From: a virus
Lineage: Duplodnaviria > Caudoviricetes
DNA length: 64,000 bases
Virus record (IMG/VR): IMGVR_UViG_3300017909_003066
Span: 1 to 64,000 of that record
Reading direction: 5' to 3' (one strand)
The notes below the pieces were generated by a model that made no database searches, was not told where the DNA came from, and saw only the letters and a program-made list of their open reading frames with translations. Positions within the stretch are counted from its first letter, which is position 1, and the number at the start of each line of letters is the position of its first letter. Position numbers and translations under genes: made by a program. Below are positions 1-64,000 of the stretch, piece after piece.

Positions 1-696
1 ATCAGCGTCTAGGCCTTTATAACCTTTCATTTTGTTAAATGCTTCAACTTCGTTTTCGTCATAAGCATCTGCCATAATGCCTGTGTCCAATGTAGCACGT
101 ATCCATCCTTGTGCTAGATCATCGCCATTTGTTCCTTTGTACTTGTTGAATTTTTCAAACCAATCTTGTACTTCTATTTTAGCCTGTTTCATTCCACCTT
201 CGTTTGTTATATTTTCGTAGGAGTTTTCGTCATCAGTACTATATTCTCTATCTTTTTTAGGATCTCTTTCTAATGGCATAAGTTTCATTGCTTGGATTGT
301 TACTTGTTTTGCAAAATCGGCTTCTTTTTGTGTAAGTGGATTTTCTTTGTCTGGATTTTGCATTTTATCACTAATTTTCATTAGATGTTCACCAATTTCT
401 ATCGCTTCGTCATTAACGGGTTTGATGTTTGCGTAAATTTCGGAAAATAGCATACCACGTAAATTTTTATTACCAAAATACTTTACGAAAAGTGCTTTTC
501 TAACTTGTGGGTCTTTTATATCTTTGTCTTGGAAATCTCTGTCGTTTGCAATACTATATTCCATAGTGCTTGGCAACGGATCACCAAATTTTAACTCTTT
601 TACGTGTGGCATCACATCATCAAGAGTTAAGCGGGGCTTTTCTTTAGCCTCTGTGCTTATATTATCTAGTTTGTTTAAAAGTTCGCGAAAATCCAT
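1..696 (-). CDS. Hypothetical protein (3'-truncated by window edge), possible internal head protein
   Basis: Hand-translated open frame from ATG at 696 (MDFRELLNKLDNISTE...) to the window edge; AGGAG SD and TAAATA late motif (717-722) upstream; absent from the ORF track because it has no stop. Confidence 0.8.
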   Translation of the reverse strand, partial: MDFRELLNKLDNISTEAKEKPRLTLDDVMPHVKELKFGDPLPSTMEYSIANDRDFQDKDIKDPQVRKALFVKYFGNKNLRGMLFSEIYANIKPVNDEAIEIGEHLMKISDKMQNPDKENPLTQKEADFAKQVTIQAMKLMPLERDPKKDREYSTDDENSYENITNEGGMKQAKIEVQDWFEKFNKYKGTNGDDLAQGWIRATLDTGIMADAYDENEVEAFNKMKGYKGLDAD

Positions 697-736
697 AATA
701 TTGTACTCCTTACGAGTATTTATTACGAATTAGTTT

Positions 737-967
737 TTATCGCCCCTGTTTGAAAGTAATCATTTCAGGACCTTTGCAGGTAAATTCCATTCCTACCATG
801 TTTCCAACGTATACAGACCCGTCTTTAATTAGCCTTAAACGCACGGTGTTAAGAATGATATCCATATGTTTATTTTCAACATATCTGTCTAGAAATGCTT
901 CAACTGTTTTGCCATTATCTGTGCAAGTGACTTTTACCTTTTCAGGTAATATTTCTTTAAGGGCCAT
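737..967 (-). CDS. Hypothetical protein
   Basis: 76-aa ORF on the dominant coding strand. Confidence 0.65.
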   Translation of the reverse strand: MALKEILPEKVKVTCTDNGKTVEAFLDRYVENKHMDIILNTVRLRLIKDGSVYVGNMVGMEFTCKGPEMITFKQGR

Positions 968-1138
968 TAGTCGTTCCTATAAAGTTCTTGATCATAATCT
1001 TGTATTGGACCATATCTCCAATAAAGTTCATCATATGTATCAAGTACTCCGGGAATACTAACAAACATTATTTCAACTAAAATAATAATGATTAAAATTT
1101 TAATTATTTTTATTAACATACTACTAGTTATAAAGTAA

Positions 1139-1160
1139 GAAAGGCCCCGTAGGGCCTTTC
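1139..1160 (-). terminator. Intrinsic terminator, C(UACG)G tetraloop
   Basis: GAAAGGCCC-TACG-GGGCCTTTC followed by a T-rich tail, just after the 1174 stop. Confidence 0.8.
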
Positions 1161-1173
1161 GAATCCAATTGAA

Positions 1174-1434
1174 TTAGGCTACAAGTCTTTTAGCAAGTGC
1201 TTTGTAACCTGCCGCAATTACTTTACGGCTTGGTGTACCTAAACGATACTGTTGAGTAACTCTACCCTTTGTATCTTTATGTGTGTTTAGGTAAATTGGA
1301 AAACCGCTGAACCTCAACGCCTGAATTACTGCCGCAGGATTGCCAGCACCAAATCTTGAACTGATTTGTTTTGCAGTAAGTGTTTGACCATTGGTTAAAG
1401 CAGTCAGTACTTTATTTTGAATTGTGTCAGTCAT
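1174..1434 (-). CDS. Small winged-helix/HTH DNA-binding protein
   Basis: LTAKQISSRFG-NPAAVIQALR-G pattern; GGAG SD; own terminator. Confidence 0.6.
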   Translation of the reverse strand: MTDTIQNKVLTALTNGQTLTAKQISSRFGAGNPAAVIQALRFSGFPIYLNTHKDTKGRVTQQYRLGTPSRKVIAAGYKALAKRLVA

Positions 1435-1502
1435 TATATTCTCCTAAGTTGACTATTATATTTTAACAAAAATAATATGTAATGTAAAGTGTGAATTTTG
1501 CC

Positions 1503-1522
1503 AAAGTGGCCCGTAGGCCACT
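1503..1522 (-). terminator. Intrinsic terminator, C(UACG)G tetraloop
   Basis: AGTGGCC-TACG-GGCCACT-TT just after the 1535 stop. Confidence 0.7.
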
Positions 1523-1534
1523 CTGTTAAGCCAT

Positions 1535-1846
1535 TTAAGCGGCTTGATTGATTACAGTTTTGTTTGTATTTGATAACAAATCAACAATCTGTGATTTCAT
1601 TGCCATTGCACCTTGTAAACTTGATGTTCCAAGTACTCTGACTGAAAAGTCATATCCACTATCTAAAAGTTTTTTAGTAGCAGTTGTTCTTTTCATTTTT
1701 AAGTTAGCGAATTTAATTGCTCCACCGTTAACTGATCCATTTACCATGTATGAGTTAGCAGGTTCAACAAATACGCCAATTTTAGAGTTTACGTTACCTT
1801 TTGTAAACTCTCTAGTGTAAACAACATATTGTTTAGTTCTAGCCAT
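1535..1846 (-). CDS. Hypothetical basic protein
   Basis: ORF-track 1535..1900; start moved to MARTKQY (1846), which follows a GGAG SD. Confidence 0.7.
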   Translation of the reverse strand: MARTKQYVVYTREFTKGNVNSKIGVFVEPANSYMVNGSVNGGAIKFANLKMKRTTATKKLLDSGYDFSVRVLGTSSLQGAMAMKSQIVDLLSNTNKTVINQAA

Positions 1847-1970
1847 AGTATTACTCTCCGTATTATTGTGAGTTAAAAATTGTCTAATTAAATTAAACAT
1901 TATGTTTATAATACACTAGGTTGTATTAAAAAGCAAGTTGTTTTTTTACCAAAAAGAACGTTCAAAACGG

Positions 1971-1999
1971 TTGACAAGTCCAATTTCTTGTAGTATAGT
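1971..1999 (+). promoter_or_regulatory. Sigma70-type early promoter
   Basis: TTGACA-N17-TATAGT upstream of 2031. Confidence 0.8.
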
Positions 2000-2030
2000 A
2001 TATAAAGTAAGTTAGACAAGCGAGGTAAAC

Positions 2031-2714
2031 ATGCAAAATACTATTCCAACCAAACTAGCATTAAATTATGCAGTGCAGGCTCATTACAAAAATGGCAAAT
2101 ACTTAAAGAACGATCAGTATGAATATAAAAATACTGAAGAAGGCTCAACAGAAGTATGCACTGCTAAAGCAAACAAAAACATTATGAAAGAAATGTTTGA
2201 CAATGACATTTGTCCAAACACAAAGTATAATGATTATACTGACGAAGTGTTTACCCATTTTCAAGGTTTGGTTTTTAAAATGATGTCCAATACTGCAAAT
2301 GATTTTGATACAAGTGTGTACAAAATTTTGAGTAAAGAAATGGTTACTAGAAGTGAACTAGGATATCTTGCACCTTTACCAGCATTTTATGAAACACATC
2401 TTAAACGTCAAACTTTTATGGATGAGATAGTTGACAGTAAGTTTTTAGGCCGTACTGGAGAAAAGATTACAGTACGTGCAGTGCTACACGAATCACGATA
2501 TATTGCATCGAGAGATTTTACTGTATATACGTTTATTAGTGAAGGTAACTTAATCAGTCACTTTAGCAGTAAACGTTTTAATGAATGGGCAGATGTTGGT
2601 GTGTTAAATGAAGGCAACGAATACACTTTGACATTTAAAGTAAAACGCCATCAAACAAGTAAGTTTTATAATTGTAATGAAACTATGGTGAACTATTTAA
2701 AGATTACTGAATAG
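2031..2714 (+). CDS. Early hypothetical protein, possible C-terminal OB-fold
   Basis: 227-aa ORF with GAGG SD behind a consensus promoter; C-terminal beta-rich 'S-FLG--GEKI...TFKVKRH...T-VNY-K' pattern. Confidence 0.7.
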   Translation: MQNTIPTKLALNYAVQAHYKNGKYLKNDQYEYKNTEEGSTEVCTAKANKNIMKEMFDNDICPNTKYNDYTDEVFTHFQGLVFKMMSNTANDFDTSVYKILSKEMVTRSELGYLAPLPAFYETHLKRQTFMDEIVDSKFLGRTGEKITVRAVLHESRYIASRDFTVYTFISEGNLISHFSSKRFNEWADVGVLNEGNEYTLTFKVKRHQTSKFYNCNETMVNYLKITE

Positions 2715-2991
2715 TGTAACCTTCACCAGAAACTTCTATTTCATAATCTCTAGGAATGGCTTTTGCAATAGTGTTAGCCATTTCTTCTGCTGTCTTATCG
2801 TCTAGTTCTTCGTTTAAAGCAACTTCATAAACAAAATGACCTTCACTAGTTTGATATTGCTCAAAAATAACACTTTCGTTATCTTCTTGCAAATGGTTAT
2901 CTATTGTATGTGCTACTGCACCTGCAAACTTTTTGATGAAGTCTTTTTCTTGTTCTTCATTAAAAATCATTCTAACAAAATGTTTATCCAT
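2704..2991 (-). CDS. Acidic hypothetical protein
   Basis: 95-aa ORF coupled to the upstream gene (TAATG overlap). Confidence 0.7.
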   Translation of the reverse strand: MDKHFVRMIFNEEQEKDFIKKFAGAVAHTIDNHLQEDNESVIFEQYQTSEGHFVYEVALNEELDDKTAEEMANTIAKAIPRDYEIEVSGEGYTIQ

Positions 2992-3374
2992 TAGTAATTT
3001 ACCTTTATGCTATTGACTCTTCCGTTTGTGTAAGTTGCTACTGCTCTTAACCAAACAAAGTTTCCTGTGAAGTTTCCAACAAAGTCTGTATCGGTATCTG
3101 ACGATGTTGTATATGTTGTTCCTGCTACATCAAACCAGTCAGATCCCGCAGGCGAAGTGGCTAACGAAGCCTGCATTTTTATCGTGCCTGAGTAATCTGT
3201 AATACTATAATGTACAGTGTGTAATCCATCACCGCCTTTATAGTAACCGTCTCCTTTGATCTTATCTGAAGTCAATACGGTTTGTGTGCTATCTGCTTCA
3301 GGGGTTTGTGCTGTTGCAGATATTGTAGATCCATCTTGATCTATAAATTGTAAAGTATAACTATTCGCTGGCAT
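2991..3374 (-). CDS. Hypothetical beta-rich, probable virion protein
   Basis: Thr/Ser/Gly-rich 127 aa; TAAATA 5 nt before ATG. Confidence 0.65.
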   Translation of the reverse strand: MPANSYTLQFIDQDGSTISATAQTPEADSTQTVLTSDKIKGDGYYKGGDGLHTVHYSITDYSGTIKMQASLATSPAGSDWFDVAGTTYTTSSDTDTDFVGNFTGNFVWLRAVATYTNGRVNSIKVNY

Positions 3375-3382
3375 ACACTTAT

Positions 3383-3664
3383 TTATTTCAATTTGATTTT
3401 ATATGCTTGAGCCATTCTTTTCATGCTCATACCCTCAATATCGTGTATATTGCTTAATCTAATGGTGTATGTATGATCTTTACCAGCATTATCACGTTCC
3501 CAACCTTGTACTGAAGAGTCGTTGATCTTTGTCACAATTACATTTTTTGGAACTTCAATGTATCCGCCGCCGATGCCATTTGCTTTTACAGTTGCGTGAA
3601 TTCTGGTACCATCTTTAACAATGTTTCTATGTATTAGTTCTTTAAGTATTTGTGTGTCGTTCAT
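3383..3664 (-). CDS. Hypothetical protein
   Basis: 93-aa ORF in the clpA run. Confidence 0.65.
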   Translation of the reverse strand: MNDTQILKELIHRNIVKDGTRIHATVKANGIGGGYIEVPKNVIVTKINDSSVQGWERDNAGKDHTYTIRLSNIHDIEGMSMKRMAQAYKIKLK

Positions 3665-4388
3665 CTAGTTCTGCCTCCGTTATATATTCGTTTACACTTT
3701 GTACGTATGTGCCTAAGTATAATGTTAATAATAACATCATATCTTTATCTGTCGAGTAGACAAATTTGCCATCTTGATAGTAGTAGCCTTTTTTAATGCC
3801 TTGTAAAAGTTTTTCTGATGCCTTTATTTCTCCTTTATAGTTGTTAATCCACTCTCCAAAACCGTTTGCATTTTTACCACGTAATTTTATATTGATTTTA
3901 TATCTATATTTGTTATATGGTAATTTAGAACATACGACTGCGTCTGGATTGTTTGTTAGAAATTCTTCGTGTGTTTTGTTCTTAGGCCAACGTAATTCAA
4001 TAATACTGTCTTTAAATGTACTTAAGAAACTTTCATATGTTTCTTTATCTGATGTAAAGAACCCTAATTTATCTCCTTCATTACGTACTTTGCAGTGATC
4101 TGCATAATTCTCGTTGAGCCAGTTATACAGTTTGTAAAGATTAAATCTATTATTCCATACAGCCTTTGTACGGTTAGTACGCCAATCTTTTAAATCTTCA
4201 TTTTCAAATGTATAATGATAAGTTAAATTATACTTTGTACCACCCCATTCTTGTATGCTTTCTGAATTGAACAATCGATCAATATCATCTCTATTTGCAT
4301 ATCTTATGAAACTACATCCGGGAACTTTTGCAACTGCTTTAAATTTATACTTACGATAAAACAGTTTATTCGTGTGACATGCTTTCAT
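3642..4388 (-). CDS. Hypothetical protein
   Basis: 248-aa ORF overlapping the clpA stop. Confidence 0.7.
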   Translation of the reverse strand: MKACHTNKLFYRKYKFKAVAKVPGCSFIRYANRDDIDRLFNSESIQEWGGTKYNLTYHYTFENEDLKDWRTNRTKAVWNNRFNLYKLYNWLNENYADHCKVRNEGDKLGFFTSDKETYESFLSTFKDSIIELRWPKNKTHEEFLTNNPDAVVCSKLPYNKYRYKINIKLRGKNANGFGEWINNYKGEIKASEKLLQGIKKGYYYQDGKFVYSTDKDMMLLLTLYLGTYVQSVNEYITEAELDERHTNT

Positions 4389-6636
4389 TTTCTGTTTCCT
4401 TTCGGTCTGGCATGAACTCAGTTATTTCTAATTTTATTTCTTCACCCTCTAAGTCAACAGTAACTTGGCCGCCATTAACTAGTCGACCAAATAACACTTC
4501 ACGTGACATTGGCTTTTTAATCTTATCGTCAATTACACGCATAAGTGGTCTAGCACCCATTTTCTTGTTAAATCCTTTCTTAACAAGAAACTGTTTTACT
4601 TTATCAGTAAGTGTGATTAAAATACCTTTGTCAGATATTAAATCATTTACTTCTTTAATAAATTTGTCAATAATCAATAGCATTGTAGATTTTTCTAGTT
4701 TATCAAACTTAATTGTACCATCTAATCTATTTCTAAATTCAGGTGCAAAGAAGTCATTGACTGCTATATCATCTTCTCCACTACGATCTATATCTCCAAA
4801 CCCAATACCGTTTTTCTCCATTTCTCTTGCTCCTAAGTTTGAAGTCATAATCAATATTGCATTTCTGGCATCTGCTTTTTTACCATTTGATCCTGTAACA
4901 AATCCATTGTCCATTAATCCTAGTAATATATTTGCAACATCTTTATGTGCTTTTTCAATTTCATCTAAAAGCAACAAACAGTTTGGATTTTCTTGTAGTT
5001 TTGTAATTAGTTGTCCAGCATCTTCTTCATACCCAACATAACCTGGAGGCGCACCAATAAATTTTGCTACTGAATGTTTCTCTTGGAACTCACTCATATC
5101 AAAACGCACAAGTTCCACACCCATTTCTTTTGCTAATACTTTTGCAGTTTCTGTCTTACCACAACCTGTAGGACCTACAAACAAGAATGATCCAACGGGT
5201 TTGTTAAGTGATTTTAATCCTGCTTGAGCAATAAAAATTTTATCAAGTAGTTGGTCAATTGCTTCATCTTGTCCAAATACTTTTTGTTTCATTCCACCTT
5301 CTAAATCTTTTAGTGTTTCAGTTTCTTTAGCCGCAATTTGTTCTAATGGAAGATTAGTCATTTTACTTACTTCAAATACAACTTCTTCATGACTCACAAT
5401 GCCATTGGTTTGGTCTTTGACTTTAAATCTAGCACCTGCACGATCAATAATATCAATTGCTTTATCAGGAAGTTTTTTATCTGCCATATATTTTTCTGAA
5501 TATTTCACTGCATCTTCTATTGCTTTGTCAGTGATTTTTACACCGTGATGTTCTTCATAGTATTTTTTCAAACCATGTAGTATGTCAATAGTTACTTCTG
5601 GAGTAGGTTCGTCAACAGTAACACGTTGGAATCTACGCATTAATGCACGATCTTTTTCAAAATGTTTTCTGTACTCTTCCCATGTAGTAGATGCTACAAC
5701 TTTGATAGTTCCTTTACCTAAAGCAGGCTTTAACATATTTGCCATATCGTTGCTTTGACCTTGTCCTCCTGCACCAGCACCATTCATCATGTGTGCTTCA
5801 TCAATAAACAATATTGCTTTTTCTTTTTTCTCTAGTGCATGTATAACCATTTTTAATCGTTCTTCAAAGTCACCTCTGAACTTACTACCTGCCACTAATG
5901 CTCCTATATCTAAAGAATAAACTGTGCTACCTTTAATAAACTCTGGTACATTATCATTTGCAATTTCAACTGCAAGTCCTTCAGCGATAGCAGTTTTTCC
6001 TACGCCAGGATCACCAACCAACATTACGTTTGCTTTTTGTCTACGTGCAAGGATAAGCACAGTTTCTTCTATTTCATTAGCACGACCAATCACAGGATCA
6101 ATCTTGCCACGTTTTGCTTTAACGGAAAGGTTTGAACAGAACGAAGATATAATTTTTTCTAATTGTGTAGCATTGTAAGTTTCACTTGCCGCTTCACCTA
6201 CTATTTGTTCTGCTTCAATAAAGTTACTAAATTTTTCTGTGTCAATTCCATACTTACGCATTACATAAGATGCAAATGATTTCTTCTCTTTAAGCATAGA
6301 TAAAAACACATCTGTAGGTTCAATAGTAGTTCTACCATGAAACAGTGTTTGTGTAAATGCTCTATTAAGCATTCTTTCCATTGCTTGAGTCTTTTTTGGT
6401 CTGCCTTTAAAGTTTTTATCTATAATGTCTTGTAGTTTGTTTCCAATAAATTCTGTAAGTTCTTTTTTAATTGCAGTTGTATCAGCACCAAAATCTTCTA
6501 GTGTTTTACAAAATTGTTCATCACATACCATAGCCATAGCAAAGTGTTCTACAGTTACGTATTCGTGTCTTGCTGTCTGCGCCTGCGTAATAGCAGATTC
6601 AAAAATTCCTTCTAATTGTTCGTTAGGTTCTAGCAT
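4366..6636 (-). CDS. clpA: ATP-dependent Clp protease ATP-binding subunit ClpA
   Basis: Clp N-domain (HEYVTVEH), two AAA+ modules (GDPGVGKT/LFIDEAH; GPTGCGKT/LLLDEIEKAH), IGF ClpP-docking loop, no ClpB middle domain, 756 aa. Confidence 0.93.
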   Translation of the reverse strand: MLEPNEQLEGIFESAITQAQTARHEYVTVEHFAMAMVCDEQFCKTLEDFGADTTAIKKELTEFIGNKLQDIIDKNFKGRPKKTQAMERMLNRAFTQTLFHGRTTIEPTDVFLSMLKEKKSFASYVMRKYGIDTEKFSNFIEAEQIVGEAASETYNATQLEKIISSFCSNLSVKAKRGKIDPVIGRANEIEETVLILARRQKANVMLVGDPGVGKTAIAEGLAVEIANDNVPEFIKGSTVYSLDIGALVAGSKFRGDFEERLKMVIHALEKKEKAILFIDEAHMMNGAGAGGQGQSNDMANMLKPALGKGTIKVVASTTWEEYRKHFEKDRALMRRFQRVTVDEPTPEVTIDILHGLKKYYEEHHGVKITDKAIEDAVKYSEKYMADKKLPDKAIDIIDRAGARFKVKDQTNGIVSHEEVVFEVSKMTNLPLEQIAAKETETLKDLEGGMKQKVFGQDEAIDQLLDKIFIAQAGLKSLNKPVGSFLFVGPTGCGKTETAKVLAKEMGVELVRFDMSEFQEKHSVAKFIGAPPGYVGYEEDAGQLITKLQENPNCLLLLDEIEKAHKDVANILLGLMDNGFVTGSNGKKADARNAILIMTSNLGAREMEKNGIGFGDIDRSGEDDIAVNDFFAPEFRNRLDGTIKFDKLEKSTMLLIIDKFIKEVNDLISDKGILITLTDKVKQFLVKKGFNKKMGARPLMRVIDDKIKKPMSREVLFGRLVNGGQVTVDLEGEEIKLEITEFMPDRKETENESMSHE

Positions 6637-7144
6637 TTTGTAATTCCCTTTTTTTGATTTTGTCTGCTCTTTTAACAGCCATGTTCCATTTTAAACTTGA
6701 AACTCTATCTTTGTATACAATACCATTTAAATGATCACATTCGTGTAGATAACATCTAGCATCATAACCTTCAATTCTACCTACTTGTTTTTCGCCATTC
6801 TCATCTAAAAATTCTGCAACAATCCAACTAGGTCTGTTTATTTTTACAAATATACCTGGGAAACTTAAACATCCTTCCCAATCAAGTAACATATCTGGAC
6901 TTGCTTCTAACACCACAGGATTTATAAAGATCTGTGCTTTGTCTTTGTATTGACTACTACCCATTGTAAATGCGGCCGTTCTAATGTCAACTTGCGGTGC
7001 ACTTAAACCAACACCATTACCAGCAAACATTGAATCCAGCATTTCTTCTTTTAGTTCTTTAGGATCTTTGATTGGTTTTTCAAAATCAAATCTAGGCATT
7101 TGTTCGTCTAAAATTTTTGCTGGGTATTTTACAATTTCTAACAT
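6623..7144 (-). CDS. def: Peptide deformylase
   Basis: GVGLSAPQV, EGCLS and HECDH motifs. Confidence 0.96.
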   Translation of the reverse strand: MLEIVKYPAKILDEQMPRFDFEKPIKDPKELKEEMLDSMFAGNGVGLSAPQVDIRTAAFTMGSSQYKDKAQIFINPVVLEASPDMLLDWEGCLSFPGIFVKINRPSWIVAEFLDENGEKQVGRIEGYDARCYLHECDHLNGIVYKDRVSSLKWNMAVKRADKIKKRELQNART

Positions 7145-7153
7145 AATATATAC

Positions 7154-8014
7154 TTATACATCCTTTCTAGTGTTTGTCAAGATTCTTGCTCGTTCAATTA
7201 GGTCTTTATGATGCTCATTTATTCCTTTAGGTACAGTGCCTAAAATAGTTACAAATAGTGTTCCAATACCAGGAGCATTAAGTATTGGCATACCATGTTC
7301 AGCAACTCTCATTACTGTTCCTGGTTGTGTACCTGCTGGTATGGTTAACATAAAATCTTTGTCGAAATGTTTTATTTTAATCTTAGTTCCTAGTATAAGG
7401 TCATATACAGAAATTGTCAAGTCCTTATACAGGTCGCAACCTTCTCTTTTGAAATTATTATCTTTTTGGACTCTAATAGTAACAGTCATATCACCAGGTT
7501 GTATATGCTTTAGGCTATCATCACCCATGCCTTGTAATCTAATCTGTTGTCCATGATCAATACCCCTTGGTATCTTAGTGTTTATTGTTTTTTTAGTGCC
7601 ACTAGGCAAAGGTATTTCTAGGAATATTTGTTTACCAAAGTATGCTTCTTCTAATGTAATTTCATAGTTTATGTTTAAATTTTTATTACGTGGTTGACGC
7701 CTTTGTCTACGTTGGCCAAAGACCTCTCCAAATGGACTTGCTTCTTGTCCAAACATTTGTGAAAATATATCTTGGAAGTCTCCAAAACCTTGTTGACTAA
7801 AACCTGTTTGTTGTGGATCTACTGTGCCATATTGATCGTACATAGCACGTTTTTCTTGATCATGCAATACTTGATATGCTTCATTTATTTCTTGAAACGT
7901 TTTGGAGTCACCACCTTTGTCGGGATGATGTGTAGCCGCTAACTTACGAAAAGCAGTTTTTATTTCTTTTGGTGATGCCGTGCGAGATACGCCTAGTCTA
8001 TCGTAGTAGTCCAT
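7154..8014 (-). CDS. dnaJ: DnaJ-class co-chaperone (class B/CbpA-like, no Zn finger)
   Basis: J-domain with HPD, G/F region, DnaJ C-terminal domain. Confidence 0.93.
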   Translation of the reverse strand: MDYYDRLGVSRTASPKEIKTAFRKLAATHHPDKGGDSKTFQEINEAYQVLHDQEKRAMYDQYGTVDPQQTGFSQQGFGDFQDIFSQMFGQEASPFGEVFGQRRQRRQPRNKNLNINYEITLEEAYFGKQIFLEIPLPSGTKKTINTKIPRGIDHGQQIRLQGMGDDSLKHIQPGDMTVTIRVQKDNNFKREGCDLYKDLTISVYDLILGTKIKIKHFDKDFMLTIPAGTQPGTVMRVAEHGMPILNAPGIGTLFVTILGTVPKGINEHHKDLIERARILTNTRKDV

Positions 8015-8020
8015 ATATAT

Positions 8021-8049
8021 AATATAAGCGGTATTCGCCGAATTGTCAA
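8021..8049 (-). promoter_or_regulatory. Sigma70-type promoter for dnaJ-def-clpA (leaderless)
   Basis: TTGACA-N17-TATATT, 6 nt before the dnaJ ATG. Confidence 0.8.
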
Positions 8050-8052
8050 GTG

Positions 8053-8349
8053 TTATTTGCTATCTTTTTTGCTCGTTCCAGCATATAAACCAAACCAAGC
8101 CGCACCTGCACCAACAACAACCGAAACAAGTCCTGATTGTTCCATTGTAGGACTTGCTAGTTCCATATACCATACTACCACTTTATATAATAGATAGATG
8201 TAAGTGGTGATAAAAACTCTTGGAAAAATTCTCCAAGCATCTACGGCTTTTGCTAAATGGATTAGCCACTGGAAAGGATTTTGTGAACTATCAGTTGTAG
8301 CAGTATCAACTTCTAAATCAATTTGTACTGTTTTCTTTACGTCTGCCAT
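8053..8349 (-). CDS. Two-TM membrane protein, holin candidate
   Basis: Two hydrophobic helices, basic C-terminus, at the end of the lysis cluster. Confidence 0.5.
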   Translation of the reverse strand: MADVKKTVQIDLEVDTATTDSSQNPFQWLIHLAKAVDAWRIFPRVFITTYIYLLYKVVVWYMELASPTMEQSGLVSVVVGAGAAWFGLYAGTSKKDSK

Positions 8350-8630
8350 TATTTTTTACCCTCTAATTTTTTAATACGAGATTCTAACTCGTCTATCTTT
8401 TTTGTCACATAAGGATACTTTTTCCTCCATGCGTCCTCGTCTTGTTTGAACCAAGTCCAACCCCATCGCTCAACTAAAAAGTCTAGGATTGCATCAAATT
8501 TGGCATATAACCAAAGACCGATTCTTGTACTTTTGAAGTAGGTAGAAAATGCTAGACCAAACAGCGAGCCTAGTATGGCTGTGTATATCCATAGTCTATC
8601 AGATGCTAATCTTTCAATCATTTCCCACAT
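8349..8630 (-). CDS. Single-TM membrane protein (lysis-cluster associated)
   Basis: N-terminal TM helix, C-terminal coiled coil; TAAATA upstream. Confidence 0.55.
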   Translation of the reverse strand: MWEMIERLASDRLWIYTAILGSLFGLAFSTYFKSTRIGLWLYAKFDAILDFLVERWGWTWFKQDEDAWRKKYPYVTKKIDELESRIKKLEGKK

Positions 8631-8644
8631 AGTATACGTATTTA

Positions 8645-8830
8645 TTAGAATGAGCAGGAAACTTCAGAGCCAGCAGTAACTGATTCTCTTACTGTTTCTA
8701 GTATATCTTTATTGGATTCTTCGTCTAAACCTTCTATTTGTACTTTTGCAGTAGGTTTTACATCGCATTTATATGGCGTACAAGACACCAATAGGCATAC
8801 AATGGGTATAATATATATGATTTTGTACAA
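8645..8830 (-). CDS. Small putative lipoprotein
   Basis: Signal peptide with LVSC lipobox. Confidence 0.55.
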   Translation of the reverse strand: MYKIIYIIPIVCLLVSCTPYKCDVKPTAKVQIEGLDEESNKDILETVRESVTAGSEVSCSF

Positions 8831-8832
8831 GA

Positions 8833-9216
8833 TTATTTAGAAGATTTTTCTTCTTTGCTTTCGTAGTATTTGCGGTACTGATCTAATGTTGCACCTTGTT
8901 TAATCATGTAAGCACGAATTTGTGCAAAATTCTTAGATAGTAATTGATAATCATCATCACTTAAACCAAACAGCACAGGATCTTTGCCACTTTCTTTTAA
9001 TTTAGCAAATACTTCTTCTGCATTTTCACTGGTAATGATAACCCACTTGATATCCTCTAATTTTGGAGTCTCCGGATTAGGGAGATTCAATGGTGCTCTT
9101 TCAACCTCTGTTTTGAAAACATCTAACTGACGTACAGTACTACAACTAGTAAGGGACGTAGTTAGGATTAGCAATACTAGGACACTCAGAATTGATTTCA
9201 GATTTCTTAGTTGCAT
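8833..9216 (-). CDS. o-spanin-like lipoprotein
   Basis: Lipobox (LTSC), Pro-rich segment, overlaps the 3' end of the i-spanin candidate. Confidence 0.65.
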   Translation of the reverse strand: MQLRNLKSILSVLVLLILTTSLTSCSTVRQLDVFKTEVERAPLNLPNPETPKLEDIKWVIITSENAEEVFAKLKESGKDPVLFGLSDDDYQLLSKNFAQIRAYMIKQGATLDQYRKYYESKEEKSSK

Positions 9217-9631
9217 TGATCTCTTTCTCCGTTAGTGGACTACCCATAGCAATTTCTACACACCTCATTGCTTTTTTGGTAGCGGCATTAACAACACGTT
9301 CAACTGATTTACTTCTTTCTTCTGCAAGTTTACCAATATCACGCACTTCGCCTTTGCCATTTATTTTATTAAAGCGTTCATCTAATGCTTTAAATTCTTT
9401 TGCCAAAACTGCATTCTTTTCTTGCAGTTCTTTATTTGCTGTCAAAATTGCAGTAAAATCTTTTTTCTGCTGTTCAATTACTGCTTTTTGTTCGTTAACA
9501 CTTTCTTCTAGTTTTGCCTGATTAGCCTTAGCAACTTCTAAATCTGCTTTTAGAGTTTTTACATACATAAAACCTCCGCCTGCACCTGCTAACATTATTA
9601 CTACCATTGCAATTTTAATAGAACTAAACAT
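9146..9631 (-). CDS. i-spanin-like protein
   Basis: N-terminal TM, long coiled coil, C-terminal Cys pair, downstream of the endolysin. Confidence 0.65.
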   Translation of the reverse strand: MFSSIKIAMVVIMLAGAGGGFMYVKTLKADLEVAKANQAKLEESVNEQKAVIEQQKKDFTAILTANKELQEKNAVLAKEFKALDERFNKINGKGEVRDIGKLAEERSKSVERVVNAATKKAMRCVEIAMGSPLTEKEINATKKSEINSECPSIANPNYVPY

Positions 9632-9821
9632 TAATTTTTTCCTCGTATTTACGCCACTCTGTTGAATACCCGTCTGGATATTCTGTACTTATACTTTTTT
9701 CTTCAATAAATCTAGGATGTTCGCAAACAACAATTTCTATAGGTAGGTTGTCACCATCTTTAAAAGTTTCTATCAACCTTCCTTCGTGTATTCTACCACA
9801 ATTTTGACAGTATCTACTCAC
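9624..9821 (-). CDS. Small hypothetical protein with CxxC/CxH (possible Zn ligand)
   Basis: 65-aa ORF translationally coupled on both sides. Confidence 0.55.
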   Translation of the reverse strand: MSRYCQNCGRIHEGRLIETFKDGDNLPIEIVVCEHPRFIEEKSISTEYPDGYSTEWRKYEEKINV

Positions 9822-10348
9822 ACCATTTTTAAAGCGGCTTCAGTAGTTTCATCGACTCTACGAGTCCAACCTTTTCCAAACGTTGAAAAAGTGCTTAAAC
9901 CTTCGTAATATGATTGTCTTGCTTTTTGGTAATCTTTAATTACTTCAGCAACTCCGCCTACCTCTTCTACATAGTTGTTTAATGCTCTTAAAGTATTTGG
10001 GCCAATCCCACCATCTGCGACTGTTCCGATCATAGTTTGTAGGAACTTTGCCGCTCTACCTGGACCGGCATTAACAGCAAAATCAAAAATACATAAATCT
10101 AATCCTGATGGAATATCATCGCACTTTGTTCTGCCCCAATAATTTTTTTCATATATAGGTGCAACATCTTCTACAGTCAAGTCCTTCATATCTTTTTGAC
10201 TTAAATCGTTTGACATACACCATTCTTCATAGACTCTTTTAGTAACACCTAAATTAGTTTCACCGCCTGGGTCTTTTGGATGATTTACATAACCACCTTC
10301 GTGATGTAAAATCATTTCTAAACTGTTTGCATAGTTTTCTTTTGCCAT
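9818..10348 (-). CDS. Endolysin, glycoside hydrolase family 108 with PG-binding domain
   Basis: HEGGYVNHPKDPGGETNLGVT motif, DGGIGPNT, FGKGWTRRV; start moved to MAKENY. Confidence 0.92.
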   Translation of the reverse strand: MAKENYANSLEMILHHEGGYVNHPKDPGGETNLGVTKRVYEEWCMSNDLSQKDMKDLTVEDVAPIYEKNYWGRTKCDDIPSGLDLCIFDFAVNAGPGRAAKFLQTMIGTVADGGIGPNTLRALNNYVEEVGGVAEVIKDYQKARQSYYEGLSTFSTFGKGWTRRVDETTEAALKMV

Positions 10349-10349
10349 A

Positions 10350-11069
10350 TTATATCCTTTTGAATACTTTTGTTCTAACACCATTAGTAAAGAACAAGTT
10401 TTCGTCTATTTTGTATATATTATAGTTACCAAAGAATTTAGTTAGGAAAAGCACTTCTGACATAGCATCTTCACCTAATTGGATAGCACCTTTGTATTTT
10501 AAAACCAATTCTTCTGTTGTACCTTCGTCAACTAACTGTAATTTTACTGTACCACTTGCATGACGTTTAAATTCAATTATATCTGCTTTAATGTACTTTT
10601 GCTCTGTAACACCTTTGTTAAAAAATCTATCTAGTTCAGATTGATTATATACTTCTACCATGCTAGTGTAACTATCTCCATCTAAAGGAATACTGTTTGA
10701 AACTTCGTTTACATCAAATGGTTTGCTTTCAACATTTTTGTAGTATCTGTATTTCCAATCTTTTATACCTGTAAGTTTTGAAACTTCAGATAATATTGTG
10801 CCAATTCTTTCTGGTAAATGTCTATCTCTTTCTATTTCAACAAATACACTGTATTTTCCTTTGCGATTTTCTCCAGTACTAATATCAGAGTCTAACACAA
10901 AGTCATAACCTTTTTCAATAAAGTTCATTAAATCTTTTGCAGGTTCTTGTTGTTTAACTTCAAATGCCAGAACAGCAATTTCTTTGTCTTGACCCATTTT
11001 AGATTTGTAAGAATCTATAGTAAAGATTTCGTTTACAAAGTGTGCAAGGTCATTAGGTTGTAGGCTCAT
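10350..11069 (-). CDS. Hypothetical phage protein
   Basis: About 240-aa ORF, co-oriented with neighbours. Confidence 0.7.
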   Translation of the reverse strand: MSLQPNDLAHFVNEIFTIDSYKSKMGQDKEIAVLAFEVKQQEPAKDLMNFIEKGYDFVLDSDISTGENRKGKYSVFVEIERDRHLPERIGTILSEVSKLTGIKDWKYRYYKNVESKPFDVNEVSNSIPLDGDSYTSMVEVYNQSELDRFFNKGVTEQKYIKADIIEFKRHASGTVKLQLVDEGTTEELVLKYKGAIQLGEDAMSEVLFLTKFFGNYNIYKIDENLFFTNGVRTKVFKRI

Positions 11070-11583
11070 CAGCAACTCCTGTATCTATATCAGTATTTGT
11101 TTCTGGAACAATATCGGGTTGTGTTACAGTATCATTTATTGCCGCTAAAGTATATTCATCAACATTTCTCATGTAACCTTTATACATATCAAACATTAAT
11201 TGTTTAGGCATTGTGATACTGACTATCCAAATAGGAAGTTGATCAATTTTACCTTTTTTTGTACCTGGTCTATAATCGTCTGATGATTCAATTTTTCTTG
11301 GTTGTGTTAAAAAATCTTTTTTGTAAGTAACTTTGCAATCGTAGTCTAGTAGTCTACGTCCTGCTTGTGGATTTGGCATTTCTTTTTTTGGCCACATAAA
11401 GCCACATTCTACAGTGTGTCTAGTTACTATAGGTCCATATGCTAGTTCGCCTTTTTTCCAGTTTTCAAACACATATAGATCTAATTCATCTAAAACACGC
11501 TCAAAATCCTTTAATATACGCAAATGATTGTTGGATTCGTATATAGTTTTAACGTTTTCAATGATTTTTACGATATCGTACAT
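11053..11583 (-). CDS. Hypothetical phage protein
   Basis: Start moved to MYDIV after GGAG SD and TAAATA (11601-11606). Confidence 0.7.
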   Translation of the reverse strand: MYDIVKIIENVKTIYESNNHLRILKDFERVLDELDLYVFENWKKGELAYGPIVTRHTVECGFMWPKKEMPNPQAGRRLLDYDCKVTYKKDFLTQPRKIESSDDYRPGTKKGKIDQLPIWIVSITMPKQLMFDMYKGYMRNVDEYTLAAINDTVTQPDIVPETNTDIDTGVADEPTT

Positions 11584-11717
11584 TTTATCTTCTCCACTTT
11601 TATTTATCGTATTATCACTATTGATCAAAATATTATAGTATAGGTTAATATATGTATGTAGCAGTTAAATACTAATGCAGTCGGACGAATAACTTCAAAA
11701 AACTAAGGAGGTTTAAT

Positions 11718-12446
11718 TTGTCAAGAGCGAAGCGAAAAGAACGTAATAGGGAACGTTCTCAAATGGGTAATATAACATATATTAATCCTATCCCTAGCAA
11801 AAGACGTCAAGTGGAGGTCCTTCCGAGGAACCTTAGCCAAGAAACTTATCTAGAAGAACTGAAAAACCTAAAAAGACACATAGTATTTGCTGTCGGACCA
11901 GCAGGTACAGGTAAAACACTTTTAGGTGTGCAAATGGCTATAAAACATTTTCAAGAAGGAAACGTGGATAAAATCGTGGTAACAAGACCCGCTGTAAGTG
12001 TGGATGAAAAACACGGTTTTCTTCCAGGCACACTAGAACAGAAAATGGAACCATGGACTAAACCAATATTTGACGTATTCAGTGAATACTTCTACTCAAA
12101 AGAAATAAGCGGTATGTTACAAGAGGGGGTGATCGAAATATCTCCGCTAGCCTTTATGCGTGGAAGAACGTTTAAGAAATCATATATTATTGCAGACGAA
12201 ATGCAAAATGCAACTCCTAGTCAGATGAAAATGTTATTGACTAGGATAGGCGAAAATAGTAGAATGGTTGTAACAGGAGATCTACAACAAGCAGATAGGA
12301 TGAATTCAAATGGTTTGTTAGATTTCATAAACAAAGTCAAGTTACGTGAAGACCTAAAACATATAGGTATATGCGGATTCGATGTTAAAGATATCGAAAG
12401 ACATGACGCAGTAAAGGAGGTTTTGGATATTTACGGCGAAAACTAA
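11718..12446 (+). CDS. phoH: PhoH-family ATPase
   Basis: [31 protein letters not shown] motifs; AAGGAGG SD; TAAATA at 11666. Confidence 0.96.
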
Positions 12447-12778
12447 TCTATATTTTTTGCCGGAATTGCTTTAAAAAATTTAGTTTTGTCCGACTGCCCA
12501 CTAAATTTTTTATAACCAGGCATTGGATCTTGAGTATCTGCAATATTAGGCCAACGTTCTGCAAAATATAAATTGTGTTTGTACCACGGATCTTCTTCAT
12601 CATCTGTTTGGTATATAGCATCTTCAGGACATTCAGGTACACATACACCACAATCAATACATTCTTGAGGATTAATTACAAGCATGTTTTCACCTTCGTA
12701 AAAACAATCTACAGGGCATACATCTACACAGGTTGTATGCTTACAATTTATACACTTATCATTTACTAAATGTGGCAT
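12443..12778 (-). CDS. fdxA: Dicluster (7Fe/8Fe) ferredoxin, FdxA-like
   Basis: [18 protein letters not shown] and [12 protein letters not shown] motifs. Confidence 0.9.
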
Positions 12779-13024
12779 TTAATTTACCCAGTTTACTATT
12801 CCTCTAATCGCTAATAACAAATAAAAGAGTTCCATTAATGCTCTAGGAGTATCTTTATCTTTTATCCCCATATAAATCCAAATAGAACAACTAAAGCAGG
12901 CCACGGCCCAACCTATCCATTGTATATCAGGATTACCACCACTTAACAAAAATGCTCCAACCATGGCAAGAACAAATCCTAGCCATCTCCAACCATCTAT
13001 ATTGTGATAGTATCTTATCTTCAT
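12779..13024 (-). CDS. Small three-TM membrane protein
   Basis: Three hydrophobic segments. Confidence 0.6.
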   Translation of the reverse strand: MKIRYYHNIDGWRWLGFVLAMVGAFLLSGGNPDIQWIGWAVACFSCSIWIYMGIKDKDTPRALMELFYLLLAIRGIVNWVN

Positions 13025-13239
13025 TATTTACTACTTTTTTTACGACCTTTTTTCTTCTTGTTTTTTCCAGCCTTCATTTCTTTATATTGTTCGCCTGTCA
13101 TGCCTGTGGGTATTTTTTCTATTTTTCCGCCTCGTTTCAAAAAGTCTGCTATTGCCTTATCTAATTCTTTTTGTCTTTTTTCTGCTAGTTCGGATTCGGA
13201 AACAGCATCATAGTTTCGGTTTATTTCTGGACCTGGCAT
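13024..13239 (-). CDS. SutA-like RNA-polymerase-binding small protein
   Basis: 'ELDKAIADFLKRGGKIEKIP' resembles the SutA core (AMEEFLSRGGKVQEI); basic tail. Confidence 0.5.
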   Translation of the reverse strand: MPGPEINRNYDAVSESELAEKRQKELDKAIADFLKRGGKIEKIPTGMTGEQYKEMKAGKNKKKKGRKKSSK

Positions 13240-13240
13240 A

Positions 13241-14170
13241 TTACTCCTTAGTTAAACGTGCTAACTTGACAAGTGTAGCACTCATGTTAATTTCAGGATC
13301 AGCAACAAATGAATGATCTACTAATCCTTGTTTAATAATTAAAATTGCTTGGTCTTGTTTATCTTCGTCCGTAGTAAACACTTCCAAGTTATCATACATC
13401 CAACGGAATATATCTTCCATTTCTTCAGGCCTTGCCTGTGTACAAATTAGTTTACGTGCTTCTGTAATTTTGCCTGCTTTAAATAGTTCTACCATATCTA
13501 CTTTGTAATCGCTTTGTCCTGTATCGCCTTTTGCAGGAGGAGTAAGTTTACCAGATGTGCTATTCATTTGACACATATTAATACACTTACGCATGTCTGG
13601 ATATGTTGCTTTTACAAAAGTATCTAATACATCTAAATCTGGCTCAACACCTTCTTCTAAAAGAATAGTTGCTATACGAGCCGTGAATTCTGTTTGATCA
13701 ACATTTGTAATATGAAAACCTTGACATCTTGAATGTAGTGCTGGAATAATTCTGTTAGGATAGTTACAAGTTAAAATAAATCTACTAGTAGTATGATATT
13801 CCTCCATCACACCACGTAATGCCGCCTGTGCATTTGGCGACAAATAATCTGCCTCATCAAGCAGTACAACCTTAAAGTCACCAAACGGAATCATTTGCAC
13901 AAAGTTTACAATTTTATCTCTTACATCTTCAACACTGTTTGTTCTACTTGCATTTATTTCAAGTACATCATATTCAGTAACTTCAAGTTCATTTAGTAAA
14001 ACTTTTGCAAGTGTTGTCTTACCAATACCTGCATGTCCACTAAAAAGTAAGTGTGGGATACTTTTATCTTTTACCCAACCGTTAACTTGATCCCTTTGTG
14101 CGTCATCACGAAACACATAATCTTTTACAGTTTGTGGACGATATTTTTCTACCCAAAGTTCTTTAGCCAT
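13241..14170 (-). CDS. Sliding-clamp loader ATPase subunit (T4 gp44/RFC small subunit-like)
   Basis: LWVEKYRP, GHAGIGKTT, LDEADYL, SRC motifs. Confidence 0.93.
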   Translation of the reverse strand: MAKELWVEKYRPQTVKDYVFRDDAQRDQVNGWVKDKSIPHLLFSGHAGIGKTTLAKVLLNELEVTEYDVLEINASRTNSVEDVRDKIVNFVQMIPFGDFKVVLLDEADYLSPNAQAALRGVMEEYHTTSRFILTCNYPNRIIPALHSRCQGFHITNVDQTEFTARIATILLEEGVEPDLDVLDTFVKATYPDMRKCINMCQMNSTSGKLTPPAKGDTGQSDYKVDMVELFKAGKITEARKLICTQARPEEMEDIFRWMYDNLEVFTTDEDKQDQAILIIKQGLVDHSFVADPEINMSATLVKLARLTKE

Positions 14171-14576
14171 TTTGTTCTATCCTCTTTCGTAATCCAGTTG
14201 TACTAAATGAGTGTTGTCGCTTATTATAGTATATTTCTATGCCTTTGTCAACACATAATTGTTTGCCTGTAAAGTCATTTTGCCTATATTCTTCTCCTAC
14301 AAAACGAATATTGATATCATATGTTAGCAGTATATCAATTAAGTCTTTTTCTGTTTCATAAGGTATAATTTCATCTATATACTTACAACCTTCAAGTTGT
14401 ACGTATCTTTCAAATACACTTTGGATTGGTTTATTTTTTTCTGGTCTATCAATAGTTGGGTCTGTTTGTAAACCTACCATTAGATAATCGCAGTTTGATT
14501 TTGCTTCTTTCAACATAGCAACATGTCCACTATGGAACAAATCAAATGCTGAAAAAGTTATTCCTCTTTTATTCAC
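14163..14576 (-). CDS. Cytidylyltransferase (TagD/glycerol-3-phosphate CT-like)
   Basis: FDLFHSGH (HxGH) and FSTTGLR motifs. Confidence 0.85.
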   Translation of the reverse strand: MNKRGITFSAFDLFHSGHVAMLKEAKSNCDYLMVGLQTDPTIDRPEKNKPIQSVFERYVQLEGCKYIDEIIPYETEKDLIDILLTYDINIRFVGEEYRQNDFTGKQLCVDKGIEIYYNKRQHSFSTTGLRKRIEQNG

Positions 14577-14805
14577 TTATTATCCGCCTGTAAATTTTAT
14601 GTAGCACGTAAAACCAAACTCCATTAATACAAGGTTCTACTAATGCATTTAGGGCCGCCAAATCAAGTGTTGTCCCTGTAATAAAATATGTAGTAGCCAT
14701 TGCAATAATGATATGCCCAAAAGTATATATTACCGCAAGTGTGACGGATGAAGTTTTTAGAATTGATTTGGTCGAAGCAAAAATGCCTCTAGTGAATTCA
14801 GTCAT
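14569..14805 (-). CDS. Small membrane protein (DUF2061-like)
   Basis: Two TMs ending in 'EP..N.VWFYVLH'. Confidence 0.55.
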   Translation of the reverse strand: MTEFTRGIFASTKSILKTSSVTLAVIYTFGHIIIAMATTYFITGTTLDLAALNALVEPCINGVWFYVLHKIYRRIISE

Positions 14806-14811
14806 ACTAAT

Positions 14812-14840
14812 ATAATACTGTTATGTAATGTCTTTGTCAA
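14812..14840 (-). promoter_or_regulatory. Sigma70-type promoter (leaderless)
   Basis: TTGACA-N17-TATTAT, 6 nt before ATG 14805. Confidence 0.8.
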
Positions 14841-14848
14841 GTAAATTC

Positions 14849-15883
14849 TTACTTGTTTTTACCGTTTTGTGGTTTTGCTGGCAAAAGTACATCTTTAAAT
14901 TGCTTGTAGGCATTTTCCCAACTCCAAATCAAACTAGATTTGTAAACTTTTTCTCTATCCAAATGCAGTGCTTGATTAACTGCTAGAGTAAGATTGTTTT
15001 CCATGTGTCCGTTAATACCATCTTTGACTACATCAATTGGTCCTGGTACTGGATATCCTGCTACAGGTGTTCCACAAGCCATTGCCTCAATTTGCACTAC
15101 GCCAAATGTATCATTCTTACTTGGAAATACAAATACATCTGCTTGTTGATAATATTGTGCCAAATCATGTCCTTTTCTTTTACCTGCGAAAATAACATCA
15201 GGATATTTCTTTTTTAGTGTTTTAAGATAAGGCCCGTCACCTACAAGTATTTTTTCTGTGTTAGGTATCTTTAATTCACAAAAATCGTCTAGTCCTTTTT
15301 CGTGACTTATACGACTTACACATAATAGTTTTTTCTTTTGATTAGGTTTTCTATTAGGATCAGGTTTGAAGTACTCCCTATCAACACCTCTTGTCCAAGC
15401 AATTATTTTTTGTTTGAATCCTTTTTCTTTTAGGATGTTTACCATAGTTTCTGTTGTTGTCATGATATGGGTGCAGTCATTGTACCTTAGTCTCATCCAA
15501 TGCCACCCCCAATCTATGCTAACAAAGGGATATCTTGATTTAACAAATTCTGGAAACAGTGTGTGTAGGCTTGTTGAAAATGGAATATTCAAACGTCTAC
15601 ATGTACGCACAAACATAATTCCTAAAGGACCTTCTGGAGTCGCAATATGAATATGATCCCATATATGTTTCTTGAGATGCTTTCTTACTGTCCAAGGTAA
15701 TGCAAGTGCAAGGTCTATTTCTTTATATCCAGGCATAGGAATACGCAATCTAAATCGTCTTGGGTGAATAACAGTTATTTTGTCTCCATGTTTTATTGCA
15801 TTCTTGTGAAGTTGATCCAGTGTGGTTACTACTCCGTTAGTTTGCGGATGCCAAGCATCTGTCACTAATAAAATCTTTGCCAT
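14849..15883 (-). CDS. agt: GT4 glycosyltransferase, Agt-like diacylglycerol glycosyl/glucuronosyltransferase
   Basis: ILLVTDAWHPQTNGVV, HIATPEGPLG, FSTSLHTLFPE, WTRGVD, VFVFPSKNDTFGVVQIEAMACGTPV; lies next to plcP. Confidence 0.78.
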   Translation of the reverse strand: MAKILLVTDAWHPQTNGVVTTLDQLHKNAIKHGDKITVIHPRRFRLRIPMPGYKEIDLALALPWTVRKHLKKHIWDHIHIATPEGPLGIMFVRTCRRLNIPFSTSLHTLFPEFVKSRYPFVSIDWGWHWMRLRYNDCTHIMTTTETMVNILKEKGFKQKIIAWTRGVDREYFKPDPNRKPNQKKKLLCVSRISHEKGLDDFCELKIPNTEKILVGDGPYLKTLKKKYPDVIFAGKRKGHDLAQYYQQADVFVFPSKNDTFGVVQIEAMACGTPVAGYPVPGPIDVVKDGINGHMENNLTLAVNQALHLDREKVYKSSLIWSWENAYKQFKDVLLPAKPQNGKNK

Positions 15884-16113
15884 TATTTTCCTGCGTCCTT
15901 AAATTTCTGTATAGGGTTTTTTAACAGTCTTCCTATGACTCTGTAGACAAACACTGCTATGATTGGAATTATGATGTTAGGAATTTTCCATTGGCTTGGC
16001 ACATCGAATGAATAGAAGATTGCAACAGAAACAAACACAGAACCAAATGCAACAGTAAAATCAATTATTAGTGCTTTCAGTATCAGTACTAATTGAATAA
16101 TGTATCGTTTCAA
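15883..16113 (-). CDS. Small two-TM membrane protein between plcP and agt
   Basis: 3' part of ORF-track 15883..16224; probable TTG start at 16113 (MKRYIIQ...), stop overlaps the agt ATG. Confidence 0.5.
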   Translation of the reverse strand: MKRYIIQLVLILKALIIDFTVAFGSVFVSVAIFYSFDVPSQWKIPNIIIPIIAVFVYRVIGRLLKNPIQKFKDAGK

Positions 16114-16819
16114 ACTGGCCAGGATCTTTTTCAACCACTGCGGTGCACGACTCCACCCAGTCTCCAGTATTGATATAATGTATTCCATGTAATTCCTTAT
16201 CTGCTGGGGTGTGTATATGTCCACAAATTACTCCATCAAACCCCTTTTGATGACAGTGTAAAGCAACAGTTTCTTCAAACTTAAGAATAAAGTTTAAAGC
16301 CTGTTTGGTTTGTGCTTTGAGGTATTTACTCAAACTCCAATAGTTCATACCTAAAATCTTTCTAACAGCATTGAACTTGACATTGACCCATATGAGAAAG
16401 TTGTAGAGATTGTCACCAAACAGCATTAACCATTTACTGTTCTTCATTACCTTGTCAAACGCATCACCGTGTATCACCAAGTATTTCTTATTATTGGTAA
16501 CATAGGTATATTTGTTCATTATTTTGATAGCACCAAATGAGATGTCAAATGGTAAAAACTTGCGTAGGTATTCGTCGTGGTTACCAAGTATGTAATAAAC
16601 CTTTGCACCACGTTTCGCGGCTGTTAGTAACCTACGTATTACGTTTGCATGATTCTGTGGGAAGTACCAACGTTTGCTTAGACGCCAACCATCTATGATG
16701 TCGCCTACCAAAAATATATTGTCTGCGGTGTTATGTTTTAGAAAGTCACATAGAGCATCTGCTTGACAGCCTCTAGTACCTAAGTGTATATCTGAAATAA
16801 AAATACTTTTATAATGCAC
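16061..16819 (-). CDS. plcP: PlcP-type phospholipase C (metallophosphoesterase, LpxH2-like)
   Basis: FISDIHLG, LVGDIIDGW, YILGNHDE, IHGDAFD, YWSLSKYLK, GVICGHIH, YINTGDWVESCTA match the PlcP/SMc00171 subfamily pattern. Confidence 0.82.
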   Translation of the reverse strand: MHYKSIFISDIHLGTRGCQADALCDFLKHNTADNIFLVGDIIDGWRLSKRWYFPQNHANVIRRLLTAAKRGAKVYYILGNHDEYLRKFLPFDISFGAIKIMNKYTYVTNNKKYLVIHGDAFDKVMKNSKWLMLFGDNLYNFLIWVNVKFNAVRKILGMNYWSLSKYLKAQTKQALNFILKFEETVALHCHQKGFDGVICGHIHTPADKELHGIHYINTGDWVESCTAVVEKDPGQFETIHYSISTDTESTNN

Positions 16820-16854
16820 AACACTATTTAAGTAATTTTTTATTAAAAATCTAT

Positions 16855-16872
16855 TTGTAATAAAATTGTAAC
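16855..16872 (+). promoter_or_regulatory. Pho-box-like direct repeat upstream of plcP
   Basis: TTGTAAT-AAAA-TTGTAAC, 11-bp period, 14/18 to CTGTCATAAAACTGTCAC; orientation opposite to plcP. Confidence 0.4.
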
Positions 16873-16879
16873 ATAATAA

Positions 16880-17443
16880 TTATTTTGTAATAACACTATA
16901 AATTTCTTTCCAATCTTTTGCATTTACAACCTTAGGGTTTGCAAAATCTTTATTATAATGATGTTCAATAAGAATAGGTTTTAGATTTGCTCTTAAACCT
17001 GCAAGACAATTTTTTGGTTTATCTTCAATCCACCACATGTCTTTATCATATGTTTTTAAAATATCGTCTTTGTCTGCACCTGTATCTAAACAGATTACAT
17101 TTACAAAGGCGTCACCAAAATGTTTTTTTAGATTCTGTTTTCTCAATTCTACTGCGTATTTGTCTGTTGCCATGCTTGTTATCACTTCAAACTTATGTCC
17201 TTCAGCAACTAATTTTTTAACATATTCTACACTACCATCGATAGGCTCAAGAAATCCCATCCATGCACTTGTATTGAATTGTTCAACAACTCTATCACAT
17301 GCTTTTTTACTAATGAAACCAAACTTTTTATACTGATCGTATGTGTTGGTGTTTTGAACTGAATAGCCTTTGCCGACCATCCATTCTTCGAATGCCTTCT
17401 CCCAATTAAGAAGTACGCCGTCTACGTCTGTTAAGATGATCAT
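16880..17443 (-). CDS. HAD-family phosphatase (5'(3')-deoxyribonucleotidase-like)
   Basis: DVDGVL motif I, ITS, WIEDK. Confidence 0.85.
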   Translation of the reverse strand: MIILTDVDGVLLNWEKAFEEWMVGKGYSVQNTNTYDQYKKFGFISKKACDRVVEQFNTSAWMGFLEPIDGSVEYVKKLVAEGHKFEVITSMATDKYAVELRKQNLKKHFGDAFVNVICLDTGADKDDILKTYDKDMWWIEDKPKNCLAGLRANLKPILIEHHYNKDFANPKVVNAKDWKEIYSVITK

Positions 17444-17862
17444 TATAGATCACCGTCTTTTCGATTCTCCGAATAGTGTACATCAAACTCTCCACCAGGA
17501 TATCTTGCTTTAAGTTTGTTTACATTTTCTTCTACTACTTCATTAGGATCAAGATCCAAAGCACGGCAACTATTAATCCAATACCATAAAATGTCGCCAA
17601 GTTCTCGTTTAGCATGAAACCTAGTTTCATCGTCCATTGGTTTACCTTGGAATATACATTTTTTAACAATCTCTGCAAATTCGCCTCCTTCACTTGCAAT
17701 ACCAATTGCACCTGTTAGTAACAATGCAGGATTAACCTTTTCGCTAATCTCAACCATTCTATGATGCATGTGTGCAACATTATTACTTTGTTCACTTGTT
17801 ACTTGTTCTACAAAATCTTTATACTTGTTTAAGTCTACGTTTGACACTATATCACCTATCAA
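17443..17862 (-). CDS. mazG: MazG-like NTP pyrophosphohydrolase
   Basis: GIASEGGEFAEIVKK, ELGDILWY, NVNKLKARYP. Confidence 0.9.
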   Translation of the reverse strand: MIGDIVSNVDLNKYKDFVEQVTSEQSNNVAHMHHRMVEISEKVNPALLLTGAIGIASEGGEFAEIVKKCIFQGKPMDDETRFHAKRELGDILWYWINSCRALDLDPNEVVEENVNKLKARYPGGEFDVHYSENRKDGDL

Positions 17863-18230
17863 TTTCCAATATTTACATCATCAGGTTTTTCATCTGACCA
17901 AGCAAGAATTTCATCTAAGTCAATTTTTCTCACTTCTATTTCACCTAAATCGTCGTCTTCAACGATAATACTTCTACTCCAACGACCATGAGATACTAAA
18001 ATCCAATCTCCTTCATTATAAGGATCTTTGTTTTCTTTTCCTTTTGCGTATACTTGACACCATCTAGAGTAAATGCCTCTACTAGTACCGTCGTCGTTAG
18101 TTAAGATAATCCCACCTTTAGTTTTTTGTTCACCAAAGTGCATATTGTATCCTAGTACATCTCCATGAATAGGACGTACTTTACCTTTTACGCGAGTTTT
18201 GATTTTTACAGGACCACCCATCAATTCCAT
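17859..18230 (-). CDS. groES: GroES/Cpn10-like co-chaperonin
   Basis: RPIHGDVL...EQKTKGGIIL mobile loop, V-A-G, GD-ILV, DEILA. Confidence 0.8.
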   Translation of the reverse strand: MELMGGPVKIKTRVKGKVRPIHGDVLGYNMHFGEQKTKGGIILTNDDGTSRGIYSRWCQVYAKGKENKDPYNEGDWILVSHGRWSRSIIVEDDDLGEIEVRKIDLDEILAWSDEKPDDVNIGN

Positions 18231-18248
18231 TATTTGCTCTCCAATGTA

Positions 18249-18680
18249 TTATTTTGTTGCGTCAGCAATACCTCTACGTCTTGCTCTTGCTTTTTGTACT
18301 GCTTCTGTACCCTTATTTAAAACTTGCTCTTCTGCAGGCATATCTTTAGTTTTTACAACTTCTTCTTCTGTTTTTTCCTGCACTACTGCACTTACAGGAG
18401 TATCTTCAATCTTCATTGTTTGTGAAGGCGGATTCTGTATCCTTGTCTTTGTCTCTGGTGCAGTTGCTGGACTATCAGCGTCTGGGGTTGCTTTAGGGTT
18501 ATTTTCATAATAGGTACTCATGATCTGTTCTCTAGTACGAGTAATTTTACCACCTGGACCTATTTCATCTCCTCTTGCATTGACTTTCATGTTGCCAACA
18601 GCAGGAGTGAGTTCATTAGCAGAACGTAATTTGTCCATATCAACTTCACGCCCTTGCATTGTTCTATATGTTCTTCCCAT
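18249..18680 (-). CDS. Hypothetical protein
   Basis: 143 aa, AGGAG SD, low-complexity C-terminal half. Confidence 0.7.
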   Translation of the reverse strand: MGRTYRTMQGREVDMDKLRSANELTPAVGNMKVNARGDEIGPGGKITRTREQIMSTYYENNPKATPDADSPATAPETKTRIQNPPSQTMKIEDTPVSAVVQEKTEEEVVKTKDMPAEEQVLNKGTEAVQKARARRRGIADATK

Positions 18681-18701
18681 GTTTATCTCCTATGTTTGTA
18701 G

Positions 18702-19277
18702 TTATCTAAGGAATTCTGTTGGGTCTAAATTATATTTGATAGAGTCAACTTTGTGTACATTTAGCAAATATAATACATAACTGCTAACACTAGAGCCTCT
18801 ACCAACTCCCCAAACTATATTGTTTTTCCTTAAAGTATCTACCATGTATTTAAGGAACTGTAAAACATCCATCATAGCATGTGACTTGTATAATTCAAGT
18901 TCATGTTCTACACGTTGTTTTTGTTCTGGAGTTTTACATTGATCTAGTACATAACTTTCAATATCAAAGTTTTTGTACTCATTAGGCATAAACCAATTTA
19001 GTCTGTTTTGCTGATCATAACCATCTTGATCATCTTTAAATTCTGTTGTATCAAAGTGTTGAAAAGTTTCTTTGTTATCTTCTACAATTTGATTATATTT
19101 GTTTACAAATTTATCTGATGCTACTTTGCAGTCTTTAATGTTATCCCATTTACCTTGATATAGCAGTTCAACAATATTTTTTTCTGTTAGAACAGGATGT
19201 CCAAAGTTATTTGTCACGACCTCCGTCGATAACTGTTGGTTCGAATGATTTCTTTTGTCTATTTCCATCATGTTCAA
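18702..19277 (-). CDS. dnaE: Stand-alone fragment of DNA polymerase III alpha (DnaE) palm region; true start probably near 19217
   Basis: RV-HEL, YMVD, WGVGRGSSVSSYVLYLL-VHKVDSIKYNL-FLR match the DnaE GRGS...DP-KY-L-FERF segment. Confidence 0.8.
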   Translation of the reverse strand: MNMMEIDKRNHSNQQLSTEVVTNNFGHPVLTEKNIVELLYQGKWDNIKDCKVASDKFVNKYNQIVEDNKETFQHFDTTEFKDDQDGYDQQNRLNWFMPNEYKNFDIESYVLDQCKTPEQKQRVEHELELYKSHAMMDVLQFLKYMVDTLRKNNIVWGVGRGSSVSSYVLYLLNVHKVDSIKYNLDPTEFLR

Positions 19278-19833
19278 ATCCTATATCCTTCCAAGTTTTA
19301 GCACCCGTCCAAATTGTTTTAGCATCAATGCGTTGATCAAATGTTGCAGTATCATCTCTATACCACCATGGTTTAAATTCTGTTTCACCAATCCATTCAC
19401 TAACACCAAGATGTTTGTTCTCAAAACTTTCATTATCTACAGTATATTTTACACGATCTCCTAACTTGCTGTCAACCGTTAAATGCCCCAAGTAGAAAAA
19501 ATCTCCTGCTATTGATTTTAATTTTTGGAATAAAACTACACCTAGTAGTTGATCATATGGAGAACCTGGAAGTAAAATTTTGTTTACTGGCATTTTGAAC
19601 CAAATATCTTTTGTTTTGTCGACTGGAGAGAATATAACTGAATTTTCGCATAACCTTTCAAAAAGATATTTAATTTTTTCAAATCCAATATTTTGTGTTT
19701 TGATGTTATCGTTTTTGGGAATAAAACTTATTGATAAGTTGTAACTGTTAGGATACACTACGTCATCAATTATTACTGATGCATCGAATTCTGTTTCCCA
19801 ACTAAAAAAGTTTAGTAAGTCTTTATTGGACAT
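19207..19833 (-). CDS. Hypothetical phage protein
   Basis: 208-aa ORF coupled to neighbours. Confidence 0.7.
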   Translation of the reverse strand: MSNKDLLNFFSWETEFDASVIIDDVVYPNSYNLSISFIPKNDNIKTQNIGFEKIKYLFERLCENSVIFSPVDKTKDIWFKMPVNKILLPGSPYDQLLGVVLFQKLKSIAGDFFYLGHLTVDSKLGDRVKYTVDNESFENKHLGVSEWIGETEFKPWWYRDDTATFDQRIDAKTIWTGAKTWKDIGFEHDGNRQKKSFEPTVIDGGRDK

Positions 19834-20074
19834 TAATTAAATCACCTAAATCTTTGTTGCTTTCTTTGTCTTTGTTTTGTTGCTGTAAAAGTTTATTTCT
19901 ATTACGTTTGCTTTGTTCTTCTACATACATAGTTATTGTATTTTGCAACTGACGAATTAAGTCTTGATTAGGAAAGCGAATTGCAGTCGCGTACTTTTTT
20001 TGCAACTCGGTGATTTTTTCTTGTATTTGATCGTCGGATAGATTAGTCGGATCTTTAGCAAGTGGATTAAACAT
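19823..20074 (-). CDS. Hypothetical coiled-coil protein
   Basis: 83-aa ORF. Confidence 0.65.
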   Translation of the reverse strand: MFNPLAKDPTNLSDDQIQEKITELQKKYATAIRFPNQDLIRQLQNTITMYVEEQSKRNRNKLLQQQNKDKESNKDLGDLINVQ

Positions 20075-20079
20075 AACTA

Positions 20080-20664
20080 TTAACTAAATGCGCCAACATA
20101 ATATATAAAGATGTTCGCACCTTGATCAGGTGACCAAACTTCAAATATATATTTTGCACCTGCGTCGGCCATATCAAAATCACTAGTTAGATTTAAATTT
20201 GAGTTATCTGTTAATATGTTTCCTGTAGGTGTGCTAAAGTTTAAAAACTTTTGAAGTGAATTATTTGATCTAACTTCTAAGAACATATGACCCATTGATT
20301 CAGAAGGAGACCAGTTAGTAATAACAATGGTGTTTGTATTAGTTTTTTCTGTCGTAGCAATAAGTCTACGATAATGTCCTGCTGTATAGTCAATATTTGT
20401 TTCACCTGCTAGTGTTTCAGCACTAGGTGCCGACATAGCAGTATCTCTAAAAATTGCTTTTGTAATTAGGTTATCATTAAAATCGTTGGAACCTTGTGTT
20501 GTGGGTGCCGTACCTTCTAATGTTGCAATAGCAGTTTTTGATGCGTTCAAAGCCTCCTGAATCTGTTTGAAATTATCTCTAAATCCTTGGCTATCATTAT
20601 CTTGACCTGCTACTGGGTATAATGGGTCAATACCACCTGTGTTTATGTTATTACTTGTTGTCAT
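20080..20664 (-). CDS. Probable virion (baseplate/fibre) protein
   Basis: YPVAGQDNDSQGFRDNF N-terminus followed by a beta-rich region; follows the structural genes. Confidence 0.6.
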   Translation of the reverse strand: MTTSNNINTGGIDPLYPVAGQDNDSQGFRDNFKQIQEALNASKTAIATLEGTAPTTQGSNDFNDNLITKAIFRDTAMSAPSAETLAGETNIDYTAGHYRRLIATTEKTNTNTIVITNWSPSESMGHMFLEVRSNNSLQKFLNFSTPTGNILTDNSNLNLTSDFDMADAGAKYIFEVWSPDQGANIFIYYVGAFS

Positions 20665-20665
20665 A

Positions 20666-22915
20666 TTATATCACCTTCCTTTTTGGAAATGCAATGTATT
20701 TATCGCCAAACTGGCCTTCTACACTGTCAATTACTAATCTATCCACGTCAAACTCTATTGTTTTAAAGTCAAAACCGCTATCTGTTATGTTTTCAAGTAT
20801 TTGAGCACCACTGCCTGGCTTTGCGTATGCTATAGGAACCGCTTTTGTGTATCCTAGTGCCGTGCCTGTGACTGTTTGTGTACTGCTCATCCATAACGGT
20901 AAGAACTTTTCATTAATATTTATGATTGTGCTATCACCCCTAGGAAAAATCTCTTTTAATCTTTCTTGCATATTTGTTACACTATTTGGGTATAAAAACT
21001 TGTTTATTAATTGATCAATAGATATTGTGTTTGTACTCACTTTGTATTTTTGTGTATCTACTGTAATTGCTTTTCCTATACTACTAATATCAACTGCTTT
21101 ACCAACACTGCCTTTTTGATTTTCAAATTCATCCATTAGTTCTACATATATTACTTCATAAATTATGTTGTTATTACTATCACTTGCAGTTGCTATTTTA
21201 GTACCGCCAAAACGGAAAGTTTTTCTGCTAAAGTTGTTAACCAAAGCAGGAACATATTCTTCGATTTTTAAAGTTTCTATACCATGTTGTAACAACATCT
21301 TAATTTGATTTTGTGTACCAAATGCTGGATCATTATTTCTATACAATAAATTTTCTGGAAAGATTTTATCATCAGTAATAAAATTATAAAAATATTCTCT
21401 TTTAGTTTTAGGTAAAAATGGTTGAAGGTATATATTACTGTACTGCGTTAATGTATCTGCTGTAACGGCAATTCTAAATTGTTTTTCTACAGCACTTTGT
21501 TGATAGTAATCTCTTGCTTGTACAGTAAATCTAAACTGTCTATCTACAGTAGTTGTACCACCGTCTAATACAAAACTATTTAAACCAAAATTAGCCAAAT
21601 CAATTGTAAGTAATCCATCTCCAGCACCTGCACTAGTTTCAAACTGATTCACTTTGCCAATCAGTTCACCACCTCCGCCTAAAATTAATCCAGGCGGTAA
21701 TACGCCACTAACAACACTGTATCTAATATCTGCGTTAGTCAAAATGGTATTTGCTTGTATTTGCAAAGTGGATGTTTGGTTAGGAGATAAAGTTCCTAAT
21801 AGTTCAGAAGAAATAAATTTAATTGTGCTGTCAACTTCGCCTTGAATTTTTAAAATAAATTGTCTTGTGTTAATTACTGATTCTTTTGTACTAGCATCTA
21901 CCCTCTTAACCTGTACGGTAAAAGTGTATGTTTGTGTAACTGCTGGTTGATATGGTACCTTGCCAAACAAAACACCGTTTTTAGAATCAACGCTCATTCC
22001 TTGGGGTAAAACACTTGCACTTGAATCAGCATTGTTAACTAATTCATATGTTATTGTTCCACTAAATTTATTTGGATCATAAACTTCTAAAGGAATAGTA
22101 ACATAGTTATTGGCTCTTTTGATCCCTAAATTACCTGTGGTTTTCCAAATTGGTGCTCTTAAGAATGTAGCACTTGAAATAAATGTTTGTGTATCAGCAC
22201 TTATTGATAATGTATCTGATCTAAAATTTTGTTCATTTACAACTAGTATTCTAAATCTTCTTCTGGCTCTTGTTACACCATCTGTAACATTTACAAAGAA
22301 TTCATAAAATCTGTTTAAGAATTTTGGTGCAGTTCCTTCACCACCGCCTCCATAATCATATGGAAATTGATCATATTGTTGTCTATCAAAATTATTACTT
22401 GCGGATTTATAATCAATTGTAAGTTCTGCTTCTAGTATACCTGTTAATCTTCCAGTTGGACTTAAAGTTATTCCTGGAGGTAATTCTCCAAAAAAATCAT
22501 CTAGATAATATTCTAGTGTATCGCCTGCAGATAAATCACTGTCATCGGCACTTAATTGAAAATCAACTATACTTCTATTAAGAATAAAAAATTCACCTTG
22601 AGGTCCAATTGGCAACGTTCCTGCTGGTGTTAGCCAAAAAGGAGCATCTTCTCCTTCAACTGTTATATGAAAAGTTCTGTCGTTAGATCCTTCATTATTA
22701 GTTGCTCTAATAACAAATTTATAAGTTGTTGTATCAGCAACTTCGAATGGAGTTCCAACTATTTGATTGTTTTGTAATCGTAAACCACCTGGAAGTGAAC
22801 CACTTAACAATGAATAACTGGTTGCATTATTTGCCGCAAGTGTAAATGTTTGTGTTGTTCTTTCTTGAACTGTTCCTAACGTACCTGCTGGTGTTGTCCA
22901 TACTGGTTTAGCCAT
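20666..22915 (-). CDS. Virion protein with tandem Ig-like (He_PIG-type) domains
   Basis: Repeated 'P-W-TPAG-L', 'G-LPPG-L', 'Y-F-V-A-D' units; TAAATA at 22936. Confidence 0.75.
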   Translation of the reverse strand: MAKPVWTTPAGTLGTVQERTTQTFTLAANNATSYSLLSGSLPGGLRLQNNQIVGTPFEVADTTTYKFVIRATNNEGSNDRTFHITVEGEDAPFWLTPAGTLPIGPQGEFFILNRSIVDFQLSADDSDLSAGDTLEYYLDDFFGELPPGITLSPTGRLTGILEAELTIDYKSASNNFDRQQYDQFPYDYGGGGEGTAPKFLNRFYEFFVNVTDGVTRARRRFRILVVNEQNFRSDTLSISADTQTFISSATFLRAPIWKTTGNLGIKRANNYVTIPLEVYDPNKFSGTITYELVNNADSSASVLPQGMSVDSKNGVLFGKVPYQPAVTQTYTFTVQVKRVDASTKESVINTRQFILKIQGEVDSTIKFISSELLGTLSPNQTSTLQIQANTILTNADIRYSVVSGVLPPGLILGGGGELIGKVNQFETSAGAGDGLLTIDLANFGLNSFVLDGGTTTVDRQFRFTVQARDYYQQSAVEKQFRIAVTADTLTQYSNIYLQPFLPKTKREYFYNFITDDKIFPENLLYRNNDPAFGTQNQIKMLLQHGIETLKIEEYVPALVNNFSRKTFRFGGTKIATASDSNNNIIYEVIYVELMDEFENQKGSVGKAVDISSIGKAITVDTQKYKVSTNTISIDQLINKFLYPNSVTNMQERLKEIFPRGDSTIININEKFLPLWMSSTQTVTGTALGYTKAVPIAYAKPGSGAQILENITDSGFDFKTIEFDVDRLVIDSVEGQFGDKYIAFPKRKVI

Positions 22916-22943
22916 AATTTTTTATCCTCTACCAGTATTTACC

Positions 22944-25535
22944 TTAACTATCAAACTTGCTTTCGACCCACCAACTATTGTTGTACCATATTAAAGTTAC
23001 AGCACCGTATTCTGAATTTTGAGAAACATTTAAAGTGGATACAGCACCATTTATTGTTAAATTTACTACTAGATATCTATCTGGGTTTGTAGCACCCCCG
23101 TTTGTAGAATATGTTCCTCTATTAACCATTTTTATCAACTTACGTTGACCGTCTTCTTTGCCTGCGCCTAAGTTAGCATAGGCTAAATCTGCACCAACTG
23201 ACACCCAAGATTGAGTAGTAACAAACGATGCATACGAATCTGTGCTTAAAGTAACAGGAGTTGCAGTACCACTTATACTGACTGCTTGATTTCCAATATG
23301 CGAAAGCACACCGTCAATCCTAACATCTCCATCTAGATGAATATGTCCTGTACCTTGTGCAGTAATTACAAAGTTTGAATTTGATGGTACATCAAGTTGT
23401 GTACCTTCTATATGTATATTACCTATATCTGCTTTTGTTGAAACTGTATCAGTTGCAGTGATTTTTGTAGTAGTAATTACATTGTTTACACCGTCAACTA
23501 TTAAACTAGAATCATCAGCAAATACACTTCCTGTTAAGTCACCATCTACTGTTCCTACTGTGCTTATTGCTGTAATACCTAATGCGTTTACAAAACTTTG
23601 TGTTACTCTTGCATCAACTCTGCCGTCTGTATAATATAAATTTGTACCTTCAGTAAGTTCTGTAGTGGTATTATTTGTAAGTAAAACTTTGTTTGCTACA
23701 CCATCTACTATTAGTGTAGAGTCGTCACCAAATACACTTCCTGTTACATCTCCGTCTAAAGTTCCAACATGCGACCCTGTTGCATTACCTGTTAAGTTTG
23801 CTGTTACTGTCGACGCATTTATAGTTGTAAATGTACCCGTTCTATTTTGTCCATCAATAATTGGTGTTGAATCATCACTTACAATACTACCTTTTAAATC
23901 ACCTGTAAATGTACCTATAATATTAGTTGCTGTAACTGTTGTTCCATTTAAATTAGTTGCTGTAATTGTGCCACCATTAGTAATATTATTAGTGCCTAAG
24001 TCAATATTACCTGCCATTGTACCGCCTGCTTTTAACAAGCCGCCTGCCGTATTAATAAAAGCACTATCAACTACTGAAGTCAATGTAACAAATTCTACTG
24101 CTGATCCACTTGATGCAACTCTTAAAAACTTTCCTGCATCTGCGGCCGAACCTGCGTATGATGAAGGAGTATCTGTTAAGCCTACAAAAGTACTAGATCC
24201 GCCGCCACCGCCGCCTCCAGCACCCCATTCAAGAAGTGTTCCACTTGTTGGTACTTTTAAAACTTCTCCTGCGTTACCAATTGTATCTGGGAATTGATAT
24301 GCACCATAAAAGTCTACTTTACCTGAACCGTTTGCACTTAAAGTTAAATTTTTGTTTGATACGTTTGTTGTAATAGTGCCTTCGCCTATTTGTACTTCGT
24401 TAAGTGTTGCAATACCACTTGAATTAAATGCAAAGAATGATTGTTGTTCATTAACTGGTCTTGCATTTTGCACTGGAAGTAAAACTATTTCATTCACTGT
24501 ACCATCTACAATTCTACCACCTATACCACCTAGTGGCAATAAAGTATTATCTGTATCATTTGCAGTAAAGTTTAGAATTGCACCAAAGCCTGGTTGATAA
24601 GTTTGTCCACCTGTTAAGGACTTATCAACTACTGATTCAATAGTTACTGGAAATGCAGGTACAGTTGTGTTTGTAGAAATTGTTATAAATTCTGCTGGAA
24701 GATCAGGTCCTGATTGAACAATTAATGGACGTTCTTGACTTCTATAAGTTACCCCTAGTTGTGTTCCTAGTGTTCCTGCAATATTAATTTGTGCAGTATC
24801 AATAATGATGTTACCGTCACCTTTAATAGTTTGTTCGTTTGTATCTATTGGACCTGTAATTGTGCCTTGGAAACCTCCGTTTAAGTTTCCTGAAATAGTT
24901 TGACCTGAAGGTACAATTACTCCTGCGTTTGCTGTAATTGAACCATTTGCAGTCATATTACCTGTAAATGTTGATGTTGTGTTTACTAATAGTGTATCAG
25001 TGTCTAATGCTGTTGTGTCTATGCTTGTAATTGCTGTAATATTACCTGGTCCTGTAATGTTACTTGATAACATACTCAAGTTACCTGCAAGTTGTGGGTT
25101 TGGATCATTTACAACTTGAAAAGCACCTGTTATAACAACATCATTGCCGTTTCTAGTTGTAGTGATATTTGTGTTACCGCTTTTGATTCCTAATACTGCA
25201 CCTGATGTAGATGCTGTAATTTGATCACCGTTATCTACTTGTACTGCACCAAAGTCATTATCAGCAAGTCCGGTAGTGTCTAAGTAAATGCTATTGTCAT
25301 CATTTGTAATAGCAATTTTGCCATCTTGGTTTCTTAATGTTCTAAATTGTAAATCAACACCAACCTTGCTGTGAAAAACTCCTGTACCTACACCTTTATT
25401 AGATGCAGTATTCGTTTCACCACCAACGGCTAATAACTCTGCAAAGTTATCATTTACTTTCTCAAACGCGGCTCTTAGATCATCACCTGTTCCGTCATTT
25501 GCATTAGTACCAATGTTTATAGTTTTTATCGCCAT
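22944..25535 (-). CDS. Tail fibre/baseplate-attached protein
   Basis: T4 gp9/gp10-like N-terminus (INIGTNANDGTGDDLRAAFEKVNDNF), Thr/Gly-rich repeats, poly-Gly hinge. Confidence 0.8.
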   Translation of the reverse strand: MAIKTINIGTNANDGTGDDLRAAFEKVNDNFAELLAVGGETNTASNKGVGTGVFHSKVGVDLQFRTLRNQDGKIAITNDDNSIYLDTTGLADNDFGAVQVDNGDQITASTSGAVLGIKSGNTNITTTRNGNDVVITGAFQVVNDPNPQLAGNLSMLSSNITGPGNITAITSIDTTALDTDTLLVNTTSTFTGNMTANGSITANAGVIVPSGQTISGNLNGGFQGTITGPIDTNEQTIKGDGNIIIDTAQINIAGTLGTQLGVTYRSQERPLIVQSGPDLPAEFITISTNTTVPAFPVTIESVVDKSLTGGQTYQPGFGAILNFTANDTDNTLLPLGGIGGRIVDGTVNEIVLLPVQNARPVNEQQSFFAFNSSGIATLNEVQIGEGTITTNVSNKNLTLSANGSGKVDFYGAYQFPDTIGNAGEVLKVPTSGTLLEWGAGGGGGGGSSTFVGLTDTPSSYAGSAADAGKFLRVASSGSAVEFVTLTSVVDSAFINTAGGLLKAGGTMAGNIDLGTNNITNGGTITATNLNGTTVTATNIIGTFTGDLKGSIVSDDSTPIIDGQNRTGTFTTINASTVTANLTGNATGSHVGTLDGDVTGSVFGDDSTLIVDGVANKVLLTNNTTTELTEGTNLYYTDGRVDARVTQSFVNALGITAISTVGTVDGDLTGSVFADDSSLIVDGVNNVITTTKITATDTVSTKADIGNIHIEGTQLDVPSNSNFVITAQGTGHIHLDGDVRIDGVLSHIGNQAVSISGTATPVTLSTDSYASFVTTQSWVSVGADLAYANLGAGKEDGQRKLIKMVNRGTYSTNGGATNPDRYLVVNLTINGAVSTLNVSQNSEYGAVTLIWYNNSWWVESKFDS
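23490..23900 (-). repeat. Three degenerate internal peptide repeats GD(L/V)xGS(I/V)xxDDSxxIxDG
   Basis: GDLKGSIVSDDSTPIIDG / GDVTGSVFGDDSTLIVDG / GDLTGSVFADDSSLIVDG; boundaries approximate. Confidence 0.75.
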
Positions 25536-25556
25536 ATCAGTTTCCTACATCCTTAT

Positions 25557-28500
25557 TTACAGTCGTCCAACTACAACTTCTATAGTTCCTACTTCACTTG
25601 AAGTGTAATCTTGTAGTGCTTTACCAATCACAGATCCTAGTTTTGGATTGTCGTTTGCAACACCAACACCTGGATTATCACTAGCAACAATCATATCACC
25701 TTTTTTAATTGTTCCTTGTACCTTACATGGAACACGCCCTTGTAGTGCAACTGCAACTACATTGTCACCTTCCATCTCAGCATTCATTAAGTGTGCTGGA
25801 TTTGTTGATACAATTCCTGCAATTTTTGTTGACATAAATTCATTTGATTGTGTAACTTCATTTGCACCACCAAACACAACGACTGTTCCTGGTTCATAAG
25901 TTTCGTCACCTAAATAGTTCTCAGCCAAGTCAGCAAATTGTGCCGCTGTTGCTGTACCATTGAAAGTTGTAGCAAAAATTGTATTGTATCTTGCGTTTGA
26001 GGCCCCGATATTATATGTGTTGTTTGCTGATGGTGTTAAAGCACGAGTTGTTAATGTGCCTGTCATTGTATCACCGCCGACGTTTACATAATCTCCATCG
26101 TGATTGTGATTGACAACTGTTGTTATACTTGCGTCTGCTGTACCATCAAATGACACACTTCCTGTAACTGCACCACTAAGAGTAATATTTCTTGCTGTTG
26201 TTAATTTTCTTGCACCACCTTCAAAAGTACTATCTGTTACTGTGTTGTTAACTGTTAATGCAGTAGCACCTGCTTGGTTTTGTAAAGTAAATCCGCCTGT
26301 TGTAGATGCTTTAATATTTGTTGTATTGTGTGTGGTAACATATGAATCATTCCAAAACTTATCAGTTGCACCTAAATCAAAAGTGTTTGTTGTTCTTGGT
26401 TTTATATCATTTGTGTTAAGTGCTGGAGTACCTGCACTGTTCATGCTAACACTACCGTCTGCCATAAGTGCACCAGCAAGTTTTACATTTTCAAAATCTG
26501 TTACGTCTGCACCATCTTCTACATTTAAAACTGTTCTTGCTTGAGTTGGTGTTAATGCTGTTACTGATGCATTGGAACTACCTTGTGGTACACCAACGAT
26601 ACTTGAAGCCGCTTGTTGTGTAAGTTTTTCTAAACCAACACCATCTGTTAGACCTGATGAAGTTTTTAATTCAACCCAACCATTTGTAACACTAAACTCT
26701 TGACTATCAAAACTTGCTACACCACTTGATTCTTGTAACAATCTACTGTTAACAATAAATCCACCTGCACCAAATGCCGTAAATCCTACTGTACCATCTA
26801 CTGCCGTTGTAAGTCCACTATCTGAATACAAGTTAAACTGTGTTGCACTTGTTACATCAACAAAGTAAGTATTTCCATTAAGTTCAATAGTTCCGCCTAC
26901 TCCACTAAATGTTACACTTTCTCCGTCATTTAAATCATGGTTAGTTGTTGTAGTAACTTGTATTGGATTATTAAGTGCAATAGTATTAACTGTTCTACCA
27001 CCTAATACATCACTTGTTCTTGATGTTGCAAGATTTAAGTTTAACTTGCTTTGTGCAATTTCCGCCTCAGCACTTACATCAGCATTTTTAATGGCACCGT
27101 TTGCTAGTGCAATTTGAATTGTGTTTCCTGCTCTTGTAAATCTTACATCGGATCCTGTACCGCTTGGTTCACCAAATATTCTAGAACCACTTGTACTATT
27201 TGTGGTTGTGTCTAATGCAACATTGGCCATTCCACTTATTGGATTGCCCAATCCGTCAACAGTGTTATTTCCTGTAAACATTAGTACATCTGTATTAGAT
27301 GGTGTACCTGTTACACTGACACCTTCTAATCCAGCAATACTATTTTGCGTATCAACATATTGTTTTGTTACAGCATCTGAACCATCAACAGGATCTCTTA
27401 GAGATTTAATTCTGTTTCCGTTCATATCAATAGTACCACTATCAAGTGTACTATCATTTAACATAGTGAAAGCAGTTACGTCTGTTCTTACACTGTCTGT
27501 AGTTGTTCCTCTAAACACATTATCAGCATATAGTTTGTTAATTGCATCTGTGTTATTTGTACCTTGGAATATATTTGTAATTTTGTTATTGTTAAGGTTC
27601 AACTCACCGTTCATTTTATTCCAAACAAGATTGGTACCATTGTAACCTGCTCTGTTTAGTAATCCAAACTGGCCACCTGTTTGTGAACCTGTTGTTGTTG
27701 GCTCACGGAAGTTTGCACCGTCTTCGTGCTGTCCTATAATAGCACTGTTAATATATTCTGCAATAGTTCCTTCTGTTGGAACTGAATCATCTGATAGTCC
27801 TTGCATTTTTCTATCAGTTGAAAATTCATCAATTGATGTTCCTTTTGTAAATTTAAGTGAATCAACATTTGTTAAACCAATGTTAGCATTAAGTTCAACT
27901 GAACCATCTCCTTGGTTAACACGGAAGAACTGCCCTACCCTAAAGTTACCATCTTGGTCTGTACTTGCATAGAATACTCTACCTGCGCCATCTTCTACTG
28001 CTTCGTTTGATTGTACAGCACTAAAGTCTGGTTTACCTTCAGGAGCACCAAAAACGTTATTTGGATAATTTGAATCTGCATAATTTCCCCAACCTATATT
28101 AAGGAAGTCGTGTCCAGTTGCTCTCATTGTACTAATTTTTGTAGTAATGGTTGTTGTAACACCACTGTTTAAATTAGCAGGTACACGTAAATCTAACAAG
28201 TGTTCTTGTATGTTTGAAACTGTTCCTGTTGGTTCGCTTACATCAAATCTTTCAACATTTAAAATTCTAAATACCTGTGCATCAATACCAACATTTAAAA
28301 ATCTAATTGCAGAACTTGGAAGTACTCTTGGAGCATCCAAAACATTTTTAAGTAATACTTTTCGTCCAACAGTTAAAGTAATTTTTGATCCATCAGCAAC
28401 CTGTGTTCCAACGCCAATATTAATTGCACTACCTAAATTTAGTTTTGCTCTACCACCAAAACCAGCCGTTGCACCACTTCCACTATAAGCACCATCTACA

Positions 28501-31500
28501 AGAGATGTTGCATTAAATCCTGATGATAAACCACTGTCTGTGTACAAGAAGAATTCTGTAGTTCCATTACCACTGGTAACATCTATATAATACGTTCCGT
28601 CAAATCCTGTTGAGAACCCGTTACCATCTAAGCCTGTAATTTGTACAACAGAGCCATGTCTAAATTTATGTGTTGCGGTTGTTGTTATTTTTGTTGCACT
28701 ACCTAGTGTAATACTTGCAATATCTTCATTGACTGGATCAATTTGGTTTACTACATATTCTGTAGTATCGTTGTTAGTCGCAAAAGGTGTTAATTCAAAT
28801 CTACTATCTTCAAATGGAAGGTAATCAAAGTTTCTAATTACTAACACTGTGTTTCCAGATGTGTTATCAGCACCAACTGTGTCTGCTTCTACAATTTGTG
28901 TATAGTCTGGATCAGGAGAACCTGTTGCTTGTGCGTTTACATGTCTAAAGAATGTCAAACCGCTTTGAATATTTTCGTTTGGATCTGAACCTTCTGCTTT
29001 AATACCAATACGTCCGTAAGCATTAGAACCATTTAATGATCTAATTTGTCCACCGTTTCTTGCCCAATATGCCGTATCACAGTAATACGTAAACACAGAA
29101 ACTGTTTCTATTAAACCTGCGTTTGTGGCAATTAAACCAAATCCATCTGAGTTAATCTGTGTGTAGTCATTTGATGTCATAGACTTGTTACCAGCAGTTT
29201 CTATTCTTATTTCTGTTCCTTGTGGAATATTACCAGTTAAGTTAGAACGCTGTCTCGATTGGATTAAAGTTGTAGATGAAAGTGTTAGTGTTTGTTTAAA
29301 TGTTCCGGCACCTAGTCCGTCATCTACAGGAGCAGTTGCTCCAATTACTCTGTAAGTAAATTTTTCAAAATCACTTACACCTGAAACAAATTGTCTACTA
29401 TCTTGATATAAAAATGTAGTTGGTAATTGTACTTCTCTTATTAAACCTTGTAGTGTAATTGTAGATCCTGTTGCAGGATTATCTACAACTGTTCCGTATT
29501 GCACACCTGCATTACCGTCAACAAGTTGTCCACCACCACCTTGTCCTGAGAATGAAGAACAAGTTTGCACATATGGTGACTTGGTTAAAATTTGTCCATC
29601 TGGATCAAGTGTCATTACGAAACCTTGATGTCTACGTAATGTTAAGTTTCTTAAAATAATCGCGTTATTACATAGGAACATATCCATATGTTGGTTTAGT
29701 TTTTTCAACTCAATTACAGTATTGTTGTTTATTGTTGCCTGTAAAGTTGTTGTAGTAGTTGTATTGATATCAGAATAAAGATTTCCTCTCCATCTTGATT
29801 GATCTCCTACTGCATCTGGATCACTTGACCAACCTTTTACATAATAGGTTACACCACCATTTTCAAAATACATGCCATTGACTGGAGGGTACGCAAGATC
29901 TTTTACTGATATAGTGCTTTGTCCTAATGTGTTAATTGGTGTGCCAGTTGAGTCTGCACGTGAATACTGTGAATCATAATGTTTTCTAAACCTTGCTTCT
30001 TTTGGTAATGAGGTACCGTTGTATCTTAAAAGGTCACCTCTTTCAAACGTCATGTTTAAAGAACGTGTAACTGGTCTAATGCCTAACTTAGGTTGTATAA
30101 TAGTTCTTCTAAATTCGTCACCTTTAAGTGAAACGTTTTCAGGGAGTACAATAGGAAAGTCTTCTTCATATACACCCGATTCAACGAATATTGTAATTTC
30201 AGGTTGCGGAATGTTCTGTTCTCTTCCTTCTCCGCCTGTTTTTGCTGGAGCAACGCCTGTACCGTTTGTTATAACATTTGTTATAATGTTCATAAGGGTT
30301 ACAATAGTAGTTGATGCTCCTGCCTCTGCTGTAATACTAGTATCAACAAATTGTGTAAAGCCGCTTTGGTTACTGAATGTTCCTTCTTCTACAGGTAATG
30401 ATCCTAAACCTGCATTGATTACAGTAGTAATCATATTCATAAGTGTTGTTACGATTGCATCAGCACCTGACTCACCTAAACTATTTCCAATAAATTGTTG
30501 TGTTGCTGTTTGTTTAGATGTAAATGCATTATTATCTAAAATAAAGTTTAAAACAATATTCTTTGCATAATTTAATGCATCAATTGTTTGTGCTTGTTGT
30601 CCTGCGATTTGACTTGTTGCACCATCCCAATAACTTGCGGCATTGATTCTTGATTTAGTGTTACCACCAAATTTAATATCAAATGCAACACCTTCTAAAA
30701 TTGATTTTGTATCTCTTTTAAATTTTACTGGATCATAAGTAAATCCTGAATAGATTCCAGTTCCGTTTGCAATATTTTCATTAATGTATGCAACTACTTC
30801 GTCTGCTACGTAATCTGCGTTTTTTGTAATTAATTCATGTGCGTTTGGAAACCTTGTATTCTGTGATGGCACATAAGGAGTATTAGTTAATACGTTGTTA
30901 ACAATTAAATCTCTAGCAAAATTAATTGCCGCAACTGTTTGTGGTTGCTGTCCTGCAACTCTTGATGTAGCACCGTCCCAATAACTTAATGCGGCATCAA
31001 CGGTTTTTGAATTACCAACATAAGTCAAATCAAAACTTACAGCATCAATAATTAAACCAATATCTCTAAAGCATTTTTCTCTGTTAAATGTAAAGTTACT
31101 TGCAAAACTATCTGAATCATCACCGTCATTTATTTCATATTCAATAAATGCTAAAGTTTCTTCTTGTACAAATCTTCTGTTTTCTACAAGTAATTTATTT
31201 GCCAATACATTAGTTAAATCTTCTGTTCCGTCTGCCGCCAAATTGATTGTATATGGTCCAGGCTTTTTGCTTGGTACTGGCCAATAAACATCACCTGTAT
31301 ATAAACCTTGGTCTTTAAGAACTATATCACCTTTCATAATACGCTCTGCGTAAAAACATGCTTCTCTTACTGTGTTAAAAGCACGTGACTGTGAGCGTCC
31401 AATTAATGATTGGTCTACACCTGCCGCCTTCATTTGTGCTTCAGTTGTACCTGTCTTGCTTACAAAGATATTATTTTTACTTGTAAAACTTGAACTGTCT

Positions 31501-32138
31501 ACATAGGATTTTGTTGCCGCAGTTTTTCCATCATCGTCGAATCTAGGATTAGAACTTAAAACAAGTGGACCAGTCATTGTGTCCCCTGCTTTTGCTACTT
31601 TACTATCTGCGTACTGTTTGTTTACTGCTTCATCATTAAGTGTAGGTGTTCTTGGATCATTACCATTACGTAATAAAATTTGTCCTGTTGCTGTGTCTCC
31701 TGTTACATCAAGAAAGTTGTTATCAGCATACTGTTTTGTAACTGCATCTTGTGCCTTTGTAGGATCAGCAAGTCCTTCAATTTGAAATGTGTTTGCATCA
31801 AGTGTTCCACCAAGTTGTGGAGAAGTATCTCTTACAACTTCTGTACCTGTATTTCTTAAAATAACTTTAGTTGGATCAGTAGCACTGTCAATAGTTAAAC
31901 CATCACCTTCTAATATTTTTTCAACTACTGCATCACCTGTTGCATTTGTACCTAAAATTTTATTTGCTGTTAAAGATGCTGGTGTATTATCTAAGTTTTG
32001 AAAGTTAAGTCCGCCACCTAAACCTAATGCCGCATATATCTCAACAAAGTTTTGGTTGACTTTATCAAAACCTACTCTAATACTATCACCGGTAGCGTCA
32101 TTACCCGTAGTACCAATGTTTACTTCTTTACGTGCCAT
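25557..32138 (-). CDS. Giant (2193 aa) tail-fibre/virion protein with C-terminal intramolecular-chaperone-like domain
   Basis: Same gp9/gp10-like N-terminus, DA(V/A)xKxYxD fibre repeats, beta-helix-like middle, C-terminal ADLAENY...VALQGRVPCKV. Confidence 0.85.
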   Translation of the reverse strand: MARKEVNIGTTGNDATGDSIRVGFDKVNQNFVEIYAALGLGGGLNFQNLDNTPASLTANKILGTNATGDAVVEKILEGDGLTIDSATDPTKVILRNTGTEVVRDTSPQLGGTLDANTFQIEGLADPTKAQDAVTKQYADNNFLDVTGDTATGQILLRNGNDPRTPTLNDEAVNKQYADSKVAKAGDTMTGPLVLSSNPRFDDDGKTAATKSYVDSSSFTSKNNIFVSKTGTTEAQMKAAGVDQSLIGRSQSRAFNTVREACFYAERIMKGDIVLKDQGLYTGDVYWPVPSKKPGPYTINLAADGTEDLTNVLANKLLVENRRFVQEETLAFIEYEINDGDDSDSFASNFTFNREKCFRDIGLIIDAVSFDLTYVGNSKTVDAALSYWDGATSRVAGQQPQTVAAINFARDLIVNNVLTNTPYVPSQNTRFPNAHELITKNADYVADEVVAYINENIANGTGIYSGFTYDPVKFKRDTKSILEGVAFDIKFGGNTKSRINAASYWDGATSQIAGQQAQTIDALNYAKNIVLNFILDNNAFTSKQTATQQFIGNSLGESGADAIVTTLMNMITTVINAGLGSLPVEEGTFSNQSGFTQFVDTSITAEAGASTTIVTLMNIITNVITNGTGVAPAKTGGEGREQNIPQPEITIFVESGVYEEDFPIVLPENVSLKGDEFRRTIIQPKLGIRPVTRSLNMTFERGDLLRYNGTSLPKEARFRKHYDSQYSRADSTGTPINTLGQSTISVKDLAYPPVNGMYFENGGVTYYVKGWSSDPDAVGDQSRWRGNLYSDINTTTTTTLQATINNNTVIELKKLNQHMDMFLCNNAIILRNLTLRRHQGFVMTLDPDGQILTKSPYVQTCSSFSGQGGGGQLVDGNAGVQYGTVVDNPATGSTITLQGLIREVQLPTTFLYQDSRQFVSGVSDFEKFTYRVIGATAPVDDGLGAGTFKQTLTLSSTTLIQSRQRSNLTGNIPQGTEIRIETAGNKSMTSNDYTQINSDGFGLIATNAGLIETVSVFTYYCDTAYWARNGGQIRSLNGSNAYGRIGIKAEGSDPNENIQSGLTFFRHVNAQATGSPDPDYTQIVEADTVGADNTSGNTVLVIRNFDYLPFEDSRFELTPFATNNDTTEYVVNQIDPVNEDIASITLGSATKITTTATHKFRHGSVVQITGLDGNGFSTGFDGTYYIDVTSGNGTTEFFLYTDSGLSSGFNATSLVDGAYSGSGATAGFGGRAKLNLGSAINIGVGTQVADGSKITLTVGRKVLLKNVLDAPRVLPSSAIRFLNVGIDAQVFRILNVERFDVSEPTGTVSNIQEHLLDLRVPANLNSGVTTTITTKISTMRATGHDFLNIGWGNYADSNYPNNVFGAPEGKPDFSAVQSNEAVEDGAGRVFYASTDQDGNFRVGQFFRVNQGDGSVELNANIGLTNVDSLKFTKGTSIDEFSTDRKMQGLSDDSVPTEGTIAEYINSAIIGQHEDGANFREPTTTGSQTGGQFGLLNRAGYNGTNLVWNKMNGELNLNNNKITNIFQGTNNTDAINKLYADNVFRGTTTDSVRTDVTAFTMLNDSTLDSGTIDMNGNRIKSLRDPVDGSDAVTKQYVDTQNSIAGLEGVSVTGTPSNTDVLMFTGNNTVDGLGNPISGMANVALDTTTNSTSGSRIFGEPSGTGSDVRFTRAGNTIQIALANGAIKNADVSAEAEIAQSKLNLNLATSRTSDVLGGRTVNTIALNNPIQVTTTTNHDLNDGESVTFSGVGGTIELNGNTYFVDVTSATQFNLYSDSGLTTAVDGTVGFTAFGAGGFIVNSRLLQESSGVASFDSQEFSVTNGWVELKTSSGLTDGVGLEKLTQQAASSIVGVPQGSSNASVTALTPTQARTVLNVEDGADVTDFENVKLAGALMADGSVSMNSAGTPALNTNDIKPRTTNTFDLGATDKFWNDSYVTTHNTTNIKASTTGGFTLQNQAGATALTVNNTVTDSTFEGGARKLTTARNITLSGAVTGSVSFDGTADASITTVVNHNHDGDYVNVGGDTMTGTLTTRALTPSANNTYNIGASNARYNTIFATTFNGTATAAQFADLAENYLGDETYEPGTVVVFGGANEVTQSNEFMSTKIAGIVSTNPAHLMNAEMEGDNVVAVALQGRVPCKVQGTIKKGDMIVASDNPGVGVANDNPKLGSVIGKALQDYTSSEVGTIEVVVGRL

Positions 32139-32141
32139 ATG

Positions 32142-32465
32142 TTAAACTCCGAAACTTTCTCCGCAACCACACGAACTAGTTGCATTAGGATTGACAATAC
32201 TCATATAAGAGCCAAATACTTCCTTTTTATAGTCAATTGTAGTACCTGCTACATACATTAAACCTATACCATCTATTAAAAACTTGCCATTTGCAAGTTC
32301 AATTTGCTCGTCACCTTTTGATATTTCTTCTACTGCTTTCCATTCATACTGAAAACCAGCACATCCACCGCCTTTTACACTTAATTTAACGTAAGGTTTT
32401 TGCTCACGTTCAATGATGTTTTCCATGTGTTCTTTAGCAGAATCTGTGATATTTACGATGCTCAT
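32142..32465 (-). CDS. iscA: A-type Fe-S carrier (IscA/HesB)
   Basis: GGGCAGFQY and NPNATSSCGCGESF. Confidence 0.95.
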   Translation of the reverse strand: MSIVNITDSAKEHMENIIEREQKPYVKLSVKGGGCAGFQYEWKAVEEISKGDEQIELANGKFLIDGIGLMYVAGTTIDYKKEVFGSYMSIVNPNATSSCGCGESFGV

Positions 32466-32522
32466 ATCAATATTTAGTTTAAAATTTTGTAATCCGAATG
32501 TAAACGATTAAATACTTTAGAA

Positions 32523-32810
32523 ATGTTTATTAGGATAGATAATCATATAACACACTTCTATCGCAAGAGTAAAAAGGGTAAAATACACCCTTATAAACGC
32601 ATTAAACAAGTAGCAGTGTTTCAATGTGATGAATGCGAAGAGCAGTTCAAACGTGACAAGGGCAAGGTAGATCCTAAAAGGCTATCTGACAACTATTTCC
32701 ATGTATGTGAAAAATGTGATCCAAAGCGATTTGCACAGAAAAAAGGTGTACAAAAACGTTTAGTTTGGAATATGCCTGCAGGCAGTACGTTAGATATTAG
32801 TAAAATTTAA
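32523..32810 (+). CDS. Hypothetical Zn-ribbon protein
   Basis: CDEC...CEKC, basic; TAAATA at 32509. Confidence 0.65.
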   Translation: MFIRIDNHITHFYRKSKKGKIHPYKRIKQVAVFQCDECEEQFKRDKGKVDPKRLSDNYFHVCEKCDPKRFAQKKGVQKRLVWNMPAGSTLDISKI

Positions 32811-33181
32811 AAACCAACAAAGTCTCTATATTCTTCGTTAATCTTATCTTTGCCCCATTGCGGTAACATAGTAGTAATAACTTGCACTTCGTTTATTTTT
32901 TCATGGCACTCTAAAGTAAGAGTTTTGACTTGTTTTAAAAGTTCATCTGCAAACGGACACCATGCACTTGTAAAAGTCATAAGCACATACAGTTTACCGT
33001 TTTGATCTATTTTAAGGTCATATATTAACCCTAGGTCATATATGTTTATTGATATTTCAGGGTCAAAGATGCCTTTCAAAGTGTCTACAACCGTTGTGCG
33101 AACAATTTCTTCTAATGCATTGTCGTTTTTAACGTGATCTAAAGTTTTTAGAAAAGCATCACTGACCGCTGATGATTGCAT
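32807..33181 (-). CDS. sufT: SufT/MIP18 (DUF59) Fe-S assembly protein
   Basis: DPEISINIYDLGLIY and MTFTSAWCP; start moved to MQSS. Confidence 0.88.
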   Translation of the reverse strand: MQSSAVSDAFLKTLDHVKNDNALEEIVRTTVVDTLKGIFDPEISINIYDLGLIYDLKIDQNGKLYVLMTFTSAWCPFADELLKQVKTLTLECHEKINEVQVITTMLPQWGKDKINEEYRDFVGF

Positions 33182-33182
33182 A

Positions 33183-33356
33183 TTATCCTCTTTTCCAGAT
33201 AGTCCATGCTCCATAGGCAATTGCCGCATAGGCAAGTAAACCTGCAATAGGTTTTGCAATCAGTACTACTATACCAAGTGCAATAAGGGCCGCACCGTCC
33301 CAAGATGTTCTTTCTTTAAAACGGTCAGATACCCAAGATTTAAATTTATCAATCAT
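33183..33356 (-). CDS. Small two-TM membrane protein
   Basis: Start moved to MIDKF after AGGAG; 'ERTSWDG' followed by hydrophobic helices. Confidence 0.65.
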   Translation of the reverse strand: MIDKFKSWVSDRFKERTSWDGAALIALGIVVLIAKPIAGLLAYAAIAYGAWTIWKRG

Positions 33357-33366
33357 AATTTGCTCC

Positions 33367-33510
33367 TTATTGTTTTTTACGTGGTCTACCACGTGTTTTT
33401 TTAGTAGGTTGTATTTTAGCCTTAGTTTTACTTGGTGCCTTTTTCTTATTAGGTTTTTTTGGTTGTTCTTTCTTTTCAGAAGAGAATAAACTTTTAATCC
33501 ATCTAATCAT
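33367..33510 (-). CDS. 47-aa Lys-rich protein with C-terminal AT-hook (RGRPRK)
   Basis: Hand-translated, below the ORF-track cutoff; GAGGA SD; fills the gap between neighbours. Confidence 0.65.
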   Translation of the reverse strand: MIRWIKSLFSSEKKEQPKKPNKKKAPSKTKAKIQPTKKTRGRPRKKQ

Positions 33511-33522
33511 ACTAATTTCCTC

Positions 33523-34074
33523 TTATTCTGTAAGTGTAATTACCCCACAAGCAAGTCTTTTGCCTGCATTTCCGGTCTTAAGTGATTCGTCGTCTCCGCC
33601 CATTCCCAAATCATCTTCATCTTCATGAACCACTAAAGCACGACCTATAATTGATCTATCTCCAAATAGATCAACACGTTTTGCTATTATTGTGAAATCG
33701 GCTACGCCGTTTGTTCCCGCTACGACATTTTCTAAATCACCAACATGTCCTTTATCAAGTCCACCGTGATTAACATTGTCTGGATTATAATGAGCACCAG
33801 CACTGTCGCAACCATCTGATAGATCACCGTATTCATGTATATGAAAACCATGTTTTCCTGGAGTAAGTCCTGTTATCTTACCAACAATCATAGTTGGTTG
33901 TTCTGGAGACAACTGTCTAAACAGTATTGTTCCTTTGACTTTGTCTGAATGTTCTAACACACATTTACCTGTGATAGGTTCCTGTGATTCGTTTATTGCT
34001 TTGATTTTAGAACAATGGCATTCCATGGCCCTCGTTCTAGGACAACGTTTATCGGATATTTCATTCAGTTTCAT
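33523..34074 (-). CDS. sodC: Cu/Zn superoxide dismutase
   Basis: [40 protein letters not shown]. Confidence 0.96.
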
Positions 34075-34167
34075 ATCAGTATTTATTGTTATTTTTTACA
34101 AAAATCCCATAATCTGTTTCTGTATTCTTTTTTACTTTTACTAAAATTAGTAAACGTTTTTGGATAC

Positions 34168-35253
34168 TTAACCAAATGTATAGGCTTTTGTTTCAAAACT
34201 TGACTGATAGGACCCTCTGCTAAAATCCTCATCTCGCTCATAGCAATATTTAGCCAATTCGAAAGATGCAAGATTCTTTGCTTTCGATTCAACCATTATA
34301 TCAGCAGTTTCGTTAAAAGATAATGCCCAATCATTTACTGCTTTATTCCACATAAAATCGCTGTGTGCTCTTAACTTTTGTTTTTTAAAACCTTGTTCAA
34401 GCAGTTCATTCATGTTTGGAAGTGTATTTGAATTATGACCTTCTAGTAAATCTTCACGTGATACTGAATAATGTATAACAGGTCGAACACCACGCCAACT
34501 ATCTATTATGCGTAGATATCTATCGTCGGTGGGTTGTATGTATTCTCCACTAGCGACCCAGTGATGGTGTATGTCAAGTACGAGTGCGACATGTTTTTCA
34601 AGTTCGAGTGACGCATCGATGCCCCACGACATTTCGTCATTTTCGATTGTAATAACATTTTTCGCTTCTTGAGATAATCTTGGGAGGACATTAATGATAC
34701 CGGTTGGACCTTGTCTGCCCGATATATGGACATTGCATTTAAAGTCTTGGAAGGATTTTCCGTAACCCATCCACCTGATGACATCAACATGATATTCAAA
34801 CTCCTCTATACTTCTATTTACGATATCAGGATTATCTGACGCAAGTACAGTAAACTGACCAGGATGCATAGAAAGCCTAACATCCAGTTCACGAGCCTTT
34901 GCGCCGACGACTGATAGGTGCTTTTCACAATATTCTCGTACATCAGGCTTCCGCCAGAAATAGCACCAAGTAGGCTCAGTATAAACAGGTAGGACGTCAC
35001 TTCCCAACCTAACCATTCTAAGTTCATTCGGTAATCCTCCAACATATTCAATTAAGTTTTCAAATGATTTGATATTGTGTTCCATAATGTCCCACAATCT
35101 TTGTTCAGCAACTTCTGTAGTTTGTCTGTTTAACCATGCAACTGTTGTACTTCGTGTATTCAAAGGACGTTGAACTTCCTCTAACAGTTTTTTACGCATA
35201 GTTTGATCAGGATACATATACTTACATGCAAAACCAATTCTTCTTATTGTCAT
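34168..35253 (-). CDS. uvsE: UV-damage endonuclease UvsE/UvdE
   Basis: IGFACK, RLSMHPGQF, IENDE, LDIHHHW, AHSD, MVESKAKN; start moved to MTIRRIG (ATGA overlap). Confidence 0.93.
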   Translation of the reverse strand: MTIRRIGFACKYMYPDQTMRKKLLEEVQRPLNTRSTTVAWLNRQTTEVAEQRLWDIMEHNIKSFENLIEYVGGLPNELRMVRLGSDVLPVYTEPTWCYFWRKPDVREYCEKHLSVVGAKARELDVRLSMHPGQFTVLASDNPDIVNRSIEEFEYHVDVIRWMGYGKSFQDFKCNVHISGRQGPTGIINVLPRLSQEAKNVITIENDEMSWGIDASLELEKHVALVLDIHHHWVASGEYIQPTDDRYLRIIDSWRGVRPVIHYSVSREDLLEGHNSNTLPNMNELLEQGFKKQKLRAHSDFMWNKAVNDWALSFNETADIMVESKAKNLASFELAKYCYERDEDFSRGSYQSSFETKAYTFG

Positions 35254-35945
35254 ATATACCTTCTCAATATTTCCCAAGTTTCTTTATAATCACTTACATG
35301 ATAACATGTACCTCTATCGTTGTCAAGTATTACTTTTTTCAACGGATAATCATTGCCATCTTTGTCCATTCTATCCCCAAAGAACACTATTTCTCCGTCT
35401 ATCCAATCTAAAATTTGTGCTTTATCTTTTCCCTTTGGAAATATATCAATACCAGTTTCTCCTCCAACTAATGCTTCAATTGCCGGAAATTGTCTTTTAA
35501 ATGTGTTTGCTATTCTTATGCGTTCTTGCTTTTCAATATCCCAAGCCACATACATTTTACGTTCTGCCATTGTTGCATTTCTGCCAACAATACTAAAGTT
35601 ACACATACCAGGTCTGTGTTCAAAATGTAAACCTGTGCGTAAAGGAAATTTACTTTGTTTTAGTTCAATATCAAGCATTTCTTCTGCTTCCGTCGGCAAT
35701 TGCCATTCGCTTGTATAAAAGTTTTTTGATCCTTTCCAAACATCACTTCCAGAACAGTTAAAACAATAGTCAACATTTCCAGTAATCATCATACCTAGTT
35801 GTTCACGTGTTTTTGCAATATCACTTCCTGTTACTAAACTAACATGATTATTGTTTATAAAAGAAAGAAACCAAGTTTGAAAACTAGGATCTATTACTTG
35901 TCTACTAGGTGTAAGTGTTCCGTCTACGTCAAAAACAAAATGCAT
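35250..35945 (-). CDS. HAD-IIB phosphomannomutase (PMM-like)
   Basis: FDVDGTLT, LVTGSD, NFSIVGR, GGETGIDIFP, FFGDRM--DGNDY. Confidence 0.85.
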   Translation of the reverse strand: MHFVFDVDGTLTPSRQVIDPSFQTWFLSFINNNHVSLVTGSDIAKTREQLGMMITGNVDYCFNCSGSDVWKGSKNFYTSEWQLPTEAEEMLDIELKQSKFPLRTGLHFEHRPGMCNFSIVGRNATMAERKMYVAWDIEKQERIRIANTFKRQFPAIEALVGGETGIDIFPKGKDKAQILDWIDGEIVFFGDRMDKDGNDYPLKKVILDNDRGTCYHVSDYKETWEILRRYI

Positions 35946-35946
35946 T

Positions 35947-36819
35947 TTAACTCCAATTTATTTCTACCCAAGGATCTTCGCAGTTATGAGGATTAGGATC
36001 TCCATGGAAAACACAAATACAACATTCTGCAGGAGGTTTTACATCTTCAATTTGTGCAAATTTTCTATTACCTTTAGCACCAGATTTTAAAGTCCTGTCT
36101 TTGCGTACTTCCCATTTCCAACTTCTAATCCACTCGTCTGGCCATAAAGTTGCAGTACCTTTAGCACTTGTCCATAACCAGTCCTGATCTCCAAAATGAG
36201 TACTGATGATTTTTTGTGGATTTGAAATAAAATCAGTCCACACATGTCTAAGTTGTCCATGTTTAAATCTTATTACACTAGAATTATATTTTTGCCAACC
36301 AGGTTGCATGGCTCTTGTAAAATCTCTAATTACACACCACTTCCCTGGTTGAAAAGTAAAAAGTTTATTCAAGTTACCACTTATGACAACATCTAAATCC
36401 ATATAAAGAATATTACTGTCTTCTGGTAAGGGTAAATCAGGTGAATACATGTAAGGCTTACACCACCAACCAGATAGTTCTTTAGGTAAATCTAAACATA
36501 AAATATTTTCGTTTATATCTTTTTTATTATCGGTAAGACAAACCATTTTAAAAGGTATAGTTAAGTTACGTTTAACCATACTATACAATGTGTTAACGTA
36601 TTTCGCTGAATACTTGTCGCCGTGTTTAAGGCAAAGCACATAATTATTTTCTTTGTTATCAAACATGTCAGCAGTAGGTGAACCAGAAACTTTTCTTTTA
36701 AGTTCATCAAATGCTTGTTGTTCTGCTTGTTTTTTATTCTGTAATTTTTCTTTTCGTTTTTGTGCTTGTAAGATTCTAAATTCTTCTTTTGTATATTTGC
36801 TTTTATCTAATTTTGCCAT
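35947..36819 (-). CDS. Putative GT-A glycosyltransferase
   Basis: CLKHGDKY, WWCKPYMY, YMDLDVVI (DxD), YNSSV, GDQDW, FHGDPNP. Confidence 0.75.
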   Translation of the reverse strand: MAKLDKSKYTKEEFRILQAQKRKEKLQNKKQAEQQAFDELKRKVSGSPTADMFDNKENNYVLCLKHGDKYSAKYVNTLYSMVKRNLTIPFKMVCLTDNKKDINENILCLDLPKELSGWWCKPYMYSPDLPLPEDSNILYMDLDVVISGNLNKLFTFQPGKWCVIRDFTRAMQPGWQKYNSSVIRFKHGQLRHVWTDFISNPQKIISTHFGDQDWLWTSAKGTATLWPDEWIRSWKWEVRKDRTLKSGAKGNRKFAQIEDVKPPAECCICVFHGDPNPHNCEDPWVEINWS

Positions 36820-37490
36820 TCATCTACGTCCTTGGGTGAATTAATTTCAATTCCGTTAAAGTCAACATGTGAACAACCTATTTCCCAAGCATTTTTTAAC
36901 CAGCGAAGTTGTTCTAATCCTTCTATATTTTCTTCTTCGGGTACTTCTAAATCGTTGTACAGCCTTAAAGCATTTTCTCTATAACCATATATACCTAGGT
37001 GATGTTCACCGTAACCTTTAAATCCTCTTGCACACCAAAGCACTTGGTCACCTGCTCTAACTAACTTAACTGTGTTAGGATCATTTTGTTTTTCCTTTGT
37101 CATTGTTGTGTAAACAGTTGAAATAGGATAATACTTTAACCACTCAATTACTCTATTAATTATCTCTATAGAAATGTCTGGCATGTCTCCTTGAACATTT
37201 ACAAAATAATCATAATTTTCAAGTTTGTTAAATTTACTTACTGCACCAGAACATCTTTCTGTACCGTTTGTATAGGGTGCTATGTGTTCTTCTTCAATCC
37301 AACAATTATCAGCACCAAACAAATTAAAAATACGCATATCATCTGTAAGCACGTATGTCTTAATTCCTGTTGAATAACAAACATCATATACACGTTTGAT
37401 CATAGGAACACCATCTAATAGTGTTAAAGGTTTTCCTGGAAAACGTGTACTTTTGTATCTAGCGGGTATAAGAATAGCGGTGGATTTCAT
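36807..37490 (-). CDS. kdsB: CMP-KDO synthetase
   Basis: IPARYKSTRFPGKPL, NVQGD-P, HLGIYGY, EGLEQLRWL. Confidence 0.92.
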   Translation of the reverse strand: MKSTAILIPARYKSTRFPGKPLTLLDGVPMIKRVYDVCYSTGIKTYVLTDDMRIFNLFGADNCWIEEEHIAPYTNGTERCSGAVSKFNKLENYDYFVNVQGDMPDISIEIINRVIEWLKYYPISTVYTTMTKEKQNDPNTVKLVRAGDQVLWCARGFKGYGEHHLGIYGYRENALRLYNDLEVPEEENIEGLEQLRWLKNAWEIGCSHVDFNGIEINSPKDVDEWQN

Positions 37491-38235
37491 CTATAACTCT
37501 TTTAAAATCTTTTAAATGTAACATATTAGGTCCATCGCTTGGTGCATTATCAGGATCAGCATGAACTTCTAAGAAGAAGTTTTTGATTCCGAGTGCCGAT
37601 GCCGCTCGTGACAAGCCGGGAACGTAAGATCTGTTGCCACCAGATGATCCACCCAAACCACCAGGTTTCTGGACGCTGTGTGTAACATCAAAAACAATAT
37701 CGGCATCAATATTGTTAAGCATAAAATCAAGTCCTGTAAAGTCAGTAACCAAAGTATTGTATCCAAAACTAGTTCCCCTTTCTGTAATCCATACTTCTTT
37801 CGCACCTTCTGTTTTTGTTAGTATACCTTCGACATCCCAAGGTGCTAGGAATTGTCCTTTTTTAATATTGACAATTTTATTTGTTCTACATGCCGCCTTA
37901 ATTAAATCAGTTTGTCTACACAAGAAAGCAGGTATCTGTATAACATCTACAACTTTATCGTAGTAGGCCGCAATTTTAAGTACATCATTTTGTGAATGTA
38001 CATCGGTTAAAATTTTAAGACCTTTAATTTTTTCTTTCATTTTAGCAAAGTCATCTAGTGTAGACATTAGACCTCTGCCTCTTTTACCGGCAATAGATGT
38101 TCTGTTTGCCTTATCAAAACTTGCTTTGAAAATGTATTCAGCAAAATGTTTATCACAAACACGTTTGCATTCTCTAGCAATTTCTAAACTTTGTTCTAGT
38201 GATTCATGTTGACATGGTCCTGCAATTATTCTCAT
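37459..38235 (-). CDS. kdsA: KDO-8-phosphate synthase
   Basis: IIAGPCQHE, KASFDKANRTS, QIPAFLCRQTDL, KKGQFLAP, ERG-SFGY, A-SDGP. Confidence 0.95.
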   Translation of the reverse strand: MRIIAGPCQHESLEQSLEIARECKRVCDKHFAEYIFKASFDKANRTSIAGKRGRGLMSTLDDFAKMKEKIKGLKILTDVHSQNDVLKIAAYYDKVVDVIQIPAFLCRQTDLIKAACRTNKIVNIKKGQFLAPWDVEGILTKTEGAKEVWITERGTSFGYNTLVTDFTGLDFMLNNIDADIVFDVTHSVQKPGGLGGSSGGNRSYVPGLSRAASALGIKNFFLEVHADPDNAPSDGPNMLHLKDFKRVIDEIHRYSYTR

Positions 38236-38558
38236 GTATACCTCTTTCCGTCAAAAACACAAATAAAGTAACAGCCTTTGTCTCCAGCATGTACTCTATG
38301 GAAAACTCCGTCTTTAATTATTACTGTTGTGCCTGTTCTGACCTTTATTGTTTTATCATCAAGTTCCATTTTACCACCGCCTTTGACAAATACATAAACT
38401 TCTTCTTGTCCCTTATGTTTATGTCCAGTAGTGCTTTTGTTTGCTCTAAGATAAGTTGAACTTAAAATTAAATTTTTTAATTCTGTATTGTCACGAACAA
38501 CATATCGTTCATCTTCTTTTACAATCTTGCCGCCTATATCCCAGTTTGTGTATCGCAC
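38232..38558 (-). CDS. Cupin-domain protein
   Basis: GHKH--QEEVY and G-FHRV cupin motifs. Confidence 0.85.
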   Translation of the reverse strand: MRYTNWDIGGKIVKEDERYVVRDNTELKNLILSSTYLRANKSTTGHKHKGQEEVYVFVKGGGKMELDDKTIKVRTGTTVIIKDGVFHRVHAGDKGCYFICVFDGKRYT

Positions 38559-38564
38559 AACTTA

Positions 38565-39032
38565 TTATCCCTCATATATGGCACTGTTTGCACCATGCTC
38601 ATAGCACTCAACACTTTTTACTTTTACTGTAGGATTTAATGCAGTACCTTCTTTAATAGCAATATCAATTATTTCTTGCATTTTGTTGTATGCCATTTGT
38701 GCAAATCTTTCTGCACCTACTGCCTCAACAATACGTACATCTGCTAAACCTTTTGCGTTTAATTCTTCCAATGCACCTCTTTTGGGATCATCTTCTGCAA
38801 TTACTAGTGTATGGTCAAATGTTTTCTCTAACCAGTTTTTAAAATCTTTTAGTCCACCAAAGTCCATTACCCAGTTACGTTCATCTAAACTTTCGCATTC
38901 GAACGTTAGTTTAAATCCTAAACTGTAACCATGTATTAAAGAACAATGACTGTGTGTTGCTTTCCATTGTCTAAAGGAACATGATAGTCCTCTATCATTT
39001 CCATAATTTTTTGTGCTATAAAATTTTCCCAT
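38565..39032 (-). CDS. queD: 6-carboxytetrahydropterin synthase (QueD/PTPS)
   Basis: HCSLIHGY, WVMDFG, FDHT, E-FA, ECYE. Confidence 0.88.
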   Translation of the reverse strand: MGKFYSTKNYGNDRGLSCSFRQWKATHSHCSLIHGYSLGFKLTFECESLDERNWVMDFGGLKDFKNWLEKTFDHTLVIAEDDPKRGALEELNAKGLADVRIVEAVGAERFAQMAYNKMQEIIDIAIKEGTALNPTVKVKSVECYEHGANSAIYEG

Positions 39033-39089
39033 GTTCTACTCCAATTTTTAATATTATATATTCTTTTGTTTTGTATTGCAACATATTTT

Positions 39090-39425
39090 TTACCATTTTT
39101 CGTTGTAAATAAATTCACCAGTTGTAATATCCCAACCGTTAGTTTTATAAAATTCTTTTTCACCACGTGCATTAATTCTTTGTTTTACTTCTGAATGTGG
39201 ATGTGAATATGTCATTGGATCATGATCTGTGCCAATATACTTAAATGCTTTTGAACCATCAGAGTATCCACCTTGACCTTCTAACTTGCATGGTGGAACA
39301 TGGTCAAACTCATGTTCACATTCGCATTTGTGTTTTACACTATACTTACCGATATCTAAATTAGTACCATAGATATACTCACCATTAGTCATTTTCATAT
39401 ATATCATTTCATGCACTTGTGCCAT
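39090..39425 (-). CDS. Hypothetical protein
   Basis: 111-aa ORF, His/Cys-containing. Confidence 0.6.
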   Translation of the reverse strand: MAQVHEMIYMKMTNGEYIYGTNLDIGKYSVKHKCECEHEFDHVPPCKLEGQGGYSDGSKAFKYIGTDHDPMTYSHPHSEVKQRINARGEKEFYKTNGWDITTGEFIYNEKW

Positions 39426-39434
39426 ATAATCTCT

Positions 39435-39695
39435 CTATTCTATTACAAATTGTTTTAATCTTTCAACTTCTTTTTTCAAAGGATTCTCTAATCCTATTTG
39501 ATCGTCAACAATCGCTTTTAAAATTCTACAAGCACCTGCTAACTGTAATTCTAATTCAGGATTTTCTATATCTACTTTATTACTATTTAGAATTTGAACA
39601 ATACTTGAAATCATTTCTGTAGTAATATTAGCACTGATTTGCTTTAGTGCCTCTGTGTTATTTGCACCCGGAAACATTACAATTTTATTGGGCAT
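39435..39695 (-). CDS. Hypothetical protein
   Basis: 86-aa ORF. Confidence 0.6.
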   Translation of the reverse strand: MPNKIVMFPGANNTEALKQISANITTEMISSIVQILNSNKVDIENPELELQLAGACRILKAIVDDQIGLENPLKKEVERLKQFVIE

Positions 39696-39876
39696 TTTCT
39701 AACTCTTTGAGTTCTTTAATAATTTCTAAAAATTTTTCAAAATGGTCATAATCATTTTTTCCTTCGATAACTGTTTGCTGTTCGTTAGTTTGTTGTTCTA
39801 GTTTGTTAACTTTGTAGAACAAAAACAACATAGAAATAGTGATTATTATCAGTAATACTGTCTTAAATTTTTCCAT
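39685..39876 (-). CDS. Small single-TM protein
   Basis: Start moved to MEKFK, which follows TTGACA-N16-TAAAAT (39909-39882). Confidence 0.55.
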   Translation of the reverse strand: MEKFKTVLLIIITISMLFLFYKVNKLEQQTNEQQTVIEGKNDYDHFEKFLEIIKELKELENAQ

Positions 39877-39911
39877 AATGTATTTTAACATATCTAGATG
39901 ATATGTCAACC

Positions 39912-40532
39912 TTATTGATTGTCTTTTATAAGATTTTGGAGATTTTCGTAGTTGTCTATAAAGAAGTTATCATATTGGTCCCACTCTTCTGGTGGATTCC
40001 AATCATCTGGTTGTATTTGCAAAAATTTTATATTTGAATATTTCTCAAATAATTTAGCAGTTTGGTATATCCAATAACTTGGATCGGTAGGCGGTTTGCT
40101 TTCGTGATTGTAATTTTCAGTGCTTTTGTATATGTTGTTAAACAAGTTGTTACTGTTAGCATAAAGATCAAACCCAAGCATTACAATAAATTTTGGATCA
40201 AAAGTACAAGCCAAATTGAGTGCATGTCCACCACTACCCCAGTGCCAAGGATCATCTTGTCTTTTAGTATCCTTATAAGGAAGTTCTGGTAAACATCTTA
40301 CATTACGCCAAAAACTATATTCTTTATACCAATTGCTTCTAGTATAAACAGGATTTTCATAAGCATTATTAACTGCTTCTTGTACCATTCGTCTATCACA
40401 GCAAACTAAATGATCAGGATGAAAATCTCTATGAACAGCATTTGTACCAATAGATGTTCCTAATGATTCTAACTGATAAAGGTCAAAACCTTTTCTGCTT
40501 TCACCATTACCTATGACAATCACGTATTCCAT
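39912..40532 (-). CDS. Putative glycosyltransferase (sialyl/KDO-transferase-like Rossmann fold)
   Basis: VIVIGNGESR, IGTNA, SGGHAL-LA, MLGFDL; lies upstream of kdsA/kdsB. Confidence 0.55.
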   Translation of the reverse strand: MEYVIVIGNGESRKGFDLYQLESLGTSIGTNAVHRDFHPDHLVCCDRRMVQEAVNNAYENPVYTRSNWYKEYSFWRNVRCLPELPYKDTKRQDDPWHWGSGGHALNLACTFDPKFIVMLGFDLYANSNNLFNNIYKSTENYNHESKPPTDPSYWIYQTAKLFEKYSNIKFLQIQPDDWNPPEEWDQYDNFFIDNYENLQNLIKDNQ

Positions 40533-40540
40533 ACGTGTAT

Positions 40541-40876
40541 TTAACGATTACGGATTTCCTTAACTAATTCTTTAATTTGCTTAATATCGTGTAACACTTC
40601 TTGTATACCGTTTTCTGCTTTATTAGTTCTTTCAGATATTTCGCCAATAACATTTACAGTCCAAAACCACCATAAAACTGCTGTAATTATTAGTACTCCA
40701 AAGCCAACCCATAACAAGTTTTCAAGTTCAGCCATACCAGCATAGTATACAACAGCACCAATAAGTAGGTAAAGAATAGGCATGACTTTGGCATACAAAT
40801 CCCACCACTTAACTTGGCGTCTAATTTTATCAGGTATTTCTTTATTTAGAAATATAACATTTTTTATTGGTTTCAT
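40541..40876 (-). CDS. Two-TM membrane protein with C-terminal coiled coil
   Basis: Hydrophobicity pattern; TAAATA 5 nt before ATG. Confidence 0.65.
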   Translation of the reverse strand: MKPIKNVIFLNKEIPDKIRRQVKWWDLYAKVMPILYLLIGAVVYYAGMAELENLLWVGFGVLIITAVLWWFWTVNVIGEISERTNKAENGIQEVLHDIKQIKELVKEIRNR

Positions 40877-40917
40877 ATTAATATTTATTGTAAAAAAATA
40901 TACGTTAAGATAGTAGT

Positions 40918-42021
40918 TTAATTAGAAGGACCTATAAATCCCCATGCAGACCAATTTCCGGGTGTACCACTTGCTGTGCATACCCAACCAATAGGTGCAG
41001 TATTTTTTGGATTCTCATTCCAGACTATATCACCCTTATTCCAATGTCCTTGTGTAGGTATTTTGTCTGCTACCATAAACAATCTATTTTGAAATTTAAT
41101 ATTACCTGCAACTTCTAAATCCTCTGTAGGATTTTTAACACCAACACCTAGTTTACCATATACTCTGTGTGTGTTAGATGTGTTACCTTCTTGTCCTATT
41201 GTAACATCACCTTTAAAACTTATTTTTATTCTAGATTGATCGTCTGTTACAATCCTTAAATTTTTATTATTGTAAGTGCCAAGTTTTGCATCACCATCTT
41301 CAGCATCAATAATAAAATTAGTATCATTTGCAAAGTTAACTATTGCTAAATCACCTGCAGGTTTATCTGTACCTAGTCCTAGTCTATCTAAGTTAGGATC
41401 ATAAAATAGGTGTTCAGCAACTGTTAAACGACCTGCAACATTTAGATTACGTAAAGTGCCTACTTGTTGCAAACTGCTCTTTGTAACTGTTCCGCCAAGT
41501 GTATCAAAAGACAAAACATCATTGCTGTCTATCATATATGTTTTATCTTTGTGTACATCAATAGGTTCTGTTGACCAGAATCTATCAGGATTATTTTTGT
41601 ATATAAACTGCTTACTGTATTTGCCACCGCTCCATAAAAAGCCTGTGCCTACGTTAGATTTACGTTTGTTCTTATGTGTGAATTCTATAAATTGACGCTC
41701 AGTTTTCTCGTCAGCAATTAGTTCTTTTGTTACTAAACTATCTACTTCTAAAGTACCTTTGATAAAAACATTGCCACTAATATCAGTGTTTCCTTGTATT
41801 TGCAAGTCTCCTAAAAGTGCATTTGTTTTAATCTTATCTATTATAACACACTCATCTAAAACAGTTAATACAGTGGCAGATGCTTTATCTAGTATACCTG
41901 TAGAACTAAATTCTTGCAGTGGGCCACCTTTAATCCATTCACCGTTGAACTCCCCTGCCTTGACATCTAATTGTTCAACTCTAATACCTTCTGGTTCATT
42001 ATTAAAAGTGGCTACTGGCAT
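40918..42021 (-). CDS. Probable tail-fibre/spike-like virion protein
   Basis: SSLQQVGTL, RLGLGTDKP, LEVAGNIKF fibre repeats; 'G-WNKGDIVWN...GWVCTASGTPG-W' C-terminus; start moved to MPVATF. Confidence 0.7.
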   Translation of the reverse strand: MPVATFNNEPEGIRVEQLDVKAGEFNGEWIKGGPLQEFSSTGILDKASATVLTVLDECVIIDKIKTNALLGDLQIQGNTDISGNVFIKGTLEVDSLVTKELIADEKTERQFIEFTHKNKRKSNVGTGFLWSGGKYSKQFIYKNNPDRFWSTEPIDVHKDKTYMIDSNDVLSFDTLGGTVTKSSLQQVGTLRNLNVAGRLTVAEHLFYDPNLDRLGLGTDKPAGDLAIVNFANDTNFIIDAEDGDAKLGTYNNKNLRIVTDDQSRIKISFKGDVTIGQEGNTSNTHRVYGKLGVGVKNPTEDLEVAGNIKFQNRLFMVADKIPTQGHWNKGDIVWNENPKNTAPIGWVCTASGTPGNWSAWGFIGPSN

Positions 42022-42215
42022 TAAACTAATTCCTCTATTACACCCAAGGTTTCTGCTATTAAGAAAGCAACGCCAGCCAGCATAAACCAACTGCCCCATG
42101 CTTCTAAATAATATCCACCATAAATTAACGCACCAGCACCAACCATTCTTACAGCACTTTTAACCATGCTAACAATAAAATGTCCTTTACTAGTGTCTTT
42201 TGGTTGTATATTCAT
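42021..42215 (-). CDS. Small two-TM membrane protein
   Basis: 64-aa hydrophobic ORF. Confidence 0.6.
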   Translation of the reverse strand: MNIQPKDTSKGHFIVSMVKSAVRMVGAGALIYGGYYLEAWGSWFMLAGVAFLIAETLGVIEELV

Positions 42216-42217
42216 AT

Positions 42218-42403
42218 TTACTCCATTTTTATCAGTGGCTCAGATGAACTATGATCTGTGTAGTCACCGCTAGACGTATAATTACGTACAATTTTATCCA
42301 AAACAAGACTGCCATTTTTTACTCTGTAAGTCCACAATTCTTGTTTTACAATACCTTCGTCGTCATCATTGTTTAACGAAGATTCTAAAGGTCCGGGTTT
42401 CAT
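42218..42403 (-). CDS. Hypothetical protein
   Basis: 61-aa ORF coupled to the clpP stop. Confidence 0.55.
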   Translation of the reverse strand: MKPGPLESSLNNDDDEGIVKQELWTYRVKNGSLVLDKIVRNYTSSGDYTDHSSSEPLIKME

Positions 42404-42996
42404 TAATCTCTCCTTTCATAGATAGTATCAATTAATCCGTATTCCAATGCTTCCTCTGCCGACATAAATTTATCTCTTTCCATATCACGTTCTAAATCTT
42501 CATAAGTTTTACCTTTAGAATTATGTTTTACATAAATCTCTGTAAGTTCTTTTTTGAGTTTAATAATTTCTTCTGCGTGAATGGCAATGTCAGTTGCTTG
42601 TCCTGATGCACCACCACTTGGTTGATGAATCATATGTCTAGCATGAGGTAACATGGCTCTATGTCCAGGTTCACCTGCTTGTGCAAGTAATGAACCCATT
42701 GAACATGCTTGTCCCATTACATAAGTATGAACAGGTGATTTAATGTATTGCATTGTGTCATATATCGCAAGACCTGAACTTACAACACCACCTGGTGAAT
42801 TTATATAAAAGTGAATTGGTTTATCTCTGTTAGTTGATTCTAACAGAATAAGTTGTGCAGAAACAGTATGTGCAACTGCATCGTGTACAGCACCGTTTAG
42901 AAAAACGATACGTTCTTTGAGTAGTCTACTAAAAATATCATAGGCTCTTTCACCGTCTTGTGTTTTTTCGACTACCATTGGTATTAGATTACTCAT
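42403..42996 (-). CDS. clpP: ATP-dependent Clp protease proteolytic subunit
   Basis: [31 protein letters not shown] (Ser), MIHQPSGG (His), RDKFM (Asp). Confidence 0.97.
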
Positions 42997-44256
42997 TTAA
43001 TATACTCCTATCAGTATTGTTTCGGGGTTAATTCTGCCATTCATTTTGATTGGCGTCGTTGTTATTTTTTCAATCCAGTTTTCAAACTTTCTACGTGTGT
43101 TTAAAGTTTTTACTTCCTGTAATTGTTCTATTGGTTTACGTAAAGTCCAACATACACTTTTGTTTTCATCAAAACGTTGTAATGTTTGTCCTTTAAGTGT
43201 CAATCCACTGCCTTCTCTCATTGTGCCTGTTGGGTCTTCCGAAGAAGTATAGTAGATTCCTAACTTTCTATTTTTACTATTGAATACAACCATGCAAGTA
43301 GCACCAACAAGTTTATGTGGTTGTATACTTGATATTGCATATTTTTCATCTGTAAGTTTATATTTTAATTTTTCAACTATTTTTTCAGGCGACTTAGAAC
43401 TTACCCTACGTGGTTTCCTATTCGCCTTAGATTCAGCAATTATGGCATCACAAGCATTTTGTATTGTGTGCATAAACAATAAAAGTTTTTTAATTTGTTT
43501 TTTATCTGCAAAAGAATATGCTTCTTGTAGTTGTTTTGCATAGTCTTTTTCCTGCTCCGTCATGTTAGAAGTATCAGGCGGATTTAAAAATTCTTCATAC
43601 TCAGCAATATTATCATCATACCAAGTTTTTATTAGTCTAGCATGTGGTTGTTTCGCTTGTCTTTGTCTTAATACAGATAAGGGTTTGATATGTTTAAAGT
43701 CTGTAATTTTGCCTTCGTAATAGTCATCAATTGATTGTTCTATTTCTTCAGTCATTAAAACACACTGTTCTCTAATGCGTTCTTGTATGCTAGGACGATA
43801 AAATACCTTCTTTTCTTTTTCTTCTTTTTTCTTTACTTCTTCAACTACTTTATGTCCATGATCGTTAAGTTCGTTAATCCATTTTTCAATGTATTCACTA
43901 ACTGGTCTTGGCGTGCCTGTAGTGCCAGGTAATGAATGCCAATACTCAACATACTTTTGATGTACATCTGGCATACCGCTTTTTAATCCCATTATACTTG
44001 CGGCACATGTACTACTAAATCTCCAATCAGGACATTTTGCTATGTTTCCATACATACTTTTGAACTGATCTGTTTCTTTAACATAATCACATATAATTTT
44101 TTTATAGTCCGAACTTTTCTTATTCATGCGATAATATTCATATAACGCATCTTTGGCTCTGCTAAAATGTTGTCCGTCCCAAGTGTGTGCATCAGTAAAG
44201 TCTGGTGCTTTCTCTTTTTTTGGAACTGCTCGTACTATCCGTTTACGTTTTGCCAT
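42997..44256 (-). CDS. Hypothetical phage protein
   Basis: 419-aa ORF with GGAG SD. Confidence 0.75.
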   Translation of the reverse strand: MAKRKRIVRAVPKKEKAPDFTDAHTWDGQHFSRAKDALYEYYRMNKKSSDYKKIICDYVKETDQFKSMYGNIAKCPDWRFSSTCAASIMGLKSGMPDVHQKYVEYWHSLPGTTGTPRPVSEYIEKWINELNDHGHKVVEEVKKKEEKEKKVFYRPSIQERIREQCVLMTEEIEQSIDDYYEGKITDFKHIKPLSVLRQRQAKQPHARLIKTWYDDNIAEYEEFLNPPDTSNMTEQEKDYAKQLQEAYSFADKKQIKKLLLFMHTIQNACDAIIAESKANRKPRRVSSKSPEKIVEKLKYKLTDEKYAISSIQPHKLVGATCMVVFNSKNRKLGIYYTSSEDPTGTMREGSGLTLKGQTLQRFDENKSVCWTLRKPIEQLQEVKTLNTRRKFENWIEKITTTPIKMNGRINPETILIGVY

Positions 44257-44329
44257 TAATCACTCCGATAAAGTATTTTTAAATTATAATTAGTCTTTCA
44301 ATAAAAAGCAAGAGAATTATTCTTGAAAT

Positions 44330-44797
44330 CTATTCAAAAGTGCGAACGTCAAACGATAACAATGTTTTAGGATATACACAAGGATCTGCCCAGTGTTCTA
44401 TATTACTATCAAAAAGCAATAAGTCACCGGTATGCATTGAAAATTCTTCTCCTGTGTCAAAATGTAACTTACCTTCTCCCATTCCAAACATTACTAATAC
44501 TCCACTAATGTTTGAATATTCGTGTATGTGCTTATTTTGCCAACCACCTTTGTTATAACTTATTATCCAACTTCTGCTAAATTTCCACTTTTCTTTTATA
44601 TTTTTATCAATTATAGATGATATCTCTTTATTAAGTGGTTCGAAGCCTGGCCATTCTATTGGTTTTTCTAACTTTGGTTGATATCCATTTACAGTTTTAC
44701 TGTCAGCAAGTTTGCCTATTCGGTTATGCTTAAAAAACTCAGTCATACCTAATAGACCCATAAACAGAAAAGGATCAATTTGAAATTTACGAATCAT
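44330..44797 (-). CDS. 2OG-Fe(II) oxygenase-like protein
   Basis: SW--Y-KG--Q-KH-H, GDLLLF-S--EH; start moved clear of tRNA-Gly. Confidence 0.7.
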   Translation of the reverse strand: MIRKFQIDPFLFMGLLGMTEFFKHNRIGKLADSKTVNGYQPKLEKPIEWPGFEPLNKEISSIIDKNIKEKWKFSRSWIISYNKGGWQNKHIHEYSNISGVLVMFGMGEGKLHFDTGEEFSMHTGDLLLFDSNIEHWADPCVYPKTLLSFDVRTFE

Positions 44798-44813
44798 ATT
44801 CTTACTTATGTTA

Positions 44814-44888
44814 TGGAGCGGCATATCGGAATCGAACCGATATCTTCAGGTTGGAAGCCTAACATAATAGCCTTTATACTAATGCCGC
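44814..44888 (-). tRNA. tRNA-Gly(TCC)
   Basis: Cloverleaf, anticodon loop CTTCCAA, GGTTCGATTCC, encoded CCA. Confidence 0.93.
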
Positions 44889-44890
44889 AA

Positions 44891-45130
44891 TTAAACTTCG
44901 AAATAAAATTTATTGCCCCATTGCTTACGAATCTTATTTAAATTATATTCGCTTAGGCCAATTACTTTTTGTAGATTGTTGTAGTCAACACGCATTTCGT
45001 ATTTTACCCAAGTCCAAAACTGTGCTTCGTCTTTATCTGTAGTTCCTAATCTGCGACTAATTTTATATCTTTTAGTTACATTTAAAGGAATTTCTAATCC
45101 GCCATTGTTTGTTTGAATACGTGCTTTCAT
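44891..45130 (-). CDS. Hypothetical protein
   Basis: Start moved to MKARIQ, 5 nt after TAAATA. Confidence 0.55.
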   Translation of the reverse strand: MKARIQTNNGGLEIPLNVTKRYKISRRLGTTDKDEAQFWTWVKYEMRVDYNNLQKVIGLSEYNLNKIRKQWGNKFYFEV

Positions 45131-45141
45131 AATGTTATTTA

Positions 45142-45504
45142 TTAGGTTTCGTTTCTGCTTACGTACGGCTTCAATGAACGACCCATAACAAATATACATG
45201 CAACATCATCGCCGTTAGTAGGTGTTACTACAATAGAAAATGAACCTGATTTAGGATTGTAATAAAAATGCATTGGTCCTTCAAGCATTTGTCCATTAGG
45301 AATACGCCATGCAACTATACCTTCCATAAAAGGTATTTCTTCATAGCGATCAGTAATTTCTGCAATAGAGTCTTTCTTACCACAATCAACTAAGATAGGT
45401 AGATTTACTATTGGTGTCTCGACTTCGTGTTCTTGAGCAAGTGATTTTATTGGAATAAAACAGGCCCAGAAAACTAGTCCTAGTATAAGGGCCAATTTTG
45501 TCAT
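45142..45504 (-). CDS. Secreted hypothetical protein
   Basis: Start moved to MTKLAL (5 nt after TAAATA); signal peptide; two Cys. Confidence 0.65.
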   Translation of the reverse strand: MTKLALILGLVFWACFIPIKSLAQEHEVETPIVNLPILVDCGKKDSIAEITDRYEEIPFMEGIVAWRIPNGQMLEGPMHFYYNPKSGSFSIVVTPTNGDDVACIFVMGRSLKPYVSRNET

Positions 45505-45523
45505 ATTAATATTTATACCTAGA

Positions 45524-45760
45524 TTACTTGGTAATATTTTTTTCGTTAACAGATTTTTTGTAAACACTGAACGCCTCCGTATCTGAAACTTTACGAAGTA
45601 TTCCGTATTCATTTACTCGAAAAATATCTCCGGGTTTGTACAGAAAACTGTCTTTTTTGGTACCATCCTTGCTAATACCCATAACTTCACCAGGCCAATC
45701 TCCTTTGACAGAAAAACTGCCATCAGGAAAACTTTCGATTGTATAATCTATCCATAACAT
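45524..45760 (-). CDS. Hypothetical protein
   Basis: 78-aa ORF. Confidence 0.6.
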   Translation of the reverse strand: MLWIDYTIESFPDGSFSVKGDWPGEVMGISKDGTKKDSFLYKPGDIFRVNEYGILRKVSDTEAFSVYKKSVNEKNITK

Positions 45761-45772
45761 TCATAGTACCCC

Positions 45773-45946
45773 TTATAATCCTATCAAACGCCAACCGTGA
45801 TTTGCTATTGCGTTTAAGATAATAGCAATGCAAGTAAGAATGTGCAACACCACCCACCCAGAACGAATAATTGCCACTCTGTCAGAACGATTGTTATCTT
45901 CTTCATAGGCTTTGGCTCCGATTGCTTTGCACCAAATTTCCCACAC
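45773..45946 (-). CDS. 57-aa membrane protein (MWEIWCKAIGAKA...)
   Basis: Hand-translated; GTG start just after the upstream stop. Confidence 0.6.
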   Translation of the reverse strand: MWEIWCKAIGAKAYEEDNNRSDRVAIIRSGWVVLHILTCIAIILNAIANHGWRLIGL

Positions 45947-45948
45947 AA

Positions 45949-46113
45949 TTATACCGTTTCATTTTTTACTTCATTAACCATACCGTATACTTCGATAAGG
46001 TTTTTAATTTGCTCTGCAAGATGTGGCCACTTATATGTAAGTGTTTCCGCAAAGTCATTACGTTGCTGAACATTCATTCTAGCAAATGTTTCTACTAGTT
46101 CGTTAATATCCAT
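45949..46113 (-). CDS. 54-aa hypothetical protein
   Basis: Hand-translated; GAGGAG SD. Confidence 0.6.
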   Translation of the reverse strand: MDINELVETFARMNVQQRNDFAETLTYKWPHLAEQIKNLIEVYGMVNEVKNETV

Positions 46114-46125
46114 TTTATTTCTCCT

Positions 46126-46239
46126 CTAAGAAACTTTTACTGCAATATAAATGCATAAGAAAAGAATTACTAACTTACCCCAATCTAAATCGAAGTCAGT
46201 ACCTTCTCCAAACTTTCTTTTGAATTCACTTATCTTCAT
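46126..46239 (-). CDS. 37-aa single-TM protein
   Basis: Hand-translated; AAGGAG SD; downstream of a TTGACA-N17-TATAGT promoter near 46266-46294. Confidence 0.6.
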   Translation of the reverse strand: MKISEFKRKFGEGTDFDLDWGKLVILFLCIYIAVKVS

Positions 46240-46296
46240 TTGATTCTCCTTACTATAAAATTATACTATACACGGGTAATTGATATTTGTCAACCA

Positions 46297-46566
46297 CTAA
46301 ATGCTTGAGGAATCTTTATTATACCCTAAAGTAAAAATTTGTTTCACAGTTTTTTCTTCAACACAACTAATCATACTTGGTCGATCTTTAGTGCCAAACT
46401 CCTGTATAATTTTACGTGAAATACTTGTCATGTTCTGTTTTGCAAATTGTTTGCACTCTGCCTGTGTATTAAAAGTATTATCAAACACAAAAAAGTCTCG
46501 TCCGCCATCTGCATGTATTAAAGTCATAATAGCAACTATAAAAAATTTCATTAGTTTGCCTTCCAC
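46297..46566 (-). CDS. Hypothetical protein with N-terminal hydrophobic segment
   Basis: 89-aa ORF, two Cys. Confidence 0.55.
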   Translation of the reverse strand: MEGKLMKFFIVAIMTLIHADGGRDFFVFDNTFNTQAECKQFAKQNMTSISRKIIQEFGTKDRPSMISCVEEKTVKQIFTLGYNKDSSSI

Positions 46567-46808
46567 CTATAAACCTCTTCAGTACAGAAGTTTCTTAAGA
46601 ACATACAGGTATTTTCTTTTTTACATACTCTTTCGTGTTTACTGTTTTCCCAACAATCACTAGAAAACCCTCTCATCGCTACATACTTCGACCAACCACT
46701 ATCAATTGAAAGTATTGCTATAGAGGGCAAAACAAAAAATATAAAAATTATCCATAAAAACGCAGGTGCAAAACCTTTGTTATGATATGGCTCGTTAAAA
46801 TCACTCAT
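46551..46808 (-). CDS. Single-TM Cys-containing protein
   Basis: 85-aa ORF. Confidence 0.55.
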   Translation of the reverse strand: MSDFNEPYHNKGFAPAFLWIIFIFFVLPSIAILSIDSGWSKYVAMRGFSSDCWENSKHERVCKKENTCMFLRNFCTEEVYRWKAN

Positions 46809-47184
46809 TAAATTTATCTCCTTTCATAAAACCGCCTGCCCTAATTTCTTGTATATATCCTTCTAATTCTTTTGCATCTGGATGATCTGCATAGACGCCA
46901 CCTAATTCAAAATCACGTTCGTCAAGTATAGGACCTCTACTGTCAATATCACGTAAAAACATAGTGTATTGATCAAGTAGAGAATCCTTAACAAAATCTT
47001 CTAGTTTAAACTCAGGTTTGACTTCTTCAATTTCAATATCAAATGCATCAACTGCCGGCATATGAACATCACACCACATCATAGGTACTCCGTCATCGCC
47101 GTAGTAACATTCAACTATTTCGTACCAATAAGTATCAGGACTTTCTTTTTGATACCTACGCATAATTCTGAAATTCCAAGTCAT
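46801..47184 (-). CDS. Acidic hypothetical protein
   Basis: 127-aa ORF. Confidence 0.6.
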   Translation of the reverse strand: MTWNFRIMRRYQKESPDTYWYEIVECYYGDDGVPMMWCDVHMPAVDAFDIEIEEVKPEFKLEDFVKDSLLDQYTMFLRDIDSRGPILDERDFELGGVYADHPDAKELEGYIQEIRAGGFMKGDKFNE

Positions 47185-47193
47185 AATTTTTCC

Positions 47194-47433
47194 CTAATTA
47201 ATAACTATAAAAGGCTCTAATGGCTTTTCATCTTGATCAGGATGCCAGTGAGTAACATCGCCAGTTAACCATCCATAATCACAATAAAAGATACTCATAC
47301 CAGGCCACTCATTGCCTTCATCATCAACATATAAGCCTCCATAAAAGCCCCTATGGATACCTACCACATCAAAGTAATACCAACACGGTTCTCCTACAGT
47401 AGGAAGTTTTTCATTTACATTAATCCAACTCAT
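47194..47433 (-). CDS. DUF551-like phage protein
   Basis: MSWINVNEKLP...VTHW pattern. Confidence 0.65.
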   Translation of the reverse strand: MSWINVNEKLPTVGEPCWYYFDVVGIHRGFYGGLYVDDEGNEWPGMSIFYCDYGWLTGDVTHWHPDQDEKPLEPFIVIN

Positions 47434-47454
47434 TTATTTTTCCTTTCAAAAGAT

Positions 47455-47538
47455 TGGTGCGACCACCCGGACTCGAACCGGGACGCCATAAGCGACAGAT
47501 TTTAAGTCTGTTGTGTCTACCTATTCCACCATGGTCGC
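47455..47538 (-). tRNA. tRNA-Leu(TAA)
   Basis: Class II cloverleaf, ACAGA-CTTAAAA-TCTGT, encoded CCA. Confidence 0.94.
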
Positions 47539-47586
47539 TAATAATCTATTCCTTGTTCAAGTTTGTTGGATTGTACTAATTTTATT

Positions 47587-47680
47587 TGGTAGGGGAGGCG
47601 GGATTCGAACCCACATCGCTCTCTAATCTGGAGACTTTGCCGAGTATAAGCCGGGTGTTTTACCATTAAACTACTCCCCC
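47587..47680 (-). tRNA. tRNA-Ile(TAT) with unusually long variable arm
   Basis: 7-bp acceptor stem, A73, CCA, anticodon loop CTTATAC, 24-nt variable region with hairpin, GTTCGAATC T-loop. Confidence 0.85.
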
Positions 47681-47785
47681 CTTATCTACTCTATCTCAGA
47701 TATGTTTTCTATGTCTTTAAATTTTACAACAAAGGATTTGTTGCTCATTTCAATTATCCTCTTGTGGATGTCTAACTATGTGTTT

Positions 47786-47814
47786 AATATACTATAGGAA
47801 GGATAGTATGTCAA
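47786..47814 (-). promoter_or_regulatory. Sigma70-type promoter upstream of the tRNA-Ile/Leu cluster
   Basis: TTGACA-N17-TATATT followed by CATAGTTAGACA. Confidence 0.78.
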
Positions 47815-48512
47815 GCACTTTGTAGGTAAGAATATACCTTTTTGAGTAATTTTTTTATCACAGGATGTTTAGTATCAAAACCCCACATAGCCATATAACC
47901 TAAAAGATTAGGAGACAACAAATATCCTAGTTCGTCTTTAAGTCCTGCTGATGAACTAACATTCCTTAACAAGTCTATCGCTTTATCTTTTCCAACGGCT
48001 CTGTCTAATTCAGTAGAAATATTTTTTGCAAATGCTTCAATCTCATCATCGTTACCTAAGTATTTTTTTGCTCTTATCATATCAGGTTCTTTTGCTTTTG
48101 TCTTATAATCACGTTGACGAACAAAGTTACGTGAACGATACTGTTGCATGTGAATAATTTCATGTTCTAGTGCATCTACTATTCTGTTCTTAATGTTTTC
48201 AACACCTTCGGGAGAAAATACAATAGTTTTATCTTTTTTGCTAAAGATTAATTCCAAGTAAAAAGGTTCTAATCCTTCTTCGTCATCTACAGGATCATAT
48301 GCCGCATTCATGTTCATATCTCCTGGTTCTACATTTTTACTTGTTTGTATACCTACTTCTGCTACACCAAATTGTGCTAAAGTATTTTGTAACATTTTAG
48401 CAATATCTTTTCTAGTTTTAGGATCACCACTATTAATAAAGTTAATAAAAGGGTCTAGTGCCGCTTCTATTTCCTTTCTATTAGCAGGTTGTGTGATTTC
48501 CTCTAAACGCAT
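47811..48512 (-). CDS. HExxH zincin-like protein, possible internal head protein
   Basis: LEHEIIHMQQY plus downstream DEIEAFA; MRLEEI N-terminus; TAAATA 5 nt before ATG. Confidence 0.6.
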   Translation of the reverse strand: MRLEEITQPANRKEIEAALDPFINFINSGDPKTRKDIAKMLQNTLAQFGVAEVGIQTSKNVEPGDMNMNAAYDPVDDEEGLEPFYLELIFSKKDKTIVFSPEGVENIKNRIVDALEHEIIHMQQYRSRNFVRQRDYKTKAKEPDMIRAKKYLGNDDEIEAFAKNISTELDRAVGKDKAIDLLRNVSSSAGLKDELGYLLSPNLLGYMAMWGFDTKHPVIKKLLKKVYSYLQSA

Positions 48513-48520
48513 AATACTAT

Positions 48521-49009
48521 TTAATTGATTTTGTATTCAAAGTTTTGAGTGTCTTCGCTTACTTTAATCTGTTTAGCGCCGTTTTTGATATGAAAATGTG
48601 TTGCCATTGGAGTCAATGGTGATAGTGTAACTAATCTTTGGAAGTTATTTTGTTTTGCCCATTCGCCTAACTTTTGTATTATCTCTCTACCTGCACCACG
48701 TTTACGTGACCATACTGTATATGCAACTACTATTTCGCCACGTTGTCCATCTTGATTAGCCGCCTGTGACATATAGTCCATTTCTCTTACAGTGTAAGGA
48801 ACTTCAGGGCATAGTGCAACACAAACGATTGCTTCTATTTCATCGTTGTATTTTAATCCGAATATCTTTCGTCCGTGTGTTATTCTAAAACCTAATGTAA
48901 GTTCCGGTCTAACAGGATCCTCGCTTACATCAATATCATCTAGTTCAACAAGTTCTGTCCCTTTGACCCACTTGAAGAAATCATTTATATTGTCTTTAAA
49001 TTTCTGCAT
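48521..49009 (-). CDS. GNAT-fold protein resembling the malonyl-CoA decarboxylase catalytic core
   Basis: AYTVWS-KRGAG, LVTLSP and FHIKNGA motifs. Confidence 0.55.
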   Translation of the reverse strand: MQKFKDNINDFFKWVKGTELVELDDIDVSEDPVRPELTLGFRITHGRKIFGLKYNDEIEAIVCVALCPEVPYTVREMDYMSQAANQDGQRGEIVVAYTVWSRKRGAGREIIQKLGEWAKQNNFQRLVTLSPLTPMATHFHIKNGAKQIKVSEDTQNFEYKIN

Positions 49010-49190
49010 CTTTTTTCTTTATACTCCATGCACCGTGATCTAATTCTTCCCAAATAAGTGTGTCACCTTCGTCCCAACCAACTTGATCTAAACTGCCTTG
49101 TGGAAATTCAATATACAGTTCTTTAGTTTTACTGTTCTCTTTTACTTCCACTACCCAACTGTTCGGTCCGGTTTGCCGAGGATTCTTCAT
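48996..49190 (-). CDS. AbrB/MazE-fold small protein
   Basis: IEFP---LDQVGW-EGD-L-W swapped-hairpin pattern. Confidence 0.6.
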   Translation of the reverse strand: MKNPRQTGPNSWVVEVKENSKTKELYIEFPQGSLDQVGWDEGDTLIWEELDHGAWSIKKKDAEI

Positions 49191-49201
49191 TTTAAAACTC
49201 C

Positions 49202-49765
49202 TTATAAAAGTTGATCAGCAATGCCCATGTCTATCATTTGTTTTGCTGTATAATATTGATCTGAAGGATTTTTGATAAACTTGTTTCTTACTTCCTGCAT
49301 AGACATACCAGTTGCCTCCTTCAATATATTTAAGCAACGCAATTCGCAGTTTTGATTTTCTTTCATTTGTGCCCTCATGTCATGCATTTTAGATTCCATG
49401 CTGTCACTATGTTGATGATTCATTATACCTGTGTTCTTACCAATGTATCTGTAACCTTGAGAACCACTTGCAAAAATTAAAAAACCTGCACTCATAATAG
49501 CACCAACACCTACCGTGCTTATATGATGATAACTTGTTTTCATTACATCAATTAGTGCAAACATCTCATACAAATCACCTCCTGGTGTGTTGAGATATAA
49601 TTCTAAAACTCTTTTTGGTTTCTTTACTAGGTTTGCACTTAATATCCATTTGATTGCTTCACTTACATTTTCATTTGTAAGTTCGCCATGAAGATAATGT
49701 ATATCGGCATCTAATAATGCTCTATCTATTGCATCGCTGGCTGTCCAATTTTCGTATTTAGGCAT
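49202..49765 (-). CDS. Divergent ClpP-like protease
   Basis: YLNTPGG, IMSAG (Ser), MNHQ (His), DQYYTAKQ (Asp); TTGACA-N17-TATATT promoter at 49772-49800. Confidence 0.85.
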   Translation of the reverse strand: MPKYENWTASDAIDRALLDADIHYLHGELTNENVSEAIKWILSANLVKKPKRVLELYLNTPGGDLYEMFALIDVMKTSYHHISTVGVGAIMSAGFLIFASGSQGYRYIGKNTGIMNHQHSDSMESKMHDMRAQMKENQNCELRCLNILKEATGMSMQEVRNKFIKNPSDQYYTAKQMIDMGIADQLL

Positions 49766-49808
49766 AATTATAATATACGTATATTTAGTGTAAATGTCAA
49801 CCTTTTAA

Positions 49809-49930
49809 TACTCCAAGCACGGCCCCCATCCCGCCTGCTTGATGAATCGCCTCATTGATCACGGAGTACCTACCTAACTACGCTCACGGAAATGCGATTC
49901 TTTCCTTTTTGCAGTACTTTTTAGCACTGC
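49809..49930 (-). ncRNA. Candidate pseudoknotted structured RNA downstream of tRNA-Arg
   Basis: GC-rich non-coding stretch with crossing helices GAATCGC/GCGATTC and TACTCC/GGAGTA, plus CAAGCA/TGCTTG and GCAGTGCT/AGTACTGC hairpins; strand uncertain. Confidence 0.45.
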
Positions 49931-49935
49931 GATTT

Positions 49936-50012
<77 letters not shown>

Positions 50013-50231
50013 TTAGTAATATCTTACTCTGCTCCCTGCACCTTCAACTTCGTCCAAACCTGTCTCATCTTTGGACAGATAGCGATAGCCGTTGTAATTC
50101 TCAGTTTCCATTAGCACTGCTTCAATTAAAGACATCATTGCTTCGCGACCATCAGCACTTGAATTGGGGTGTGCAAGATACGAATTAACGTACTTTTTCA
50201 CTGTATCTACTGCGATTGTTTTGCGAGACAT
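50013..50231 (-). CDS. Early hypothetical protein
   Basis: 72 aa; GAGGAG SD; TTGACA-N17-TATATT promoter at about 50267-50295; stop abuts the tRNA-Arg 5' end. Confidence 0.7.
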   Translation of the reverse strand: MSRKTIAVDTVKKYVNSYLAHPNSSADGREAMMSLIEAVLMETENYNGYRYLSKDETGLDEVEGAGSRVRYY

Positions 50232-50346
50232 TTGTCTCTCCTCTTGCTGTGTCTAACTATGCTTATAATATAACACCTACTGTATATACTGTCAAGTATT
50301 AATTTGTTATTTTGGTAAATAATTACATAGCGAGGATGTGTACAGA

Positions 50347-50625
50347 ATGGACTTTTTAACATTTGTGGGCGAGGTCGGTTTTCCGATAGCAGGAGCCGTG
50401 GCCGCAGGTGCGTTTGTTTTTATAACCTTGAAATTCATACTTGCATCAGTAACAGGATCAGTACAAGGATTGAAAGGTATTATTCAGGCACTTGATAATA
50501 GGGTACAAACGATGAACAACGATTTAGTAAAGATCGATGCTTTACTATCTTACGTCTTAAGTGTAAGGCCAAACGTTGATCGTATTGCCGCCAATGAAGG
50601 AAAAGAGGACGCAAGACGTGATTAA
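50347..50625 (+). CDS. Membrane protein (GFPI motif, YvrJ-like), paralog A
   Basis: EVGFPIA TM followed by a coiled coil; TAAATA at 50316. Confidence 0.65.
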   Translation: MDFLTFVGEVGFPIAGAVAAGAFVFITLKFILASVTGSVQGLKGIIQALDNRVQTMNNDLVKIDALLSYVLSVRPNVDRIAANEGKEDARRD

Positions 50626-50628
50626 AAA

Positions 50629-50967
50629 ATGACTACAGAATTAGCCAACGCAATAAAAGACTTCGGCTTTCCAATAGTTGCCGCAATGGGTCTTGGTTAC
50701 TTCGTGTTCTATGTGTGGCGTTGGGTCACAATGGAAATCAAACCTGTGCTAGGTGAAGCACAATCTACATTAATAAAATTAGTTGACAGAGTAAGAATGT
50801 TGGACAATGATATGATTAGATTAAACACTAAATTAAGTATGGTGTTAGAATATAAAAATGAGATAGAAGAGTCAACTGGTAAAAAATTTGATACAGACGA
50901 ATTGAATGAAATTTTAGAAAAATATAAAACTAGTTCTGAAACATTTAATTCAACAGGAAAAAAATAA
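50629..50967 (+). CDS. Membrane protein (GFPI motif), paralog B
   Basis: DFGFPIVA TM followed by a coiled coil similar to paralog A. Confidence 0.65.
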   Translation: MTTELANAIKDFGFPIVAAMGLGYFVFYVWRWVTMEIKPVLGEAQSTLIKLVDRVRMLDNDMIRLNTKLSMVLEYKNEIEESTGKKFDTDELNEILEKYKTSSETFNSTGKK

Positions 50968-51125
50968 TGACCGAAAGAGATATCTATGAACTTGAGGCTC
51001 AAAAACGTTTCCGTAAGTCAATAGGTGACCAGATTTGGACACATACTGATTTAGCAAAATACATGGTAGTTGGAATGTTACTAGGCGTTGTATTAGGAAA
51101 TGTTGTGTGTCAGTTTATATCGTAA
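50967..51125 (+). CDS. 52-aa protein with C-terminal TM
   Basis: Hand-translated; TAATG coupling to paralog B. Confidence 0.5.
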   Translation: MTERDIYELEAQKRFRKSIGDQIWTHTDLAKYMVVGMLLGVVLGNVVCQFIS

Positions 51126-51481
51126 TTAATTTACTATTCTTTTTAGTAATAAAACATTGTATTGCCGACCTAGCGATACAGAAACTATTCCCTAGTAACA
51201 AATTACAGTATCTTAACAAAGATGCTCATAAGCACTACTTACATCATGCAATAGGCAGTTTTACAGTAGGCATATTTTTTAACGTTTATTTTGCGACATT
51301 AATTTTTGTTTTAGACTATTTAATTCACTGGCACGTTGATTTTGTAAAGACTCATGTGAAAAAGTTTTTTGATCTTGACGAAAGTGATCGTATGTTTTGG
51401 GTTTTACAGTCTGTGGATCAAGCACTGCACTTTTCGACTTACTACCTATTCGTAATTCTATTTCTGCAATTCTACTCTTAA
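51107..51481 (+). CDS. DUF3307-like membrane protein
   Basis: KH-IAD--IQ, H--HH, IHWHVDF-K, FW----DQALH motifs. Confidence 0.7.
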   Translation: MSVYIVINLLFFLVIKHCIADLAIQKLFPSNKLQYLNKDAHKHYLHHAIGSFTVGIFFNVYFATLIFVLDYLIHWHVDFVKTHVKKFFDLDESDRMFWVLQSVDQALHFSTYYLFVILFLQFYS

Positions 51482-51513
51482 TTGAGCGAACTCTATTTTC
51501 AAGATCGAAATCA

Positions 51514-53553
51514 TTACTTACTGGTTGCGACGTAGACTCCGTTCCATGTTTCATTTGTAATATTTTGTAAAGCCATTTCATTACATCTTCCAATCATAGT
51601 CTCATAATATTTTTTATTTTGCTGTGGTCCATTTTTTGCTAGTTTTTCTGCTTTGTCTATTGCTTTAGTCCACTCTGCTTTTCTATAATATTCTAAAAAC
51701 AATTCGTGTGCCCTGTAATAGTTTTCCTTTTGTTCTTCTAACATTATAGTGAAAATTCTTGCTGGTTCTGTTTTACCTTTTACTGCAATCAAATCTAATT
51801 CTACGTACTTGAATAAATCATCTTTACTTGACTCACCTATTAGTAATTGTTGCCCATACTCTTTGGACTGTCCTTCAAGTCTTGCGGCAAGATTGACAGC
51901 ATCTCCAAGCACTGAATAATCAAAACGTTGATCTGATCCCATATTACCGACGACAACATCGCCAGTGTTAATACCAATACCAATATTAATAGGAAGTAGT
52001 CCCTCACTCTCCAACTCATTGTTTAACTCCTTTAGTCCTTTTAACATATCAATTGCTGTTTGTGTTGCTAGTTTCTTTTGCTCAGGAACATCTAAAGGTG
52101 CGTTCCAAAAGGCCATTAATGCATCTCCAATATATTTGTCTATTGTTCCTTGATTAGTCATAACAATATTTGTCATAGGAGTCATATAGCGATTAATTAA
52201 TTTTGTTAATCCTTGTGGATTAGTTTTATACTGTTCTGAAATCGGAGTAAAACCTCTTATGTCCGAAAACAGTATAGTAAGTTCTTTAGTTTCGCCTCCC
52301 AATTTAAGTAAATCTGGATTCTTCTGTAATTTTTTAACCATTGCAGGTGCAAGGTAATGTTCAAACTGTTTTTTAATTTGTTGTTTTAATTGGAACTCTC
52401 TAACAAAGCGATTGAATACTGCATGGAATCCAACTATGGTAGATACTACTACAATCCAACTCCAATCCCATAACTGTAAATGCCTTGTAAACGTAAAATA
52501 AGCGCCGTACACGGTGGTTGAATAAACTGCTAATATAACTGCTCCAACTACCCAGTAAGGTGCACGTACGGCGGTTACAATAAGCAATAAACCTATGATT
52601 ATAGACGTTATATACTCTAAGAATGTAGCATAATCATAACGTACTATATTATCTCCATTTACAATAGTTTGGATAGCAGTTGCTGGTAAAATATGCCGAG
52701 AAACTTCTCCATTTGGTGTTGCAATAATACTACCTAAACCTTCAGCAGTTGTTCCAATTATTACTATTTTTCCTGCAAGTGGAGAATAATCTTCCTCTGC
52801 CAAACTGATTGATTCAAATTGTTTATTCCACCTAATCCAAATTCTTCCATTAGCATCAGTTTGAATAGTTTGATAAGCAGGTACTCGCATAGCAATAATA
52901 CCGCCTTCTCCTGCTTTTACTTGATAACTTGGATCTCCTACTGCAACTCTAATGGTTTCTATAGCAATGCTAGGATATACTTCTTCACCTATTTTCATCA
53001 ACAATGGTAGGCGTCTTGTTACACCATCTATTTCAGGTGCAGTGTTTATTACTCCAACTCCGTCAGCATTTTGTCCTAGGATTTCTATTGGCCCTAACAT
53101 ACCAGGCCACTCAAATAACCACGGCATTGGATCACCTATTTTAGCAACACCTCTTGGCACTGCATTTTTGTTTACTCCTTGTGAAGTTCCAACCTGTGCA
53201 ATGATAATACCGTTGCCGGAAAGTTTTTGTGCTAGTTCTAAATCACCACCTAGCCTATCTGGTTCAGAAAACAATACTGGAAGAACAATTACTCCAACGC
53301 CTGTTTCTCTTAATTTTTGTATAACATCTGCAAGTACATCACGTTTCCAAGGCCATTGCCCATACTTTTCAATAGCACGTTCATCTATTTCTAATATTGC
53401 AATATCTTGTGATAATACTGGTGTGTCATACTGTTGTATAACATCAAAGGATTTAAGTCGTAGTAATTGCTTTACATAAGGGTCGGATAACCCTATAAAA
53501 GATATGACTGCAAGGGTCAGAATAGCAGATACCCAATGTGTTAACCATTTCAT
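51514..53553 (-). CDS. CHASE2-domain class III adenylate cyclase
   Basis: CHASE2 (IDE--I--YGQWPW-R, DGVTRR-PL), three TMs, cyclase motifs LFSDIRGFT, DKYIGDA (Lys suggests ATP specificity), GDAVNLAARLEG. Confidence 0.93.
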   Translation of the reverse strand: MKWLTHWVSAILTLAVISFIGLSDPYVKQLLRLKSFDVIQQYDTPVLSQDIAILEIDERAIEKYGQWPWKRDVLADVIQKLRETGVGVIVLPVLFSEPDRLGGDLELAQKLSGNGIIIAQVGTSQGVNKNAVPRGVAKIGDPMPWLFEWPGMLGPIEILGQNADGVGVINTAPEIDGVTRRLPLLMKIGEEVYPSIAIETIRVAVGDPSYQVKAGEGGIIAMRVPAYQTIQTDANGRIWIRWNKQFESISLAEEDYSPLAGKIVIIGTTAEGLGSIIATPNGEVSRHILPATAIQTIVNGDNIVRYDYATFLEYITSIIIGLLLIVTAVRAPYWVVGAVILAVYSTTVYGAYFTFTRHLQLWDWSWIVVVSTIVGFHAVFNRFVREFQLKQQIKKQFEHYLAPAMVKKLQKNPDLLKLGGETKELTILFSDIRGFTPISEQYKTNPQGLTKLINRYMTPMTNIVMTNQGTIDKYIGDALMAFWNAPLDVPEQKKLATQTAIDMLKGLKELNNELESEGLLPINIGIGINTGDVVVGNMGSDQRFDYSVLGDAVNLAARLEGQSKEYGQQLLIGESSKDDLFKYVELDLIAVKGKTEPARIFTIMLEEQKENYYRAHELFLEYYRKAEWTKAIDKAEKLAKNGPQQNKKYYETMIGRCNEMALQNITNETWNGVYVATSK

Positions 53554-53561
53554 ATGTGTAT

Positions 53562-53990
53562 TTAACTAATATTGCACCAATATTGTTCGGCGCCAGGTTG
53601 TAGAGAATCACAACCTCTGATTAGTAGTTCTAACATTTCAGGAAGATCTTGTGCAATACCTGTAATCATTGCAAGTAAAATAAACAGGAAAAATAATATG
53701 AAAGGACTTAATAGTATCAACCACCAATAGGTTCTAAATATCCCGTGACCGTGTGCTTTACGATATTCACGTTTACGTGCAAACCAATGTACTATTGCTC
53801 TTGCAATACGTTTAAGTCCGCCTACAAACCAATCACCTATAAAGTACCTAATGATTCTAACAACAATAAGGACAGGACTTGCAATAACTTCCCATATTAA
53901 AAGTAAGGCATCAACACAAAGATCAACAACATGATCTATTGTCCACCATTCTTTAAACCGTTGCCAACGGCTTTTTTGTTTTGTCTCCAT
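53562..53990 (-). CDS. Hypothetical membrane protein
   Basis: Hydrophobic/basic 142 aa; TAAATA 4 nt before ATG. Confidence 0.6.
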   Translation of the reverse strand: METKQKSRWQRFKEWWTIDHVVDLCVDALLLIWEVIASPVLIVVRIIRYFIGDWFVGGLKRIARAIVHWFARKREYRKAHGHGIFRTYWWLILLSPFILFFLFILLAMITGIAQDLPEMLELLIRGCDSLQPGAEQYWCNIS

Positions 53991-53997
53991 AACGTAT

Positions 53998-55032
53998 TTA
54001 GTTTTGGGTAACTGTCACGCCACAACCGTTAGCATTTGTACATATACCTGTAATACTATATGTTTTATTTGAAGTTGCTGTTTGATCTAAGTCTAATGTA
54101 TAACCACCGCCTGAATTTGTTAGATTAATATTTGCTGTATGTGAACCATAGCGTTGAAATACGTCAACTGTATGTCCGTCATCTAAAACTATGTCCGCAA
54201 ACTGTTCATCACTATTTCCACGTTGTAATAATGTAACATTATTATCGTCACCGTTTATTTCAATATATCCTTCATGATCGCCGCCGCCACGCTGTGTATG
54301 TTTTACAGTATTGCTATCACCTGTAACGTAATTTGCAATATGTTGTCCACCATTACCATTATCATCTGTTTGATAACTTTCCAAATTGTTGTTACTACCT
54401 GCTACAATCCAATACACATCATTGTCGCCAGTCTCATCTGTATCCACTGTTCCATTTTCGTGTTTGCCTTGCCATGCTTTAATATTATTTGAACTACCGT
54501 TAACCGTAACTGTATTGATGTTATTGCTTTGATCGTGAATTTGTATGTCTATACTATTATTACTACCATCTATAACTTCTGTGTAAAGTGTGTTGCTATC
54601 GCCGTTATCAATCGTTACGCTAATTTGATTATTGATATCGTTACCATTGCCTATTTCAGTATGAGTGACATTACTATCTCCATCGATACTAACAGACATG
54701 TTGTTATTGTTTCCGTGATTGTCCATGGCACTTACATTTGAATTACCGTCCTGTGTAAGACTCATTTGATGATTACCTCCATGTGTCCAAAATCCTGCAC
54801 GGTTGTTATTGCCTTGTTGTGTGATTGAAAGGGTTTTGTTATTACCACCTATGTATGCATCACCACTTGTAGTGTTAAGACTACGGATAGAATTATCTTG
54901 ACCGTCTTGTGTAATATCTAAATCTATTGAATCACCAACCTGAGTCATGTATATGTCATTTGCTAATCCTTTCATAGGAAAAACTAACAGCAAAAATAAA
55001 ATACTACTGTACTTGAATAATGTCAATTTCAT
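53998..55032 (-). CDS. Curlin-like secreted beta-solenoid protein
   Basis: Signal peptide, then NDIYMTQVGD and many Q-G-x-x-N / I-x-G-x-x-N repeats. Confidence 0.75.
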   Translation of the reverse strand: MKLTLFKYSSILFLLLVFPMKGLANDIYMTQVGDSIDLDITQDGQDNSIRSLNTTSGDAYIGGNNKTLSITQQGNNNRAGFWTHGGNHQMSLTQDGNSNVSAMDNHGNNNNMSVSIDGDSNVTHTEIGNGNDINNQISVTIDNGDSNTLYTEVIDGSNNSIDIQIHDQSNNINTVTVNGSSNNIKAWQGKHENGTVDTDETGDNDVYWIVAGSNNNLESYQTDDNGNGGQHIANYVTGDSNTVKHTQRGGGDHEGYIEINGDDNNVTLLQRGNSDEQFADIVLDDGHTVDVFQRYGSHTANINLTNSGGGYTLDLDQTATSNKTYSITGICTNANGCGVTVTQN

Positions 55033-56107
55033 TCTGTCCATCTCCTAATTGATAGTCTCTATATTCAAAGTCGCCTTGTTGCATATTGATATTATATCCA
55101 TTTGCTTGATTTAAACGTAATTCAAAAAAGTTACCCATACCATCATCTCTACGTATTAACCAATCCGGTTTTTGATCATAAAGTTCAATACCGGTTTCAG
55201 GATCTTTTCCTAATTGTATTCCTTGATTTCTTTCATCAAGTGCACCTCGCATAAGTCTAGCAAGTGCTTCATTAATTAAATCTAAAACGTTCCGCAAAAA
55301 GTCCTGTCCTAAAAAATCAATATCTAGATCGGTCATCCATAAACCCTCAGTCTGCACTGCTAGATAATCTTTATTCAGTTCATCAAATTCTAAAAAATCA
55401 AATCCCAAAAAGTCTGAAAGTTTTTTAATACGGTTTCTTTCTAATTCTTCTTCTATTTCTACTGGTTTTCTAATAACCAATAAGTTGTTAATCAAACTTT
55501 CGTCTATATCTAGTGTAATTGGATTCAATGGTTTAGATTTAGCAGTTTCTACAACCGTGGCTTGGAAAGCCTGATTTAGAATTACAGTGCCTACATCACT
55601 GGAAACTTCTATTTCTCCTACTACACAAATTTTACTTCCCATCACTATGGTACAACTTGGTAGTAGGATAATAGTACTATTACCCGTTTCGTCAACAGTC
55701 ATTGTAAAGTCTGTTCCTCTTACACCAATAACTGCTGTGGGTGTTGTTATTTTGACATTTTGTTTTGAGTTTTTTGCAATCTGACCACTTGCATATCGTA
55801 CTGTTCCAAAAGACGCCTTGAGAGCGAGAGAACCAGTGGACGTATTAGGATCATATACAAACTCATCTATTACAAGTTTACTGTTTTCAGTTACATCGAC
55901 TCTAGTGTCATCGACAAACTCAATTGATGTTCTTCCAACTTTTGTTTTTACAACATCATAACTTTCAATGCCAAAACCTTCATTGGAACGATATCCGTCA
56001 CCATCCTTTCGGATAATATCTGCCTCACCGATCTGCTTGGTTACTTCACCAATATTAGCATACGCGGTCGAGGTTAGAATGACCAATAACAGAACCAATA
56101 TACGCAT
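55004..56107 (-). CDS. Secreted FecR-domain protein
   Basis: Signal peptide; D-V-T, F-DDT-V---ENS-L-I, I-TPTAVIGVRGTDF. Confidence 0.85.
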   Translation of the reverse strand: MRILVLLLVILTSTAYANIGEVTKQIGEADIIRKDGDGYRSNEGFGIESYDVVKTKVGRTSIEFVDDTRVDVTENSKLVIDEFVYDPNTSTGSLALKASFGTVRYASGQIAKNSKQNVKITTPTAVIGVRGTDFTMTVDETGNSTIILLPSCTIVMGSKICVVGEIEVSSDVGTVILNQAFQATVVETAKSKPLNPITLDIDESLINNLLVIRKPVEIEEELERNRIKKLSDFLGFDFLEFDELNKDYLAVQTEGLWMTDLDIDFLGQDFLRNVLDLINEALARLMRGALDERNQGIQLGKDPETGIELYDQKPDWLIRRDDGMGNFFELRLNQANGYNINMQQGDFEYRDYQLGDGQNEIDIIQVQ

Positions 56108-56823
56108 TAGTCATCCTGCGTAATATCTATTTCAGCGTCATCTCCACTTGTAGTCAACTGTAACTTGTTATCATACAAACCACTTTGTGTGATATTGATT
56201 ACTCCACCGTCACCTGTGTGACTGTGTGTTAGTGAATGTCCATTTACATCACCGTTGTCATTTATATCATAAACGGCAGTGTTTCCAGTTAATCCACTTG
56301 AGTTTGAAATATCAATGTCAGCATCAGCATTTTGACCGTCTACAGTTAGTGTTACTGTTTCAGCGGCCGCTGATGTAATATCCATTGTACCTACAAAGTT
56401 CACTGCATCTGCATTTTCACCTATGCTAACAACAACTGTTGCTGAACTTCCTGTTACATCAATACTCATACTAACAGTTTCACAATTTCCTGATCCTGCT
56501 GTACCTGTACTATCACAAAGTAATGCTACGTTGTTTGAGTTACCTGTTAAATCAATGTTACCTGTATAAGTGTCACCATTGATTATTGCAGAAACAACGT
56601 TAGAGTTACCTACTTGGTCTATATTAAAGGTCATAGTATCACCTGTCAATTGTATTGCTGTGCTACTAGTACCTGCTACGTTGTTTTGTCCGTCTTGCGT
56701 TATATCTAAGTCTAAGTCATCGCCTGATTGCGTAATGTAAATATCATTCGCCAATACAGGGGTAACAAGGCTTAACGAAGATAGTAAGAACAATCCGTAC
56801 ATGAATGTTTTAAATTTATTCAT
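56107..56823 (-). CDS. Curlin-like secreted beta-solenoid protein
   Basis: Signal peptide; NDIYITQSGDDLDLDITQDGQNN nearly identical to the start of the 53998 protein; Q-x-G-x-x-N repeats. Confidence 0.75.
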   Translation of the reverse strand: MNKFKTFMYGLFLLSSLSLVTPVLANDIYITQSGDDLDLDITQDGQNNVAGTSSTAIQLTGDTMTFNIDQVGNSNVVSAIINGDTYTGNIDLTGNSNNVALLCDSTGTAGSGNCETVSMSIDVTGSSATVVVSIGENADAVNFVGTMDITSAAAETVTLTVDGQNADADIDISNSSGLTGNTAVYDINDNGDVNGHSLTHSHTGDGGVINITQSGLYDNKLQLTTSGDDAEIDITQDD

Positions 56824-56834
56824 TCTCGCTCCTT

Positions 56835-57665
56835 TTATTTGTTAGGACCTTTATGAAGTGTGATTTTATCATCTTTAAACTTCCAAAGGCCTTTTGTTTC
56901 CCCTTCTTTAACTAATTGCAATATAGCGGCCTCAATTGCGGCCCTAACTGCGTAATTGGTAGGTTCATTTACTGCGGCACCAGTCTCTATTTCTAAAGCC
57001 TTAGTACCTAAGTCCAAAAACCTGAACACATCTGCTCCAGACTTGTAACTTGCTATCGTTTTTTCAGTTGCCACGCTCAACAAAACTTCTCCTGTTTGTA
57101 CACTAACGATTCGCATTGCCACTGTTACCTGATCGGTTCTGTAGGTTTTATTTGCTCCAATACCAAAATATCTTGCTCCTACTCCCCCGCTAGTTGTATT
57201 AGAATCGTAGCCAACTACTCCACCCTCTAATAACAATCCAGCAAATAACATTGGTTTTAATTTTACTGGTTCTTTTTCATATACTTCCCTTGTCGACCTA
57301 ATTAATTGCCTTTCCTTAACTAAATTATCTAGACCCACTCTTTCTACAACAGTGAACCATGTGCCTTTTCCTGCCTTTTGAAGTGCATTAATAACCCACA
57401 CTTCAGAACCTTGAGTAACTGCACTGCTTAATTGAGAAAACTTATCATTTGGTTTTCTCTGGCCCGTTTTATCAAGAAAACTATAAACAGCAATAGTAAT
57501 CTTTGGACCGTCTAGCACGGGTAATGATTCTAACTTATTCACTAATGGAGTTGTTGCTTTAACTGGCTCGCTCCATTCTGTGTTAGACATCGTTGCCGCA
57601 CAACCATTTAACAGTAATGCAAAAACAATCCCGGTGAATACTTTAACACAATTAGTTTTTCTCAT
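56835..57665 (-). CDS. csgG: Curli secretion pore lipoprotein CsgG
   Basis: LNGC lipobox; AVYSFLDKTGQRK, SSAVTQG, WF-VVER-GL-NL-KERQLIR, EGGVVGYD. Confidence 0.93.
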   Translation of the reverse strand: MRKTNCVKVFTGIVFALLLNGCAATMSNTEWSEPVKATTPLVNKLESLPVLDGPKITIAVYSFLDKTGQRKPNDKFSQLSSAVTQGSEVWVINALQKAGKGTWFTVVERVGLDNLVKERQLIRSTREVYEKEPVKLKPMLFAGLLLEGGVVGYDSNTTSGGVGARYFGIGANKTYRTDQVTVAMRIVSVQTGEVLLSVATEKTIASYKSGADVFRFLDLGTKALEIETGAAVNEPTNYAVRAAIEAAILQLVKEGETKGLWKFKDDKITLHKGPNK

Positions 57666-57668
57666 AAG

Positions 57669-58127
57669 TTAGAACCCAAATCCGCTCAATGGAACAATAA
57701 TTTCTGTAAATGTTCCATCTTCTTCAGTAATTTGTACGGTTATTGTATCAGTGGTGACATCTTTGATCCAATAAATGGTAGCACCTTCTATTTCTGCGGT
57801 ACCTGTCAAAGCGCCAGTATCACTGAACATATTATCAACCATTTGTTTACTGAGTTGAGCATAGATTCTAGATTCTACATTAGATAAAAACTTCGCTAAG
57901 GTTGTGCCTTCAGCCTCACGTTGTTTTCGCCTTGCTTCTGATTCTGCTTTTTCCTCAGCGTCCTTTTTCCTAGTGAACTGAAGTTGCTCGATGCTCAGTA
58001 CGTGGTTGCTATACCCCTGTCCACTAAAACTAGGATTTTTGAATTCAAAAACTTCGTCTGCAAGAGTAACAGTAGACAAGAAGGCAGTCAAGACAAATGT
58101 CAGTAAAATACTATTAAATTTACACAA
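57669..58127 (-). CDS. csgF: Curli assembly factor CsgF
   Basis: Signal peptide, then FEFKNPSFSG; C-terminal 'ITEEDGTFTEIIVP'; directly upstream of csgG. Confidence 0.85.
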   Translation of the reverse strand: MCKFNSILLTFVLTAFLSTVTLADEVFEFKNPSFSGQGYSNHVLSIEQLQFTRKKDAEEKAESEARRKQREAEGTTLAKFLSNVESRIYAQLSKQMVDNMFSDTGALTGTAEIEGATIYWIKDVTTDTITVQITEEDGTFTEIIVPLSGFGF

Positions 58128-58205
58128 GATCTCGCTCTCCCACTAATACACTGTTATTTACCGTTCAATGAGTTTTCATTAAATACAATTACTCGTATCA
58201 CAGTC

Positions 58206-58228
58206 TTTACAGTATTATTTACTGTAAA
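58206..58228. promoter_or_regulatory. Perfect 9-bp inverted repeat between divergent csgF and Fis-like genes
   Basis: TTTACAGTA-TTATT-TACTGTAAA. Confidence 0.5.
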
Positions 58229-58279
58229 AATTTTTACGGAAAAGTGCGTATATAATTATTGTTAATAAGGATATAACAA

Positions 58280-58552
58280 ATGGACATTATAGAGAAAGAA
58301 ACACCCGAAGAAATGGAAAAAAGAATTGCGGAGCAAGATGCTTTGTGGAACCTATTTGACGAAGTGTGGCCTAAAAATGCACCACCGCAAGTGCGAAATC
58401 TAAATGATGAAATCAATAGTTTGCAGAAGGTGTTAGTGCAACAGGCTATGTCAGATGCAAAACATAACAAAACAAAAGCCGCGGAACTTCTTCAGATCTC
58501 TAGAGAAAATCTTATTTACAAGTTAAAGAAAATCGAAGAAGAATCAGTGTAA
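58280..58552 (+). CDS. Fis/NtrC-type HTH DNA-binding protein
   Basis: LVQQAM----HNKTKAAELLQISRENLIYKLKK. Confidence 0.85.
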   Translation: MDIIEKETPEEMEKRIAEQDALWNLFDEVWPKNAPPQVRNLNDEINSLQKVLVQQAMSDAKHNKTKAAELLQISRENLIYKLKKIEEESV

Positions 58553-58615
58553 ACTAGTTTGAGAAGAAAGGGCAATTACTGACTTCCTTTATAAAGAAGT
58601 GTTCTTTTGCCCTTT

Positions 58616-59131
58616 CTAAAAGTGATGCACACTTGTTGTAAGTATATCTGCTACTTCTTCAAACAAAATAGGAGTAGCATTGATCCTTTCAACACTTACA
58701 TTGAAGTAAGACGGGTCATCAATAACGTTACTGTGCAAGTGTCCATGAATGTTGCCTTTGAATCTACCTATCTGTGTAGGGTGAACCGGAACATGTGTTA
58801 AGATAAACCCTTTGTATTCAAAAGCGCCTCTGATATCTTTGAAGTGTTTTGCGTAATCCTTCAAATCAAACAGATCATGGTTACCTTTTATAAGCACTTT
58901 TTTTCCGTTAAGTTTATCTAAAATAGACAAACTTTTTCTAGGAAATGCAACGTCTCCCAAATGGTAGACTTTATCTTCAGGTGCCACAATACTGTTCCAT
59001 CTGTCAATCATTACTTGATCACCAGTCGCAGAATCAGTTGCCCATGGACGTATTCTATCACCGTTACTGTCAGTAAAGGTGTATACGGCATCATGACCAA
59101 AATGTGTGTCACTAATTAAAAACCTACGCAT
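58616..59131 (-). CDS. Calcineurin-like metallophosphoesterase
   Basis: ISDTHFGH, YHLGDV, KGNHD, NIHGHLH. Confidence 0.9.
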   Translation of the reverse strand: MRRFLISDTHFGHDAVYTFTDSNGDRIRPWATDSATGDQVMIDRWNSIVAPEDKVYHLGDVAFPRKSLSILDKLNGKKVLIKGNHDLFDLKDYAKHFKDIRGAFEYKGFILTHVPVHPTQIGRFKGNIHGHLHSNVIDDPSYFNVSVERINATPILFEEVADILTTSVHHF

Positions 59132-59132
59132 A

Positions 59133-59351
59133 TCATTCCTCAATTATAAAATTGTTATCATCTTGTAAATGCACCCAACGACCATCAAAATCACCTTTAT
59201 CTGTTTTGTGTTCGCTACGTAACAACATTGCAGGAGCACCGTTAAATAGTCCAAGATGCTTGACTACCCAACGTTCGCCATGTTGGTGAATGCGATTCTT
59301 CCCATGTCTAGTTTTACCTTTTAAAACTACTGTATCATTTACCTCCGGCAT
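59133..59351 (-). CDS. Hypothetical protein
   Basis: Start moved to MPEVND, clear of tRNA-Trp. Confidence 0.6.
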   Translation of the reverse strand: MPEVNDTVVLKGKTRHGKNRIHQHGERWVVKHLGLFNGAPAMLLRSEHKTDKGDFDGRWVHLQDDNNFIIEE

Positions 59352-59369
59352 TTGCCTACCTTTCAATTT

Positions 59370-59443
59370 TGGCAGAGGACCAAGGAATTGAACCCTGTCT
59401 TGCTGGGTTGGAGCCAGCCGTGCTACCGTAACACTTGTCCCCT
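59370..59443 (-). tRNA. tRNA-Trp(CCA)
   Basis: GCTGG-CTCCAAC-CCAGC, G73, encoded CCA; atypical A at position 8; TTGACA-N17-TATACT promoter upstream. Confidence 0.88.
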
Positions 59444-59535
59444 GTAAATTCATTATAAAACCCTCTACAATCTTTATTGTCTATACAGTATAGTATATAA
59501 CAATAAACTTGTCAACCGTTTTTTGGAAATTATTT

Positions 59536-60165
59536 TTAGATATATTGCGGGCCTAATGCCCAAACTACAAGACTTTTACGTGTACCAGATGTAACAGGAT
59601 GTACGCAATGTGGTATAATAGAACTGAAAATAACCATATCTCCAATTCCTCCTAGTTTTACAACTTCAGTTTTTCGTTCATTGTGTTCCATACCACCATC
59701 AAGTTCAAAATCACCGCCTTCATATTCACTAGGATCATTCATTAGTATTGTAGCACTTAACTTTCTTAATTTGCCAGGAAATTGTGTATCATCGCCATAC
59801 GGCCAAGGATGTGCATCATAGTGCCAATCATAGTGTCCATTTTCATGTCCGTGGTATATTGTGTATTGGCAAGGTTCAAATTGATCTATCCTTAGTTTCC
59901 ATTGACATTCATCATTCGCAGTAATAAACATTTGTTGAAGTCTTTCGAATACCCAAGGCTCTTCAAAGAACCATAAATCACTTCTTCTTATGTCTGCGTT
60001 TGGAATTCCACTAAATGTTTCCTCTTGGGCAGGATCTTTTGTTTGAAACCCTGTCATGCCACGTTGATTGTAGCCTTTAGTTTGTGCTATTTTTTCTATT
60101 TCTTTACACTCTTCTGGTGTAAAAACTTTTAGATATGTTTGAAATAATATAGGTGAGTTAAGCAT
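59536..60165 (-). CDS. 2OG-Fe(II) oxygenase (prolyl-4-hydroxylase-like)
   Basis: YDWHYD (HxD), RKLS, YEGGDF, HCVHPVTSGTRKSLVVW. Confidence 0.9.
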   Translation of the reverse strand: MLNSPILFQTYLKVFTPEECKEIEKIAQTKGYNQRGMTGFQTKDPAQEETFSGIPNADIRRSDLWFFEEPWVFERLQQMFITANDECQWKLRIDQFEPCQYTIYHGHENGHYDWHYDAHPWPYGDDTQFPGKLRKLSATILMNDPSEYEGGDFELDGGMEHNERKTEVVKLGGIGDMVIFSSIIPHCVHPVTSGTRKSLVVWALGPQYI

Positions 60166-60201
60166 GACAGTAGTTATCTTGCCATGCTTAACCCTTATAA
60201 G

Positions 60202-60483
60202 TTATTGAGTAAATGCTTGTTTAATTTTTGTAAACAAGTTACCTATCTGAGTTTTGTTTCTTGCAAATTGATCTTTGCTGTTTTGCCAACTCTCTTTTTG
60301 ATAGGCTTTGATATCTATCCATTCGTTCTGCAAATGTGTAGAAACCTTTGCAGGAATCTCACTAATTGTTTTTGCAGTTTGTTCTAATGTAACAGTCTTC
60401 TCTTCAGCACTAACTGGCTTAACCATATATGCTACGAACACAATTACTAATATTAGTAATCCTCTTCCAAGATGTCTATTCAT
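60202..60483 (-). CDS. Secreted/membrane-anchored hypothetical protein
   Basis: Signal-like N-terminus; GAGGA SD. Confidence 0.6.
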   Translation of the reverse strand: MNRHLGRGLLILVIVFVAYMVKPVSAEEKTVTLEQTAKTISEIPAKVSTHLQNEWIDIKAYQKESWQNSKDQFARNKTQIGNLFTKIKQAFTQ

Positions 60484-60508
60484 TTTTTCCTCTCATTGTT
60501 TTTGTTTT

Positions 60509-60585
60509 TGGCCTGCCTGGGAGGATTCGAACCACCGACCTCAAGTTCCGCAAACTTGCGTTCTATCCAACTGAACTACAGGCAG
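60509..60585 (-). tRNA. tRNA-Arg(GCG)
   Basis: CAAGT-TTGCGGA-ACTTG, A20 in D-loop, encoded CCA; TTGACA-N16-TATACT directly upstream. Confidence 0.9.
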
Positions 60586-60639
60586 ATAGTGTTAGTATAT
60601 AACATTTTGGAAAATTGTCAACCGGTGGTTTTACCAATT

Positions 60640-60846
60640 CTAATCGAAATATTTGTTTAGCATTTCCAATCTATCATGGGCCGTTGCCATTTTATCCAAT
60701 TCTTTTTGGATAGTTTCAATAATATCCGAATGTTCTCCAATGCCTACAACCTGTTGCATATAAACTTCTATGTTTGCTTTATGCAACTCAATTTCTGCTT
60801 CAGCATGTTTTTTAGCGGCTAATATTAAAGTTTGTTTCAATGTCAT
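60640..60846 (-). CDS. Small hypothetical phage protein (VGIGEHSDI motif)
   Basis: Start moved to MTLKQ, clear of tRNA-Thr. Confidence 0.7.
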   Translation of the reverse strand: MTLKQTLILAAKKHAEAEIELHKANIEVYMQQVVGIGEHSDIIETIQKELDKMATAHDRLEMLNKYFD

Positions 60847-60861
60847 AATCCTTCCTTTATG

Positions 60862-60936
60862 TGGTGCTGGCGGAGAGAATCGAACTCCCAACCTACTGAT
60901 TACAAATCAGTTGCTCTACCGTTGAGCCACGCCAGC
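60862..60936 (-). tRNA. tRNA-Thr(TGT)
   Basis: ACTGA-TTTGTAA-TCAGT, encoded CCA. Confidence 0.94.
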
Positions 60937-60993
60937 ACATTAATAGTCTATTGTACTTATTTTAAATTAAAAAGTTAATCTTTTGTTTGGAGA

Positions 60994-62043
60994 TTATGCT
61001 TTACTTTTTAGCATACTGAGTTGTGCATATACTTCGGAAGGTCTTGCTTGACTTGGTATTGCACTGATTGAAAAGGATCCTAATTGTCCAGAATTTCTTA
61101 AATTTGCAAAATCAGTACCGTCTTTCATTACTGCATATTTTCCATGTGTAAAGTTAATGGCTAAACAAATATCCCAACCATATGCTCTTTTATACTCATT
61201 GAAATTTGCAACTGCATAATCTAATTCTGCTTTTTCTGGATTATCTTGCATACAAGCATTTACCATTTCGGCAGGTTGTTTGAATATTCCACTATACCAT
61301 TTTGTAAGTAAATCTTGTCTTTGTTTTTTCTTAGTTGCATCATTAAGTGGTAAATCTACTGCAAGATATCTAACTAAATTTTTAACACTTAACGTTTTTG
61401 CTTTATTTTGAATATGATCAGCAACACTAGGTAATACACTCCAATACTTCACAGCATCTTCTCTTCTAGGGCCGCCATCACCTAATCTACCACCACCTGT
61501 ACTCATTTCTGCTTTAACTTCAATACGTCCGGCACCTACTACATCTAAGTCACCTTCTTCTGTCCTTAGAGTAACACTTTTACTCATCATAGCCATACCA
61601 TATTCGCCTGGACCTTTTTGAAGTTTTCCTGCTCCTACTTCAGCAAGTGCAGTGTAAACTTTTGTAGCAGTTTCGTCACCGTTAAAGAGTGCTGATAAAG
61701 GGCCTGCACCTACAGTTTTAAATGCTGATGGATTTACAACATTTCCTTTTGCTAACTTATCTAAAAATGCATTTATTTTTTTATAGTCACTATCAACATG
61801 AAAAATTAGTTGTGTAATTTTTTGTATTAAAGGTTGAATGTTAAAATTATCGTCTGCTGTCGTAATATTAAATGTTTGAGCAATTTTATCTTTAATATCA
61901 CCTTGATTAAGGATCTTGTAAATCTTATCAATTAACTGAGCGTCTTGTTCATTGTCAGCAGTCAACCCACTTACAACAGTAATAATGTTCTGTTGTGCAG
62001 TTTTTACGTCAGTGTATTCTCTTAAAAATTCTAAGGCTCTCAT
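60994..62043 (-). CDS. Hypothetical protein with PD-(D/E)xK-like motif, possible internal head protein
   Basis: Start moved to MRALEFLRE after TAAATA; GPGE...GDL...IEVK. Confidence 0.6.
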   Translation of the reverse strand: MRALEFLREYTDVKTAQQNIITVVSGLTADNEQDAQLIDKIYKILNQGDIKDKIAQTFNITTADDNFNIQPLIQKITQLIFHVDSDYKKINAFLDKLAKGNVVNPSAFKTVGAGPLSALFNGDETATKVYTALAEVGAGKLQKGPGEYGMAMMSKSVTLRTEEGDLDVVGAGRIEVKAEMSTGGGRLGDGGPRREDAVKYWSVLPSVADHIQNKAKTLSVKNLVRYLAVDLPLNDATKKKQRQDLLTKWYSGIFKQPAEMVNACMQDNPEKAELDYAVANFNEYKRAYGWDICLAINFTHGKYAVMKDGTDFANLRNSGQLGSFSISAIPSQARPSEVYAQLSMLKSKA

Positions 62044-62054
62044 AACAAATATAT

Positions 62055-62747
62055 TTATTTTATCTTTGGAAATAAAGCATCTGTGCAAAATAGTTCAACA
62101 TCTGCTTCAGCAAGTCCTAATGACTTCATTACACGTGGTGTATGCGGGTTTTGTTGCTGATTATGACAGTAGTAGTTTTGTGCTCCAGTAATCATATCAA
62201 TTGTGCTATTACCTGTATATTCTCCAACACTATCAAACCATACATCTAAGTTTGATAATGCAAGATCGATAATAGTATCTGCTTCTTCGTCTGTGTTGAC
62301 ATTACTAGCCGCAATCATACTAGGTGTAAAAATGTTAGTTGCCCATTCTGGTAACTCACGTTTTTTACTAGGTACATAATCTGCTACTGCTTCTTCATAC
62401 CATTTTACCATAGGATGATCAGAATCTGGACTAGGTGAAAAATCATGAAATGCACCTGTCATTTTGTTTTTACCAGCAATTACGTCAAATCCATATATTG
62501 GAGCATCATTTGTAAGCACAGGAAAACAACATACATGCATCATCCACAAACCCTTAGATTCACGTACATCAACAACATCGATGTGCATTCTACGAACATC
62601 TTTGTTTGCCCATACTCTATTCAACCAACCGTTTTCAGGTTGATTAAACTGTGCCATTAATGGCTCGTTAATTTCTTCGCCTCTTTCATCAAAAATTTCT
62701 ATAATTTTATCTTGACATTCAATTAACTTATTCCAAATTCTACTCAT
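62055..62747 (-). CDS. pcyX: Ferredoxin-dependent bilin reductase, PcyX-type
   Basis: W-NR-W, RRMHIDVVD, GLWMMH-C-FP, PIYGFDVIAG, GAFHDFSP, RELPEWA--IF, Q--YC--Q-QNPHT; follows heme oxygenase. Confidence 0.88.
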   Translation of the reverse strand: MSRIWNKLIECQDKIIEIFDERGEEINEPLMAQFNQPENGWLNRVWANKDVRRMHIDVVDVRESKGLWMMHVCCFPVLTNDAPIYGFDVIAGKNKMTGAFHDFSPSPDSDHPMVKWYEEAVADYVPSKKRELPEWATNIFTPSMIAASNVNTDEEADTIIDLALSNLDVWFDSVGEYTGNSTIDMITGAQNYYCHNQQQNPHTPRVMKSLGLAEADVELFCTDALFPKIK

Positions 62748-63282
62748 TACTTAATTCCTTGAATAATTCTGTTGCAAATTCAAAACACTTGATTGCTTCG
62801 CCAACAAATATTTCTTCTTTGCCTTCTAATCTACTTCTTACTTTTGCAATTAATTCTTTTTCTTTCCCATCAAATTTATAATAGTGTCCTTCTCCTGGTA
62901 CACGTCGAGCAATCATTTGTCCACCATGAAGATCACCAAAGTGTCGGACATAGATATGAGCAAGTAATAAAATAGGTTTAAAATTGTAAAGATGATGTAC
63001 CCAATTCGTATACTTAATTGCAGATTTCTTTATTATAAAACCACCGTACATCAGTTGATCGATATCTTTTTTAATAGCATCTGCCCTACATATATCTTCA
63101 ATGCCATCTAAAATTCCTGCCTTTTTTGCCCAGCGTTCTAGTGCTTCATAAATGATATATTGATTTGCAAGATACTCAGCATAACTCTCATCAGTAAGTT
63201 CACCTTTGAGTAACTTTCTAGCAAAGTTTTGACGTTCTGCGTTTTTGTGAAAATCCCATGTCAGTTCTTTAAGAGTAGCCAT
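62740..63282 (-). CDS. hemO: Heme oxygenase
   Basis: LKELT---HKNAE (proximal His), AHIYVRHFGDLHGGQMI; TAAATA 5 nt before ATG. Confidence 0.92.
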   Translation of the reverse strand: MATLKELTWDFHKNAERQNFARKLLKGELTDESYAEYLANQYIIYEALERWAKKAGILDGIEDICRADAIKKDIDQLMYGGFIIKKSAIKYTNWVHHLYNFKPILLLAHIYVRHFGDLHGGQMIARRVPGEGHYYKFDGKEKELIAKVRSRLEGKEEIFVGEAIKCFEFATELFKELSNE

Positions 63283-63298
63283 GCAGATATTTACCTAA

Positions 63299-63922
63299 CT
63301 AGGCTTGTTCCCAAAAATTTATGTTTCCACTTACTGATATTCTATAATCGTCGCTTGTGTAAAAAGGATATACTGCGTGAGGCATAGCACTAGGAAACAT
63401 ACAAATCTTTCCGTTGAATGTTTTATCTGCTGGTATTGGCAATGTTGTATGTTCTCCTAAAATATTTGCATATGAAAATTCAAAGTGTCCTGCTAAATTG
63501 TTATTGCTTTTAGACCCAGGACCATATGCCATTTCATCTTCAATACTATATGGAACATTTAACCATATTACAAAACTCCATAAACCTGTATGTTGATGCA
63601 CTGGGTTGAATTCATATTTTTTTTGAAAGTTCATCCAAAATCCTTTCAACACTATTTTGCCATTTGAAATGAATCTTGGTTTATAATTAGGAAATTCGTT
63701 TTTGTAATGTTTAGCAACTTGTAGTAAGAAAGGTTCGCAGTCTTGTTTTAAATCGCTTATATCATATTCATGTCGTATATTGCCAGCAAGGTTTTTATTG
63801 TACTCTTGCCCTTGAGTAAAGTTACTTTTTAAAGCATCTGCCTTTGCTTGTAATTTGTTTATAATTTCTTGCGGAACGTCTGCAATAACATAACCTAAGT
63901 TGCTAGGAAGAAAACTGTTCAT
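63299..63922 (-). CDS. Putative 2OG-Fe(II) oxygenase
   Basis: WMNFQKKYEFNPVHQH, SFVIW, FPS--PHAVYPFY, RISVSGN. Confidence 0.8.
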   Translation of the reverse strand: MNSFLPSNLGYVIADVPQEIINKLQAKADALKSNFTQGQEYNKNLAGNIRHEYDISDLKQDCEPFLLQVAKHYKNEFPNYKPRFISNGKIVLKGFWMNFQKKYEFNPVHQHTGLWSFVIWLNVPYSIEDEMAYGPGSKSNNNLAGHFEFSYANILGEHTTLPIPADKTFNGKICMFPSAMPHAVYPFYTSDDYRISVSGNINFWEQA

Positions 63923-64000
63923 TACGCATTTTCTATCTTAACTTGTAAAGGAAATCCGCTTTCACGTGCAAGTACACTTGTTTCAACTCCTTTTTGCTCT
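63922..64000 (-). CDS. clpS: C-terminal end of ClpS adaptor (5'-truncated by window edge)
   Basis: Hand-translated EQKGVETSVLARESGFPLQVKIENA*, matching the ClpS end (AETK...ARENEHPL). Confidence 0.7.
   Translation of the reverse strand, partial: EQKGVETSVLARESGFPLQVKIENA

Follow-up and report, generated by a model that had tools for sequence, protein, structure and literature searches.

The window, that is, the whole stretch of 64,000 nucleotides that we analysed, carries on its minus strand a plcP-like gene for a metallophosphoesterase, followed by a small membrane open reading frame (ORF) and by an agt-like gene for a GT4 glycosyltransferase (Table 1). The coupled three-gene operon proposed in a preliminary description of this DNA was found in place, with all three genes on one strand and with overlapping ends: the small ORF, read from TTG 16110, overlaps the 3' end of plcP by 50 nt, and its stop codon overlaps the ATG of the GT4 gene (TAATG). 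No terminator-like site was found between positions 13900 and 18000, and plcP, the small ORF, and agt look like one transcription unit starting at a phage-typical TAAATA-N5-start element. Directly upstream of plcP lies a co-oriented gene for an NT5C-like phosphatase, which also adjoins the homologous cassette in phage contigs L011-L013; in L197 a fatty-acid desaturase gene is found there instead.

Table 1. Features of the plcP-agt cassette and its upstream neighbour.
Feature	Position	Strand	Details
plcP-like gene, PlcP-type metallophosphoesterase	16061..16819	(-)	252 aa, GTG start; Pfam Metallophos
Small two-helix membrane ORF	15883..16110	(-)	~75 aa from likeliest start, TTG 16110
agt-like gene, GT4 (GT-B fold) glycosyltransferase	14849..15883	(-)	344 aa; Pfam GT4 domains
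Intergenic leader, 60 nt	16820..16879	(-)	TAAATA and Pho-box-like repeat, read from sequence
NT5C-like HAD-family phosphatase (neighbour, outside cassette)	16880..17443	(-)	Pfam NT5C E 3.2e-11; phrog_420 E 2.2e-33

The cassette is flanked by phage genes on both sides, and its source is an uncultured marine myophage of the lytic type. Bacterial contamination of the contig was ruled out by these flanks, by phage flanks in many other contigs, and by the presence of plcP in the cultured phage Mosig. PHROG annotation of the large ORFs of the window was of little help for classifying the phage, and the closest isolates varied with the gene considered: the clamp loader pointed to PA5oct-like jumbo phages and a CHASE2 cyclase to Melnitz and HTVC008M. 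The large genome assumed at the outset has as its sole basis the CheckV completeness estimate of 31% for the 109-kb record; the nearest isolates found for one gene of the genome measure 141 to 147 kb. A phoH gene lies 2.4 kb from the cassette, and a class-3 lipase gene lies elsewhere in the same genome (99588-100310). Neither pstS nor a UDP-glucose dehydrogenase gene was found in the 109-kb record.

We then considered the identity of the phosphoesterase, which matched Pfam Metallophos with an E-value of 1.7e-14. Its set of metal-binding motifs is complete (DxH, GD, GNH[D/E], H, and GHxH), and residues D10, H12, D40, N80, H81, H117, H201, and H203 were invariant in an alignment of 41 homologues. 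Scored against the two curated NCBIfam equivalog models for LpxH, the phage protein reached only 54.5 bits with NF003743 and 40.1 bits with TIGR01854, far under the respective cut-offs of 134 and 190 bits. In the complete genomes G001, G003, and G004, a true LpxH (218 to 266 bits) is encoded by a gene separate from that of a PlcP-like paralogue, and it was the paralogue, scoring 46 to 49 bits on the LpxH models much like the phage protein, that matched the phage PlcP (46 to 51% identity). In phylogenetic trees, LpxH was set apart from the phage protein and the bacterial PlcP-like paralogues with an SH-aLRT support of 100. The sub-cut-off scores, the separate true LpxH in the same genomes, and this split ruled out an LpxH identity. 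On sequence grounds, the phage enzyme is thus PlcP-type, as initially described, a predicted intracellular phospholipase C and not an LpxH.

The nearest cellular relatives of the phage PlcP (46 to 57% identity, E-values of 1e-78 to 3e-95) belong mostly to the Alphaproteobacteria, including six Pelagibacteraceae SAGs, Rhodobacteraceae, and Rhizobium. E-values were 4e-83 for Rhodobacteraceae, about 1e-80 to 1e-82 for Pelagibacteraceae, and about 1e-78 to 1e-80 for Rhizobium, and 49 of the 61 sampled Rhizobiaceae genomes contained a match (1e-68 to 1e-86), which was a single one in all but two. In the literature, a BLASTP E-value below 1e-40 to the PlcP of MED193 has been used as the criterion for PlcP (PMC4796936); here, the orthology of both PlcP and Agt was judged by synteny together with family-level proxies, which for PlcP lie far below that value.

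An AlphaFold model of the phage PlcP (mean pLDDT of 87.7) displayed an LpxH-like core with a helical cap formed by residues 120 to 191, and its best match among solved structures (PDB) was LpxH. Together with the source annotations, which name PlcP homologues "UDP-2,3-diacylglucosamine pyrophosphatase LpxH," this match would suit an LpxH-like lipid A enzyme working alongside a glycosyltransferase of the lipopolysaccharide (LPS) core or O-antigen. Automatic annotation and virome surveys do file such genes under this heading, and one virome study places lpxH among the LPS auxiliary metabolic genes (AMGs) of surface waters (PMC10653327). Such a function is hardly credible given the LpxH scores, the remoteness of true LpxH as a paralogue, and the fully supported split in the trees, and the partner enzyme also speaks against it, as the GT4 falls among the plcP-linked enzymes and, of the family models, those for membrane-glycolipid synthases match it best.

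The GT4 contains the Pfam domains Glycos_transf_1 (E = 1.1e-24) and Glyco_transf_4 (E = 1.5e-17). Among NCBIfam models, its three best matches and two further ones were membrane-glycolipid synthases, all of them under cut-off. Its structural model (pLDDT of 92.9) adopts a GT-B fold, with the GT4 enzymes BshA, MshA, and PimA as best PDB matches. Of the 80 nearest bacterial loci, 62, including six from Pelagibacteraceae, have a homologue of this GT4 immediately after plcP. This arrangement corresponds to the published "type 2" plcP-agt operon, and the plcP-adjacent bacterial enzymes are 37 to 43% identical to the phage GT4 over the full length. In five whole genomes, the best match of the phage GT4 had an E-value of 6e-61 to 6e-77 and was the plcP-adjacent glycosyltransferase wherever one was present, whereas ordinary GT4s of the same five genomes reached 2e-11 at best, leaving a gap of at least 50 orders of E-value. 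Rhizobium harbors a non-adjacent copy of the homologue (42% identity). These comparisons place the phage GT4, at the level of sequence, as an orthologue of the plcP-linked Agt group, which includes the characterised Agt enzymes of SAR11 and Agrobacterium; it is predicted to be a diacylglycerol glucosyl- or glucuronosyltransferase. The initial Agt-like assignment was thus upheld.

The small 2-TM gene described between plcP and agt is also present, as an ORF whose product has two hydrophobic segments and, at the C terminus, a basic tail. Its start is uncertain: the conserved frame, which ends at 15883, stays open upstream as far as 16224, and we chose TTG 16110, giving 75 aa, by comparison with homologues of 76 to 80 aa. 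The ORF is kept in L011-L013, L197, and L200 and in 20 metagenome clusters at 78 to 92% identity. Searches of Pfam, NCBIfam, and PHROG returned zero matches for it, and it was absent from the 80 IMG/VR loci and 80 bacterial loci screened. Neither L015 nor L018 has it between the two genes, and in both plcP overlaps agt directly. Since most viral cassettes do not contain the ORF, it is not essential, and we regard the 75-aa membrane protein as a lineage-specific accessory, which, as a guess, might help to place the enzymes at the membrane.

Relatives of the phage PlcP were detected on at least 551 IMG/VR contigs. Among the best 80 IMG/VR loci, plcP is adjoined by an Agt-like GT4 in 38 and by a GT2 in 31, so that a glycosyltransferase of either type directly follows it in 69, and the plcP-GT4 pair is kept in phages across varied gene contexts. 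As the adjacency recurs in many independent phage contigs and in the bacterial loci described above, the pairing of metallophosphoesterase and GT4 is not due to chance. In L200, L128, L137, L196, and L118, the cassette abuts a short UDP-glucose-dehydrogenase-like gene, which in L018 is found about 3 kb upstream; in these relatives, the gene may link the cassette to sugar supply. In the trees, the viral PlcP sequences, with two bacterial ones nested among them, formed one clade (SH-aLRT of 95), and the viral Agt sequences formed another (SH-aLRT of 100). The cassette was therefore not copied recently from a host operon, and a recent capture from a SAR11 host is unsupported. Support for joining the viral PlcP clade to Pelagibacteraceae was only 18, and the donor thus cannot be named. 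In line with the preliminary description, which knew of no characterisation of this pair in a virus, our literature search found no paper describing a viral PlcP-Agt cassette.

This recurrence also bears on whether the phosphoesterase might simply degrade the membrane, for lysis or to supply fatty acids or diacylglycerol for energy, while the GT4 acts elsewhere, for instance on phage DNA or on a protein. The class-3 lipases, one encoded in this genome and one adjoining the cassette in L008, would fit such a breakdown, as would the plcP of Mosig, which has no Agt-like glycosyltransferase. We consider it very improbable, since a glycosyltransferase directly follows plcP in most of the best viral and nearest bacterial loci, the GT4 appears orthologous to the lipid-acting Agt group, and plcP is not grouped with the endolysin and spanin genes seen in the relative L011.

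We next analysed the plcP leader. The TAAATA motif noted earlier is present at 16825-16830, exactly 5 nt ahead of the plcP GTG. TAAATA-N5-start recurs with this fixed spacing throughout the genome, with 16 ATG cases on the coding strand versus 0 to 2 at the other spacings tested. The other nameable genes that it precedes are auxiliary, encoding a heme oxygenase, a Cu/Zn superoxide dismutase (SOD), an IscA-like protein, and a CHASE2 cyclase, and no identified structural gene was found among them. The leader reads CTTAAATA and fits only the last six of the eight bases of the consensus of T4-type, gp55-dependent late promoters, TATAAATA; without the first two bases, a canonical T4 late promoter was ruled out. 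The 109-kb genome contains just 7 copies of TATAAATA itself, and only one of 161 crude ORF starts is preceded by it. The element is thus real, but the phage late control that had been suggested for plcP is not supported in that form: the motif is not the T4 late consensus, and late control is unproven because the element precedes auxiliary genes and no identified structural gene.

A degenerate Pho-box-like direct repeat, TGTTACA-N4-TATTACA, with an 11-bp period lies at about 16856-16873 (-54 to -37), 25 nt from the TAAATA element. Such Pho-like patterns occurred 3 times genome-wide versus 2.2 expected, that is, at chance level. In related phages, plcP is preceded by clear CTGTAAT-N4-CTGTAAC boxes at loci L008 and L118, and L131 shows TGTAAC repeats of a similar kind. 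The leader region is conserved in L197 despite its different upstream neighbour.

Taken together, these data lead us to propose, with a probability of roughly 75%, that the cassette serves as an auxiliary metabolic operon of the phage, by which the two-step "lipid renovation" of bacteria enters the infected cell. We infer the enzymatic steps from family membership. In the first, PlcP, which has no signal peptide and would be cytoplasmic, would cut the glycerol-phosphate bond of phospholipids, yielding diacylglycerol and a soluble phospho-headgroup rather than free phosphate; host phosphatases, and possibly the phage's own, could then free the headgroup phosphate for nucleotide and DNA synthesis. 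In the second, the Agt-type GT4 would move glucose or glucuronic acid from UDP-sugars onto the diacylglycerol, giving phosphorus-free MGDG or GADG, and the bilayer would stay closed until lysis. With both enzymes coming from the phage, the pathway would be independent of host plcP and agt. By analogy with bacteria, the phage can probably free phosphorus from the host membrane during infection, and mining of membrane phosphorus with the membrane kept intact, as first suggested, would be a reasonable extension of the bacterial pathway.

The same two activities could benefit the phage by altering the membrane or the cell surface, blocking superinfection, changing grazing, or conferring tolerance to membrane-active agents. 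Lipid-remodelled bacteria are reported to meet a protist predator differently (PMC9457565); glycolipids raise the polymyxin resistance of P. aeruginosa (PMC9804370), and it has been proposed that the many glycosyltransferases of pelagimyophages alter the host surface (PMC7029224). The copy in the window, with neither a clear Pho box nor a pstS gene nearby, would also agree with such a role. We nevertheless judge an altered surface unlikely as the main benefit, in view of the related phages that carry plcP beside pstS (Mosig and L008) and behind Pho-box-like repeats, and of the targets of PlcP and Agt, which would be lipids of the inner leaflet or inner membrane and not exposed receptors. Benefits in phosphorus and at the surface can, moreover, coexist.

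Phosphorus limits virus production across much of the surface ocean. Lipid renovation would represent another strategy than uptake, in which host membrane phosphorus is recycled and the lipid replaced while the cell remains intact. Under a rough assumption about SAR11 cell size, a cell would contain about 1.5 million phospholipids, compared to about 0.3 million phosphorus atoms in a 150-kb genome, and the membrane phosphorus would thus be equivalent to about five genomes; the burst size reported for a cultured pelagimyophage is about 9 (PMC7029224). Viral genes filed as lpxH or as LPS AMGs are probably misassigned, metagenomic counts of PlcP, from which bacterial phosphorus stress is read, may contain a viral share, and marine glycolipid pools may in part reflect infection. 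More tentatively, and at somewhat less than even odds, old, virus-specific PlcP and Agt lineages may have spread among aquatic phages with a GT4 or GT2 partner and may give phosphorus-free lipids to hosts that do not have them, such as SAR11 of the HTCC1062 type. A sizeable share of the oceanic "PlcP" and viral "lpxH" signal would then represent a viral pathway. In seas poor in phosphorus, glucuronosyl and glucosyl diacylglycerol would then have a separate origin in infected cells.

Marine T4-like cyanophages and pelagiphages carry the phosphate-related auxiliary genes pstS, phoA, and phoH. Like the cassette, these are host-derived, occur in marine myophages, and bear on phosphorus supply, but they raise external phosphorus uptake or are of unknown function, whereas the cassette would recycle membrane phosphorus. 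LpxH belongs to the same superfamily as the phage PlcP and shares its calcineurin-like core and helical lipid-binding cap, but is only 17 to 19% identical to it, forms a distinct paralogue clade, and has other genomic partners.

The closest cultured parallel is Mosig_00120 of Pelagibacter phage Mosig EXVC030M, a pelagimyophage whose host, HTCC1062, is reported to have no plcP (PMC4796936). This protein, annotated as "putative UDP-2,3-diacylglucosamine hydrolase," belongs to the same viral PlcP clade, is 56% identical to the phage PlcP, and likewise has TAAATA-N5-ATG at its start codon. Mosig differs in that it contains no Agt-like GT4, in that the small ORF downstream of its plcP is unrelated, and in that its plcP diverges from pstS.

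The cassette compares most directly with the bacterial PlcP-Agt pathway, of which S. meliloti SMc00171 is a characterised example. Further characterised members are MED193_17359 of Phaeobacter sp. MED193, PB7211_983 and PB7211_960 of SAR11 HTCC7211, the Agt of A. tumefaciens, and PlcP, Agt1, and Agt2 of P. aeruginosa (PMC4796936; PMC9804370). For the "type 2" arrangement, a Phaeobacter plcP mutant was complemented by the PlcP of HTCC7211, and E. coli expressing the Agt of HTCC7211 produced MGDG and GADG (PMC4796936). Unlike the bacterial operons, the phage copy is embedded among the genes of a lytic-type myophage and belongs to viral clades of its own, its lineage adds the 75-aa membrane ORF between the two genes, and its leader contains TAAATA-N5-start and not a clear PhoB promoter. 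It nonetheless combines the same two families, with plcP ahead of agt on a single strand as in bacteria, keeps all catalytic motifs at the identities given above for both enzymes, and has phage relatives with pstS or Pho-box-like sequences as neighbours.

The window, the first 64 kb of a 109-kb IMG/VR virus record, has a G+C content of ~34% and almost all of its coding on the minus strand, and it contains the three genes that the preliminary description had read as a coupled operon: a plcP-like metallophosphoesterase, a small membrane ORF and an agt-like GT4 glycosyltransferase. All genes lie where they had been placed, and the observation is correct, since the gene order, the strand, the overlap of the small-ORF stop with the GT4 start codon (TAATG) and the lack of any terminator-like site in 13900-18000 match it. 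The sigma-70-like site that follows agt may mark the start of the next transcription unit (DUF2061, cytidylyltransferase). The cytidylyltransferase-like protein scored 65.6 bits for RfaE domain II and 62.8 bits for TagD (glycerol-3-phosphate cytidylyltransferase), both below cut-off; its gene keeps the same position in L197, a close relative whose PlcP is 96% identical to the phage protein. In L197, another lipid-modifying gene, a fatty-acid desaturase (L197:2493-3557), occupies the upstream site that the NT5C-like gene has here.

Features of the cassette region, TAAATA-preceded starts, and ugd-like genes of homologous loci (L-numbers)
Feature	Position	Strand	Remarks
MazG	17443-17862	minus	
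NT5C-like HAD phosphatase	16880-17443	minus	upstream of plcP-like gene
Gap between NT5C-like and plcP-like genes			60 nt
Metallophosphoesterase (plcP-like)	16061-16819	minus	252 aa, GTG start
Small hydrophobic ORF	ends 15883	minus	between plcP-like gene and GT4
GT4 glycosyltransferase (agt-like)	14849-15883	minus	344 aa
Sigma-70-like site, near-consensus (TTGACA-17-TATTAT, 11/12)	14812-14840	minus	inside 43-nt gap after agt
DUF2061 membrane protein	after 43-nt gap downstream of GT4	minus	
Cytidylyltransferase-like protein	14163-14576	minus	137 aa; after DUF2061 gene
Clamp-loader subunit	next after cytidylyltransferase-like gene	minus	
PhoH		opposite to cassette	
TAAATA-N5-ATG starts in window	3374, 32465, 34074, 34241, 40532, 40876, 45130, 45504, 48512, 53553, 63282	minus	
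Short ugd-like genes	L200:1289-2095; L018:2418-3233; L128:4202-4999; L137:6784-7569; L196:3175-3948		253-271 aa

Genes of the window resemble their counterparts in marine myophages that infect streamlined heterotrophs. The CHASE2 cyclase shares 54-57% identity with that of Methylophilales phage Melnitz and that of Pelagibacter phage HTVC008M, and the nearest match of the clamp loader, at 57% identity, is in PA5oct-like jumbo phages. In other contigs, T4-type genes (gp53, gp2, baseplate, gp32, spanin) surround close homologues of the cassette genes. The genome size is uncertain because CheckV rates the 109-kb record 31% complete.

The 252-aa plcP product has a calcineurin-like domain, and its metal-binding residues are all invariant. 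It was rejected as LpxH, with 54.5 and 40.1 bits on two LpxH equivalog models against cut-offs of 134 and 190. Three complete beta-/gammaproteobacterial genomes carry true LpxH (218-266 bits) and a PlcP-like paralogue (46-49 bits) at separate loci, and the phage protein matched the paralogue, not true LpxH. The nearest cellular relatives, 46-57% identical, were mostly from Alphaproteobacteria (six Pelagibacteraceae single-cell genomes, Rhodobacteraceae, Rhizobium). Of 61 genomes sampled from Rhizobiaceae, the family that includes S. meliloti with its characterised PlcP, 49 matched the phage protein (E 1e-68 to 1e-86), all but two of the 49 with a single match. Its AlphaFold model (pLDDT 87.7) shows a core like that of LpxH and, at residues 120-191, a helical insertion that is, in the model, the counterpart of the LpxH lipid-binding cap; the best PDB matches are LpxH structures, at only 17-19% identity. 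In maximum-likelihood trees, the comparison that had been proposed, LpxH was set apart from all other sequences (SH-aLRT 100). The sub-cut-off scores, the paralogue match and this split bear out the assignment to PlcP rather than LpxH. Viral copies are annotated as LpxH in source databases, and a virome survey counted lpxH among the LPS-synthesis AMGs and gave it as typical of offshore oligotrophic waters, both surface and subsurface (PMC10653327); set against the LpxH scores and the tree, an LPS function of the gene pair seems highly improbable.

The three best NCBIfam matches of the phage GT4, and two further ones, were membrane-glycolipid synthases, all below cut-off (IagA/BgsA, GlcNAc-PG synthase, MGlcDAG synthase, processive DAG glucosyltransferase), and its model (pLDDT 92.9) has a GT-B, GT4 fold. 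Of the 80 nearest bacterial plcP loci, 62 have a full-length homologue of it, 37-43% identical, directly downstream of plcP on the same strand. When whole genomes were searched, the top match was the plcP-adjacent glycosyltransferase (E 6e-61 to 6e-77; a non-adjacent copy in Rhizobium), while ordinary GT4s of the same genomes reached 2e-11 at best. This adjacency and the gap in E value uphold the description of the enzyme as Agt-like; beside them, membrane breakdown by PlcP with a GT4 acting on an unrelated target is very unlikely. In published work, a Phaeobacter plcP mutant was complemented with PlcP of HTCC7211, and Agt of HTCC7211 made MGDG and GADG in E. coli (Sebastian et al. 2016, PMC4796936).

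The small gene between them, described earlier as having two transmembrane segments, indeed encodes two hydrophobic segments, and its product ends in a basic tail. Close relatives (L011-L013, L197, L200) share its conserved core of ~60 aa, as do 20 metagenome clusters that are 78-92% identical. Gene-caller products in relatives range from 62 to 101 aa, and alignment with the 76-80-aa forms makes the TTG at 16110 the likeliest start, giving 75 aa and a 50-nt overlap with plcP. It matched no known family in Pfam, NCBIfam or PHROG and turned up in none of the 80 viral or 80 bacterial loci that were screened, for which reason we regard it as a lineage-specific accessory.

For both proteins, the nearest homologues (60-96% identity) are encoded on contigs from marine metagenomes whose gene content is that of phages; on these, plcP and agt are adjacent in several different neighbourhoods. 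PlcP relatives are encoded on at least 551 IMG/VR contigs; in the best 80 of these loci (L117-L196), the partner was an Agt-like GT4 in 38, a small GT2/GT21-like transferase in 31 and neither in 11. The GT2/GT21-like partner, a downstream gene of 236 aa, makes up another type of pairing between viral plcP and a glycosyltransferase. In the PlcP tree (189 rows), all 106 viral/metagenome sequences and two bacterial ones grouped in a single clade (SH-aLRT 95), and in the GT4 tree (127 rows), all 61 viral/metagenome GT4s formed a clade of their own (SH-aLRT 100) without the 63 bacterial Agt-like proteins. The two nested bacterial genes come from MAGs, a Pseudomonadota bin and a Hyphomonas bin (L020:5968-6786 and L021); neither has an adjoining GT4, and the L020 neighbourhood is ordinary bacterial metabolism. 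They may reflect phage-to-bacterium transfer or the source lineage; because deeper nodes are weak, the donor lineage cannot be named.

Several relatives link plcP to phosphorus acquisition genes or sugar-donor genes. In Mosig, a cultured pelagiphage, plcP (56% identical) and pstS are neighbours that diverge from each other (locus Mosig EXVC030M 4894-6910), and the intergenic region between them contains repeated TTAAC motifs with an 11-bp period. A 146-kb phage contig (L008:3925-9976) has the order pstS-pstS-plcP-GT2-ugd-like-PRPP synthetase-class 3 lipase, its ugd-like gene being short, and just before plcP a CTGTAAT-N4-CTGTAAC repeat that closely resembles the consensus of the E. coli Pho box. 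Short UDP-glucose-dehydrogenase-like genes touch the cassette in L200, L128, L137, L196 and L118 and lie ~3 kb upstream in L018; truncated relative to the full-length enzyme and without parts of it, they fit glucuronosyl-lipid synthesis and hint at UDP-glucuronate supply. Neither pstS nor ugd was found in the 109-kb record. Outside the window (99588-101299), the record carries PRPP synthetase and class-3 lipase genes side by side, their products 80 and 59% identical, respectively, to the L008 counterparts that adjoin the plcP cassette there. Selection of the same lipid chemistry for surface or membrane effects is a much less probable explanation than phosphorus supply.

TAAATA stands exactly 5 nt before the plcP GTG, as previously noted. 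On the coding strand of the record, 16 instances of TAAATA-N5-ATG were counted, whereas each of the other spacings from 0 to 12 gave 0-2 and 200 shuffles gave 2.5 on average (maximum 9); with the plcP GTG included, the element precedes 17 ORFs of at least 40 aa. It also precedes plcP in L011 (GTG), L124, L197 and Mosig. Since a Shine-Dalgarno sequence would not fit into this spacing, the mRNAs may plausibly be leaderless or nearly so. The proposed late control was not supported as stated and is no more than a possibility: the element differs from the T4 late consensus (TATAAATA), which has just 7 occurrences in the genome, and its other nameable carriers are auxiliary (heme oxygenase, Cu/Zn superoxide dismutase, IscA-like protein, CHASE2 cyclase). 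In one relative, L119, TATAAATA does precede plcP, together with a Shine-Dalgarno-like AAGAGG. A repeat resembling a Pho box, TGTTACA-N4-TATTACA, is present at -54 to -37 of plcP, 25 nt from TAAATA, and is kept in L197; such patterns occur in this genome at chance frequency (3 versus 2.2 expected).

Family membership and plcP-agt synteny of the cassette are established at the sequence level. From these we infer, with a probability of roughly 0.75, that the cassette is a phage auxiliary operon that renovates the lipids of the infected cell; the enzyme activities and their substrates, the benefit to the phage and the timing all form part of this inference. PlcP would cut phospholipids into diacylglycerol and a phospho-headgroup, and Agt would glycosylate diacylglycerol to MGDG or GADG; the phosphorus set free would feed phage nucleic-acid synthesis while the membrane stayed closed. 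The NT5C-like HAD phosphatase, which adjoins the cassette in L011-L013 as well, is a candidate headgroup phosphatase solely on account of its position.

Full-text literature searches yielded no publication that describes a viral PlcP or Agt, in agreement with the earlier statement that the pair was not known to be characterised there. HTCC1062 was reported to lack plcP (Sebastian et al., PMC4796936) whereas Mosig, which infects it, carries the gene; a phage can thus bring the first step to a host lacking it. The bacterial pathway is known, and what is new is its own viral lineages and its probable use as a phage auxiliary module. The bacterial gene order, with agt directly downstream of plcP, is the plcP-agt neighbourhood that Sebastian et al. 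2016 (PMC4796936) named 'type 2'.

Follow-up and report, generated by a model that had tools for sequence, protein, structure and literature searches.

The window, the whole stretch of DNA that was analysed, comprises positions 1 to 64,000 of the IMG/VR record IMGVR_UViG_3300017909_003066, which stems from an uncultured marine jumbo phage. It encodes a giant baseplate/tail-fibre protein and, elsewhere, a pair of bilin-synthesis genes and a ferredoxin. The features discussed below are:

12443..12778, minus strand: bacterial 7Fe/2x[4Fe-4S] ferredoxin, a possible electron donor of HemO and the reductase (Cys motifs; Fer4, 1.9e-10; DUF3470)
25557..32138, minus strand: tail-fibre ORF of 2193 aa, baseplate-anchored (ORF call; PHROG and Pfam matches)
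30504..30881, minus strand: repeat 2 of the fibre, residues 420-545 (repeat HMM at residues 419-543, E = 8e-33)
30858..31232, minus strand: repeat 1 of the fibre, residues 303-427, with an intact K-C-x-R-D-I-G (repeat HMM at residues 299-427, E about 2e-35)
31071..31073, minus strand: codon of Cys356, equivalent to phycobiliprotein Cys84 (read from the sequence; profile-to-PDB alignment)
32142..32465, minus strand: IscA/HesB-like A-type Fe-S carrier, first gene of the operon, before the fibre (PF01521, 7.6e-18)
32471..32476, minus strand: TAAATA late-type promoter motif, 5 nt before the IscA-like ATG (sequence reading)
62055..62747, minus strand: ferredoxin-dependent bilin reductase of the PcyX/PcyA clade (PF05996, 4.4e-18)
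62740..63282, minus strand: heme oxygenase HemO (PF01126, 2.1e-22)
63288..63293, minus strand: TAAATA late-type motif, 5 nt before the hemO ATG (sequence reading)

The 2193-aa fibre ORF, already described in a first-pass annotation of this DNA, is present as claimed. Its product matches the PHROG tail-fibre families 9851 (1.6e-52), 19602 and 5342, and Pfam recognises T7 tail-fibre and E1_FCCH segments in it. A weak, precomputed N-terminal match to T4_gp9_10 (PF07880) is found in orthologues and is absent from the window protein. The IscA-like gene precedes the fibre gene, with 3 nt between its stop codon and the fibre ATG, and the same gene order is repeated at the orthologue locus L004. A SufT-like gene lies near this operon. 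The fibre thus combines a likeness to tail-fibre families with a position in a late structural operon. Judged from the sequence, it is probably expressed late and appears to carry its two repeat modules near its baseplate-proximal end. A megablast search of the fibre gene against cultured phages returned zero matches.

The genes for HemO and PcyX, claimed at 62055-63282, are borne out by the PF01126 and PF05996 matches, and the reductase is 54% identical to that of Pelagibacter phage Mosig EXVC030M. A late-type motif common to the bilin and structural genes had also been proposed; TAAATA-N5-ATG indeed precedes both hemO and the IscA-like first gene of the fibre operon. The ferredoxin is likewise real and of the bacterial Fer4 type, and a search for a plant-type ferredoxin (Fer2, PF00111) found none. 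Neither the record nor five relatives yielded a CpeT-type lyase, which is compatible with lyase-independent attachment. A psbA gene is likewise missing, both from the 109-kb record and from a relative that is 92% complete, so a cyanobacterial host is improbable.

The two tandem helical repeats reported for the fibre are real; each measures about 120 aa, the repeat period is 117 aa, and the two copies are 36% identical. Repeat 1 reads EKCFRDIG from residue 354, which places the Cys356 codon at 31071-31073 as first reported. Repeat 2 lacks the Cys, again as reported: it reads VKFKRDTK from residue 471, with Phe473 (codon 30720-30722) instead, although Arg-Asp is retained. Across 25 orthologues the position of Cys356 is an invariant Cys. 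The position of Phe473 is a Cys in most orthologues.

An HMM built on the repeat detects 1394 copies across 121 giant fibre proteins, with 2 to 22 repeats per protein among those examined; this number of occurrences is far greater than chance would give. The phages whose giant baseplate/fibre proteins contain the family are T4-like cyanophages and uncultured jumbo phages from aquatic samples, and no paper describing it was found in the literature. Stand-alone single-domain homologues were sought, and the candidates (63-228 aa) were just gene fragments on short contigs. In 1227 repeats, the Cys, Arg and Asp of C-x-R-D are conserved at 98%, 98% and 99%, respectively. Arg-Asp is present in 1194 of the 1202 Cys-bearing repeats versus 11 of the 25 Cys-less ones (Fisher p = 7e-21), while Asp61 and Asn21 remain at 100% in the latter; 18 of these 25 have F, Y or W at the Cys position. 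Such conservation points to very strong, coupled selection on C-x-R-D. No other feature of the family is as well conserved as the equivalents of Cys84, Arg86 and Asp87, which behave as a single functional unit. Further invariants, an Asp at Cys+14, a Tyr at Cys+30 and Asn21, have no phycobiliprotein counterpart.

Both repeats are true phycobiliprotein-fold (globin-like) domains, relatives of the cyanobacterial light-harvesting proteins. At the level of sequence, three homologues exceed the gathering threshold of the Pfam family Phycobilisome (PF00502; 22.2 bits), namely P0004 with 38, P0039 with 47 and P0118 with 27 bits, and together they span positions 18-148 of its 155. P0039 is encoded on a 358-kb NCBI contig. 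When single repeats were searched, 8 of 67 matched PF00502, and no other family recurred. The window fibre and its repeat 1 give no PF00502 match, so their link to phycobiliproteins is transitive, via the family HMM. A single-sequence phmmer search of the PDB with residues 300-620 retrieved no relevant entry. The repeat profile found 23 PDB matches, 22 of them phycobiliproteins and almost only phycocyanin alpha chains (best E = 0.004), and its alignment puts the repeat Cys on Cys84. The phycocyanin chromophore helix quoted in the first-pass annotation corresponds to real PDB sequences in these HMM alignments. Repeat 1 carries the Cys84-x-Arg86-Asp87 site as K-C356-F-R-D-I-G, and repeat 2 has Phe for the Cys.

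Structure prediction, which had been suggested as a check, yields a phycobiliprotein-type globin fold. The AF2 model of repeat 1 has a pLDDT of 86.6, and repeat 2 shows the same five-helix pattern in a two-repeat model. The top Foldseek matches are all phycobiliproteins, with TM-scores up to 0.71 and E-values of only about 0.1. In an unbiased scan of 48,161 PDB chains, the top seven structures all belong to the phycobiliprotein family, the best being allophycocyanin, the ApcE bilin domain and a photocobilin (Z 11.0-10.3, where a Z of about 11 is not exceptional among helical bundles). The best folds superpose on the model with an rmsd of 2.6-2.8 Å over 103-111 residues, and model residues 1-119 are covered. 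The alignment spans phycobiliprotein residues about 27-149 alone. The X-Y hairpin and the C-terminal helix H, which serve alpha-beta pairing, are missing from the module, as the 117-aa period leaves no space for them, and its pocket may differ for this reason.

The proposed co-occurrence of such fibres with bilin genes holds in part. All five long contigs that encode a close PcyX also have repeat fibres, and in one 92%-complete jumbo relative the HemO and reductase genes are adjacent; on the opposite side stand the pelagiphage Mosig, whose complete genome has hemO and pcyX and no repeat, P-SSM2, which has pebS and ho1 and no repeat, and nine repeat-bearing fragments (24-47% complete) in which a bilin reductase was not found (P about 0.03 on the assumption that all phages of this kind have the enzyme). 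These counts are not phylogenetically independent. Since bilins are made by Mosig and P-SSM2, which do not have the module, bilin genes cannot serve fibre loading alone, and loading of this fibre was rejected as the only purpose of hemO/pcyX. The 50,697 cultured phage genomes include 365 records that bear the module; all are cyanophages, and none is from a phage of another host. The modules of P-HM1 and P-HM2 lie within a protein annotated as gp7, and the Syn9 homologue is annotated as 'structural protein'. The multi-repeat protein of S-PM2 measures 3792 aa. The motif reads C-x-R-D in S-PM2 and P-HM2 and C-x-[D/T]-D in Syn9. The nearest pelagiphage homologue, a 1246-aa ORF of Mosig, matches fibre residues 650-1511 alone, which indicates that the module is an insertion.

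A scheme in which the product of HemO and the reductase is bound in repeat 1 of the late fibre can be outlined, and we consider the chances for and against it, taken as a whole, to be evenly balanced. Late in infection, HemO would open host heme to give biliverdin, which the PcyX/PcyA-clade reductase would convert to phycoerythrobilin or phycocyanobilin with electrons from the phage ferredoxin. The freshly synthesised fibre would then bind this bilin in its repeat 1, probably through a thioether to Cys356. Attachment could be autocatalytic, for which ApcE and the bilin-biosynthesis-associated globins (BBAGs) provide precedents, or be carried out by a lyase, and repeat 2 with its Phe473 would serve as a structural copy that holds no bilin. 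The part played by the chromophore would be either simply to stabilise the module or to render the baseplate-proximal part of the fibre light-responsive; the particle may thus contain a bilin and react to light. Phycoerythrobilin cannot photoisomerise at C15=C16, and if it is the product, a structural, fluorescent or sensitiser role would be favoured over that of a photoswitch. The 'pigmented virion' of the first-pass annotation is, with one site per fibre chain, an overstatement. A shield against UV or singlet oxygen is implausible with so few chromophores and was rejected.

Other readings of the module have to be weighed against this scheme. That the resemblance to phycobiliproteins reflects convergence or chance, the repeat being an unrelated helical bundle, would fit the missing PF00502 match of the window repeat alone, the weak Foldseek E-values and the fact that middling Z-scores are common for helical bundles. 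Against it speak three mutually independent lines of evidence: family members pass the Pfam gathering threshold, the profile retrieves almost exclusively phycocyanins with the motif in register, and the leading structures of the PDB scan are phycobiliproteins; this reading is thus close to refuted, with hardly any probability left to it. It is possible, if somewhat unlikely, that the module is a purely structural shaft unit without chromophore, descended from a globin of phycobiliprotein type that an ancestral cyanophage had acquired, in which C-x-R-D serves folding or contacts between domains or chains. The stringing of 2-22 modules along fibre shafts, the lack of stand-alone copies, the invariants peculiar to the module, the existence of bilin genes without repeats and of repeats without bilin genes, and the failure to find a lyase in the record or five relatives all favour such a unit. 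Folding does not account, however, for the best-conserved residues being exactly the three that bind the chromophore, nor does it explain the joint decay of this triad upon Cys loss while Asp61 and Asn21 stay invariant, and an intradomain disulfide is impossible with one Cys per domain.

The Cys/Arg/Asp site could also hold a ligand other than bilin, such as an interchain metal or Fe-S centre, or form an interchain disulfide, and the IscA-like carrier could serve it. T4 fibres bind iron and zinc, an IscA-like gene heads the fibre operon in the window and in one orthologue, and the nearby SufT-like gene would suit the same reading. However, the IscA neighbour is confined to the clade of the window and does not occur beside the multi-repeat genes in L001, L002, L005 and L006, and maturation of the phage ferredoxin explains both the IscA-like and the SufT-like gene equally well. 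Moreover, a single Cys with Arg and Asp is no known Fe-S or zinc ligand set, and the bulky aromatics that replace the Cys are more suggestive of a pocket being filled than of the loss of a metal ligand. A non-bilin ligand is therefore improbable.

If bilin binding by the module is accepted, a wider role in adsorption can be envisaged. P-HM2 and S-PM2, both cultured phages, adsorb only in the light; P-SSM2 and P-SSP7 adsorb in the dark. The module is present in P-HM1, P-HM2 and S-PM2 and absent from P-SSM2 and P-SSP7. The modules could be virion-borne bilin domains that make baseplate triggering or adsorption light-dependent, a proposal to which we assign a low probability. If true, a virus particle would for the first time be seen to contain a photoreceptor of its own, the light-dependent cyanophage adsorption known for decades would be explained, and the phage bilin genes pebS, pcyA, pcyX, ho1 and cpeT would have a function. 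The role of phage heme oxygenase, bilin reductases and CpeT-like lyase has been called 'a mystery' or 'unresolved' (PMC3037559, PMC2984593, PMC11480375). The phages with bilin genes include those of hosts without phycobilisomes. Of the 16 phage genomes treated in PMC3037559, four lack cpeT, namely P-SSM2, Syn1, S-SM2 and S-SSM7. With as many as 22 intact phycobiliprotein-type sites, the structural protein of such a phage is a concrete candidate acceptor of phage bilin and a candidate light sensor. It makes testable why phages carry bilin-synthesis genes and how the adsorption of some cyanophages can require light without host photosynthesis being involved. Should the modules bind bilin, small tandem scaffolds of fluorescent protein would also be obtainable from them.

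The closest known systems share some properties of the fibre and its module. Like the T4-type proteins gp7 and gp9/gp10 and the long and short tail fibres, the fibre belongs to a late operon, has PHROG tail-fibre matches and shows, in orthologues, a weak N-terminal match to gp9/gp10; unlike in these proteins, the module is confined to cyanophages among the 50,697 cultured phage records. With the phycobiliprotein subunits (CpcA/B, ApcA/B, CpeA/B), the module has in common the core helices A, B, E, F' and G and a K-C-x-R-D-[IV]-G helix in register at Cys84, Arg86 and Asp87. Those subunits, however, are free antenna proteins of 160-180 aa, whereas the module is a tandem unit inside a virion protein of 2000-4000 aa, in a baseplate/fibre context, with invariants of its own (Asp at Cys+14, Tyr at Cys+30) and a chromophore that is a candidate only.

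ApcE attaches its bilin lyase-independently. As in the fibre, its phycobiliprotein-like domain (PDB 4xxi, the second-best structure, Z 10.7) lies within a large multidomain protein; unlike the fibre, ApcE has one such domain, with the attachment Cys elsewhere, and is part of the host antenna. The BBAGs, which have been reported to self-assemble with bilin (PMC10151467), and the photocobilins (PDB 8j2y and 8j2w; Z 10.3 against the module model) are phycobiliprotein-type globins of non-photosynthetic organisms, genetically linked to genes for heme oxygenase and bilin reductase. A close sequence link between them and the module was not found, and they are soluble bacterial proteins or photoreceptors, neither tandem nor virion parts, whereas the module is repeated within a protein of the phage particle.

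The 2193-aa fibre protein matches the PHROG tail-fibre families 9851 (1.6e-52), 19602 and 5342, and its Pfam hits are short stretches resembling the T7 tail-fibre N-domain and E1_FCCH. The tandem helical repeats reported by the first-pass annotation were recovered as two units by a repeat HMM. The bilin-attachment motif claimed for repeat 1 is present, and repeat 2 indeed lacks the cysteine, the position being occupied by Phe473 (V-K-F-K-R-D from residue 471).

25557..32138, minus strand: fibre ORF, 2193 aa
Residues 299-427 of this ORF: repeat 1, repeat HMM E = 2e-35
Residues 419-543 of this ORF: repeat 2, repeat HMM E = 8e-33
31071-31073, minus strand: Cys356 codon, within E-K-C-F-R-D-I-G, from residue 354
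20666-22915, minus strand: He_PIG Ig-like domain protein, 749 aa
22944-25535, minus strand: 863-aa protein without Pfam match

The last two are large proteins whose genes lie downstream of that for the fibre; they are probably part of the same set of fibre or baseplate proteins.

Used as a query, residues 300-620 brought up 237 proteins, about 35 of them orthologues (2130-2500 aa, 54-95% identity); the others, of roughly 1800-3800 aa and 25-33% identity, owe their very high bit scores to many repeat copies. Among 121 retrieved proteins, 1394 repeat domains were counted, with up to 22 C-x-R-D sites per protein, which make up most of the cysteines of such proteins. Conservation across 1227 well-aligned copies (1189 distinct sequences) is highest at Cys (98%), Arg at +2 (98%), Asp at +3 (99%) and Gly at +5 (90%), together with Asp at +14 and Tyr at +30 (both 100%). 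Within the window's own clade, 25 orthologues all share the Cys, Arg and Asp of repeat 1. Most orthologues also keep the cysteine of repeat 2, and Phe473 is therefore a recent loss. In the literature searched, no description of the module was found. In three unrelated contigs, giant multi-repeat fibre genes are adjoined by a conserved 128-aa ORF without Pfam match (L001:19820-20206, L005:1594-1980, L006:1598-1984), whose product may be a chaperone or a candidate lyase.

These domains are very probably true phycobiliprotein relatives, with the attachment triad intact in repeat 1, as three independent lines agree on the homology: Pfam scores, a profile search of the PDB and the predicted fold. 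Three repeat-bearing homologues, P0004, P0039 and P0118, match PF00502 (Phycobilisome protein) with 38.1, 46.7 and 27.3 bits (curated Pfam threshold, 22.2 bits), P0039 covering profile positions 27-139 of 155. When single repeats were compared with Pfam, PF00502 was hit by 8 of 67 and no other family recurred. The window's own repeat did not match PF00502, so its link to phycobiliproteins is transitive, via the family. Searching all PDB sequences with a profile built from 67 repeats (alignment A1) gave 23 matches, 22 of them phycobiliproteins and almost all of these phycocyanin alpha chains (best match 6jpr_A, E = 0.004). The alignment extends from helix B to the G-G past helix E and places the repeat cysteine on Cys84.

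The AlphaFold2 model of repeat 1 has five helices (pLDDT 86.6, pTM 0.78), and its nearest PDB folds are phycobiliproteins, the comparison that the first-pass annotation had proposed. The top Foldseek matches are phycobiliproteins only (TM up to 0.71), and VIA-align superposes the model on phycobiliprotein residues ~27-149 (Z 11.3, rmsd 2.6-2.8 A over 103-111 residues). When the model was compared without bias with 48,161 PDB representatives, the seven best matches all belonged to the phycobiliprotein family (among them allophycocyanin Z 11.0, ApcE bilin domain 10.7, photocobilin 10.3), followed by colicin pore domains (Z 9.3) and sensor globins (Z ~8). A two-repeat model shows this helix pattern twice (pLDDT 77), with an uncertain domain-domain orientation.

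The Cys, Arg and Asp to which phycobiliproteins bind their bilin are the residues that the module family conserves most, and they act as a unit. Of the 1202 repeats with the cysteine, 1194 retain Arg-Asp, against 11 of the 25 without it (Fisher p = 7e-21, inflated because the 25 probably go back to about a dozen independent losses). Phe, Tyr or Trp replaces the cysteine in 18 of these 25, and the structural invariants Asp at +14 and Asn21 remain at 100%. Such coupled decay and aromatic replacement would be expected of a ligand pocket that was lost and filled, not of a fold-maintaining residue. With one cysteine per domain, an intradomain disulfide is ruled out. Covalent bilin binding by the module is a putative function with about even chances. 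The main rival, a structural module without a chromophore, appears rather unlikely; the site's pattern of loss speaks against it, and the occurrence of bilin genes without the module fits it.

The bilin genes claimed for the window, HemO and a bilin reductase, were both confirmed, as was the TAAATA late-type motif shared with the structural genes. The claimed ferredoxin exists and is of a bacterial type; no plant-type ferredoxin was found.

62740-63282: HemO (heme oxygenase)
62055-62747: ferredoxin-dependent bilin reductase
12443-12778: ferredoxin, bacterial 7Fe/2x[4Fe-4S] type
32142-32465, minus strand: IscA/HesB-like Fe-S carrier gene, directly upstream of the fibre gene
32807-33259, minus strand: SufT-like Fe-S assembly protein (PF01883)
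33523-34074, minus strand: Cu/Zn superoxide dismutase (PF00080, 1.7e-47)
34168-35277, minus strand: UvdE UV-damage endonuclease (PF03851)
35250-38235, minus strand: sugar/KDO-type run (phosphomannomutase-like, weak GT8 match, CMP-KDO-synthetase-like cytidylyltransferase, KdsA/DAHP-synthase family)

TAAATA-N5-ATG precedes both hemO and the IscA-like gene, whose stop codon is separated from the start of the fibre gene by 3 nt; the IscA-like and fibre genes thus form one late-type operon. The arrangement recurs at a 69%-identical orthologue locus (L004:1674-1997). The IscA-like product may take part in maturation of the phage ferredoxin, or it may serve the fibre. Just upstream of the fibre operon, the SufT-like, superoxide dismutase and UvdE genes constitute an oxidative-stress and light-stress set, and the sugar/KDO-type run suggests that the phage alters host envelope sugars.

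The window belongs to a 109-kb IMG/VR record estimated to be 31% complete, which implies a phage genome of jumbo size, roughly 350 kb; neither psbA nor CpeT was found in this record. Co-occurrence of module and bilin genes, which the first-pass annotation had proposed as a test, holds in part. Repeat fibres are encoded in all five long contigs with a 68-73%-identical reductase, and another two contigs are common to the repeat and reductase lists. These contigs, being related to the window's phage, are not independent. In the only near-complete long repeat-bearing contig (328 kb, 92% complete), the HemO and reductase genes stand side by side and psbA was not detected. The reductase is absent from nine repeat-bearing fragments (24-47% complete; P ~0.03 if every such phage had a reductase at a random position). 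The window's reductase shares 54% identity with the one from Pelagibacter phage Mosig EXVC030M. Mosig has hemO and pcyX in its complete genome, but no repeat or C-x-R-D motif was found in any of its ORFs, and the bilin it makes must therefore be destined for something else. Its 1246-aa homologue aligns only with residues 650-1511 of the window protein, which marks the module as an insertion. In Mosig (MT647606.1 35653-44330), hemO and pcyX share one block beside the neck genes with a ferrochelatase-like gene and four genes for 2OG-Fe(II) oxygenases.

A search of 50,697 cultured phage genomes found the module in cyanophages only, and in no pelagiphage or enterobacterial T4-like phage. The window query retrieved 44 records and the Syn9 query 365 (286 Synechococcus, 60 Cyanophage, 18 Prochlorococcus, 1 Marine). 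The module is thus found where bilins are available, from host or phage, but there are also bilin genes in phages that lack it. Syn9-type repeats (Syn9 73923-75422) keep Cys and Asp, with Arg changed to Asp or Thr; this altered-site subfamily, C-x-[D/T]-D, is widespread in cyanophages.

Dark adsorption is reported for phages P-SSM2 and P-SSP7 but not for P-HM1 and P-HM2, which fail to adsorb without light; S-PM2 needs light for adsorption, independently of photosynthesis by the host (PMC6628666). By profile search, P-HM2 has four repeats (spread over the 4458-aa gp7 and a 3682-aa ORF), S-PM2 nine and Syn9 three, and neither P-SSM2 nor P-SSP7 has any; P-HM1 has the module in gp7. K-C-x-R-D is kept in the S-PM2 and P-HM2 repeats that were inspected (eight sites in S-PM2, two in P-HM2 gp7). 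P-HM1 and P-HM2, whose host lacks phycobilisomes, carry pebS, ho1 and cpeT, and P-SSM2 carries pebS and ho1 without cpeT (PMC3037559). In S-PM2 (NC_006820.1 160447-173094), a cpeT-like gene 1.5 kb upstream and a 2OG-Fe(II) oxygenase gene directly precede the repeat-bearing 3792-aa ORF, within which RefSeq places ~15 tRNA features, apparently an annotation coordinate problem. The module tracks light-dependent adsorption in four or five phages, two of them close relatives, which is suggestive only.

A putative light-sensing role is considered improbable. Phycoerythrobilin, which PebS and PcyX make, has no C15=C16 double bond and cannot photoisomerise; for a classical photoswitch, a different bilin or other photochemistry would be required. 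Compared with phycobiliproteins, which have an X-Y hairpin and a last helix, the phage module is a shorter form that dispenses with both.
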